A stretch of 64,000 nucleotides of DNA from Octopus sinensis (taxonomy: Eukaryota), in contig NC_043019.1 of the NCBI RefSeq assembly GCF_006345805.1, positions 23,001,360-23,065,359 of the forward strand. The letters are read 5' to 3'. The notes under the pieces are model-generated. The model ran no database searches. It was not told the DNA's origin and was given only the letters and a program-made list of their open reading frames with translations. How positions within the stretch are numbered: position 1 is the first letter of the stretch; the number at the start of each line of letters is the position of its first letter. A program made the translations under genes and the position numbers. This document shows, one piece after another, positions 1 through 64,000 of this stretch.

Positions 1-393
1 CATACACTCATATATGCACACACACACACAGAACACATGCACACACAGATAAACACACACACATACATATGGATACACTCTTTCACATACACTCTCCAAT
101 ACATACATACACAGTCACACATGCTTCTTTCTGTGCACTCACACACACAATCTTCTCATACACTCACACATTGACATATGTGCATATACCCCCCCCACAC
201 ACACACACACATACACATACAATGGTATGCTCTACATCAATTCTGATGGAATTTTTTAATGGCATTCCTCAGAATTGTGGTTCCACTGTAATTTTTCTTC
301 AACTTACCTCACCCTAAACCACTTTCAACTTATTCTCATTTTTTCTATCTATTTACCAAAAGGCTATTTGTTGAATAGCTTCATGTTAATATA

Positions 394-469
<76 letters not shown>

Positions 470-589
470 ACACACACATATATATGCTGTCTGGACACAC
501 AGACTCAGTGTGTAGATGCTGACTGGGTAGATACTGTGTGTGGATGATGACTAGAGAGATGGACAGACACAGCAAGTGTGTGTGTGTGT

Positions 590-629
<40 letters not shown>

Positions 630-992
630 ATATGCATGTATTTGTGCATGTGAATATCTGTATCTAGTTTATGTAATTATAAAGATCATTTAAAACAATT
701 GCAAGAAGGCTTTAAAAATATTCAGTATAATAAAAAAAATAGCATTCAGTTGTACACAAGAGCAAATACTTATTTCATACATACATTGGTATACATATAA
801 AATAGGCGCAGGCATGGGTGTGTGGTAAGAAGCTTGCTGCCCAACCACATGGTTCCAGGTTCAGTCCCACTGCGTGGCACCTTGGGCAAGTGTTTTCTAC
901 TATAGCCTCGGGCCGACCAAAGCCTTGTGAATGAATTTGGTAGACGGAAACTGAAAGAATCCCATCGTACATATGTGTGTATGTGTGTGTAT

Positions 993-1890
993 GTATTGAA
1001 AGATACAGGTAAGGTAATAATTTTATTCTCAAATGCAGGATAATCATAATAATATAGCATGAACAGGATAAACTATCAATATTTTGCAGAAAAATCTGTT
1101 GGCAGCGAGCCATGAGATTCAAACTCATGTCCCTGTGATTATGCGTCAGGTGCTTTACCTATTTCTTTACTACTCACAAGGTGCTAAACAGAGAGAGGAC
1201 AAACAAGGACAGACAAACGGATTAAGTCGATTATATCGACCCCAGTGCATAACTGGTACTTATTTAATCGAGCCCGAAAGAGTGAAAGGCAAAGTCAACC
1301 TCGGTGGAATTTGACCTTAGAAGGTAGCGGCAGACGAAATACCGCTAAGCATTTTGCCCAGCGTGCTAACGATTCTGCCAGCTCTCCGTGTCAGGTGCTT
1401 TACCATTAAACTAAACTGCCCAGTGACAAATTCTTCTGCAATTTTAGGATATATAAATCTAGCTTTATAAGATGCTATTGTACATTGAATTCAACTTATA
1501 TTGAAAGTCAACAAACAGAGTTTGCTTTAAAAGCATTGTGATTTATTGAAAGATAGAGATAAGGAAATAATTTTATTCTCAACCGCAGGATAATGCTAAT
1601 AATATAGCATGAACAGGATAAACTATCTATAGGTAGTTTATCCTGCAGAAGAATTTGTCGCTGGGCAGTTTAGCTTAATGTTTACAGGGATGCGAGTTCA
1701 AATCTCATGGCTGGCCGCTGACAGATTTTTCTGCTAAATATGGATATTTTATCCTGTTCATTCTATATTATTATCATTATCCTGTGTTTGAGAATAAAAT
1801 TATTTCTTCTTCTGTATCTGTCAATACATCTCAATGCTTCTAAAGCCAATGTTGGTTGTTGACTTTCAATGTAAGCTGAATTTAACGTAT
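993..1890. repeat. Tandem plus inverted copies of a ~300 bp unit containing a tRNA-like segment
   Basis: 993-1080 recurs at 1545-1630. 1632-1890 is the reverse complement of the unit. tRNA-like gggcagtttagtttaatggtaaagcacctgacgcataatcacaggg...gagtttgaatctc on the minus strand of 1085-1440. Confidence 0.7.
1160..1387 (-). mobile_element. SINE family B with 17-bp TSD
   Basis: TSD g(c/t)gtcaggtgctttacc at 1143-1159 and 1388-1404; body matches copies at 15136, 22303, 55258 and 62488. Confidence 0.9.
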
Positions 1891-2236
1891 ACATGTATGT
1901 ATTTGTGTGTGTGTGTGTGTGTGTGTCTGTGTTTGTACCCCTACCTTTGCTTGACAACCAATGTTGGTGTATTTACATCCCTGTAACTTATCGGTTTGGC
2001 AAAAAAAAAAACTGATAGAATTAGTACTAGGCTTACAAAGAATAAGTCCTGGGGGTCAATTTGTTTGGCTAAAGACAGTGCTCCAGCATGGCTACAGTTA
2101 AATGACCGAAACAACTAAAAGAATATATATATATAATATATATATATACATATATTCAGCGGTGGTGCCCCAGCATGGCCGCGGCCTTTGGGCTAAAACA
2201 TTTTTAAGGATTTTTAAGGATTTATACAGGTTCAAG

Positions 2237-2400
2237 TGTGGATGTGTGGTAAGAAATTTGCTCCCCAACCATATGGTTCCAGGTTCAATCCTGCTGCATG
2301 GCATCTGGGGCAAGTGTCTCATACTATAGCTTCAGGTGAACCAAAGCCTTATGAGTGGATTTGGTGGAGCGAAACTGAAAGAATCCTGCTGTATGTGTGT
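2237..2400 (+). mobile_element. SINE family A, 5' half
   Basis: gtggatgtgtggtaagaaatttgct...gaaactgaaagaa. Confidence 0.75.
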
Positions 2401-2519
2401 GTGTGTGCACATATGTGTGTGTGTAATGCCCTGACGTGCCAACTGTTGACCGTTGCTTTATCAGACTTACATGAAACTTATAATGAAGCCTATTTTCTTT
2501 CTACGGTCATTATAAACTA

Positions 2520-4171
2520 TCAGGCTGAGTGAAAAGCAAGCAACATTTTGAAACATGAGATTTATTACAATATATTTCAACAATGCAGAAATTTTATTCA
2601 TCAAAGCAAGTACCATTACAATCACCACATTTTTGCCAACTTGGTAACATAAAAATCTGGAGTTCTGGAGCTGAAGAACTCTTTGAATGAACTTTCAGCA
2701 TTGGTTTGATTTCTGAACTTCTTCTGTTATAGGAAATCATCAAGGTGCGTGAAAAAGTGGTAGTCAGTAGGAGAAAGGTCTGGGGAACAAGCTGGGTGAG
2801 GAAGAACTTCACAACTAAATTCCCTCAACTTCAGGAGCATCATTAATGAAACATGTGGTCAAGCATTGACATGAAAATTGATTGGCCCTCTTCTGTTGAG
2901 CAGTCTGGGACAGAGGATTAGCAGTTTTACATTCATTTTGGCAGTTGATTGCAATATGTTTGTGAAGTAATGGTTTTTCCAGGTTTTAAGAAGTTATGAG
3001 TCCAACAGTTGGAAGCACTCCGTCGGTTACGACGACAGGGTTCCGGTTGATCCGAATCAACGGAACAGCCTGCTCGTGAAATTAACGTGTAAGTGGCTGA
3101 GCACTCCACAGACACGTGTACCCTTAACGTAGTTCTCGGGGATATTCAGCGTGACACAGAGAGTGACAAGGCCGGCCCTTTGAAATACAGGTACAACAGA
3201 AACAGGAAGGAAGAGTGAGAGAAAGTTGTGGTGAAAGAGTACAGCAGGGATCACCACCATCCCCTGCCGGAGCCTCGTGGAGCTTTAGGTGTTTTCGCTC
3301 AATAAACACTCACAACGCCTGGTCTGGGAATCGAAACCGCGATCCTATGACCACGAGTCCGCTGCCTTAACCACTGGGCCATTGCGCCTCCATGAGTCCA
3401 ACAGTACATCACCAAACAATCACCATAACCTTCTTTTTGAAGATTTCAGGTTTAGGGAAGGTTTTTGGTGCTTCATTTTGGCCCAACCACTGCGAAGAAC
3501 ATTTTTTATTATTGTACAGAAACTACTTTTCATCACAGGTTACAATACAGTCAAGAAATAGATCGGCCTGGTTATGGAGAAGAAGCAACAAGCAAATTTC
3601 ATACCTGCACATTTTCTGATTTTCATTCAAATCGTTTGGTCCCCTTGTGTTGAGTGTTTTTGATTTTCCGATTGCATGCAAATGGTTGCAGGCAGTTTTC
3701 TAGCTAACTTGAAGACTTTTTGCCAATTCCCAAGTGGTTTTATGTGGATCTTTCTCAATGATGTTCTTTAATTGACCATCATCGATAACAGATGGGCGTC
3801 CACTATGCTAATGATCTTCATGGTTCAAGTCTCCCTCTGTGAAATCGTTTAAACCATTTTTGAGCTGACCACTCACTGGTCATTTCCTCACCAAACGTTT
3901 TGTTGATATCATGAGCAGTTTCAGCTGCTTTACATCTTTCTTTGAAGTTGAATAGCAAAGTTGCTTTAATATCGCTCTTTGACAGTTCCATTTCAGATGA
4001 TTGTAAGAACGGTGAGAAAAATATCAATGTTAATTTATTGCTGCATTTGGGCAAGTCTATATCTGTATTATCAGACAATTGCAAATAAATGTTAAAAATA
4101 ATTCAAAACTGCAAAAATCTGCTACAAATTCTTCATGGTTTAAAATGTTGCTTACTTTTTACTCAACCTGA
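2520..4171 (-). mobile_element. Decayed full-length mariner (DD34D) transposon
   Basis: TIRs tcaggctgagtgaaaagcaagcaacattttg and caaaatgttgcttactttttactcaacctga-like right end, flanked by TA. N-terminal HTH MELSKSDIKATLLFNFKERCKAAETAHDINKTFGE...WFKRF, then broken catalytic frames. Confidence 0.92.
3010..3391 (-). mobile_element. tRNA-headed SINE family C (tail type 1) inserted in the mariner
   Basis: Perfect 14-bp TSD atgagtccaacagt at 2996-3009 and 3392-3405; head ggaggcgcaatggcccagtggttaaggcagcggactc...ggtttcgattccc. Confidence 0.92.
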
Positions 4172-4284
4172 TAGAATAGTTATGGAATAATATATACCCT
4201 CTATTTCGTATGTTAAGTGTTCCATTTTTAGACTTTATAAACTACATCTGCACATACACACACACACACACACACACATATACA

Positions 4285-4438
4285 ACAGGCTTTTTTCAGT
4301 TTCTTTCTATCAAATCCACTCACAAGGTTTTGATCAGCCTAAGGCTATATAGATGACACTTGCCCAAGGTGCCATTGCAGTGGGACTGAACCTGGAACCA
4401 TGAGGTTGGGAAGCAAGCTTCTTACCACACAGCCACAT
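4285..4438 (-). mobile_element. SINE family A, 5' half
   Basis: Reverse complement of the family A head. Confidence 0.75.
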
Positions 4439-4844
4439 GCTAGCGTGGGAAGGACAGTTTGGCAGGATACAAGTTGAAGAGCCACATTGTTCTCCACTAT
4501 TTACTTTGGTGGTGATTTCTGCAGCTGAATGTTCTTCCTAATGCCAACCACTTTAAGAGTGTACACTGTGCTTTGTTTACATGGCACAAGCACCAGTGAG
4601 GTGGCCATGGAACTCGTGAGACTACAAAACCCCAGAGAGACAGCTTTATGTTAGAAGTATAAGAGAAAAAAGCTAAATAAGATTGGTTTCTGGTTGAAGA
4701 GAAGTTACATGGTAACTCACATTTTAGAAAAGCAGTTGTAGGTGTGTGGGTGTGTGTATGGGGGGTGGGTATTATGGTGGAGTTGTGAAGATTTTAAGCT
4801 GTGGTGATATAGTGATGGACTTGTAGTGGTTGTTGTCAAAGAGG

Positions 4845-4875
<31 letters not shown>

Positions 4876-5314
4876 GGTGATGGGAATGGTGGAGGTTGTC
4901 ATAAAGGTGTCGTGGGTGGTAGTGAGAGTATTTGTGAATGGCATGGCGGTGGCTGTTGACACTCTGAGGTGTTGGTGATAATGGTGGCAATGGTATGAGG
5001 CTGTGGAGGTTGTCATGAAGGTGTTGTTAGTGTTGTTATTGTTGTTGTTGTTGTGTGTTCCGCTGGTGGAGGAGGTTGTCATAAAGGTGTTAGTGGCAAT
5101 GTGATAAACAGGTGAGAAAAAAAATATTTAAAAAAACAAAAAACTGACTAACAGCAAGAAAATAAAATCCAGAAAAATTGAGAAATTAATGAAGAGATTC
5201 AAATTAGATTTTAAATGACAGCCAAGAAGTGGCCATCAGAAATGGAAAACAAAGGAGACCACATTATTGACAACATCTTCATCATTAAGACAATGAAAAA
5301 ATTTAGATGCAGTT

Positions 5315-5458
5315 ACTCTTTTACTTCTTTCAGTCATTTGACTGTGGCCATGCTGGAGCACCACCTTTAGTCAAGCAAATCGACCCCAGGTCTTATTCTT
5401 TGTAAGCCTAGTACTTATTCCATCGGTCCCTTTTGCCGAACTGCTAGGTTACGGGGAC
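5315..5458 (-). mobile_element. SINE family A, 3' half
   Basis: actcttttacttctttcagtcatttgactgtggccatgctggagcacc. Confidence 0.8.
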
Positions 5459-5634
5459 AACTGGTTATTTCTCCAAAAACTATGTTACTATACACAAAAT
5501 TTTATAATATTTTTCTGACATAACGACTTGAATATATTCTTTAACCTTATAACACAAGCCTTCTGTAGTTTTTTTTTATTCCTTTTTATTTTTTATACAT
5601 CCAACCACAGGCTTTCACACACCAACTCTCTCTC

Positions 5635-5635
<1 letters not shown>
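5459..5635 (+). mobile_element. Diverged fragment of the Penelope-like terminal repeat seen at 38265-38405
   Basis: aactggttatttctccaaaaactatg...aagccttctgtagtttttt resembles aaccggtctttcttctaaactatg...aagccttctgtagtttttt. Confidence 0.55.
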
Positions 5636-5675
<40 letters not shown>

Positions 5676-5677
<2 letters not shown>

Positions 5678-5890
5678 ACGCCATGATATATCGTTAGCTC
5701 CTACACGCATTTTTTTCTCTCTTTGTTTCTCTCCTTGTTTTTTTCTGAGTATCTTTCTGTCAAAGAGCGTAGGCTCGAAACATAAAAGACTTTTTCTATT
5801 TCTATTCCTGAGAGAGCCATACTAATACATTTTTTGTTTGTTCTCCACCTGCCTCCATCTTTTGTTTATTTTCGTAAACCTTCCCATTAT
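5676..5890 (+). mobile_element. Repeat family E (pLTR/retrozyme-like) with a degenerate hammerhead motif at 5752-5789
   Basis: Closely similar to 53350-53540; tcttt-ctgtcaa-a-gagc gtag gctc-gaaa-c ata-aaaga. Confidence 0.7.
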
Positions 5891-5891
5891 A

Positions 5892-5941
<50 letters not shown>

Positions 5942-6596
5942 TGTTGTGTGTGTGTGTGTGTTGTCTCCCAATCCCCCACTGGACAACTGATGTTGGTGTG
6001 TTTATATACCCATAACTTAGGGTTCAGCAAAAAAGAATGATAGAATAAGTGTCAGGCTTTACAAAAAGCGAATGCAATAATAAGTACCGGGGTAAATTTG
6101 TGGGACTAAAAATCCTTCAAGACGGTGCTCCAGCATGGCCGTAGCCCAATGACTAAAATGAAGTAAAACGCAAAAAAAGTCTCTTAATATTTTCTTTTAT
6201 ATTCTATTAATAATAATAAAATGGAAAAATATGGAAATCAAATGACATGAAAGAGGCAGACTGGAATCAAAGAACATTTCTGCAGACATTCATCCAAAAT
6301 AACTTTAAGGGAAAAGTAAAATAATAACAGCAATAATGCTGACAAGTCCACCCTGGCCCCATACCCGAAATATGTGTCCATGTATGCATGTGTTACATAT
6401 ATATATAATATTTTATATATATATTATATAATATACATATTTATACATATATATATATATATATATTTACATATATATATGTACATATTATATATACATA
6501 TATATATATATATACATATGTATATGTATACATATATGGTATATATATGTATGTATGTAGTATGTATATGTGTATATATATATATATGTATATGAG

Positions 6597-6641
<45 letters not shown>

Positions 6642-6655
6642 GCACACACATCTAT

Positions 6656-6688
<33 letters not shown>

Positions 6689-6789
6689 AGTCTGATAAGT
6701 GCCGATGCACAAAACTCATGGTCCTCGAGTGATTCTGTTACTTCTGCTAAATATGGGGGACTTTGCTGTGCCATTGCTGTTATTATTGG

Positions 6790-6970
6790 TGTGGCACCAC
6801 TTTGAAGAATTTTTAGTTGAATGTATCAACCTCAGGACTTTTTTTTCTTTGAAACCTGGTACTTATTCTATCGTTCTCTTTTGCTAAGTTACGGGGATGT
6901 AAACAAACCAACATGGGTTGTCAAGCAGTAGTTGGGTGTGGCAAGACAATGCAGACACAAAGACACAGTA
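6790..6970 (-). mobile_element. SINE family A, 3' half, diverged
   Basis: ggtacttattctatcg...gctaagttacggggatgtaaacaaacc. Confidence 0.65.
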
Positions 6971-7222
6971 TAGCAGTGCCTCAATCACAACTATTATGTA
7001 GATGTGTGTGTGTGTGGTGTGTGTGTGTGTGTGTAAATCAGTGGTCCTCCAGCATGGCCACAACTCAGGAGCAGGTAAGGGAGGAAGACACAATGAGGAT
7101 GATGGTGGTGATAATGATGATGATGAGGAGGAGGATGTTTTTGTTGTTGTTGTTGTTAAGCAACAAGATGGGTAAGAGTGATTAGGTGATGGTCTAGGGC
7201 TTAGGGGCAGGAGACTCCAGAC

Positions 7223-7347
7223 CTTGGAAAAAAAAAATTTAGTCGTCTTGTAGTAGTCGAGGGCTCTTCGTTGATGCCCAACACCACTGGGAGGTGGCCC
7301 TCGAAGTCGCTGGAAATGGAGATCTCCAGGTCCAAATTCTTGAACGG
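7223..7347 (-). CDS. Candidate internal exon of an unidentified host gene (PFKNLDLEISISSDFEGHLPVVLGINEE...)
   Basis: Non-repetitive CpG-containing island with strongly G/C-ending codons, between caacAG and AG|GT; possible 1-nt frameshift into ALDYYKTTKFFFSK. Protein not recognised. Confidence 0.4.
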
Positions 7348-7953
7348 CTGTTGGTGGTGGTGGTGGTGACGGCGGTGGTGGTGGTGGTGACGGCGGTGGT
7401 GGTGGTGGCGGTGGTGGCAGCAGCGGATGTACAGTAGATGTAATAATGATAGCATTGGTGTTACTGCTACAAATGATGGTTATGGCTGCTGTGATGATAA
7501 TGGTGATGCTGCTATTGCTACCGCTGATGATGATGACGGCAATGACGATGACGACGACGATGACAACGCCGACGATAATGATGATGATTATGATGTTGAG
7601 ATGATGTGGCAATGATAATGATGATGATGATGATGATGATGCCAGCGCTGACGCTCAGGATGAATAACAAATAACAATACTGCAAATACAGTATCTATTC
7701 GCATTTAATACATTACACATTCATAAATTTCTAAACCAAGTTCCTTTGTTAAAAAAAGAATATTAAAAAAAGAGGGGAAGCAAAGAAGAACCAGCCACCA
7801 CAGAAAATTGGAAGAACACCACAGCCAACCCTCTCCCCCACACCTATCCTTCTCTCTGCACGCCATAAAAAAGTAAAAAGCCTGAAGACAAGAGGAATAT
7901 TGGCAAGAAAGACAGGAGAAAAAATACTCATATGCATATATATCAATTGATAA

Positions 7954-7992
<39 letters not shown>

Positions 7993-8062
7993 TATATATT
8001 GTGTATATATATTATATATATAATATATATAGCTATAAATATAGATATATACATATGCATAG

Positions 8063-8095
<33 letters not shown>

Positions 8096-8197
8096 ACATA
8101 TATACATATATATATATACATATATATATACATATATATACACATATATATACATATATATATACACATATATATATATATATATATAATATATATC

Positions 8198-8230
<33 letters not shown>

Positions 8231-9002
8231 CACACTCACATTTATACATTTTATATTTCATATTTATATATTTTATATTTATGTATCTAACACACACACC
8301 AAATATAGACACACACACACTATAGAATATATATATATATATGTATATGCAGACTTATATTGATATATCTAAGTCTATGGGTATATGTGATGTCTGAGGG
8401 GCATGTAGGGGACAGAAATACCTAAATAGGGAATCAATGAAAGAGAGATTTCACTTTATAGAGAAGAAATGGAGTAAAATATAGAAAATAAAGTGTTAAT
8501 TTTCAGCTCATATTTATTTCTGGCTTATGTATGCAAGCACATGGGTAACATTGTATCTATGTAAGAAGATATATAAGTACGCATGCACACATGCGCATGT
8601 GCATACATATATCATTATACACACACACAACACACAATATTATAAATATATATATATGTACGCATGTGTGTGTTGTAAGTATATATATGTATAAATGTGT
8701 CCGTGTGTATGTATATGCATATACCTAGACCACCTGAGCATTATATTATAGTTATCTGTGGAGTACTCGACCACTTTGCATGATGATTCTATTGAAAGTT
8801 TTGAGTTAAGTCTCAGCTCAAATCACCTCCAAGTCAAAAATCAACTTAAATATATATATATATATATATATATGCGTATTTGTGTATGTGCATATGAGTG
8901 TGTGTATGCACATATATCTATGCGTATATATATATGTATGTTTCTCTGTGTGTGTGTGTGTTTGTGTCTGTGTTTGTCAGCCACTACTGCATGACAAATA
9001 GC

Positions 9003-9163
9003 ACCCACTACACTCTCAGACTGGTTGGCGTTAGGAAGGGTATCCAGCTGTAGAAACTCTGCCAGATCAAGATTGGAGCCTGGTGCAGCTGTCTGGTTCG
9101 CCAGCTCTCAGTCAATATCGTCCAACCCATGCTAGCCTGGAAGGCGGACGTTAAACGATGATG
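9003..9163 (+). mobile_element. RTE LINE 3' end (family D)
   Basis: cacccactacactctc...ggttggcgttaggaagggtatccagctgtagaaac...ggacgttaaac(gat)n. Confidence 0.85.
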
Positions 9164-9182
9164 ATATATATATATATATATA

Positions 9183-9346
9183 GGTGCAGGAGTGGCTGCG
9201 TGGTAAGTAGCTTGTTTACCAACCACATGGTTCCCGGTTCAGTCCCACTGCATGCCACCTTCGGTAAGTATCTTCTACTATAGCATCGGGTCGATCAAAG
9301 CCATGGAGTGGATTTGGTAGACAGAAACTGAAAGAAGCCCATTGGT

Positions 9347-9387
<41 letters not shown>

Positions 9388-9598
9388 CGTGTGTGTGTCT
9401 GTGTTTGTGCCCCACTGTCATTGCTTGACGACTGATGTTGGTGTGTTTACATCCCCATAACTTAGCAGTTCGGCAAAAAAGAGACTGATGAAATAAATAC
9501 TAGGCTTACAAAGAATAAATCCTGGGGTCGATTTGGTCAACTAAAGGTGGTGCTCCAGCATGGCCACAGTCAAATGACTGAAACAAGTAAAAGAGTAA
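9183..9598 (+). mobile_element. SINE family A, full length
   Basis: Head, internal (TA)n(TG)n and tail ending gactgaaacaagtaaaagagtaaa. Confidence 0.9.
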
Positions 9599-9725
9599 AC
9601 ATATATATATATATATATATATAAGGAAAAGAACCTGAAAATACAGGTGTCTTTTAAAAGTAGTTTTAAAATATATATATGTATGTATGTGTATTTATAT
9701 ATTTATTGTGTGTGTGTGTGTGTGC

Positions 9726-9764
<39 letters not shown>

Positions 9765-10442
9765 AATATATGTGTACATATACATACACATATAAATATA
9801 TGTGTATGTATATATATATATGTGTGTATATGTCTGTGTGTGTAAATATAATAGATATATATATTGTCAAATCACACGTTAAAAATAACAAGTAACAAAA
9901 CAAAACACATTCCTTAATTGCTGGAAATCATATTATATTCATATTATTGATTATTCTCTCTGCACATATTTCACAAATGTAAAAATCCACACCAACCTGT
10001 GCATAGTGCATACATTGTATAAATGTAATTAAAACACTTTCATTATATATTTCCAAGAGATCACATTGCATAATCTAAATTCTATACGATATAAATTCTA
10101 TACGAGCATATTTCATAAATCTAAAACACATTACATACTACAAAGAGACCATATTACATAATGCTAAACAGGCATAATGTATAGTTCTAAAAGAAGGAAT
10201 ATCAAATAATTCTGGAAGTGATATTACATTTTTATCACACGCCCCACCATTACATAGCTGTAAAAATCTCTATTTGATTTTATGGCTTCTTTTGATACAG
10301 GAAGTCTTTTCTGCGATGCAATACAAATAAATGCTGTTTGAAGTGTCTAAGGCCAAGCTTTTAAGGCTCAGCACTTAATCTGTAGTTTTATAGCAAGAAG
10401 TAAAGAGAAGATATAACAGGTAGTATTACAAAGTTTAATCCT

Positions 10443-10583
10443 TGGCTGTGGGGGTTAAGAAGTTTGCTTCTCAACTGAAAGGCTTCAGTTTCAGTCCCGC
10501 TGTGTGGCACACTGTGCAAATGTCGTCTACTTCAGTCCTGGGTTCACCAATGCTTTGTAATTGGATTTAGTAGATGGAAACTG

Positions 10584-10585
<2 letters not shown>
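10443..10585 (+). mobile_element. SINE family A, 5' half, diverged
   Basis: ggctgtgggggttaagaagtttgct...tagatggaaactg. Confidence 0.65.
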
Positions 10586-10621
<36 letters not shown>

Positions 10622-11489
10622 GTGTGTGTGTGTGTGTGTGTGTATTAATATTAGGGAAGTTATTTCTGAGTCCACAGGGGAGAGAAGTTCAATTTAGTGG
10701 TACTAAAATGAATTACTCACTGTATTATATACATATCTATAGATAGGTTTTAACAGACAGAATCACCCTCAAGCAACTCAATCATCATTGAACAACATTA
10801 TCCACGATAGGTAGATATAGGACTAAATATTAAAATTATCAAAATTAATACCTTCAATTCTTATTCCAAGTCATATACTTTACATTATATAGACTATGTG
10901 CATTTCATGACAACATATTCCTCGATATTTCTGAAATAGAAGGTCTCAAAATACAATACCATATTAAAACAATTATATTGCCTATCTTCAGGTCTAGATT
11001 ATATGAACTTATTTTTCTATTTACATAAAGACATATATAAATATATAAATATATAAATAGATATCTATATCTATCTATCTTTTTTGTACACACACACACA
11101 CACACACATACCAGTTTGATATACACAATTGCAAAAGAGCTACCAATAGTTTTATACTTTTCAGCTACATTAAACTGGCAGATTTATATAACATGCAATA
11201 TATCTCCAAGCAATCTTTTAGGCTCAGCTCATAAATGTTAGATGCATTTAAAAAGCAGGACACTGGACTATGAGAAAACATGATGAAAAGGGAGAAGGAT
11301 AAAAAAAATGAGACGAAAAAATGCAAACAGATTGATGCAAAAATGGAAGGAGTAGAAAGAAAAGTAAGGAAACCAAGATCTTCATCCTTTTGACTGTAGA
11401 AACCATAATTAATGTAGCTGGTGCAGAATCATATAAGAGGAAGGAGGCCAAACTCTGTGAGATAGCTATTCAGCCCACTTTTATGTTTC

Positions 11490-11850
11490 AGTCATTAGAC
11501 TGTGGCCATCCTAGAGCACTGCTTTTGAAGAACTTGGTAATATTCCCCCATGGCCAGACATGTTTTTGCAGAATATTGGAAATGAATGACACTGCTTGTA
11601 TGACAGTGACACCCCTTTACAACTATCACACAATGTCAAGGCAAGGAGGTGCAAACAAGCACACACACACACACACACATGTGCACGCACATACACACAC
11701 ACACACACACACATGGGCTTCTTTCAATTTCTGGCAAACAAATCCATTGACAAGACTTTGGTCAGTTCCGAAGACACTTGCCCAAGGGGCTACACTGTGG
11801 GACTGAACCCAAAACTATATGGTTTGGAAGCAAGCTTGTTGACTACACTG
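11490..11850 (-). mobile_element. Family A-headed SINE variant with an alternative body
   Basis: Family A head at 11713-11850; body gtgtcattcatttccaatattctgc...ggccatggggga is shared with 52150-52400. Confidence 0.65.
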
Positions 11851-13165
11851 CAACATCAAGTTAGTGAAGATACAAGAATGTCCGGCTAATGATCAGAAAG
11901 TCGTGGGTTCAATTCCTGAACCAGGTAGCAGGTTGTATTCTTGATCATGACAGTTCATTTCATCTTGCTCCAGTCTACTCAGCTGTAATGAGTACCAACC
12001 AAATGTCGGTGCAGCTCCCTTCACTCTCTCTCTCTCTCTCTCTTCTCCTCTCTATGTTTCTGTTTCTTCCTCTCGTTTTCTCTTGCTTTCTCTCTTTTTC
12101 TTTCTCTTTCTCTCTCTGTCTCCCTTTCCATCTTTTGCTCTATTTCCCTCTCTATGTCTCTTTCACTCTCTCACTTACTTTCCCTCTCTCACTTGCTTTC
12201 CCTCTCTCTTTTCCTTTCTTCCCTTCTCTATGCCTCTCTCTCTCTCTTTCTCTCTTTTTCTCTTTCTTTCTCCCTGTCTCTTCCACCTCTCTCTCTCTCT
12301 CTCTCTCTCCCTCCCTTCCTCTAGTTGTCACATCCTGGTGAAAGGACTGAAAGAGTATTTATATCTGTCCATGATTACATAAGCACCGAAAAACGATCAG
12401 CAAAAGCATGGTATATAACCAAGCCATATCCACTTATAAGTGACACCATCATCATTGTCAACATCACCATCTCAATAAGTAGCCATCATCATCATCACTG
12501 TCATTATCATCGACTTCATTCAGCTATAACAGAAAATTTCCCAATAAACAAATCTACATTAACACCAATGGCGTTGTTATGGTATCTCAGTTGTACCCTA
12601 CACATTAGCTAACTTTTATATGTGTGTACGTAAAACTGAAAAATAAATGTCTCTTGCCATTCTCTGGAGAATTATTTAAAAGACAGATGAGATAATAAAA
12701 ATAATTTGTAGTTATTCCATTGTCCAACCTGCACAGCTTTCTAAACCAAGATAAAATTCTATATAACTTGTTAATGATGTAAATGAGAAACCACCAAAGT
12801 TTCGTTATGTCAAAGCTAATGAAACTAAAAAAAAAAAAAAAAAAAAAATGAATTGGAAGCAAAGTTTTCTAATTCCTGAACTTTGTACTTTGTGTTGCTG
12901 CTTTTTTAAAAATTTTTATTTTCTACATTTTATTTATTTGTTTATTTATTTATTTATGTATTTGCAAATTTGGATGTTTTTTAAGCTCAAAATTTCTTTA
13001 TAAATGTCTATGTTTACACACAATTGTGTCTGTGTTAACGTTTTCTACTTTCTGCCTTCATTCTCCTCATTTTTATCATCATCATCATTGTCATCGTCAT
13101 CATTGTAATCATCGTCATCATCATTGTCAACGTCATCATTGTTATCATCATAAATGTCATTGCTG

Positions 13166-13196
<31 letters not shown>

Positions 13197-13267
13197 AATC
13201 ATCAACATAAGTATTGCCCTCATCCTTGTGGTTACTACTTCCAGTCAATGTCTTCATTAACAATCTA

Positions 13268-13428
13268 GGCATAGGAGTGGCTGTGTGGTAAGTAGCTTGC
13301 TTACCAACCACATGGTTCCAGGTTCAGTCCCACTGCAATGGCACCTTGGGTAAATGTCTTCTACTATAGCCTTAGGCTAATCAAAACCTTGTGAGTGGAT
13401 TTGATAGAAAGAAACTGAAAGAAGTCCG

Positions 13429-13435
<7 letters not shown>
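13268..13435 (+). mobile_element. SINE family A, 5' half
   Basis: ggcataggagtggctgtgtggtaagtagcttgcttaccaaccacatggttcc. Confidence 0.85.
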
Positions 13436-13459
<24 letters not shown>

Positions 13460-13659
13460 CTTATTCTAATAACTATCCTGTTAGAGCATCCTTCTCCTTT
13501 GCTAATTTGTTACCTTGGAGATGGAAGCTGTCTGCTATTTCTAAGGATCTCCAGCCCCTAGAAATTTAAGGAAAGTCTATTTTCTGTACATTCTCAGTGT
13601 CTAACCTTCCTGTGATGTCATTGCACCTCTTATTTGTCCACAACTTGCACTTGGTACAC

Positions 13660-13910
13660 CGTATGGAGTTGGTTTTAATTCCCAATCAAGCATTACATTG
13701 TATTCTTGAGCAAAACATTTCATTTTACATTGCCCCAGTCCACTCAGCTATAAAGGAGTTCCAGCAGTAGTTGGGAAGTTAACTCTGCAATGGACTAGCA
13801 GCCTGTTCCAGGGCAGGAGGAATGTTGTAAACTCAGTCACTTATACATCATGGAAACCAAGTTAAGCTCTGGGCTTATAAGCCCTAGGGCTCATAACAGA
13901 CTCTAACTCT
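13660..13910 (+). mobile_element. Old SINE (family H core, tail similar to C type 2)
   Basis: ttcttgagcaaaacatttcattttacattgccccagtccactcagct is shared with 11930, 43500(-) and 50745; then ctgcaatggactagc...gggcttataagcc. Confidence 0.6.
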
Positions 13911-13937
13911 TTCTTCTCTCTTTCTTCTTGCCATTTA

Positions 13938-15435
13938 TGAGGCTGATCTGAAAAGTTCATTGACTGACTGTGAAGGAGTGACACTAGAGCTGGGAAATTT
14001 TGTATGCATTCATTTCAGCTCTCCTTACTCGTAAATGCATTGTTTCTGTCCAGGTAAACTGACTGTTCAAAGAAGACTGCAAAAGTAACTAGTTGTGACT
14101 TCTCTTGAAAATGGACAAAATTTGATATTGTTGTGTTATCAAGTACCTGTAGAAAATAGGGTTTAGCCCCCAAGAACATTCGTATTGACATGGTTGCTAC
14201 ATTAGGGGATCACTTTCCAGCTATATTAACAATGCAAAAGTAGGCAGCTGAATTTAAGAAGGAAGAGAGAACCTTGAGAATTACCCAAGATCCTGAAACT
14301 GTTATCATCAAGAAAACCATCTATTATGTTCCCCACAGGGTGATGGATAACAGGCAATTGACTATAAATCAAATAACTAATGCGAGTAGCATATCCTGTG
14401 AGGGAATTGAGAATATTCTGGGCAATGAACTTGGCATGACAAAGATTTTTGCTTGGTGGGTATCATGTCTTCTGACACCTGATCAAAAGTGTACCAGACT
14501 GATTACATCATAAGAAAATCTGACATTGTTTGAGGCAGATCCAGCTGGTTTCCTTGAACATTTCCTGGGCCAGGATGGGTGTTTGGTTCATCATTTTGAA
14601 CCAGAGACAAAGAGACAATCCATGCAATGGAAACATCCCTCCTCACCTGCTCCAAAGAAGGCCCAGGTCGTTTCAGTTGCAGCGAAGGTGATGGTCTCAG
14701 ACTTTTTGGGTGGAAGGGACATTGTGTTTATCGACTTTCTTCAAAAGGGTCACACCATCAAGGCAGAGTACTATACCAACTTGCTGAGGTAGTTACGAAA
14801 GGCTGTCAAGATCAAATGCTCAAGTAAGCTGACAAGAGGGGTCTTGTTTCATCAGGACTATTCTCCAGGACACAAGTCCTTGGTTTCAATGGCTGCTGTG
14901 CATGTCTGTGTCTTTGAACTGGTTGGTCACCCTCCTTACTCTCCTGATTTGACCCCATCTGACCATCTTCTGTTCCCCAAAGCATGAAAAAACACTTGAC
15001 TGGGAACTAGTATCACAGTACCATTGATGTCGTATCTGCTGTTGATGGCTTTTTTAGACTAATAGGATGAACACTTCTTCACCAAAGGAAGAAATACATG
15101 AACTGCAAGGGGGTCTATGTTGAAAAATAAACCTCTATTTCTTTACTACCCACAAGGGGCTAAACATAGAGGGGATAAACAAGGACAGACAAAGGGGTTA
15201 AGTCGATTACATCAACCCCAGTGCGTAACTGGTACTTATTTAATCGACCCCCGAAAGGATGAAAGGCAAAGTCGACATCGGCGGAATTTGAACTCGGGAC
15301 AATGGCAGACAAAATACCGCTAAGCATTTCGCCCGGCATGCTAACGGTCCAGCCAGCTTGCCGCCTTTATAAATAAACCTCATTTGGTCTCATTCCATGA
15401 GAATACCCTGGACAGCCAATGGACCTTTCTGCTTT
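13938..15435 (+). mobile_element. Decayed mariner, irritans(Himar1)-like
   Basis: MDKI..VIKYL start at 14111, WVSCLLT, DGCLVHHFEPETKRQSMQWKH..KVM, HPPYSPDLTPSDH; left end tgaggctgatctgaaaagttc, right TIR eroded. Confidence 0.88.
15136..15370 (-). mobile_element. SINE family B inserted in the mariner 3' end
   Basis: TSD aaataaacctc at 15125-15135 and 15371-15381. Confidence 0.9.
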
Positions 15436-15996
15436 CACACTACCTCCAAATTTTTCATTTATCTCAATTTTCTTCTCTCACATCATATTATTGATTTTTC
15501 ATTCATTTTTCTATCTTTTAACTTTATTTTTTTCATTCTTCCTTTCTTTATTTCTCCTCTCTCCCCCTTCCTTTTACTCTCATATTCCCTCTCTCTCTCC
15601 CTCTCTCTTACTCTCCTTCCCTCTAGCTCACTCTCCCACCTCTCCTCCTTTCTTCCTTCCTTCCTTCCCTCCTATCCTCTGCCTAGTCCCCTATCATTTA
15701 CATATGTTCCCAATAGATTTCCTCCCACTCCCCCCCACCACCACTCCTTCAATGAATTATTTATTTTTCTCCATTAAGAAAAGAAAAATAGTTTCCTTAA
15801 ATTCAAGTTTAATTTCCCTCCTCCTACCGCTACTCTAGCCAGACTCTTTCAACAGACAGTTCTGAGGTTAGGCCAGGGTCAGTGGGGGCTGACCGCACTG
15901 ATGATAGCTGTATTAAAATAAACGCTGTGTGTGTGTGTACATGCGTGTTTGCGTATGTGTGTGTCTGCGTGTGTGTGTGAAAATATGTGTCACTGC

Positions 15997-16048
<52 letters not shown>

Positions 16049-16223
16049 TTGTGTGTGGTTGGTGTGTTAAATGTATATATATATATATGTTTTTATACAT
16101 ATGTAGATGAATATAAATGTATGATTCTGTGTTTGTATTTGTATGTAAGTTTCTGAATGTATGTGAATGTGTGTGTGAATCTATGAATGCACACGTGTGA
16201 AAATTCAGCATGTATGTGACACT

Positions 16224-16257
<34 letters not shown>

Positions 16258-17124
16258 ATGTATGAATGTATGTGTGAATAAGTGAATATGTGTGTTTGTG
16301 TGAAGTGTGTCTACATGTTTGCGAGAGAGAAAAATGTGTGTGTTTGTGTGACATGCGTCTACTTGCATGATTGTGTATATGTATGTGAGCATTGTATGTA
16401 TTCATGACTGTATGTATATGTGTGTACATGAGAGCGAGAAAGAGCCTGTATGTGTGAGTGTGTATGATTGCGTATGTTTATTTTACATATGTATGTATGT
16501 ATGTATGCATGCAACTATGTATATATACATACAGCTAACTTTAGTGCACATGTTCTTAACACACACTCACAGTCTTCAGTGACAAGATGGTCATAGTAAG
16601 AAAGCTTTTGATTATAGGTCTCCTGGATCTGGACTGACCTAGGGCTAAACAACAACAGTAACTACTTGTTTTTTTTGGGTTTTTTTTTTCAGTTTTAGAA
16701 AGATGAAAACGAAGAAGAAATTTGAACCTGGGATGGCATATGAAGACAATAACCCGAGAATGCAATGTAATTTTTAATATCACCTATCCAAACTGAGATA
16801 TTGACTCAGTCGTTAAAATGTTTGGGTAGCGAGCTATATTATTACAACATTAAATATTGGTAAATGGAATTCAGTTAAAAGACCCAAAAGAACCCAATCA
16901 TGTCAGCAGCAGAGACATTAAAGCAACAGAATTTATAATGGGAGGTTTTCCGTGTCTTTGAAGTGGAACTATTTCCATTTTCATATGTGGAACTATGTAC
17001 AAATAGTGTCATAATGGGTTCTCTTTTAATTAAGTTACACTGAAATGCTTCCGGTCGTTCCAAAATTCCCCATCAAGGTTTCTGATATTGGTAGATTTTG
17101 AGTGCAGAACATTTTATGTATATA

Positions 17125-18401
17125 CAGGGCGCGGTGAATAAACTATCGTCTAAATTATACAAAAACAAAAATAACACTGACATTTCATTTTAACAGATAT
17201 ATTTATCAAAATTGCATAAAAATATCTTGAAATACTAAAGAGTAAATTTATTCAGTCAAACCACTATTGGCTTCAATCACAGCCTCCAGATGACTTCGGT
17301 TTCTCCTGCAACTCTTCTGGGCAGTCTCTTGTTAAAGTTGGTGAATGCTGCCAAAATTCTTGCCTTCAGTTCATCTTTGGTGTTACAAGATATGTTGGTT
17401 TTTCGCTCAACTGTGCCCCAAGCATTATAATCAAGGAAATTGCAGTCTGGGGAGTTAGTTGGCTAGATGTTAAGGGTGATGTGGATTGCAGAAATTGTCT
17501 GACAGCCATGACTGGGTTCTGTGGCACGGTGCAGAGTCCTGTTGCCAGACATAAGATCTGCCAGTAGCCACCCCATTGACCCAGGGCAGCACTACCTCGT
17601 CCAGGCACTTCATGTAGGCCTCTGTGTTGAGTCTGAGAAGATGAATGGAGGCATAACATTGCCATCACTAGTGATCACTCCAAACACCATGATGTTGACT
17701 GGATGTTTGATTTTTATCACTCTCAGTACATGTTTTTGGGACATGGGAAGCCAATGGTTATTCTGTGTGTTCACCATCTGATGCTGGCAGAAATTTTTCT
17801 CGTCTGAGAAAAACCAAAGCATGTTCAGTTGGAGGGAATGCTTGAGTTTATTCAAAAGCTTTGTCACACAGTCTTTCCTCTTGTCCTTGATGGCTTGAGA
17901 TAAAAATTGGCCCTTCCTCATTTTGTATGAGGAATACCAAATGTCTTCATGTACTACCTGTCTGATAAGAAACTCAGACACCCCCATGTCCCTGGACCTG
18001 ATTGACTTGGAGGAGGCGTTGTCAATCATGGCCTGGATCTCACCAACAAATTCAGGAGTTCTTTACTTATCAGAACAATCAGAGTGAGCTTTCTGAGCTG
18101 CTGTACCTTTGTAATCACCGTTAAACTCATCCAACTCTTTCTGAATCTTCTGTACTATCCTCAGATTCACACCTAAACACTCTGAAATGTTCGTATTGGA
18201 GCTTCCGGTGCAAATGCCAAGCAGAACAGCATGTCATTTCCAAATTTCTGGTAGAGTGAATCGCATCATGGTGCTGTTTTTCTCACAAATCAGTGCTCAA
18301 CTGACCCTACTATACTGTGTAGTCAACAAAATCAAAGGGAAACAATACACATGCACGAAATCAAAAATATAAAATGGTGACAATTTACCCATCGCACCTT
18401 A
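17125..18401 (-). mobile_element. Decayed full-length maT/DD37D-type Tc1/mariner transposon
   Basis: TIRs cagggcgcggtgaataaactatcgtc and ggtgacaatttacccatcgcacctt; ORF with WFFSDEKNF...KHPVNIMVFGVITSDG, and downstream NSPDCN(F)LDY. Confidence 0.88.
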
Positions 18402-18800
18402 TGTGTGTGTGTATGTGTGTATCTGTGTATGTATCTCCAAGTAATCTTTTAGGCTCACTTCATAGCTCCATGGATTGAAACTGAAAGATTGTTTCAAGAT
18501 GATACACAGCATGCTATATAAATCTGCCAATTTAATGTATCTTAAAAGCATGAAACTATCAGAAGTTCTTTTATAATTGTGTATATTATATGATATTTAT
18601 CTCTCACTGGACGGAGTACATTTTTTGTTGATCCTTTAAAGGAACTGTAAACTTCGTGTGTGCGTGTGTGTGTGTGTGTGTGCACACATGCATGTGTGTG
18701 CACACATGCATGTGTGTGTTTATATGTAGATGAATGTAGTTGTAATAACAAAGGCAAACCAAATAGTATTCTTTTGGAATTATTTCAAGTTTGCATAATG

Positions 18801-19101
18801 TTTGTTCCTTTTCAAGCCATGCCTGGCTCATAAGGGCCAGTTTCCCTGTTTCCTTGGTGTATAGGTTCCCCACCTGGACGGGATGCCGGTCCGTCGCAGG
18901 TGAGCTGCATGATGCAGGAGGAAAGAGTGAGAGAAAGTTGTGGCAAAAGAGTCAGCAGAAGTTCGCCATTACCTTCTGCCGGAGCAGCGTGAAGCTTAGG
19001 TGTTTCGCTCATAAACATACACATCGCCTGGTCTGAGATTCGAACCCGCGATCCCTCGACCGCGAGTCCACTGCTCTAACCACTAGGCCATGTGCCTCCA
19101 C
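18801..19101 (-). mobile_element. SINE family C (tail type 2)
   Basis: TSD gtttgcataatg at 18789-18800 and 19106-19117; head gtggaggcacatggcctagtggttagagcagtggactcgcgg...ggttcgaatc. Confidence 0.9.
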
Positions 19102-19662
19102 CAAGGTTTGCATAATGCATAAAAGGAAATGCATCCAGATGCACACATACACGCAACAGGAGTTTTCCTTGTTTCCATTCTCCTAATTTCACTCACAAGC
19201 CATTGGTCAGCCCAAGGCTAAAGAAGACACTTGGCCAAGATGTCACAGTAGAACTGAACTCAAGGGCTCATACGAATAGTTGCGAATCATACTTGTTAAC
19301 CACACAGGGCCCTGCCTGTGTATATTAATTTTATTGGAAGATTAGCATCACTGACTCATAACCATGTTTGAGATAAGGGGTTTAGTACACAGAAGGTCAC
19401 TGGATGCTTTGATGAAGGGGTACCATGTACTAAAGACAATGGAGATTTGTTTGAGGGTAGTTATATAATTTTCTCCATGGCTCTAAGTATTACTAGGTCA
19501 TGTGGTTTGGCTTACAAAGGGTCCTCTTTGTTTAGATTAATTATTTGGGGGTTAGCAGTTAAAGGCTGTACTCCCTTCCCTAATATTCTCTCTCTCTTTC
19601 TCTCTCTCTCTCTCACTTAATCTTACCACTAAATTCACCCATCTTTCTCTTGTTCTCCTTCT

Positions 19663-19831
19663 CAGGAGTGGTTGTGTGGTAAGTAGCTTGCTTACAACCA
19701 CATGGTTCCGGGTTCAGTCCCACTGCATGGCACCTTCAGCAAGTGTCTTCTACTACAGCCTCAGGCCGACCAAAGCCTTGTGAGTGGATTTGGTAGACGG
19801 AAACTGAAAGAAGCCCGTCATATATATGCAC

Positions 19832-19873
<42 letters not shown>

Positions 19874-20180
19874 TGCCAGAGCAGCTATCTGGCCTCCGTG
19901 CTAGTGGCACATAAAAGGTACCATTTGAGCGTGATTGTGCCTTACTGGCACCTGTGCCAGTGGCACGTGCAAAAGATCCGAGCGAGGATCGTTGCCAGTA
20001 CCGCCTGACTGGCACGTAAAAGCACCCACTACACTCTCGGAGTGGTTGGCGTTAGGAAGGGCATCCAGCTGTAGAAACTCTGCCAGATCAAGATTGAAGC
20101 CTGGTGCAGCCATCTGGTTCACCAGCCCACAGTCAAACCATCCAACCCATGCTAGCATGGAAAGCAGACGATGATGATGA

Positions 20181-20182
<2 letters not shown>
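19663..20182 (+). mobile_element. SINE A 5' half followed by an RTE 3' end (family D)
   Basis: A head 19663-19822, microsatellite, then D repeat units and tail to (gat)n. Confidence 0.8.
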
Positions 20183-20219
<37 letters not shown>

Positions 20220-20642
20220 TATGTACACTATGTTTTCTTTTATTATGTGATATGTGATTTTGAAATGTTTTTTTTTTCTTAATTTCAGATACAGGAAATA
20301 TAGAAATGTGTTGAAGTAAAGATAAAACATCAAAGGAGAAGAAAGAAATAGTGAAACTACTGGAAGAAAGGGATGCAGCAATTGTAATTTTTAAAAAGCT
20401 AAATAGAGATCACAGAATAATAAAAAAAAAAAAAACAGGTACAAAATATTGAGAGAGTAAGAATAAGGAAGAAAACGGGTTTCTAGAGCATCACAAAAAC
20501 TCAAAAAGAATTATGTGCAAGGAAAGTGGGTTAACCAGCAAACAAATTTTTGAAGAAGCAGGAATCTCTAACATAGAAAGGTAAAAACACTGCACAATAC
20601 TGAAAGAAAAAGTCATAAATTTCACAAAATTGCCTCCTTTAA

Positions 20643-20863
20643 CCCTTTAACATTTAAACCGGCCATATCTGGCCCAAAGTATTCTGCCAGTTTTATGTTC
20701 AAACTGGCCAGATCTGGTCTCTCAGACCAACCCTACAATATTGTTTTAAAAATTAACAGCCACCTCATCATAATCTCATAGCTACAAGAGAATGCATCAT
20801 TAGTTCAAAACAATGTGGATAAAAAAGGATTAATTTTGGCAGAATAATGCTAACACTAAAGGG
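20643..20863. mobile_element. piggyBac-type MITE with TTAA TSD
   Basis: TTAA-ccctttaacatt ... aacactaaaggg-TTAA. Confidence 0.85.
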
Positions 20864-20967
20864 TTAAATAAAGTACTCAAAAAAAAAAAAGAGCGATGTG
20901 GGCAAAAAGATATATGAAGACAGACTTTACAAATGTAATTTTGACTGATGAGTGCAGAGTAACATTA

Positions 20968-21363
20968 AGAGGTGCAATGGTCCAGTGATTAGGACAGCGG
21001 ACTCACGGTTGGAGGTTCGCAGTTTCGATTCCCAGACTGGGCGTTGTGTGTGTTTATTGAGCGAAATCACCTAAAGCTCTACAAGGCTCCAGCAGGGGGT
21101 GGTGGCGACCCTTGTTGTACTCTTTCGCCCCAACTTTCTCTCACTTCTCTCTTCCTGTTTCTTGTCCCCGACTTCCTATGCAACCGCTGAGCCTGGATGC
21201 GCATTCATCCATCCGTCGATGCTCTCGGTGTCGGGGGTTGACCTGCTTTCTCTTCTGCGGGTCTTATGAATAGCAAAGGACCACATTTCGGACTTCTCCC
21301 ACTACAGAGGCGCGATCTTGTGAGCTCTGGAACAAAGACCGCTGCGCTCAACAGCAACAGCAA
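20968..21363 (+). mobile_element. SINE family C (tail type 3, (caacag)n end)
   Basis: Imperfect TSD cagagtaacatta / cagagcagcatta; removing it restores TDECRVTLDGPD. Confidence 0.88.
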
Positions 21364-21621
21364 CAGAGCAGCATTAGATGGACCTGATAGATGGGCAAGA
21401 GGTTAGGTGTTACAAGGAAAATGTCAACCAACATGATTAAGAAGACAACAGGGTGGTGGAAGAATCTTGTTTTGGGCTGGTGTAACTGGAGGAGACATAA
21501 TAGGTCTATTTAAGGTTGCTGGAGTCAAAATAAACACTGAAAATTATTTGTGTACTTTATTTAAAGGAGGCAATTTTGTGAAATTTATGACTTTGCCTAT
21601 TTCTTTCAGTATTGTGCAATA

Positions 21622-21852
21622 ACCGATCGTGGCCGATGCCGGACCCCCCTGGCACCTGTGCAGGTGGCACGTAAAAAGCACACACTACACTCGCGGAGTG
21701 GTTAGCATTAGGAAGAGCATCCAGCTGTAGAAACTCTGCCAGATCAGACTGGAGCCTGGTGCAGCCCCTGGCTTCCCAGACCCCGGTCAAACCGTCCAAC
21801 CCGTGCTAGCACGGAAAACGGACGTTAAACGATGATGATGATGATGATGATG
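21622..21852 (+). mobile_element. RTE LINE 3' end (family D)
   Basis: One repeat unit plus the conserved tail and (gat)n. Confidence 0.85.
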
Positions 21853-22302
21853 TTAGAGATTCCTGCTTCTTCAAAGAAGTTTCTAGATGACAACTTCTTC
21901 CAATGATACAAATCAACATTGCAAAGTTTCAAGTTATGCATGGTAATGCCCCTTCACACACTACCAAACTCACTATTAACCATTTAGCTAAAAAAAAGAT
22001 TTCAAAGAACATAAGATAATGGAATGGCTTCCACCAATCTCCAGATCTAAACCCAATAGAGAATTTGGGGTCAATTATTTAAAAATATGTATATGCTAAT
22101 GGTAAACAATATCCAAACAAGGATTTACTATGGAAGAAAAAAAAAACTGCTGCAAGTAATATTAAAAGTGAGATTGTTGAGAAATTGATAAAATCATTTG
22201 ATGAGAGAATATTTAATGTTATATATGGTAAAAGAGGCTATATAAAGATGTGAAATATATACATAATTGTAGTAAATATAATTATATGATGGATGATATA
22301 GA

Positions 22303-22520
22303 TTTCTTTACTACCCACAAGGGGCTAAACACAGAGAGGACAAACAAAGGGATTGAGTCGATTACATCGACCCCAGTGCATAACTGGTACTTAATTTATC
22401 AACCCTGAAAGGATGAAAGGCAAAGTCGACCTCGGCGGAATTTGAACTCGGAACGTAATGGCAGACGAAATACAGCTACGCATTTCACCCGGCATGCTAA
22501 CGTTTTTGCCAGCTTGCTGC
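22303..22520 (-). mobile_element. SINE family B
   Basis: tttctttactacccacaaggggctaaac...gccagcttgc. Confidence 0.88.
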
Positions 22521-22972
22521 TTTATAAAGTGGAAGATATATGTATATATTAATGGTCTGGCTATGTATAGTTCTATATGTAAATCACACTTCATGTAGTT
22601 TATATATTTGATAACTTGTATAATAAAAAGAAACAACCTATAAACAAGTTTGTCTTCATTTCTGCTTTAAATGTTCACCGATTTAGACGAAAGGTATACA
22701 AGACATAGGATACATAATCCTACATATTTTGTAAAAATTTCAAGAAAATTGGACAAGGAGTTTTGATTTTATTGAGGAATGATTGACCTGTGTAATAAAA
22801 GGAACAATAGTGTATATATACACAAGGCTTCTTTCAGTTTCCATCTACCAAATCCTCTCACAAGGCTTTGGTAAGCTGTTATTTCGGTGAACAGTCATTT
22901 AACTTCTGGGGCTAGAAATAGCACCCAAATCTCCCACAAGTTTTAAAACAGGAAGATTCATTGAACAATGTA

Positions 22973-23360
22973 GGCGCAGGAGTGGCTGTGTGGTAAGTAG
23001 CTTGCTAACCAACCACATGGTTGCGGGTTCAGTCCCACAGCGTGGCATCTTGGGCAAGTGTCTTCTGCTATAGCCCCAGACCGACCAATGCCTTATGAGT
23101 GGATTTGGTAGACGGAAACTGAAAGAAGCCTGTTGTATATGTATATATATATGTGTGTGTCTGTCCCCTTAGCATTGTTTGACAACCGATGCTGGTGTGT
23201 TTACGTCCCCGTCACTTAGCGGCTCGGCAAAAGAGACCGATAGAATAAGTACTGGGCTTACAAAAAAGAATAAGTCCCGGGGTCGATTTACTCGACTAAA
23301 GGCGGTGCTCCAGCATGGCCGCAGTCAAAATGACTGAAACAAGTAAAAGAGTAAAAGAGT
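22973..23360 (+). mobile_element. SINE family A, full length, young
   Basis: CpG-retaining copy, near-identical to 60149 in the head. Confidence 0.92.
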
Positions 23361-24011
23361 ATACAAAAAAAAAATAATAATAATAATTAGATGGTCACAT
23401 TACGGAATGTCTTTGAACGTAGATTTACTCGATCAGGGTCGACCAGGGGCTAAATAACAACAATAAGCAACAACAGCAACCACAGCAACAACACTTTATC
23501 TTTTCCATTCAGCTTTTGTCCCACATCCTTTCCTCTTTCTCTACACCCCCGCCCCCCCCCCAACTGCACTAGTCTTGTTGTCTCCATGACAATCAACCAG
23601 TGTATAAATACCACCATCCTATCTTCTGACCCTACACCACCCATCCCATCACCATTCCTTAGTGGCAGTGCCAAAGTATCAGTGGAGTGGGGGGTAGGGT
23701 GGGGTGTTCATTAAAGATGAAGAAGACAAAGCATCAATGTATCAAATCTCACTTTTTAATTATTTGAGTAAATTTTATATTTACCTTTTTTTTTTTTTTT
23801 TTTTTTTATTATTTTGGCCCTTTGAGAGTTCGGAGGAGAGTGGAAGAGTTGGGGGTTGGGGTCGGGGTCAGTGACGAGGGGTGGCATTTGTAGTTTATAA
23901 CTGTTGCAGACCACACGCAAACATGCACACACACACATACATATCATAAACCCATGTACACACACACAGATAATACGCATGCATTCATTTATATATAACT
24001 GTACAAGGTCC

Positions 24012-24152
<141 letters not shown>

Positions 24153-24214
24153 GTAGTCTGACAGAGGCTAGCAGGTGGGAACTTCAAAGTCACTGTCACT
24201 TCTCTTCTTGCAGA

Positions 24215-24565
24215 AGTTTAGCGTTGGGCCTCACAGAGGCAAAGTGGCTGAGTTCCTTTTGAGCGTTAGGCCTCACAGAGGCAATGACCAGACCTTTGGT
24301 CTTACTCGAGTAGAAGACCCATCAAGCCCAGCAAAAACACAGTCATGGCAGATTCCAGTGTCACACAAACTGGCACTCATGCCGGTGGCACATAAACGCG
24401 CCCCGGTTTCACGCAAATGGCACCTATGTCGGTGGCACGTGAAAGCACCCATAGAAAACCATGCCAAGTCAGACTGGATTCCGTTGCAGCCTTCCAGTAT
24501 GCCAGCTCAAATCGAACTGGCCAACCCATGCCAGCATGGACTAGGGATGTTAAATGATGCTGATG
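24215..24565 (+). mobile_element. RTE LINE ORF C-terminus remnant plus 3' UTR
   Basis: ALGLTEAM (duplicated at 24220 and 24263), then family D-like UTR and tail. Confidence 0.65.
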
Positions 24566-24689
24566 TACTCTATTAAATGTATTGAGTAACCCTTCAGTTT
24601 AAAGTTAAAGTTTTGTTGTATATATAACTTGACATAAAAATAAACATCAATATACATACATACACATATATACATACATATACACTTAT

Positions 24690-24886
24690 CAAAATGTGAC
24701 CTCGTGTGTACTGTTGGTGATTTTTTTTCCTCTGTCTTCCCTTCTCTGGATCTTTCCTTCTCCTATGTTTCCGACGAAGAGCTCCACTCGAAACGTTAAA
24801 CCCTCCTTCTTTCCTTCTTTCCTGAGCGTCCAATAATACGTCCTTGTGTTGTTGTGTTTTTTTGTGCTTTCTTGTTTGGATTAACT

Positions 24887-24890
<4 letters not shown>
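24690..24890 (+). mobile_element. Repeat family E, subfamily 2
   Basis: Pyrimidine-rich flank, hammerhead-like motif and cctgagcg..taatac shared with other E copies. Confidence 0.7.
24767..24801 (+). ncRNA. Putative minimal type-I hammerhead ribozyme
   Basis: GUUU-CCGACGA-A-GAG(cucca)CUC-GAAA-CGUU-AAAC: stem I guuu/aaac, stem II, palindromic stem III (AACGUU), core CUGANGA with U4C. Confidence 0.6.
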
Positions 24891-24944
<54 letters not shown>

Positions 24945-24976
24945 TATATATATATTATATATATAATATATATATA

Positions 24977-25130
24977 GGTGTAGGAGTGGCTGTGTGGTAA
25001 GTAGCTTGCTTACAAACCACATGGTTCTGGGTTCAGTCCCACTGCGTGGCACCATGAGCAAGTGTTTTCTACTATAGCCTCAGGCCAACCAAAGCCATGT
25101 GAGTGGATTTGGTAGACGGAAACTGACAGA
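24977..25130 (+). mobile_element. SINE family A, 5' half
   Basis: ggtgtaggagtggctgtgtggtaagtagc... Confidence 0.85.
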
Positions 25131-25157
25131 ATGCACCTTGTGTGTGTGTGTGTAATA

Positions 25158-25936
<779 letters not shown>

Positions 25937-26579
25937 TAGGCCAGTTTAATGGGAATGTCCTACGTAGTTAGCAAATGTCCCACACCTCCCATATGATATA
26001 AGACCAAGTTAAATATTAAATATTATTAGAAAAAACAAGCAAAACACAATAAAGAAAGCTAACTTCATTACATTGTTTCATTAGCAAAATTTTAATTATT
26101 GTAATTAATAAGAATTTTATGTCTACATTCATCATGATGTTGCATTGTTTCATTTAGCAACTAAATTAGGCTTATGATTGTATAAATATATCTAGTCGTA
26201 ATAATTAAGTTTAATTAAGAAAGTAAAACAACAAAATAATTTTTTTATACCAAGATAGAAATGAGATTAACCTTCCTCATCATCACTATAACTTTTTGTC
26301 ATCATCGTCATCGTCATCATCATCATCATCGTCGTCGTCATCATCATCATCATCTTCATCAATCAGCAGCAGCAGCAGTATCACTGTCTATGTCATTATC
26401 ATCATCACCATCATCATAATTATCATCATCATCAATTAACATCATAATTATTATCATCACCATCAATACCATCGTCAACCATGTTGCTCATCACCCTCAC
26501 CACCACCACCATCACCATTGTCATTGCCATCTTCACCACCACTGCCACAACCAACACCACTGCTGTGCACCCACTCCCC

Positions 26580-26797
26580 ACTGTCCGGCTTTATGTTCTG
26601 AGTTCAAATTCTGCCGAGGTTGACTTAGCCTTTCATCCCCTTCAATGGTGTATGTGTGTGTGTAGGAGGGAGGGGGCATTGATAAAATAAGTACCAGTTG
26701 AGTACTGGCGGTTGATGTAATCAACTTAGCCCCTCCCCTAAAACTGCTGGCCTTGTGCCAAAATTTGAAACTATTATCATCATTATTATTATTATTA

Positions 26798-26830
<33 letters not shown>

Positions 26831-26839
26831 CGTTAGTGT

Positions 26840-26881
<42 letters not shown>

Positions 26882-26960
26882 AGTTTGAGGTGGTTGATGT
26901 AATCGACTTGACCCTTCCCCTCAAAACTGTTGGCCTTGTGCCAAAAGTTGAAAAAAAGAA
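26580..26960 (+). mobile_element. SINE B variant with a tandemly repeated 3' end
   Basis: ggttgatgtaatc(a/g)actt...aaaactg(c/t)tggccttgtgccaaaa at 26710 and 26892, separated by (att)n(agt)n. Confidence 0.7.
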
Positions 26961-27118
26961 TTATTGTTGTTATTATCATTACTACTACTACTACTACTAC
27001 TACTACTAACTACTACTTCTACTACCTCCACTACGACCACTACTCCTATCACCATTACCACTGCTAGTATTACTACTGCTGCTGCTGCTGTTACTACTAC
27101 GACTACAATTACTACCTA

Positions 27119-27169
<51 letters not shown>

Positions 27170-28125
27170 AATTACCACTACTTTTGCAGCTGCTGCTGCT
27201 ACCACTACTTTTACTACTACAACTACTACTTTTACTACTACTACTATTAACTACTACCACTACTAAAACTACTATTACCACTACTTTTGTAGCAACTACT
27301 GCTGCTACCACTACTATTACTACTACAATTACTACAACTTTTACTACTACTACTACTAATACTAGTACTACTACAACTACTACAAAACTGATAGCGTTGC
27401 AGCTTTGAGATCAATAAGATTTCTTATCAGACAGATCATTACAGCTTAGAGAACAATGGAATTTCTCGTGTGTTCTAACAATGAAGATGATGATGCTGGT
27501 GATGATTGTGATGTTGATGACAATGATGGTGATGATGATGATGGTGATGGCAATATTGATAATGTTGATGATGAAGGCAGCAGCGGTGGTGGCGGTGGTG
27601 GTGGTGGTGATGTATGAATGAGCTGAGTGTGTAGTGTCTGGTAGTGGAAGTGAGTTTAAGGTTAGTTCGTTGAAATAAAAAGATGAATAAATAAATAAAT
27701 AAATAAATGTTTTAAAATTCAAGCAAATATAAAAAAAAAACATACTTTATTTTTTGAAAAAAAAATTTTCTTGCTCAATAGTAGTTTAAATGATGGGTTT
27801 AGACTAGTGTTTGCATGTGCACTTCTATATGAAAGTGCATACACGTGTGTGTATGTGAGGGAGAGTGTGCGTGTGTGTCTATGTGTGTCTATGTGTATCT
27901 GTGTGTATGTATAATGCATATAGATATACATATATATGTACATATACATACATACATTTATATATATGTATGTATGCATATATATATATGTTGCATATGT
28001 ATATATATGTATATATGTGTGTATACACACACACACATACATATACATATACATGCATGTATATATTTACATGTATACATATATATTATATATATATATA
28101 TATCTACATATATATATATATACAT

Positions 28126-28172
<47 letters not shown>

Positions 28173-28174
28173 AT

Positions 28175-28224
<50 letters not shown>

Positions 28225-28225
<1 letters not shown>

Positions 28226-29006
28226 CTTGTGGTACCAGTGCCTGTGGTACCAGTGCCTGTGGCACACAAGAAATCCCAGTGCTGTAGTCAGTGCGGTGGG
28301 CACATGACAAACACCATCCGATCGTGGCCGTTCGCCAGCCTCATCTAGCACCTGTGTCGGTGGCACATAAAACACATCCGAAGACCCAGCAAGACTAGTC
28401 AGGCCATAACCCATGGCCCCTACCTGGGACGTAGTCAGTCCACCTGTGCATACCTTCCTTCTTGTGACACTTGTGAAGACCTGTTGAGGCAAGTGAAAAT
28501 CAAATCAAAACAAATCAAAATAGATGAACATCAATGGAATTTGTATCTTTGTGGTACCAGTGCCGGTGGCACGTGGCACACAATAAAACCATCCGAACGT
28601 GGCCGTAGCCAGTACCGCATCGACTGGCCTCCGTGCTGTGGGCACGTAACAAGCACCATCCGATCGTGGCCGTTTGCCAGCCTCATCTGGCACCTGTGTC
28701 GGTGGCACATAAAAACACCATCCGAGCGTGGCCGTCTGCCAGCCTCATCTGGCACCTGTGTCGGTGGCACATAAAAACACCATCCGAGCGTGGCCGTTTG
28801 CCAGCCTCGTCTGGCACCTGTGTCGGTGGCACATAAAATCACCCACCACTACACTCTCGGAGTGGTTGGCGTTAGGAAGGGCATCCAGCTGTAGAAACAC
28901 TGCCAGATCTGACTGGACTGGTGCAGCTTTCGGGCTCCCCAGACCCCAGTTGAACCGTCCAACCCATGCTAGCATGGAAAGCGGACGTTAAATGATGATG
29001 ATGATG
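28225..29006 (+). mobile_element. RTE LINE 3' end with a 62-bp tandem repeat array
   Basis: Units start at 28704, 28766 and 28828; conserved tail and (gat)n; partial upstream duplicate 28225-28380. Confidence 0.88.
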
Positions 29007-29070
29007 TATATATATATATATATATGTGTGTGTATATATATATATATGTAATATATATATATATATATAT

Positions 29071-29107
<37 letters not shown>

Positions 29108-29882
29108 TATATATTTATATGCACACACATACATATGTAGAGAGAAAGATAGATCGATTAATATGTATGTATTTATTTATATATTTATATGTATATAAAT
29201 ATGTGTATGTGTATACACATGCATACATACACATACACACCACATGCAAATACATACTACAAGAATACATATATATATTTATATACATACATACATACAT
29301 ACATACATACATACACACACACAAACATTAGACAATTAGACTTTTTGCAACTACAACAAGAATATTATCCTAATGTAATAACTTTAACAGAAACTACCCA
29401 AATCCTCAGACACCTTCATATCTCTTCTGCATATTAGATACATAAATGTAAAAACAGTTGATCGTATGTAAGACAAGAAAAACAAATAGGGTTATAATAT
29501 ATCTGCACCAAAATAACATTGGTGTTCCATAGAGTTATTAGTCTTGGAGAAAGCATTTTGTTTCTGGCAAGAAATGCTTATATCTTGTCTGTATTGCACC
29601 CATCTTCAGTGTTCAGCAACAGAATTAATGAGTCAGCTTTTATTTCAGTAATTGAACGATTATTACACACATTGCCATTATGGGAAACTTTGAAGCGAAA
29701 ATTAATCCCTACCGCAATAAGAGCAAGCTTGGCTGTGTGGTTAAGAAGCTTTCTTCCTCAACCAATTGGTTCTGGTTTCAATCTCACTGTGTAGCACTTT
29801 AGGCAAGGTATGTGTCTTCTACTACATCCCTTGGCCAGCCAAAACCTTGTAAATAAATTTCTGAAACTATCAAAGATATATA

Positions 29883-30259
29883 CACTACCGTCAGAAATTA
29901 ATTAGCACCCTTGATTTGCTCTTCAATCAAGGTATGTGCTGTCACCTAGTGGCCATATCTCGAACTATTGCTTTGTTGCGAGTTCACTGTTGCGCAGAAC
30001 GATGATGTAACTTTGTTTGCAGAGCAGTTTGAGAGTCTACAGCCTTATGATGTTGACATAGCAGTGCAACAACTTGGAGTGCGGATGCAGACAAATCTTC
30101 CTTTGTTTAATAGATATAGGTAACGCCTCGCAAGGACCGAAATCACACCATACTAAGTTTTCTCATCTCGTAAGACGTTTTGAATAGCTCATAGGTTAAT
30201 TGATTTAACCTATTTAATGTAGAAATTTGAGAAGTGCTAATTAATTTCTGACGCAAGTG
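29883..30259. mobile_element. Tc1/mariner-type MITE
   Basis: TIRs cactaccgtcagaaattaattagcac and gtgctaattaatttctgacgcaagtg; TA flanks; no ORF. Confidence 0.88.
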
Positions 30260-30261
30260 TA

Positions 30262-30740
30262 TATATACAATGCTTTGACAAGGAGTGGGTTTATTGAAAA
30301 GCTCACATACGAGGACAATCCCCAAACACCCTCTCCTCACTCCCAAAAGGACCTAGAAAAAGGAAAATTATATGGTATAACCCCACTTTCAACCTAGAAA
30401 TTTCCACCAATGTAGCTAAGGATTTCCTGTTGTTAATTAAGAAACACTTATCCAGAGGCTACAAGTATTACAAACTTCCCAAAAGGACCTAGAAAAAGGA
30501 AAATTATATGGTATAACCCCACTTTCAACCTAGAAATTTCCACCAATGTAGCTAGGGACTTCCTGTTGTTAATTAAGAAACACTTATCCAGAGGCTACAA
30601 GTGTTACAAACTCTTCAACCACCATGACTGGCTTAACCTTGAGGGGCAGACTAACAGTACACAAGCAACAAATCCGGGATCCCATAACCAGGAAAATACC
30701 CATATGCAAACACCTATGTTATTACGTGAAAGGATCTAAT
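30262..30740 (+). mobile_element. Penelope-like element fragment with a 136-bp tandem duplication
   Basis: YNALTRSGFIEKLTY, RKRKIIWYNPTFNLEISTNVAKDFLLLIKKH (twice, at 30342 and 30478), TLRGRLTVHKQQI. Confidence 0.75.
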
Positions 30741-31397
30741 TTTTGATTGGTTATAATTTTGATGGCATCTTATTCTTTCTGGTGGATGTTTTTGGTCAAA
30801 AAATACATTTTGTTTTGGCATTAGTGAAAAAAAAAAAAGTACTAGAGTCAATTAGTTCAAATGAAAATTCTTCAAGGCAGTGCCCCAGCATGGTCGCAAT
30901 CTAATGATTGAAAATGGCTGAGCTATAAGCAGTACCACTGTTGGTCGTTTCCCTGTCAGGAACCCATTGCATTTATTCTTTGGAAGACACAAGAGAGCCC
31001 TTATTAACAAAAAAAAAAAAAAAAATTATAGATAAACTAGTGTCAGCAACAGGAAGAGCATCCAGGGTGGGCATAAAATATGTAAAACAATACCTCAATA
31101 AAGTGTTCCTCTAACCCATGCAAACATGGATAAACAGACATAAGAAAAGCAAATATATAAAACAGACACAAGAACAGCAAACATAAATATGAAAACTTCA
31201 GATTAACCAATTATTGTGCCCCTTGGGTATTAAATTACTCACGAAGGAACAGAAACTATTAGAGCTAATAGAGGAAGGGTGCATTAATTTTAATGGGTAT
31301 TCATAGACAATTCCTAGACACAACTTGAATATATTATTGGTTTAGCAGAGAACTCAAAGAGATGATATATATATATATATATCATATATCATATATC

Positions 31398-31429
<32 letters not shown>

Positions 31430-31925
31430 CACACATATATATATATATATATGTATATATAAATGAGATTAAATATATATATATAGTTATTTCTGGGCAT
31501 ATACATATTAATGTAAACACATTTAATATCATAGAACACAAGCAAAACTAGTCAGGTTTTATATTTACTGAAATAAATATGCATAGTCTATATCTGTCTA
31601 AGTACACGATACAAATAAACAACAAAATATTTTACTTAGGTTGGTTCATTATTCTGAAGTCTCTCTCTTTCTCTCTCTCTCTCTTTCTCTCCTTCTCTCT
31701 CTTTCTCTCTTCCCTGCACTCTCCACACACACACATACTGGTGCTCAATATAAACATTTAGGCCAGTCCCAAGACCTGTTACTTTGGATTTTGTATCAAT
31801 CTAGCTGTCTGACTATCTGTCTGACTATCTGTCTCTCTCTTTCTCTTTCTCTCTCTCTCTCTCTCTTTCTCTCTCTATCTGTCTATTTAGCTATCTGTGT
31901 ATCTATTTATCTACTTATATGTATA

Positions 31926-32305
31926 CATCATCATCATTTATCATTTAACGTCCGTTTTCCATGCTAGCATGGGTTGGACGATTTTGACTGAGGGCTTGCA
32001 ACCAGATGGCTGCACCAGGCTCCAGTCTTGATCTGGCAGAGTTTCTACAGCTGGATGCCCTTCCTAACGTCAACAACTCCAAGAGTGTAGTGGTTGCTTT
32101 TTACGTGCCACCTGCACGGGGGCCAGTCAGGCGGTACTAGCAATGACCTTGCTTGAATCTTTTTACACATGCCACTGGCACAGGTGCCAGTGAAGCGACG
32201 TTGGTAATGATCACACTCGAATGGTGCCCTTTTACATGCCACAGGTACAGAAGCCAGTTGGCTGCTCTGGCAACGATCATGTTCGGATGGTGTTCTTGGC
32301 ACTGT
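31926..32305 (-). mobile_element. RTE LINE 3' end (family D)
   Basis: Reverse complement of the tail plus ~3 diverged units. Confidence 0.85.
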
Positions 32306-32354
32306 GCATCTATGTACATATATATATATATATATATATGTATGTGTATATATA

Positions 32355-32755
32355 CAGGCTGTTCAGTTGAATTTGACAGTTTGCATAAAATATAAAAAAA
32401 CGATATCATCTAGATTATGTCTGGAAGATAAATTTACTCCAAGTAATTGCCATCAGCTTCAACCATGGCCTCAAGATGGCTCTGGAACCCGGCACATACA
32501 CTCCTCACTATGTCTCTTAGATCTTCAAGCACCTCCTTGATCTTAGGTGCTAGCTCGGCCTTGGTATTGCAGTTAGTGTCTTTCTCCACCATTCTCCACA
32601 CATAGTAATCGGTGGGATTAGGATCAGAGGTTGAGGCTGGTGAGGCCGTAGAAATTCTCTGACAACCACTTCTGACTCTTTCTGGAAGCATGACAATGAG
32701 TCAAGTCTTGCTGTCATGAATATGACCATCCAGCAGCAACTCTCTCCAGCCAGGA
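32355..32755 (-). mobile_element. maT/DD37D transposon 3' fragment
   Basis: PNPTDYYVWRMVEKDTN..FQSHLEAMVEADGNYLE, parallel to the C-terminus of the 17 kb element. Confidence 0.75.
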
Positions 32756-33194
32756 ATTGGTCAGTCTTGCCCCTGTAACTTAGCAGTTCGGCAAAAGAGA
32801 CCAATAGAATAAGTACTAGGGTCGATTTGCTCGACTAAAGGCAGTGCTCCAGCATGGCCACAGTTTCAAAAGATAATTGAAAGTGTTTACATACACTAGA
32901 AAGAATTTATAACCAACACTGGTGCCGCTGAGGGTAATATTCTCTGGGAACACACAAAAGCCCTTCTCAGAGTTATTTACTTTGGATTGTTATCTCATAT
33001 CTGATTAGCCTGTTATTACGTAACATGCTTCATGATTTTAGTATACATACCTTATTAGAATTTCCTCCTGTGTTCTATATACTCTGGGAATGCATTAAAG
33101 ACCTTTTCAGGGCTACTTTATTTGAATTCTTACTATCTAGTAACTAATTTCATGTTATTACATAACAGACTTCACGATTTGGGGATTCATAGCT

Positions 33195-33620
33195 TATATG
33201 TGCGCAACATGGTAATTTCATATCAAGATAACAGCACATGACCTTGCAGGTGGGGCCCAGTTAGAATTTTCTTCTGGTCGAGTAACCCATCCAGCTCAAA
33301 AGGTCCCTGAATAAGGTTTCTTTGATGATGAATGAAACACTCATGTTTCCAAAGGTGAATTATTCAAACCCCAAAGAATCCCTCTGAACACATGGCTATG
33401 ATGCTCCCCAACTACATCTGCTCGTGATCAGAGATGCACATATTGTCAGTCACTAAGGGATATGCTCAACTGGTTAAGGTCAAACAACTGACAAGCAAAT
33501 CTGTGGTATTGAGCAGAATATGTGCTCTAGTCCATCTTTTATGCCAAGACAAAACAATGTGCATGATGACACTTCCAATCAGTTAAGATCAGAAGCCATG
33601 AGAGCCACTACCTAGTACTG
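33195..33620. repeat. Unclassified interspersed repeat
   Basis: Complex non-coding block recalled as an abundant octopus repeat; single copy here, so not verifiable in the window. Confidence 0.35.
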
Positions 33621-33621
33621 C

Positions 33622-33634
33622 TATTATTATTATT

Positions 33635-33699
<65 letters not shown>

Positions 33700-33885
33700 G
33701 TTTTTTTCCTTCTTTCTTCAAATTTTCTTCTGTTTCTCGCCGAGTGTTTTCTATACACCTAAGGCATATTATTAATATTATTATTATTACTACTATTATT
33801 ATTATTCAGATCACTGCCTAGAATTGAACTCGGAACTTTGGGGTTAGTAGCCTGCGCTCTGAACCACTACACTGTATGCAAGTCC
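33622..33885 (-). mobile_element. tRNA-headed SINE remnant with (AAT)n tracts
   Basis: gtagtggttcagagcgcaggctactaaccccaaagttccgagttcaattc on the minus strand. Confidence 0.55.
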
Positions 33886-34129
33886 TGGTTAATGTTGTAG
33901 GCAAGAATCACGCGTCTTATATATCTTCTGCCTTGATAGATATTTGGTAAATTGAAGAGTCTTGATGGTGCAGAGGTGCAACTGAGTTAGCGATGGCAGA
34001 GGAAGATGAAGGTGGGGGGGGTTGTTGATGATAAATTCTGACATGGTTCCAAATGTTAATAGTGAGAAGGAACGGTGTAGGATGGAGGAAAGATAACTGT
34101 GCCAGCTATAGAAGGGAGGTGTGTGCACG

Positions 34130-34889
34130 TGCGTGTGTAGTGGTTCTAGGAGAGTATGTGCGTGTGTATGTGTGTGTGTGTGTGTGCATGTGTAGCTGCA
34201 CAATGTGTCTTGAGTGTGTATTTGTGTGTATGAGTGTGTGTATGTAGTGGTTCTAGGAGAGTGTGTGTGTGTGTGCATATGTAGCTGAACAATGTGTGTT
34301 GAGTGTGTGTGTGTATGTGTGAGTGTGTGTGTGTGTGAGTGTGTGTAGTGGTTCTAGGAAAGTGTGTGTGTGTGTGTGTGTGAGTGTGTGTGTGTGTGAG
34401 TGTGTGTATGTGTGAGTGTGTGTGTGTGAGTGTGTGTGTGTGAGTGTGTGTAGTGGTTCTAGGAGAGTGTGTGTGTGAAGTGTGTGTGTATGTCAAGTGT
34501 GTGTGTGTATGTCAAGTGTGTGTGTGTGCATGTATAGCTGAACAATGTGTGTTGAGTGTGTGTGTGTATGTGTGTGTGTGAGTGTGTGTGTGTAGTGGTT
34601 CTAGGAGTGTGTGTGTGTGTGTCAAGTGTGTATACATGTTGTGTGTGTCAGGTGTGTTTGTGTATACATGTTGTGTGTGTCAGGTGTGTTTGTGTATGTG
34701 TGTGGTGGCTATATAGCGTGTGTGTGGTGGTTCTAGGAGAGTATGTGTATGTGTGTGTATGTGTGTGTGCATATGTATGTGTGTGGTTCTAGGACAGTAT
34801 GTATGTGTGTGTGTATGTGTGTGTATGTGTGCATGTATGTGCACATGCATGTACCATTGTATGTGCTGGTGGTTCTGGGAGACTGTATA

Positions 34890-34922
<33 letters not shown>

Positions 34923-35090
34923 TGCATGCATGTTCATGTATATGGGAGAGTATGCAAGGTGTGTTTGTGATGTGGCTGTGTAGTGTGCGTGTATGTGATT
35001 GTTCTGGAAGAGTGCATAGATGGTGTGTGTGTGTGTATGTAGACTGCATGTGAGGAAGAAGTGGTTCTGGAAGTGAGTGGGGAGTGTGAC
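34130..35090. repeat. Compound minisatellite: gtagtggttctaggag anchors in (TG)n
   Basis: The anchor motif recurs about 10 times with decay. Confidence 0.8.
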
Positions 35091-35116
35091 AGTGTATGTG
35101 TGTTTTTGCATGCGCA

Positions 35117-35156
<40 letters not shown>

Positions 35157-35771
35157 CGTGTGTGCGTGTGTCTGTATGTGTTGAATATGAACTGTCTGAA
35201 AGTTAAGAGATGGTGGAGATTGTATGAAAGAGAAAGGAGAGTTGATGATAAAAAGAGAGATAAGGAAAAGAGAGTAAGGGAGAGAGTGCGAGAGAAAGAG
35301 TGAGACAGACAGACAGGTGGTATTATGAAAAGGGTTGGTGTGTAGAGGGGAGGGGAAGAATGGAAAGTGATAGAGATAGAGAGAAAGCATATGGGTAGAG
35401 AGAGAGGAAGGGGAGGCGAGAAGTGGAGATCTGAAGAGAATTGGCAGAAGACAAAGATAGAAAGAGAAAGGGAGAAGGAGATAGAGAGAGGGTGAGGAAG
35501 AGAGGGTGAGAGAGAGAGAGAGAGAGAAAGCATAAAGACAGTGGGAGGAAGGGAAGGCAAGAAGTGGAGTTACAAAAAGAAATGGCAGAAGAAAGATAAA
35601 GAGAAAGATAAAGAGAAAGGGGGAGGGAGAGACAGAGGATGAGAGAAAGAGAAAGAGAGAGTTGGTATTGTAAGAATTAAGAAAAATGATTGCTTGTTTA
35701 CTATCATTTATATCTTTTGCAATATACTTTGGCAGAAGATATACACAAACACACACACACACACATATATA

Positions 35772-37040
35772 TCAGGTCATTAAGAATGAAACGTCCGGTT
35801 TTGAACTGGAAGTTCATTTTACTTTATCTCAATGAAAAGCAACACAGTTAATCAAAGTATGCACCTAAATTATCAACACAGTTTTGCCATTTTATCGGTA
35901 GCTTATTTATGCCGACAGCAAAGAATTCTGGAGAGCAAAAGGTGATGAAATCATGAAAGGCTGCTTTTGCATCTTCTTCAGATTTGAAGTTTTTCACTTG
36001 CAAAAAGTTGTCTAATGCATGGAAAACATGATAGAAAGTTTGTGCAAGGTCTGGTGAATATTGTGGGTTGACAGAGTACTTCCAAGTTCAATTCCTGTAT
36101 CTTGAGCAGTGTTCTTTGTACAACATGTGGTTGAGCATTGTCTTGCAAGAGAATTGGCCTGTCTCTATTGACCAATCTCAGTTGTTTAATTGCAAGTTCA
36201 CTCATCATTTCATCCAATTGGTTGATGTATACATCTGTTGTAATTGACTTACCAGGTCTCATGAAGCTGTAATGGATGACACCAGTGCTGGACTACCAAA
36301 CAGACACCATTAGCTTTCTTTGGTGAATATTTTTTTTTTTTTGGATTATGTTTTGGCACTTTGTCTCTATCCAACCACTTGCTATTGTTGAAAGGTATCC
36401 ATTTTTCATCATACGTAACAATACGATACAAAAATGGTTCATTTTTATGCTATGACAGCAAAGAACAGCAAATTTCAAGATGACGTGTCATTTGATGCCC
36501 GTTCAGTTCTCATGGTACCCACTTGTCCAGCTTCTTTACCTTGCTGATTTGTTTCAGATGGTCCAATACAGTTGGAATCAAAACATCAAACCTTGCTGCT
36601 AACTCACGTGTAGTTTGAGATGTATCCACTTCCACTACAGTTTGCAGCTCATCATTATCCACCTTGGTCTCAGGTTTACCTCGGGGTTGATTTTCAAGAG
36701 TAAAGACACCAGACCAGAGCTTCTCAAACCATCAGCGTACAGTGCACTCATCTGCCACGTCTTCACCAAACACCTCATTGATGTTTCGAGCTGTCTGGGA
36801 TACATTGGTTCCACAACAGAACTCATATTTATAAACAACACGAATTTTTTATCTATCCATGGATCCACAAAAATTGATTTACAAGAGAAAGCCCACAACA
36901 TAATCAGATACCATGAATTGCATTTCGAAAAGTGATGATGTAACTCTTCAATGTTGTAAAACAAAAAGTTTGCCAGGTTAAAACATTAGAGTTAACATTT
37001 GTCAAACTTGGTGCATAAGAAAATTGGACATTTCATTTTA
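35772..37040 (-). mobile_element. Decayed mariner (DD34D)
   Basis: WVP motif, IVTYDEKWI, KLMVSVW, ILLQDNAQPH; ends aatgaaacgtccggtt and aattggacatttcatt. Confidence 0.88.
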
Positions 37041-37059
37041 TATATATATATATATGTAT

Positions 37060-38405
37060 ATAGATAAGAAAGTTGGTTTGTGAAAGCACGTGGTTGAATA
37101 TATAGAAAATAGTAAAAAGTGAAAAAACTACAGAAGGCTTAAATGTTAAAAAAATATATATTTGCGTCAATATGTCTGAAGAATATTAAAAAATTTTTTT
37201 CTCTTATAATGACATAGTTTAGAAGAAAGACCGGTTTCGTGTTTAGCTTTTCAAATTTTTTGCGACGTTATGTTTATGTTGAATAGAGTTATCGTTATGT
37301 CTATGTTCAAAAGAGTTCTATTAGTAAATTCTGGGTGATGATGGTGAAGGCTTCTTTGTTTCTGGGGTTGTATGTAGATATGTAAGGTAGTATTTTCGGG
37401 GAAGGTGTGTTGTTGTGTTGAACTTTTCTTAAAGTTTCTATGTTGATTTCTGTTGCACGTCTGATCCCACCCTCTATGAGTTGAGCTGGGTAATGTCTGT
37501 CAATTAGAGTACAAAGAAGCCTTCACCATCATCACCCAGAATTTACCAATACTTCATAAGGACCCCAAATTAAAGGAAATTCTAAACATACACCAAATCA
37601 TTAAAAGCTACAAACAACCTAAATCACTTAAAAAGATTCTCACAAAGGCAAAATTGTCTTCTGAAATTACGGATGCAAAAGTAAAAAAATGTGGTAGATC
37701 GAACTGTGCAACATGTCCAAACCTATTGGAAGGATCAGAATTCCTCTTTAAAGAGGGACAGAAATTCAAGATCAAATCTAACTTTACTTGTGCCTCTGAA
37801 AACATAATTTATGTCATAAAATGCTCGGGCTGCCACCAAGACTACGTGGGATCCACGGGACTATCACTTAGACGTAGATGCATACTGCATCGACAACAGA
37901 TTGCATTCCCAGAATACAGAATGATACCTTTTAGTGAGCACATTGAGAAATGCGCAAAGCAACTACTACCACAATTTTTAATCTTTCCATTTTACCAATG
38001 TGCTATCGGATCATCAACACAAATTAGAATAAACAAGGAAACATTCTTCATTGAAAAGTACAAGCCCAGACTTAACCATCCCAACATACTGATACAGAGA
38101 AATTCACACCAAGGGAAAGGAAAAAATTTTTAAGTGATTATCTCCCTTACACCGGAAGAAATCACTCATTACCTCCCCTTATTTAGAACTCTTTTGAACA
38201 TAAACATAACGATAACTCTATTCAACATAAACATAACGTCGCAAGAAATTTGAAAAGCTAAACGCGAAACCGGTCTTTCTTCTAAACTATGTCATTATAA
38301 GAGAAAAAAATTTTTTAATATTCTTCAGACATATTGACGCAAATATATATTTTTTAACATTTAAGCCTTCTGTAGTTTTTTCACTTTTTACTATTTTCTA
38401 TATAT
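37060..38405 (+). mobile_element. Penelope-like element 3' portion with an inverted terminal repeat
   Basis: 37098-37320 is the reverse complement of 38185-38405; 37321-37510 is an inverted upstream piece of the ORF. Confidence 0.9.
37513..38133 (+). pseudogene. Penelope-like linker plus GIY-YIG endonuclease, open frame, 5'-truncated
   Basis: KCGRSNCATC...FTCASENIIYVIKCSGCHQDYVGST..LRRRCILH...EH...KETFFIEKYKPRLN. Confidence 0.88.
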
Positions 38406-38429
38406 ATATATATAATATATATATATATA

Positions 38430-38692
38430 TACCACTTTTTCAAGCATCTCAACAACTTCCTGCATGAGAAATGCTTCAAAAACCAAGACGATACCAAACA
38501 AGCCTTCAACGACTACATCATCACCAGAACGCAGGATTTTTACACTACTGGCATAAATAAACTTGTTTCGCATTGGCAAAAGTGTGTTGATTCTGATGGT
38601 GTTTATTTTGATTAATAAAGTTTTGTTTGAGCCGAGATATGTGCATCTGAAAATAAAGGTTAAAAACCACAAGAACTTTCTTAACAACCGAA
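38430..38692 (+). mobile_element. Mariner 3' fragment, cecropia/Hsmar1-like
   Basis: YHFFKHLNNFLHEKCFKNQDDTKQAFNDYIITRTQDFYTTGINKLVSHWQKCVDSDGVYFD*, then a TIR-like end. Confidence 0.85.
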
Positions 38693-38825
38693 TACATTAC
38701 AGCCCTTTGTTTTGTTTGGTTTTCATGGTTTGTAGCCTGGTCCATTAAAGAAACTCTTTTTATGAGTACCACTGGATTAGTTAAATCCATATAAAGCCCA
38801 TTAAATATATATTATACACACACAT

Positions 38826-38891
<66 letters not shown>

Positions 38892-38911
38892 CATATTTAT
38901 ATATATGTATG

Positions 38912-38943
<32 letters not shown>

Positions 38944-38960
38944 ATATATACATACATACA

Positions 38961-38996
<36 letters not shown>

Positions 38997-39299
38997 TATA
39001 CACATATATATATACACACATATATATCTGCAACATATTTATGTGTGTGGTGTATGTGTGTTGCATATGTGTGTGGGAGGAGAGAGAGAGAGAGAGAGAA
39101 AGAGAGAGTGCAAAAGAGATAGAGGGTCAAGGAGTACTGTACATATATTTCCAGCAATAGAACAAGGGGTTGACTGTAAAGTCTTGTAGTTATGTTGGGT
39201 CCCAGGTTTTTAGAAGAAATATGCCATTGTTGACAACTGACTGGCATAGTGGGGTAGTGTCAGTGGGAGAGGGGATGGCAGTGTGTGTTGTTGTTGTTT

Positions 39300-39331
<32 letters not shown>

Positions 39332-40016
39332 GGTGGTGGTGATTGCTGGGAACCATAATGTTGTCTAATGCACCATTAATATATTATCCGTGCCCTCACC
39401 ATCCCATACACACAAGCACATACACACACACACAACACACACACACAGAGACACACATACAAATACACACATACATACAGATACAATCACCGACGTATGA
39501 ATTGATTGAGGGAAAATAGAAACTTTTGGCCAATCTGGGATGTTTTGGAAAAGGAATGGCAGGATCGGAAAGGTCAGGTCTGTGAGTTGAAGGTCAATAT
39601 TTGAAGGGCGCATACACACCTATATATCATCACACATACATACTCATACAAATATCATCACACACACACACACATACACACACAGAGTTATGTATCATCA
39701 TATGCACAAACATACTTATTCATACACACACACATATTTATCATCACACATACATATACATATATCATCACTCACATACATACATATTCATACATGCACA
39801 CATATGCACATACAGGTAGACTCATATATAGACGTACATGTACATATGGCCTGGTGATAATGGTGATGATGATGGTGGTTGTGGTGGAGATGGTGATGAT
39901 AATGATGGTGATGGTGATGATGATGATGGTATTTATAAACATATGGTCATACAATTATACACAAATATGTAGTCATCCATTCGTACATACAATATACATA
40001 TGATCATATACGTATA

Positions 40017-40069
<53 letters not shown>

Positions 40070-40487
40070 TCATGTATACATGCATTCATACATATATATA
40101 CATACATATGTGCACACACACACATACACATACATACATGCATCCATCCATCCATCCATACATCCATCCATACATACATACATATACTACTTGGAAAAAT
40201 GCGAGCAAGAGAAATAATATTCTCAAGATTATAAATCTGGAAAAGTACAGGACAAGTTATTACATCTGGTAAAGTACAAAACAAGAAAACGATTACTTAA
40301 AATATTGTGGTTAAGGATAAAATTTCAAATAAAATATTTAGGTTTAGAAAATATTAACTTTTATTAAAACTAAAAGTTTTATTACAAGTTATTACTTCTA
40401 TTTGTTATTACTTGTTACTTCAATTAAAAATTTTAAAAAATCAATTAAAAACATTTTTTGCACTTTAAAAAATTCATTTTTTTAATT

Positions 40488-40523
<36 letters not shown>

Positions 40524-41076
40524 TTTGTGTGTATAAACACACATATGATGGGCTCCTTTAAGATTCTGTCCACAAATCCACTCACAAGGCTTTGGTCAGC
40601 CCAAGGCTACAGTAGAAGACATTTGCCCAAGGTGCCACTCAGTGACATCATCATCACCATCCTTGTCATCATTGTCATCGCTGTTGTCGTCGCCATTGTA
40701 ATTATCATCATCATCATCATCATCATCACCACCACCACCACCACAATGACATAATGTCGTACCCAATATATAATCTGCATAATAGATTTGTCATACTTGT
40801 ACCCATCACCCCGATCCACCCCCATTCCACCCCATCATCATCTTTTCTGCAATTTCTCAAATCCAACCTGACCACTCCCTACTGAATCTTTCTTTGTGCT
40901 TCTCCACTAGACCACATATCATCATCTCTCTCACACACACAATTTTACACACATCATTATAGATATATATACACATGTACATACATGTATGATACATTTA
41001 AATACACCCATAAATGCATATATATGCTAATACAATCACACTGACATACAGACACTGGCACAAGGACACAGACATA

Positions 41077-41111
<35 letters not shown>

Positions 41112-42064
41112 CATACATACATACATACATACATACACACTCACACATACATACATACATACATACACACACATACATACATACATACATACATATACAT
41201 ACATACATATACTCACATATATTTCCACACACACACACACACACATTGGTATGCAAATATGTATAATCACACACATATCTACACACAAATATATTTATAT
41301 CGTGTGTGTGTGTGCGCGCACATATATATAGTCACCATTCACACATATACACCCTCTAATTGTCCCATCACACATCAGACAAGTTTAACTAAAATGACAT
41401 TTCATAAATGTTTACTACATACAAATGACTTTTTAGCCAAATTTTTGTTTAAAACTTTCTTCCTCTTCTTCTTCTCTCTTTCTTCTTTCCCTTCTTCTTT
41501 TTCCTCTTCCCTCTTTACATTTTTCCTCTCCAGCCCCACTCCTGCTGTCATATATTTTCTTCACAACATGTTTAAAAGGTTTTTGGGACTTCCATTGTTT
41601 CAAAAACAATTTGTTTTTTTTTATGAGTCAAGGAGGAAGCCTGTATATGGTCATATCTGCTCGATCAGCTAGAAACAACAGCCAAAATAATCTTCAAATA
41701 ATACCTTATAATGTTGATGAAAAAAAAACAAAAAAAAAAAACAATTCAATGGCACACTTGATAATATAATTCAAGGTAGACTATACCTGAAAAAGGAGGA
41801 CAAGGTTGGTATGACTGGATTGCTTTTTGAGCAAAGATCTGCTTGATCAGGGGTGAACAGAGGTCAAACAACAAACATTGCCTCCCACCCCTTCTTTGAT
41901 AGAGTATATCAGATGTTCACAATATGGGCAGTACTACCCCCAATGGTGTGCTGGCCATGTTAAAGAGAGTATTAGGTTTTAGGGAGCAGTGAGGTAACAT
42001 AATTAACATATTAAATTTTACCTCTAAAAGCATAGTGAGAGATTATCAAGGAGGGTTTTTTTTT

Positions 42065-42778
42065 ACTGTGTAAATAAGTGCCGATCTCTAACTGTAGAGG
42101 GAATTTGTGGAAGAGGTAGACCCAGAGACATATGGGATGAGGTGGTGACATATGATCTTCAGATGTTGAGTCTCATAGAGGTGATGACAAGTGACCGAGA
42201 CATTTTGGCAATTTGCTGTCCTTAAGAAGACAAGTCAAGCTAAACGAAATCATAGCCGTGTCCAGTGCTGGTGACACGTGAAAGGCACCCATGCCAGTGA
42301 CAAGTAAAAGGCCCTCAGTACACTTTGTGGAGTGGTAACCTCTCGAAAGAGCTGTTCTTCACTCCTGCTCCAGAGCGTCGGCTGCGGGGTCACTCCGAAA
42401 AGCTCTATCTGCGACGATTTCATCTCAATCGAAGGAGAGGGGCTTTCTCCGTCCGGGTTGCAGATCCGTGGAATAAGCTGCCGGACGAGATAGTGAAGAT
42501 GCCGACGACTGCTCGGTTCAAAGTCTCTCTTGACCAGAAATGGCCTGAACTCTTTGCATGAATACCTTCCCTGTACATAACTCCATGTCCCCTACATGGC
42601 CTTGCTTTTGCTTTTTGAGCCAAAAAATTAACTTAACTTAACTTAAGAAGGGCATCCAAACATAGAAATAAAACCAAAACAGACTGGAGCCTGGTGCAGC
42701 TCTCAAGCTTACCAGTTCCAGTTAAACCATCTAACCCATGCCAACATGGAAAATGGATGCTAAATTATGATGATGAAG
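42065..42778 (+). mobile_element. RTE LINE C-terminus plus 3' UTR (family D), interrupted by CR1
   Basis: KCRSLTVEGICGRGRPRDIWDEVVTYDLQMLSLIEVMTSDRD, followed by the D tail. Confidence 0.8.
42337..42646 (+). mobile_element. CR1-group LINE 3' end
   Basis: LRGHSEKL...FSVRVADPWNKLPDEIV...FKVSLD, short UTR and (ttaac)n tail. Confidence 0.88.
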
Positions 42779-42829
42779 CTTACATAGAATAGAAAACGAT
42801 GGTAGCAATCTAATATTAGATATGGATAT

Positions 42830-43178
42830 AGAGTGCGATTGTTCTCATTTGCAGACACCGAAAGAAAACTTAATGATAAGATTTAAAGACTTTACTGATT
42901 TTAAAGTACCTGATTAACTCATAAATCCATTTCTTTCTGAAGTCTCTTCTGCTCAACCAAGTTTACATGAAGAAATTATTGACTGAAAAAATTCAAGTAG
43001 ATATCCAACAGCTTGATTTTGAGTCGTTCTGGCCCAAAATACAAAGCGAGTAGCCTCAACTTTGGCAAGAAATTGAATTACTGTGCATTGTTTTCCTTTC
43101 TTCGTGTTTAGCAGAGAAAGGGTTCAGTGCAGTACCAAAATTGCTGAATAAGCAACAAAATAAATTTGCAATAACTCT
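42830..43178 (+). mobile_element. hAT (Charlie/Buster-like) transposase C-terminal fragment
   Basis: RFKDFTDFKVPD*LINPF...FW...PQLWQEIELLCIVFLSSCLAEKGFSAV dimerisation motif. Confidence 0.7.
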
Positions 43179-43449
43179 GTGAAGTGGCTGGCATTAGGAG
43201 GGACATCCAGCCATAGAAACCCTATCGGAACAGAGAAATGGAAGTTGGGCAGCTGCCGAGTTGTCCAGTTCCTGTCAAACCATTCAGCCCATACCAGCAT
43301 GGAAAGCAGATGTTAAATAGTGATGATGATGATGATGACAATGACGATGATGATGATGATGATGATGATGGTGATGATGACGACGACGATGCTGACGATG
43401 ATGGTGATGATGATGATGATGAGGAGGGGGAGGAGGATAACACTCGCTC

Positions 43450-43655
43450 TGCTTGAATGGTACACAGGTTTGTTGCAGAGCAGTTAACTTCCCAGTTGTG
43501 GCTGGAACAACGGCCGAGTGGACTGGAGCAATGTGAAATGAAGTGTTTTGCTCAAGAACTCAACATACCACCCAGTTCAGGAATTGAAACTTCAATCTTA
43601 GAAATCTTACAACTGTCAGTGCAGCACCTTAACCACTAGACCATGTGCCTTCACA
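43450..43655 (-). mobile_element. SINE family H
   Basis: gtgaaggcacatggtctagtggttaaggtgctgcac head plus H core. Confidence 0.7.
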
Positions 43656-44610
43656 GTTTTATTAGGGTAGGGCAAAAAAAAAAAAAAGGAGTGGGAGATA
43701 ATTTTTTACTCTGAAAAAGCAAAAAAAGTACCTTAGGGTAAAACTGAAATAGAAAATCTTGGGAGTCCCCTAACATAGGGGGTCATTTCTTTGATGCTGA
43801 TTGTAGAATTTAGATTTTGAGTTTTTCCAAACAGCAGCTGCTTTGGGACTAAATAACAACCACAACGCAAGGGTTAAGACCTGTAACCTTATTTTCTCAC
43901 TCTCTCTTCCTGCTACTAAAATGTTTATAATTGTAATAACTCATTGCCTTTCAACGATATTTAGGAGTTTATCGTAATCGGGAGAATAAATGCAGAAAGG
44001 TCATGCATATGTAATGAGGTGATTTGGATGACAGCCAAAGGAATAACTTTCTCTTCTTCTTGTTTAACACTGTTGCTCATACATCTGTGATTGTTGACTA
44101 TTATCAGTGCCAAAGAGAGATGAGTCTTGTGGTCATTGAAGAATGCAAAAAATAGAAACCAAATCGCCCTCAAAAATACATCCCCTACAAGGAAATGTTA
44201 AATGAACACAATGTTTACCGTAAGAAAAAGAAAAAAAGATAGATGGAATGGTCAATCATCATCAATCATCATCAATCATCATCAACAACATCTAATGTCC
44301 ATTTTCCATGCTGGCATGTGTTGGACGGCTTGATATGAACTGGCAAGGCCAGGGGATGCACCAGGTTCCATAGACTGTTTGGCATGGTTTCTATGCCCTT
44401 CCTAATGCTCCCCTCTTCAATCGGGGCTAAACAACAACAGCCGTAGTAGCAGTCACCATCATCATTAACCACTGCTACCACTACTATTGATGCTGCTACT
44501 GTCGCTACCACCACTACTCTTACTGCTACTTCCACCACCACCACCACCACCACCACTACCATCACTACTGCTACTGCTACTACTACTACTGCAACCTCCA
44601 CCACCACCAC

Positions 44611-44652
<42 letters not shown>

Positions 44653-44921
44653 GCTACCACCACCACTGCTGCTACTGCTACTACTACTACCACCTCTGGA
44701 ACAAACTGCTAGAAATAGCAGCCAAATCTCCCTTGATTCACACCATACAGTCTTAAGAATTCAGTCTGAAAAAGAAACAGAATGTCATAGATAGAATGCC
44801 TTTTGTCACAAGAATGGGAGTGCTGGTTCAATACCAGCCTGGGTCTGAAGAATATTATCACAAGCTATCAAGAAAGTCACTACAACAACATCAACATCAT
44901 CATCACTATCACTAACAACAC

Positions 44922-45352
44922 AGTGTTGTTGGTCATGGTTATGGTGTTCGTGGTGGCAGTGTCATCGGTCTTGGTGGATTTAGTGACAGTACTTATGATT
45001 GTGAGAGTGGTATTAGAATCAAACCTGGTCATGGTGTTAGTGAGGATGATGAACCATCATCATCACCATCACTATTAACACCAAGACAACCACTGCCATC
45101 ACTACCATTACCAGCACCATCACTATCACCCCCACCACCATCACCTCCACCACCACCACCATCATTACCAACACTTTCATCCTCACTAACTCCAATACCA
45201 CTACTGTCACCACGTTTGATTCCAGTGCTACCGCCACTATCACTGCTACTGCCACAATCATGAGTGCCACCACAATCACGAGTACTGCCACTAAATCCAC
45301 TAAGACCAACGACACTGCCACCACCAGCATTATAACCATGGCCAACAACACT
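44922..45352. repeat. Imperfect inverted repeat in low-complexity DNA
   Basis: 44922-45050 vs the reverse complement of 45175-45352. Confidence 0.75.
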
Positions 45353-45744
45353 ATAGCTAGCTAGAACTAACTAGAATAACTCCACCAACATCAGCAGCAC
45401 TACCACCACCAAGAACAATGACATCTTCACAACCAACAATAACAACTCCATCTCCAACATCCATTACCATCATTGCAATAAACACCACCACTATCAACAA
45501 CACCTTGCCATCAAGAACATCACATCAACACTGACAACCCCAAAAACCAATAACAACAACCCCTCTAACATCCACCACCACCATCACCAAATTAGATTTT
45601 ACCAATTTTGCATAATCTACTGAGTTTCCATTAAACAAGATGTAATTATTCTGCTAAATTAACTCAGCTTCCACACTCAACATATGTTTGGAAACTGAAG
45701 GATCTCACACCAATTTTTTTTTAGTATAATGTTTGGGAATGAAG

Positions 45745-45880
45745 GTAGCGAGCTGACAAGAATCGTTAGCACGTTATGCAAAATGCTTAGTGGCATTTTG
45801 TCCGTCTTTACATTCTGAGTTCAAATCCCACCAAGGTTGACTTTGCCTTTCGTCCTTTTGGGGTTGATAAAATAAGTACC
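45745..45880 (+). mobile_element. SINE family B, 5' part, truncated next to the Helitron
   Basis: ggtagcgagctgacaagaatcgttagcac...gataaaataagtacc. Confidence 0.8.
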
Positions 45881-46777
45881 GTATATATATATATAATCTA
45901 TATATTAATACACTTGTACCATCAGTGTTTGTCACGCTATAGGAGATAAGTCAGGATTAAATTTGAGTTATTTCCCTTGGATTTGTGAAAAGAAGAAAAG
46001 GATAATATATTATCTATATATAATATAGGAAAGTGCTGTAACGGATGTATTTCACATATACTTCCAAACAATAACTTAATATATACTTATTTTATTAATA
46101 AATGTCTCTCTCTCTATCTCTTTCTCTTTCTCTCTCTCTCTCTCTGTCTCTGTTTCTCTCTCAATGTCTTTCTTTCTTTCTTTCTATCATATGAAATATA
46201 CCTGACATATTCTACAGATCGATATAAACTACCGGGACCCGTGAAAACTTCATGGAAAACAAAAAAAGTAAGCATCTTTAAATAGTGACCATATTTAACT
46301 ATCGAATAATTTTTATTATTTTTGTGTTATATTACAAATAATCATACATTTTCATATAATATAATTTTATATGTTTTCAATACGACAGTTCATAGATTGT
46401 ACATTGCACAATGCTCACTTTCACATCCGTGGAAGGTGTGAGCTTTGAGGTTCTTCATGTTTGTTTTTCACTGGATACATAAATAGGATACATCTGAATT
46501 AATTCATCATAATTATTGAGAATATTGAACAATAAACAAAAACTTACATAGCATTCCCCAATTTTTTTCATCTGAACACAATTTGCGTTACAGACCATGA
46601 AGATTAAAAATGGTGGGATGCGACCGTAGACTTCCCCAAGTAAAGATTTGTCACAGAAGCATAGAGTGTAGCTAAAGCTATTTTAACATTGCATTATATT
46701 CCTGAAGAAATTCATTGTAGTATAGTTACAACTGATTACATATAATTCACTTTAGCATTCTATATATTGATATGCTT

Positions 46778-46989
46778 CTACCATTGGTGTTTGTCACGCC
46801 GAGGAAACTGTTTTCATATATTACTTACACCTACCATCAGTGTTTGTCACGCTGAGGAAACTGTTTTCATATATTAGTTACACCTACCATCAGTGTTTGT
46901 CACGCTGAGGAAACTGTTTTCATATATTACTTACACCTACCATCGGTGTTTGTCACGCTGAGGAAACTGCTTTCATATATCACTTACAC
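46778..46989 (+). repeat. 4 x 53-bp tandem repeat in the Helitron 5' region
   Basis: ctaccatcagtgtttgtcacgctgaggaaactgttttcatatattacttacac at 46778, 46831, 46884 and 46937. Confidence 0.95.
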
Positions 46990-47403
46990 ATTCAACCATT
47001 CTTAAAAATGGAAGAGAGAATAAGTCAACAAAGAGTGGCACCAAAAGAGCAACAGAGAAGACAAAGACAACGGTTACCAGCAGAAGAGAGGCAAGCAATC
47101 CATGACTATATTCGGGAACAAATGCAAGAAAGGAGGAATAATATGAACCAAGAGGAGAGAGAATTTTATCTTCAGAATAGAGGAAACAGAGATTGAGAGA
47201 GAAGAAATAACATGAATCCCAAGGAGAGAGAAGCTTATCTACAGAATATGAGAAACAGAGTTCAACAGCGAAGAAATGCCATAAATGAGAATAAAAACTT
47301 TAGGATTCCATATTGGTGATATGAATGTTATTTGTTGATACTATGGAGCTCTAAGATTCTCAAGAGAGGGCTTGGCAGGTATCACAACTAGCAGGACTGG
47401 CTA

Positions 47404-47449
47404 TCCTAGACTGATGACGAGCAATGGACTCAGAAACATAGCCCTAGGA
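47404..47449 (+). ncRNA. Degenerate type-I hammerhead-like motif in an insert within the Helitron
   Basis: uccuag a-CUGAUGA-c GAG(caaugga)CUC a-GAAA-c aua g cc-c cuagga; cleavage triplet is GCC rather than GUC. Confidence 0.5.
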
Positions 47450-49323
47450 AGCATCGACGCTTCCTGTCGGCTTTGACACATTTCCTGTGTCCTTATATTT
47501 GTGAAGGGGAGGCAAGCACCCCCACCAGCTAGGGCTAGCACCTTGAGACATGCATGCCACAATGGAAAAATATTAATTCCCACTTTACAAGAATATCCTG
47601 GTAATCTTAGGCAATTGTTTGACAGAAATAATCACGAAGGATCTAATTTTAGGAACAACATAAGAAAATATAATTCTGCCTTTGCAGTTGCTTCTTTTGG
47701 TGCTAATATCAAACCTCCACCAGGACCTGGCCCTTATTGCTTCTGATTACAAGGTCAAATATATCATTACACCAGCAATCTGCATCCAAATGAAACCAAA
47801 TAGAGAGGATATGGTCAGCTCTACATCATTGAAACAAATGAAGCAATCCATACCTGAGCCAATGCTAATTAAAATGCCAATTGCTTATTATTGGTGTTTG
47901 AACAAATATTAGTTACAATGAATAGTAGTCCTTATGCAGCAGCATACAATAATGTGAAAACTATTGAAATGCAAGAGCAAGAAAGAGCTGCAAAAGAAAA
48001 TATTCCTTCTAGAAAAGTAACCATACACTTCATCCCAGGTCTTGATGCAAGAAGATGCAATAATCCAACAATAAGATTGCGTCAATTTTTGTTGGTGAAG
48101 ATGGAGTGCTGCTAGTCCATGGTGATATTGTTGTATATCCTATAGGACAACATAAAGAGAGAATATCGTACATTTCTTGGCATTTAGGCCCCATGGTTTA
48201 TCCTCGTCTTTTTCCAAATGGCAAACAAGGATGGCATATCAACATACCGCACATACAACATTATCAAACCAGAGTTCGTAATAATGTAACAATGCAGGAA
48301 TTCTACGCATATCATTTGGCCATAAGAGGTGGTTTCAGCGCAATACATTGAGTGGGAAAATTATTTCAACAATACATTAAGTAGACACAGCAATTGCACT
48401 TCCATAATATTGTAGTCAGAATGTACTCAGCAAGTCCACGTAATGCAGAAAAAGTTTATTTGAGGATGCTACTCTTGCATATCCCTGATGCAGCTTCTTT
48501 CAATCGTTTAAGAACTGTTGAAGGTGAAGAATTTGAAACTTCCAAAAGGGTGTGTATTACATTGAGACTTCTTGATAATGATAATTAACTACAAAACACT
48601 TTGACAGAAGCAGCAACATATCAAATGCCACGGCAGCTTCTAGGCATGTTTGCCTCTTTAATCAACCTGTCAAGGCTTTGCAACTATGGAATGAAAACAA
48701 AGAATTTATAATTGAGGACCTTTTGCTAAGAAAGGACTACACTACTGCTGAAAATATTGCTCTTCATTTGGTGGAGGCCATATTTGGGGAAAATGGCCTC
48801 CACATTGTAGCATGTTAGGCCTTCCTGAACCAGTTGGAGAGCCCCTAAGAAATGAAAATAATACAGAACAATGAATTGTAAATACAAATTTATTGAACAT
48901 TGAACAAAGAGAAGTATTTAATTGCATGATTGATGCCACATTTTCAGTTGAGAGAGGAGAAGAAATTAATAATAGATTGTTTTATTAGGACATGCCAGTA
49001 GGGTCAGGAAAAACTTTTATTCTTCAATATGATTTACGATCATCTTACAGCTAACAATATAACAGTAAGTACATCTGCTTGGAATGGCATTGCTACAACT
49101 CACTTGAAAGGTGGTAAAACTCTTCACAGTGTATTCAAGCTTCCAGTTCCTTTGTGTGAAACAAGTGTGTGCAATGTTCCACCAAATTCTATTCAAGGAA
49201 ACATTCTTAAGCGAGTAAAAATCTTCATTATTGACGAAGCTTCAATGATACCAGTTTATGGTTTGACAGCTAGAGATAATTGTTTAAGAGATATTATGAA
49301 TAGTAACAGTATATTTGGTTACT

Positions 49324-49578
49324 ACCCATGCCAGCATAGAAAACAGACATTAACCCCATGACAATGGTTTTTTATCAGGCAACCAGGTTACACTGACAGT
49401 AATTATCTTGGCTGAGATCAGCAATTAGCACACAACAACTGTTTGGCATATATTTGCATCTACTGCTTTAAAGCATGCACTGTTTATTTATGTAAACTGT
49501 CATCACTGCGAGGACCGTAAATTCAACAAAACTGGCATGGCTGGATGCAACTGGAAATTTTGTGAAGAACCAGAAAGA
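49324..49578 (+). repeat. Copy of 51167-51424 inserted in the helicase
   Basis: ~255 bp colinear match; interrupts SNSIFG|KIIVLGGDFRQ. Confidence 0.9.
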
Positions 49579-50315
49579 TTATCGTACTAGGAGGAGATTT
49601 TAGACAAGTTCTTCCAGTTGTTCCCAGAGCTCCTCCTGCCGCTGTACTTGCCTCAAACGCTCCTCTGTGTCAGATAATTTTCATCAAATGCAACTTATGC
49701 AATTCATGTGAACAAATGCAAATGAACAAGGTTTTACGAGGTGGCTACTACAACTTTGAAGTGGATTTCTTCAAAGCTCTCCTGATAATCTTGCAGAAGA
49801 TACTGTTGATATTCCCGAGGCATGCATATGTAACAATTCTTTGGTATCTGATATATTGTACAGCAGAAGAAATTAAAAATATCCCCTAAAAATTCAAACT
49901 GCTTAGCAGTAAATGAAGAAATTCTGCAGAATTTGTTCTGCATCGGACCCAGTTCCTAGTTCATCTGTTCTATTCTATAATAATCTATAAAGCACAGGGG
50001 AAAACATTCAATAGAGTTGGCATATACTTGCCACAGCAATGCTTCACTCATGGCTAGCTTTACGTAGCTTTTTCAAGAGTAAGGGTGATGAACAGTGTGA
50101 GAGTTAAAGTGATACCTCAAAACAAACTCACTCATGGTTGCAGAAGGGGAATCACTTATACAAGAAAAATTGTAAATAGGGAAGTGCTTATATTATTAAG
50201 AAATATAATATAAAGGATAATAGTATTTTTCATCAACCAAAATAGGGCAAAGTAAACAATTTTGATTAAATAACTATTCATTGCACGATATTTAAATTAT
50301 CCGTGAATTTTGTTG

Positions 50316-50347
<32 letters not shown>

Positions 50348-50385
50348 GGTGGTGGTGGTAGTGGTGATGTTATTGTTGTTGTTGT

Positions 50386-50600
50386 GAGCTGGCAGAATAA
50401 TTAGCATACCAGGCAAAATGCTTAGCAGCATTTCGTCTGTCAGTGCGTTCTGGGTTCAAATTTAGCCAAGGTTGAATTTGCCTTTCAGCCTTTCAGAGGT
50501 CAACAGATTAAGTAGCAGTCGAATAATGAGGCCAATGTAATCAACTTATGCTCTTTCCCAGATTTGTTGGCCTTGTGCCACAATATTAAATCAATATGAT
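50386..50600 (+). mobile_element. SINE family B variant
   Basis: gagctggcagaataattagcatacc...ggccttgtgcca. Confidence 0.75.
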
Positions 50601-50662
50601 GTTTGGATGTATATAGAACACATCTCACTTATAAACCTTAAACGTAACTGTTTATGACATAC

Positions 50663-50853
50663 AGTGAGGGCTCATAGCTTAGTGGTTAGGGTGTTCAGCT
50701 CACAATTGTAAGGCTGTAAGTTTGATACCCAGTGGTGTGTTGTATCCTTGAGCAAGACATTTCATTTCACATCACTCCAGTCCATTCAGCTGGCAAAAGT
50801 GAGTAGTACCTGCACTTGAAAGGGCCAGCCTTATCACATTCTGTGCCATGCTG
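50663..50853 (+). mobile_element. SINE with H head/core and C type-1 tail
   Basis: gtgagggctcatagcttagtggttaggg...gtacctgcacttgaaagggccagcctt. Confidence 0.65.
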
Positions 50854-50919
50854 TGAAATAAGCATTAGTTTTGACTGAGAAATCTGAATTCTAAAGGGTT
50901 AACCCATTAGTGTTCAGGT

Positions 50920-51197
50920 TACCAGTGCTGGTGCCATGTAAAAAGCATCCAGTCCACACTGTGAAGTGGTTGGCATTTGGAAGGGCATCCATCTGTAAAA
51001 ACCATGCCAAAACTGACCTTGCCTGTGCTGGTTGCAAGTAAAAAGCGCTCAGTTCATTCTACAGGATGGTTGGTGTTAGGAAGGGCATCCAGCTATGAAA
51101 ACTGTCAAAACAAACATAGTAGTCTGGTGTAGTCTTCTAGCTGGTCAGCTCCTGTTAAACCACCCAACCCATGCCAACATAGAAAACAAACATTAAC
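50920..51197 (+). mobile_element. RTE 3' end with a duplicated subterminal block
   Basis: ggttgg..ttaggaagggcatcca occurs twice. Confidence 0.7.
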
Positions 51198-51529
51198 CCC
51201 ATGACAATGGTTTTTTTATCAGGCAACTAGGTTGCACTGACGGTAATTATCTTGGCTGAGATTAATAATTAGCACACAACAACAGTTCGGCATATATTTG
51301 CATCTACTGCTTTAAAGCAGCATGCACTGTTTAATTATGTAAACTGTCATCACTGCGAGGGTCGTAAGTTCAATGAAACTGGCATGGTTGGATGCAACTG
51401 GAAATTCCGTGAAGAACCAGAAGAATTTGCTGAACGTGTACAAATTTAATAGGAAGTTATTGTGGAAATGCTGCTTTTATACTATTACAGAGATGAAGTC
51501 TCAAACTGAGATGGAAATATCTACATGAA

Positions 51530-52115
51530 GAGTCCAACAAACCTACAAAGAAATTATGAGTTACATTGATATTTCTTGCAGCTGAAGATCCTAGCATATA
51601 ACCATTTATTTTCTGCAGTAAGAACAATAATGGATTCAGTACCAATATGTAAAAAAGTACAGAAAGACTCTCTCCCTAGAATATTCTCTTTGAAATGCCT
51701 ATACTATCAGAAACGATTATTCTGTTCTCAGTTGTAAGGGTTAAGAATTGTTGTCCATGTCTTTGTGAGTTTCTCTATAGCAGCAATTAAGGCTGTAGGA
51801 ACCTTTGCCAGATGTAGGTACTTCAACAGCCATGAATGAGGTATAGAGTCGAATGCCTTCTTATAGTCAAGCCATACTGTCACAAGGTTTCTAAATTGTT
51901 TTCTTACTTCAGACAGTACAACTTTGTATATTAAAAGTTGTTTGGCACATACCCACACTCCCTTCTTTCCACCAGCCTGTTCGTCAGTCACAATGTTGCT
52001 CGACTCACAATGGTCCTGGAGGAATTGGTTGAGGAAACTTGTGTACAGTTTGTACATAGTGTTTATGCAAGCAATGGGTTTGTAGTTTCCTCCCATCTCG
52101 GTGATTTCATTTTTG
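51530..52115 (-). pseudogene. Non-LTR reverse transcriptase fragment, R4/Dong-like
   Basis: NYKPIACINTMYKLYT..EQAGGKKG..WLDYKKAFDSIPHSWL..GESLS..LNPL..VTHNFFV. Confidence 0.85.
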
Positions 52116-52127
52116 GCAACATATGTA

Positions 52128-52149
<22 letters not shown>

Positions 52150-52166
<17 letters not shown>

Positions 52167-52398
52167 TTGTGTCTCTTTGTCTTAACATCACACAATGGTT
52201 GTAAATGAGTGTCACCGTCACCCAAGCGGTGTCATTCATTTCCAGTATACTGCAAGACTAAGTCTGGCCATGGGGAAATGTTACCTTGATTGAAAACAGG
52301 TGAGGGCTGGTGACAGGAAGGGCATCTGGCTGTTGAAAATCTGCTTCAACAAACTCCATCTGACTCTTGCAAGCAAGGAAAAGTGGACATTAAAATAG
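52150..52398 (+). mobile_element. SINE variant body with an RTE-like tail
   Basis: Body shared with 11540-11650(-); tail acaggaagggcatctggctg..ggacattaaa. Confidence 0.65.
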
Positions 52399-52530
52399 TT
52401 GTGTGTATGTAGGGCACACACTCAGCTGGACGATTGCTTAGAGACACAAGGCATGTTATTACAACTTGCCAAGACAACATCTCCAGTGCATGAAACCCTG
52501 AATAGCTCACAACTGTATACTATGTACATT

Positions 52531-52561
<31 letters not shown>

Positions 52562-52573
52562 TCATGCACACAC

Positions 52574-52635
<62 letters not shown>

Positions 52636-53279
52636 CACACACACACACACATACACACACACACACACTCACACATACACAAATACTTAAATCTACAGCT
52701 ATTTCTGACATATCCACAGTTATCTAGGAATATCATTATTAACAAGATTAATTTCATCAATATTTAATGTTTTACACTTTGATAAGACTGCCATAGTGAA
52801 AGTTAACTATTTGACATTTAACATCCATTATTTAAAATTGTTGACATGTTGACAGTTGTGGCTAATACAATATACTTTGACGGACCCATGTTGCCTTCTA
52901 TAAATATTCCTTATTGATCATCATGGCATAATTAAAATTGATTATCATCAACATAATAAAGAAAATTTACAGTTCTTGCAGATTTGTGAACCATTCAGGA
53001 AAAGAATATTTCACGCAAAATAATGATAACAGAAGAAAGAGAGGAACTGACATCCACCTCGCTTTGTGGCTCTGTGCCATTCTGTTAAGGGGCTGGGGAG
53101 TGGCAAAATCATTAGAGCATTGTGAAAATGGTTGTGGTAAGGGTGACAGTGGTGGTGGTGGTGATGGTGGTGGCGATGGTGGCAGTAGGGGAGAGGAGGG
53201 AGAGGTGGAAGAGGAGGGGTGGAGGGGGAAGGGAGGGAGAGGGGAGGGAGAGGAGGAGGAAGAGGATATATATATATGG

Positions 53280-53540
53280 AGGTCATCTTGACCTTGTTAT
53301 CTCCCCTACTTTCCCCTTCCCATCTGACCATTCTGTCCGAGTCAGACACCATAATAGATCATTAGCTACTACACACATTTTTTTCTCTCCTTGTTTTTTC
53401 TGTGTACCTTTCTGTAGAAGAGCGTAGGCTCGAAACGTAAAAGACTTTTTCTATTCCTGAGCGCTATACTAATACATTTGTTTGTTTGTACACCACCTGC
53501 CTTCGTCTTTTGTTTATTTTCGTAAACTTTCCCTTTATAT
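53280..53540 (+). mobile_element. Repeat family E
   Basis: Matches 5676-5890; flanked by (TA)n. Confidence 0.75.
53408..53443 (+). ncRNA. Putative minimal hammerhead variant
   Basis: CUUU-CUGUAGA-A-GAGC(guag)GCUC-GAAA-CGUA-AAAG; core has A6U. Confidence 0.5.
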
Positions 53541-53544
53541 ATAT

Positions 53545-53730
53545 ACGATAGGCTTCTTTGAGCTTCTGTCTACTACCCCTTGTCAGTAGAAGACTTCCGT
53601 GTTCCACTCGCAAGGCCTTGGTCAGCCTGAGGCTATAGCAGAAGACACTTGCCCTAGATGTCATGCAGTGGGACTGAGCCCAGAACCATGTGGTTGGGAA
53701 GCAAGCTTCTTACCACACAGCCACTCCTGC
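53545..53730 (-). mobile_element. SINE family A, 5' half
   Basis: Reverse complement of the head. Confidence 0.8.
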
Positions 53731-53734
53731 ACAC

Positions 53735-53766
<32 letters not shown>

Positions 53767-53780
53767 ATACATATATATAT

Positions 53781-53817
<37 letters not shown>

Positions 53818-54359
53818 TACACACATACATATGTGTGTGTGTGTCTGTGTGTATCTGTGTATGTATATGTATTATAGACACAGACACACACATACATGTA
53901 TTATAAATAAGACAGGCTGGCTGTTATTGAAATTATTATCATTTCTGAAATAGGCATCGCATGATTAAAGTATTGACCAATTCTCATATTGCAACTGTTA
54001 TGAAAAATATTAATTCTTCCAGTTCTGTTGCCAGCAAAGATTTAAGAGATTTTGGTAATGAGGAATTCTTAGAATTTGTGGAAGTTTCATATTGATCCGG
54101 ATAAATAGTTTCATCAAATTAAAATTTATTTATACACCTGTGTGTGTGTGTGTGTGTGTGCACGTGTATGTGTGTTTCTATATATGTATGTATATATATA
54201 TATATACATATACACACACACACGACACACACATACACACACATATGCATACATATATATATACATACCCTTACCAAAATTGGAATCCCAATGAAGAACA
54301 ATTATTAAAACATCAATGTATGGTATATTATCTATATATATATATATATATCTTTTATT

Positions 54360-54578
54360 ATTTACTTGTTTCAGCCATATGACTGTCTGTGACCATGCTG
54401 GGGCACCACCTTGAAGGGTTTTAGTCAAACAAATGCACCTTAAGCCTTTTTTTTAAAGCCTAGAACTTATTTTATCCGTCTCTTTTGCCAAACTCTAAGT
54501 TACCAGGATGTAAACACACCATCACCAGTTGTCAAGTGGTGGTGGGGGACAAAGTAGACACAAAGACACACACGCATA

Positions 54579-54610
<32 letters not shown>

Positions 54611-54795
54611 CACATACACACACGCATATATACATACACGGCAGGCTTTTTCAGATTCTATCTACCAAAACCACTTACAAGTCTTTGTTTGTCTCAGGGT
54701 TGTAGTAGAAGTCACTTGACCAAGGTGTCACACAGTGGGATTGAACCCAAAACCATGTGGTTGGGAAGCAAGCTTCTTACCACACAGCCATGCTT
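54360..54795 (-). mobile_element. SINE family A, full length, diverged
   Basis: Tail, microsatellite and head in reverse complement. Confidence 0.8.
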
Positions 54796-54804
54796 GATAT
54801 TGAT

Positions 54805-54950
54805 ATTCCTCTGTCTCCTGTTTCTAACGAAGAGCTTTGCTCAAAACGTAAAACCACTTTTCTTTCCTTCCCTGAGCATCTGCTAATGCTTTACACGTAC
54901 CATGTCCTCATGTTGTTGGTTTTTTCTTGTGTTTTTCCTCATGTTTCTTG
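54805..54950 (+). mobile_element. Repeat family E subfamily 2 with a degenerate hammerhead at 54820-54854
   Basis: gttt-ctaacga-a-gagc ttt gctc-aaaa-cgta-aaac; cctgagcatctgctaatgc. Confidence 0.6.
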
Positions 54951-54954
54951 GATT

Positions 54955-55212
54955 CATGCCAGTGGCACGTAAAAAGCACCATCCATTCCATGGCCGTTTG
55001 CCAGCTCCCTCTGGCACCTGTGCGGGTGGCACATAAAAAGCACCCACTACACTCACGGAGTGGTTGGCGTTAGGAAGGGCATCCAGCCGTAGAAACACTG
55101 CCAGATCAGACTGGGCCTGATGCAGCCTTCTGGCTTCACAGACCCCAGTTGAACCGTCCAACCCATGCAAGCATGGAAAGCGGACGCTAAATGATGATGA
55201 TGATGATGATGA

Positions 55213-55214
<2 letters not shown>
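54955..55214 (+). mobile_element. RTE LINE 3' end (family D)
   Basis: One unit plus the tail and (gat)n. Confidence 0.88.
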
Positions 55215-55252
<38 letters not shown>

Positions 55253-55257
55253 CATAT

Positions 55258-55478
55258 TTATTTCTTTATTACCCACATAGAGGGAACAAACAAGGATAGA
55301 CAAAGGAATTAAGTCAATTACATCGACCCCAGTGCGTAACTGGTACTTATTTCATTGATCCCAAAAGGATGAAAGGCTAAATCAACCTCAGCGGAGTTTG
55401 AACTCAGAACATAACAGTAGACGAAATATCGCTAAGCATTTCACCTGGTGAGCTAATGGTTCTGCCAGCTCACGACCC
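55258..55478 (-). mobile_element. SINE family B
   Basis: Matches the other B copies. Confidence 0.85.
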
Positions 55479-55495
55479 TCATATATATATATATA

Positions 55496-57348
55496 TCGTA
55501 TTTGCCATTGTATAATATGACTGGGTGTACAAGACGACCCCAGGATTTCCATTTAAAAAGTGAGTTTTGAGCTCTATTTGTTGTATAAGATTACTCCAAG
55601 TTTTCATGGAAAATAGCTCAAGCACTGAAATGTGCAAGGTTTCATAGTTACAAGGGTTGGGTGAGCTGTAGCTTCATCAGAAACCCCTGAAGCCTCTGCT
55701 TTTCTTGTGTTTCAATAACATTTTATCTGTTTCAATCAGTAAACTTTGTATGCAACAATTCTGCAATCTTGGTTGTTTAAAATTTATCCAGTTCTTTTCA
55801 GACAGTGACCAAATATTGTTAACTGTCTACTATAACAAACATACCTGGCTGGTGTAAACACGACTGTAGTAACATCACTTGGTTATTTTACCAGAACTAA
55901 CATGGTGTCAATTATGCCATAATAATACAATTTATTTGAAATAGATTTACAGACTTATTTACAGTATGTATAATATTATATTGTAATATATTAGAAATGT
56001 CATTATAAAGTACACTGCTAGTATTTTCTTTAATTTGTAAATTTTGTCTTGCTTTATGAGAGTATTGGTCTTGAAACAACGTATTCATTTTGATGCAGCT
56101 CATGGACCATGTCTGCTACGCGCTTCTCTAGAATCAACCAGTGTGCAGTGCTTCCTCTAATTGCACATTTTGTCCTGAGTATACTCCTTAATAAGTCTTC
56201 CTTTAAGCTCCAAACTCTTGACATCTTCTCAGTTACAGAATATTGTCTTGCAGCAGCACAGCTGTTTTGGGATTTAGCATATGCTAGCACTTTCAACTTA
56301 AATTCAGCCTCGTATTTCCTTCGTTTACCACTTGGAGCCATGAGGGGGTTTTAGTTGCTGGAAATTAATGTTCACCCAGTGAGAATATTGCTGCTTACGA
56401 AAGAGAAAGACTAACAACCTTTTCAAGAAACCCTATCTGTAAATGTTCAAAAATAACCGCTAACTGTAAGGTCTATTGTGATTGGTCTGACTGATACAAA
56501 CTGACCAGTCAGAGAAGATACTGGTACATGCTGCTAATTTGCTGTAACAGGTAGGTGAGTTACCATAAACTACAATTGTCTTGAAAGCCCTCGACTGGCC
56601 TAGTGCTGTATGAGAAAGTGCTCTAACAAGGCAGTGTAAGCAGAATGGACCCTGGGACGTGGTTGAATGGGCTGATTGTTTACATTTTCTGTTCATCAGC
56701 TTTTGCAAATGGCGATTGGTATCTGTTTGCTAAGTTTGCTGTGCTGTTATTTTAATATAATCTTACTATTAATCCTGCTTCCCAAATATACGCGTAAGTA
56801 TCAGTAGAAAATATTTGTAGAACTATAGGATCTATGAGAGTATTTTGCGGTGTTCTCCATCGATATGTGCAAGTATCAATAGAAACTACCACCTGTGTCA
56901 TCTCTTGTGAAAGGTAGGAGAGTCCAGTTTGCTGGACATTGTTGTAGAGCTGAAAACGAGGCAATTTTTACTCTTCTCCTCTGGAAGCCATCCGCTCACA
57001 ATACCAGAGGGCTCACACTCTCCTACCCTGATGTAATCTCCAGGGATACAGGTATCCAGCAACAGGACCTCCGTAATGCTATGATGGACCGTGAAGTTTG
57101 GCGTAGCATGGTAAATTCCATTGTCTCGACCACGGTCGAACAATGATGATGATGATCAATAGAAAATACTGCACTGTAGAACCAGAGAATCTATGTGAGT
57201 GCTTGACACTGTTCTCCATTGACATTGGTACTACTCTGAACCACAGGAATTTCGGGTTCAGATTTTATACTGGGTATATAAGACGACTCCTAGATTAGGG
57301 GTGAATTATTTAGAGTTCAGATTCCATCCTGTACACTGGTGTAAACAG
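55496..57348 (-). mobile_element. Internally deleted pogo-like DNA transposon
   Basis: ORF 56054-56341 MAPSGKRRKYEAEFKLKV...AAARQYSVTEK (Brinker-type/CENP-B HTH); eroded TIRs; ctgggt(g/a)ta(c/t)aagacgac at both ends. Confidence 0.75.
56886..57154 (+). mobile_element. 5'-truncated RTE-clade LINE (second family) with 11-bp TSD
   Basis: RRVQFAGHC.R...DREVWR..*, (tga)n tail directly after the stop; TSD atcaatagaaa at 56875-56885 and 57155-57165. Confidence 0.9.
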
Positions 57349-57511
57349 TATCCACACACACATGCATGCACACACACACACATACATATATATATATATG
57401 TACATACACACTTACTCAATAAAACAACAATAAAGTAAGAAACCAAGCACTCCCTAAAAAAGTTATATATGTGTGTGTGTGTCTTTATGTTTGTGTTTAT
57501 CCCCCATGACT

Positions 57512-58025
57512 CATCATCATCATCATCATCATCATCATTGTTTAACGTCCGCTTTCCATGCTAGCATGGGTTGGACGGTTCGACCGGGGATCTGGGAAGC
57601 CAGAAGGCTGCACCAGGCTCCAGTCTGATCCGGCAGTGTTTCTACAGCTGGATGCCCTTCCTAACGCCAACCACTCCGTGAGTGTAGTGGGTGCTTTTTA
57701 CGTGCCACTGGCACAGGTGCCAGACGAGGCTGGCAAACGGCCACGATCGGATGGTGGTTTTTACGTGCCACCGGCATGGGGGCCAGGCGAGGCTGGCAAT
57801 GGCCACGAACGGATGGTGCTTTTTACGTGCCACTGGCACAGGTGACAGACAAGGCTGGCAAACGGCCACGATCGGATGGTGGTTTTTATGTGCCACCGGC
57901 ACAGGGGCCAGACGAGGCTGGCAAACAGCCACGATCGGATGGTGGTTTTTACGTGCCACCGGCACAGGTGCCAGACGAGGCTGGCAAACGGCCACGATTG
58001 GATGGTGGTTTTTACGTGCCACCGG
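57512..58025 (-). mobile_element. RTE LINE 3' end with ~5 tandem 63-bp units
   Basis: Tail plus repeated ttttacgtgccac.ggcacaggtgccagacgaggctggcaaacggccacgatcggatggtgg. Confidence 0.9.
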
Positions 58026-58262
58026 TATAACATATTTCAGTGGACAGAAACATGTTAAACTTTAGAAAATATTCAAGAAAGAAACCTTACTGCTTCTTGC
58101 AATAAATACATATAAAGCAAAATGTTTTCGATGGCCCCTTAATGTATTACTGTGAGTCCTTAATTTACTATTTTGATTGTGTGGGCCCCTAAAGATCTTA
58201 CATAGACCCCCAGGGTCCATGTGGACCCTGACTGAGAACCACTGTTCTATTCAAATTGATAT

Positions 58263-58430
58263 ACTCTTTTACTCTTTTACTTGTTTCAGTCATTTGACTG
58301 CGGCCATGCTGGAGCACCGCCTTTAATCGAGCAAATCGCCTCAGGACTTATCCGTTGTAAGCCGAGTACTTATTCTATCGGTCTCTTTAGCCGAACTGCT
58401 AAGTTACGGGAATGTAAACACACCAGCATA
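58263..58430 (-). mobile_element. SINE family A, 3' half
   Basis: actcttttactcttttacttgtttcagtcatttgactgcggccatgc. Confidence 0.85.
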
Positions 58431-58554
58431 CAAATGCTAGGAATAGCAGGCAAATTTCCCTTGAATCTCACCTTATTACCAAGATACATAAAAAAAAGTG
58501 GGGAAGGAAAACATAGTATATCATAGGTCGTCCTACAAGGGCTTACTTTCATTC

Positions 58555-58760
58555 AATGCAGCAGCTGCAGGCTGGAAGAGGTCCCAAACCAGATGGCTGG
58601 ACATAATTGGGAAAGATCTCCAGAGGCTTGATGTCCCCCTGGAGAATGCAGAGTGACTGGCATGGGTCTACCAGTGATGGAGGACACTAGCAAACCTATT
58701 CAGTTCTATGCATGATGGCACCTTTAGGACCACTGACCTGGGATGACCCATCAAACAAGA
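58555..58760 (+). mobile_element. Old RTE-like ORF C-terminal fragment
   Basis: GWKRSQTRWLDIIGKDLQRLDVPLENAE*LAW..*WR. Confidence 0.55.
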
Positions 58761-59156
58761 GCATATAGAGCTGGTTCATGGCTGGAAGGCATTTGCTCAT
58801 AGGGCAGCTTGATCAGGATTTACCTGGGGGTCAAACAACATCATCATTGCCACAACACCTATATTTAGCACCGCTACCACCACCACCACCACCACCACTA
58901 CTGCAACCATGACCATCACAGGTGTCAGCACTACCACCAGCACCATCACCATCACAACTACTACCATCGACACTGTTATCACCACTATCTACATGACTAG
59001 AACCACAACACCAACATGCTGTCACCACCACCGACACTACCACACTGCTGTCTCCAGCACCAACAGTTTTACCACCACCAACACCACCACCACCATCGCC
59101 GCCACCACCATCACCACCACTGCCGCCATCACCACCAGTGGTAGTACTACTATCAC

Positions 59157-59192
<36 letters not shown>

Positions 59193-59828
59193 CACCATCA
59201 TTACAACAACACAGTAGCTAATGTTGAGTGCTTATAAATAACCTTTACAGTTATTTCAATTATTTTAAAAATATTTAGACATCTATCTCTCTCATTCACT
59301 CACTCTCTCCCCCTCTCTCTCTGATTCTCTTGCTTTTAATCTCTCCCTCTCTCTCTCTCTCTCTCTCAGTGTTTACTTCACACACTCAAGTTTTCTTATA
59401 TTTCTTATCTCCTCCCTCCCCCCCCTCCAATCAATCTATCCTTACTCTTTGTTACTCTACCATCCATCACCACCACCACCACCACCACCACCACAAGCAC
59501 CACCACCACCACAAGCACCACCACCACCACCACAACCGCTTCTACACTCTACCTCTCTATCTCTTCCTCTCTATCAATTTCTGCATCATCTGCATCAAAC
59601 ATCAGTGTGTGTGTGTGTGTTGTGTGTGTGTGTGTGTGCATGTATGTGTGTGTGTGTGTGTGTATGTGTGTTGTGTGTGTGTGTATGTGTGTGTGTGTGC
59701 ATGTATGTGTGTGTGTGTGTGTGAGTGTATGTGTGTGTATGTGTGTGTGTGTGTGTGTATGTGTGTGAGTGTATGTGTGGTGTGTGTGTGTATGTGTGGT
59801 GTGTGTGTGTGTGGTGTGTGTGTGTGTG

Positions 59829-59894
<66 letters not shown>

Positions 59895-60148
59895 ATCTAT
59901 GTTTCTATGTATGCATAGATGTAGATAGATAAATGGATAGGATGAATACATAAGTAGAGAGACAGAAATAAGTGCACACATGCATATATAATTATGCATA
60001 TGCATACACACACACACAAACGTATGTTCATTATATATGTGTGTGTGAGTATATATATATATGCACGCTGTGTATATGTATGTATATGGGGGATTATAAT
60101 ACAAATATTCAAAATGTAAACTGCATATTTGTATATATATATATATAT

Positions 60149-60520
60149 AGGCGCAGGAGTGGCTGTGTGGTAAGTAGCTTGCTAACCAACCACACGGTTG
60201 CGGGTTCAGTCCCACTGCGTGGCATCTTGGGCAAGTGTCTTCTGCTATAGCCCCGGGCCGACCAATGCCTTGTGAGTGGATTTGGTAGACGGAAACTGAA
60301 AGAAGCCTGTCGTATATATGTATATATATATGTATGCGTGTGTTTGTGTGTCTGTGTTTGTCCCCCTAGCATTGCTTGACAACCGATGCTGGTGTGTTTA
60401 GGTCCCCGTCACTTAGCGGTTCGGCAAAAAGAGACCGATAGAATAATTACTAAAAGGTGGTGCTCCAGCATGGCCGCAGTCAAATGACTGAAACAAGTAA
60501 AAGAGTAAAGAGAGAGAGTA
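60149..60520 (+). mobile_element. SINE family A, young, with a small internal deletion
   Basis: Near-identical to 22973, lacking ~45 bp before aaaggtggtgctcc. Confidence 0.92.
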
Positions 60521-60704
60521 ATATATATATGCACATACACACATATATACATATATACACATGTATATAAATATATATACACTAAGTATGTATGTGTGTA
60601 TATATGTATATCTATATGGATGTGTGTATGTGAGAGAGAGAGAGAGAGAGAGTTGAGAAAGAAACTTGTCTGAGGGAATGTGTCCGTTTGTGTATGCGTG
60701 CATG

Positions 60705-60905
60705 CATCTGTGTGTGTGTGTGTGTGTGTGTGCATGCATCTCTGTGAGTGTGTGTGTGTGTGTGTGTGTGTGCATGCATCTCTGTGAGTGTGTGTGTGTG
60801 TGTGTGTGTGCATGCATCTCTGTGAGTGTGTGTGTGTGTGTGTGTGCATGCATCTCTGTGAGTGTGTGTGTGTGTGTGTGTGTGTGCATGCATCTCTGTG
60901 AGTGG
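60705..60905. repeat. Minisatellite tgcatgcatctctgtgag(tg)n
   Basis: About 6 units. Confidence 0.85.
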
Positions 60906-62019
60906 TGTGTGTGTGTGTCAGTCGGGAGATGTGTTTATCACAGATGGTAGATGATACTGACATTTCAGTAATACTTCCAACAACAAAGAACCCAATTATA
61001 TGGTCTTTAAGTAGTTCTACATTGACATCATCTCAGTTGCTACCATTTCTTCACAGCCTCCACATCCTCCTCCTCCTCCTCTTCCTCCTCCTCCTCCTCC
61101 TCCTCTTCCTCCTCCTCCCCACCCCCTCTCTCATCTTCTTACAACGTCCATTGTTCATTGTTCTGTGGCAATCTTTATATTATAGACTGAAAGGCATATA
61201 CACAAACATACATAAGTATATATATATACACACACATACACATACTCCGACACACATACACAAGCATACATATATGTGTGTATGTGAGTGTGCATGTTTG
61301 TGTATATATAGGTGTGTGTGTGTGTGTGTATATATATAGATAGATATATACATATACATTTATATATAAATATATATATATATGTATATATATATATGTA
61401 TATATATGCGTATATATTTGTATATATTTATGTTATATATGTAATGTATATATGTTATGTGTATTATATATATATGTATGTTTGTGTGTATGCATGTATG
61501 TGTATATATGTATAGATATATGTGTATGTGTGTGTGTGTAAATATATATGTATATGATTGTGTGCGCATATGTGTCAGAATATATGTGCATTTGTGTGCA
61601 CATGTATATGTGTGTGTGTATGTGTGTAAATATATATGTATATGATTGTATGTGCATATGTGTCAGAACATTTGTGCATTTGTCTGCACGTGTGTGTGTG
61701 TGTAAATGTGTACACATATAAGCATGCTTGTCCATATACATGTGTGCATACATATACATGTGGCCGAAATCAAAGATAGGAATATCACTACTTAACAATT
61801 GTATTCCAGTAAGTCACAGAATACCATGTTGCCCAGATTGGAACAGTGGCTAAAAATGACCTGGTCTTGCTTCGCAGTGGAAATGTCTTTGGAAGTGGCT
61901 TTGGTTTAATAAATAAAACATTCTTGGATTTCTTTTGGAAGCTTATTAAATTGTTTTCCAACGTGTTTGAAGCAGTTTGATGTTTGATGCATCACTGTGC
62001 TACAGATATATAGCCAATA

Positions 62020-62721
62020 TTGGTTTCAAATTTTGGCACAAGGTTAGCTAGTTTGTGGGGAGGGGCCAGGTCAATTACATCAACCCCAGTGCTCAACTGG
62101 AACTTATTTTATCGACCCTGAAAGGATGAAAAGCAAAGTCGACATTGGCAGGATTTGAACTCAGAATATAAAGACAGAGGAAATGCCACTAAGCATTTGG
62201 CCTGGCATGTTAACAATTCTGCCAGCTCACCACCTATATATACCCAATATTTATTTCTTTATTGCCCACAAGGGGCTAAACAAAGAGGGGACAAACAAAT
62301 GGATTAAGTTGATTACATCAACCCCAGTGTGTAACTGGTCCTTATTTAATCAACCCCAAAAGGGTAAAAGGCAAAGTCGACCTTAGCAGAATTTGAACTC
62401 AGAACATAAAGACAGAGGAAATGCCACATGCATTTAGCCTAGCATGTTAATGATTCTGCCAGCCCGCTGCCTATATTTACCCAATATTTATTTCTTTATT
62501 GCCCACAAGGGGCTAAACAAAGAGGGGACAAACAAGGACAGACAAATGGATTAAGTCGATTACATCGATCCCAGTACTCAACTGGTACTTATTTAATTGA
62601 CCCCAAAAAGATGAAAGGCAAAGTCGACCTCGGTGGAATTTGAACTCAGAACGTAGTGGCAGACAAAATACTGCAAAAGATTTCGTCCGGCATGCAAATG
62701 ATTCTGCCAGCTCGCCACCTT
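62020..62721 (-). mobile_element. Three head-to-tail SINE B copies
   Basis: 62020-62235, 62250-62472 and 62488-62721, separated by acccaatatt. Confidence 0.88.
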
Positions 62722-62775
62722 AACCCAATATATATAACTTAATATATACCCAATATTAAGAGCATGTTTAAAGTT

Positions 62776-62995
62776 GGCAAGCTGGCAGAATTGTTAGCAT
62801 GCCAGTAAAAAAATTCTTAGTGGCATTTTGTCAATCTTTATGTTCTAAGTTCAAATTCCACAGAGGTTGACTTTGCCTTTTATGCTTTCAGGGTTGGTAG
62901 GACAAGTATCTGTTGAGTACTGGAGTTCATGCAATGAAATTGCCTCCTCCCCCAAAATTTCAGGCCTAGTGTCAAAATTCCAAACCAATATTTTG
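62776..62995 (+). mobile_element. SINE B variant, inverted relative to the array
   Basis: ggcaagctggcagaattgttagcatgcc... Confidence 0.8.
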
Positions 62996-63029
62996 TAATT
63001 TGATTGTATAAACAAGTGTGCAAGTGTGC

Positions 63030-63400
63030 AAGTGTGGTTTAAAAGCTTGCTTTTCAGCCATGTGGCCGTGGGTTCAGTCTCACTGTGTGGCACCTCAGGC
63101 AAGTGTCTTCTACTATGGCCCCAGGCCAACCAAAGTTTTGTGAGCAGATTTGGTAGATGAAAACTGAAAGAAAGCCATTGTATATATAAATGTGTGTGTG
63201 TGTGAGTGTGTGTGTTTGTCACCACCACCACCACCACCACTTAACAGCCAATGTTAGTTTGTTTATGTTCCTGAGATTTAGAAGCTCAGCAGAGGAGACT
63301 GACAGCCTTCAAAAAAAATTAATAATGGGGTCTGCTTGTTTGACTAAACCCCTAAAGGTAGAACCCCAGGATGCAGTCCAATGACTCAAGTAAAAGAAAA
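63030..63400 (+). mobile_element. SINE family A, diverged
   Basis: Head, microsatellite and tail ending caagtaaaaga. Confidence 0.75.
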
Positions 63401-63419
63401 AATATATATAAATGACATA

Positions 63420-63960
63420 CAAAGTGGATTTCAGATGCTTTGAAACTTTTCTAGGAGAGACATTTATTAATTTCAAACAAGTACAAAACTCTAATTTCTT
63501 TCAAAGTAGAATCCTCTGACTTCAATGCAGTTGTAGGGCTCCAGTTACTTCATGAAGGCCTCACTGGAGTCCTTGTAAAGACCTTTGTCACAGCCTCCTT
63601 CAGCTCGAGGAACAACCAAAATTCACAAGGAGCAAGGTCTGGACTGTAAGGAGGGTGAGGGATGGCTTTGATTCCTGTCTCTGTTAAATAGTTGGTTACC
63701 AGGATGGAATTGTGGACTTCTGCATTGTGGACAGGTGCCACCAAACCTGAGTGAAAAAGCTCTGGCTCTTTTGGAAGAGTGCCACAACCAGTGATAAAAC
63801 TTATCAATAGCTTGGATAGGCTAGAAAAAAACTTATAAACTATCACCTGTTGTTAGTGTGATATCATGGAAAACAACACTGATTTCAGACAATGCAAAGA
63901 ATTCTCTGAATGCAGAAGATGTTGAAATCTCATGTTGTATTTTTCAGGGTCATTCTACCA
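63420..63960 (-). mobile_element. Mariner fragment
   Basis: HNSILVTNYLTETGIKAIPHPPYSPDLAPCEFWLF. Confidence 0.8.
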
Positions 63961-64000
63961 CTCCTCTTATGTCTAGCTCTGCTACTTCTGTCCAGATTAC

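Follow-up and report, generated by a model that had tools for sequence, protein, structure and literature searches.

A decayed, rearranged copy of a hammerhead retrozyme family in a Helitron of Octopus sinensis

A GC-richer block interrupts a decayed Helitron in the 64-kb stretch of Octopus sinensis DNA analysed here (the window), and it carries the core letters of a hammerhead ribozyme. What is this block, and how did it come to lie there? The first-pass annotation took it for a retrozyme-like monomer with a mutated cleavage triplet. The class stands, as the insert belongs to a dispersed, ORF-less repeat family with a type I hammerhead; the monomer does not, as only 186 nt of a 353-nt unit are present, broken by an inversion and with both normal 3′-ends missing. 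We regard the window copy as a decayed, rearranged new member of the known retrozyme class. None of the outcomes that would count against a retrozyme origin was found: the insert is not single-copy, it is not part of the Helitron consensus, and its homologues conserve the core. No other piece of the 353-nt repeat family is present elsewhere in the window, where a general repeat search returned mostly microsatellites.

The host is assigned to the Helitrons because it retains PIF1 helicase remnants (Pfam, E = 3.7e-18 at 49002–49358), which lie downstream of the zinc-finger region; dispersed paralogues are also present. Its short stop-free pieces gave no Pfam match to a Rep domain. Two paralogues, L032 and L033, which are two of the four other matches from a Helitron paralogue search, are both empty at the insertion point. 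Measured against them, the insert comprises 47369–47554, or 47366–47556 when the junction microhomologies are counted. The insert annotated at 47369..47549 is therefore real, but its right end has been corrected to 47554/47556. Its GC content (52%, versus 35% in the flanks) bears out the description of a GC-richer block splitting a decayed Helitron. The junction had been read as ...GALRFSRE/ACHNGK, but the start of “ACHNGK” falls within the insert and not in the Helitron; the empty paralogue L033 reads CxxC...EILNCCHNG across the insertion point. Relative to L032 and L033, the Helitron lost 12–15 nt at the right junction, and there is no target duplication. The two 7-mers tctcaag/cttgaga noted at the junctions are indeed present (47358–47364 and 47542–47548). 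They were considered as element ends and rejected: the left arm is Helitron sequence, found in the empty L032, and the right arm is the cleavage-site region of the repeat family itself. The match is treated as chance, with rough odds of 1 in 100 estimated after the fact, and no role was found for it. Elsewhere in the host, a 53-nt unit is repeated in tandem about four times at 46778–46989 in the Helitron 5′ region and occurs once in L032, and a second, inverted piece of Helitron sequence at 50386–50542 matches L033 and L034.

A genome search with the insert, in which 40 of 2,288 first-look candidates were scored, matched it as two separate pieces. On a 353-nt consensus unit built from 16 and 18 partial copies, the insert reads as unit 46–117 in the sense orientation followed by 232–115 in antisense (pieces B and A; Table 1). 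Both pieces are adjacent in 25 of 29 other fetched loci, but in the opposite relative orientation; four of the 29 had no match to the first piece, and the piece order of the window is seen in none of the 29 (L014 and L015 of this set overlap one place). The breakpoint lies inside the stem III palindrome CATGCATG, with an inner-junction microhomology of 1–2 nt. Contigs of DNA run X15, which may be the assembly's own sample, join the Helitron to sense piece B (47306–47434, 0 differences) and antisense piece A to the Helitron (47514–47800, 0 differences); run X17, from the same study, also joins antisense piece A to the Helitron (47514–47704, 1 difference). These contigs support the inversion because piece A is already reversed where they cross the right junction. 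Misassembly of a high-copy repeat at its palindrome is very unlikely to explain the inversion, given the joints in X15 and X17, even though the inner junction is bridged by no piece among the contigs listed. Summed contig depth, which is no copy number, is far higher over 47458–47501 of piece A than over the rest of the insert; this stretch is common to several families.

Table 1. Coordinates of the insert, its host and its hammerhead parts in the window.
Feature	Position	Strand	Basis
Decayed Helitron, left part; zinc-finger region stops at junction	46005..47368	+	78–87% identity to L032, L033
Left-junction microhomology, 3 nt, common to Helitron and repeat	47366..47368	+	Empty sites, family
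Piece B: unit 46–117, ribozyme-sense; 5′ half of hammerhead with its long stem I extension	47366..47439	+	96% to nearest copies
Empty equivalent of LINE landing site (unit 61–79)	47381..47399	+	Other copies
Stem I, 5′ strand	47405..47410	+	Covariation in family
CUGAUGA and GAAA of the core, with a 3-bp stem II (7-nt loop) set between an extra C and an extra A	47411..47436	+	Sequence
Inversion junction, within palindromic stem III	47437..47439	.	Orientation map
Piece A: unit 115–232, inverted relative to piece B	47439..47556	-	97% to nearest copies
GCC and cuagga of the first-pass annotation: inverted downstream sequence mimicking the missing half	47441..47449	+	~unit 222–230 antisense
True stem I 3′ strand, A-A mismatch shared with L014	47541..47546	-	Family rows
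True GUC cleavage triplet, strand opposite core	47547..47549	-	Family alignment, mapping
Right-junction microhomology, 2 nt	47555..47556	+	Empty sites
Decayed Helitron, right part, with PIF1 helicase remnants	47557..49886	+	Paralogues, Pfam

The family hammerhead opens with stem I and CUGAUGA. Its 3-bp stem II is preceded by an extra C and followed by an extra A, after which come GAAA, the palindrome, GUC and the stem I partner. Hammerhead rows were counted by hand after removal of duplicates and four non-family rows, leaving 28. The GUC that had been predicted for the consensus is found in 27 of these 28, whose loci were picked for their resemblance to piece A, and the core is intact in 23 of the 28, which were not selected on the CUGANGA core. 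The exact core pattern has 162 matches in the genome and none in the control, and a looser pattern that also covers related families has 1,796, versus 187 in the control. Among 82 distinct domains, which belong to several related families, were picked by the core pattern and record few independent pair changes, stem I positions 1–6 are paired in 77, 78, 75, 74, 73 and 69, respectively. The pairs are of several Watson–Crick types, and five of the six positions exceed all 2,000 shuffles while the sixth ties. Stem II position 2 alternates between G-C and A-U in these domains, and stem III is palindromic in 67 of the 82. Core, three stems, GUC and compensatory changes together point to a type I hammerhead. 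Rfam gave no hammerhead match for the window or for the intact copy L018, even at E 10, and thus misses the family. Related retrozyme families with compensated stem I were seen at L098:5930-6260, L141, L146 and L160, with the stem III palindromes ACUGCAGU, ACUCGAGU, ACAUAUGU and ACUAGU. The same core, with the extra C/A, recurs in older families of short repeats at L203–L217; the copy at L209 is dimeric, its period being ~420 nt.

The window sequence contains the core as annotated (CTGATGA at 47411–47417, GAAA at 47433–47436), the stem II strands GAG/CTC, and two further hairpins at 47447–47464 and 47475–47491. “Hairpin-rich” is nevertheless not an apt description, since the insert folds at chance level (z -0.99, -0.59 and -0.91). 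The remaining parts had been misassigned. The strand cuagga is a product of the inversion and not the native stem I partner, and the supposedly inactivated GCC belongs to the inverted piece. Because the break falls within the palindromic stem III, the true GUC and stem I partner survive on the minus strand. An intact short monomer whose GUC had mutated to GCC was refuted by unit mapping and retains almost no probability: a 6-bp stem next to a GCC can indeed be folded on the window strand, and one family copy, L030, carries a genuine GCC change, but the GCC and stem seen here are antisense unit sequence, a GUC is still present, and the unit is 353 nt long. In a pairing test, the mimic fold works only with one additional unpaired A ahead of C3, it places A15.1 opposite C, and stem I cannot close directly on the core, as register 0 gives A-C for the first pair. 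By the NUH rule and the usual hammerhead numbering, the window copy has no same-strand NUH triplet with an A15.1-U16.1 pair. The mimic fold is predicted to be non-cleaving because of the bulged A before the core and the C facing A15.1. The ribozyme of the window copy is thus predicted to be split and inactive, and with half a unit and a split core the copy is not an active retrozyme. It is a dead fragment in a dead Helitron, and a warning that inversion can build a convincing false hammerhead. Seven other CUGANGA...GAAA matches occur in the window; the one at 55680 (minus) has no stems by eye.

Metazoan non-LTR retrozymes are described as ORF-less, strongly self-paired units of 150–450 nt with one type I hammerhead, and those of mussels as 350–390 bp (PMC7229834; bioRxiv 10.64898/2026.07.22.740005; both in their available portions). 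The octopus unit is likewise ORF-less, falls within 150–450 nt and has one type I hammerhead, and the family resembles these retrozymes, as portrayed there, in its dispersed monomers, partial tandems and occasional dimers. Head-to-tail repeats with two complete hammerheads are represented by same-strand core pairs 352 and 354 nt apart (C12:11101889/11102241 and C3:93010763/93011117, among 100 places listed). The family differs in its GC content (46.5%, versus <45% in the metazoan elements of those portions) and in that no pLTR match to an autonomous Penelope-like element (PLE) was found, whereas 24 of 57 Xenopus families in the same portions have one. The window copy, a broken fragment, is unlike the monomers of that class. 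Neither cephalopods nor insertion ends were found in the available portions of the two sources. The intact octopus unit folds at z -9.6. In three of three copies the monomer hammerhead fold is predicted to lie 5–13 kcal/mol above the MFE, and the palindrome duplex is predicted at -13.3 kcal/mol. The family RNA would self-cleave, probably as a dimer joined through the palindrome; of nine predicted Xenopus dimers, eight did not cleave (bioRxiv 10.64898/2026.07.22.740005, available portion).

How the family moves can be read from its insertion ends. Of the 84 outer 3′-ends in 66 distinct insertions at 60 loci, 68 map to unit 290–304 or 345–353; these loci were selected for the unit middle, which biases which ends are visible. 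The two fixed 3′-ends lie 55 nt apart and mostly adjoin AT-rich or microsatellite DNA, and the 48 outer 5′-ends are scattered. Internal junctions in the same insertions are direct (16), head-to-head (19) or tail-to-tail (1); a wider set of 141 loci has 28, 27 and 1, respectively, and the single tail-to-tail inversion among 28 is the window copy. Ragged 5′-ends, two fixed 3′-ends, head-to-head inversions and AT-rich targets are ends of the PLE type. PLE insertions show the same pattern of traits in the part of PMC8557442 available, and two internal start sites have been reported for a PLE in vitro (PMC11167929). The family shares with PLE insertions in these two sources the 5′ truncation, partial tandems, inverted 5′-truncated copies, an optional tail between two start sites and AT-rich targets, but its tail is longer (55 nt, versus 30–40 nt). 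An extra base after A9 and a palindromic stem III are likewise PLE hammerhead traits (PMC4209133, in part). Compared with the hammerheads in that part, those of the octopus differ in a 6-bp stem I with a long extension, a stem II of only 3–4 bp, an extra A before G12 (the C...A combination occurs in 76 of 82 domains, a count partly set by the search patterns) and the lack of an ORF after the hammerhead.

Animal retrozymes have been proposed to be non-autonomous PLEs (bioRxiv 10.64898/2026.07.22.740005, available portion). For the octopus family, we infer that a Penelope-like element supplies the enzyme in trans. Neptune-type PLEs with open frames of 775–883 codons are present in the genome, and many near-identical copies with a 781-codon open frame occur at L099 and other loci, making this apparently young family a candidate enzyme source. 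The unit sequence is absent from all 30 fetched GIY-YIG loci (30 of 149 matches, with 150 of 5,029 candidates scored) and from four of four extended PLE loci. No PLE frame adjoins the core in 20 variant-core loci, and these variant cores resemble short repeat families of greater age. Because no examined PLE shares the unit, the partner is inferred and not named. A hammerhead beside a PLE in L098 was considered as its pLTR and rejected, being a separate retrozyme between TA runs. The window contains a 5′-truncated Neptune-type PLE with an inverted copy, head-to-head and between TA runs (37100–38404), which may be the element called E in the first-pass annotation; it includes a GIY-YIG at 37516–38076 and, by eye, a degenerate minimal hammerhead-like motif at ~38245–38280. 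The family offers a clean test case for the proposal that Penelope enzymes move animal retrozymes, because its two 3′-ends predict the reverse-transcription start points.

The window copy itself has none of the family's insertion hallmarks: its tail-to-tail geometry is the opposite of that of PLE insertions, both 3′-ends are gone, and neither outer junction could be primed on sense RNA. Nor was support found for the palindrome as a breakpoint hotspot: there were two genome-wide matches for a copy starting there, and besides the window two of 30 loci end there. We consider it moderately probable that this 186-bp two-piece fragment, with its second piece inverted at stem III, arose by one aberrant Penelope-type reverse-transcription insertion into the Helitron. 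The left junction would be an ordinary 5′ junction. The polymerase would have stopped at the palindrome during sense-strand synthesis, switched to the sense template at position 232 and copied back to the palindrome; the end may then have been sealed to the target through microhomology, removing the normal 3′ junction. A template switch is preferred because it is a single event, uses the known RNA polarity and accounts for the lost 3′ junction. This step is proposed from one locus, whose letters would be the same under two other histories.

In the first of these, an uninverted unit 46–232 with a whole hammerhead was inserted, and 118–231 was later inverted in place by a replication template switch across a 3-nt inverted repeat, CAT/ATG. 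The letters are those of a clean reciprocal inversion with no gain or loss, three of the 84 outer 3′-ends lie near unit 238–241, and short-range template switching has been described (bioRxiv 10.1101/2021.11.26.470150, available portion). Such a history nevertheless seems rather unlikely, as an insertion with an atypical 3′-end would have had to be followed by a 114-nt inversion on 3-nt homology, neither of them a common event, and no uninverted allele was found among the DNA-run contigs or joints listed. The second is twin priming on a retrozyme RNA of minus polarity, with both target strands primed, at position 46 and at the palindrome. Both outer junctions run from target into ribozyme-sense sequence, and the pieces abut at 115–117 with an overlap of ≤3 nt. 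Abutting pieces with such outer junctions are the signature of L1 twin priming, here only given an antisense template. This history is improbable: it would account for a single one of the 28 inversions, fixed antisense start sites were not seen, and minus-polarity RNA was not found mentioned in the available portion of PMC7229834. A literature search on twin priming in Penelope elements returned no relevant report. Were it true, animal retrozyme RNAs would exist in both polarities, through RNA-to-RNA copying or antisense read-through, and priming by a Penelope enzyme could take place on the minus strand, with synthesis stalling at the palindrome of stem III.

Whichever way the copy arose, a template switch being our preferred reading, its relatives have a second relationship that a specialist would notice and that is more interesting than the insert itself. 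In three retrozyme families or more, L1/Tx1-like LINEs very probably insert at a point 20–30 nt upstream of the hammerhead core. In several family copies the hammerhead is closely preceded by a LINE 3′-end. By BLAST, a 1.62-kb element with ORF1 only touches a retrozyme on at least one side in 25 of its 30 best loci (24 of 29 without the query copy), compared with 1 of 150 control windows; of its 21 full-length copies, 14 have retrozyme sequence on both sides. Some copies were later amplified with their host, and 25 is not a count of events. By eye, three more loci show only a short target piece followed by another LINE; two lie in unrelated DNA, and a 16-nt duplication accompanies one of them. 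Target duplications that are exact or have one mismatch were called in only five of 30; others can be seen but have diverged. The host retrozymes comprise at least three families 65–80% alike, and the LINE copies are 87–95% alike. On a LINE tree (27 of 30 rows kept), eight host changes are needed where the minimum is five, so that several of the insertions must have been independent. Genome-wide, the LINE terminal motif stands 14–36 nt upstream of 78 of the 1,796 cores, versus one in the control. In 30 fetched sites, the spacing from motif to core is 20–22 nt (11 sites) or 28–30 nt (17 sites), with two outliers. In the unit, a TA-rich box lies 20–45 nt upstream of the LINE site; the window copy lacks the box.

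ORF2 sequence is present in eight of the 30 fetched sites, and three of seven extended sites hold 5-kb endonuclease-RT elements with a 14-nt duplication. Pfam matches in pieces of L164, L167 and L170 give a CCHC ORF1 and an ORF2 with APE endonuclease, RT and zf-RVT, an arrangement shared with L1 and not diagnostic of Tx1; no named Tx1 reference occurs among 70 LINE homologues. Those homologues that are named come from Argonauta, a hint that the host is an octopod. The nearest autonomous LINE family sampled (next to L101) is mostly untargeted: two of 30 loci touch the retrozyme library, one of them the query copy, and by eye some eight others lie in front of degenerate hammerhead-like sequence.

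Target-specific LINEs are known in the Tx1 clade, with Tx1L in Tx1D, Keno in U2 genes and Tx1-Mar in Mariner-N4 (PMC4494074, available portion). The octopus LINEs resemble the elements described there in their CCHC ORF1 and endonuclease-RT-zf-RVT ORF2, in a fixed position within a multicopy target, in target duplications and in non-autonomous riders. They are unlike them in their target, a hammerhead retrozyme whose families are only 65–80% alike. One target class in that portion, “satellites”, could hide retrozymes. No report of LINEs targeting hammerheads or retrozymes was found in a literature search that did not extend to Repbase and subscription papers. The group, with autonomous and ORF1-only members, would insert at a fixed point in hammerhead retrozymes even where the families differ in target sequence, and it allows a test of how an endonuclease or RNP finds its site without a common target sequence.

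Targeted LINE loci, both ORF1-only and endonuclease-RT, include L100:5498-7510, L134–L163, L173–L202, L223, L226 and L229. Stacks of two or three LINE copies at one retrozyme site, with short target pieces between them, are found at L168, L169, L170, L172 and L226; some stacked elements are only 69–80% alike, and some come from different ORF1-only families. At L117, L120, L121, L123, L125 and L127–L130, degenerate hammerhead-like sequence from one more family comes after the 3′-end of an autonomous-type LINE. At L102 (3999–5132) and L162, composites of LINE and retrozyme show a head-to-head inversion and a retrozyme 3′-end, and here the composite itself seems to have moved in the PLE manner.
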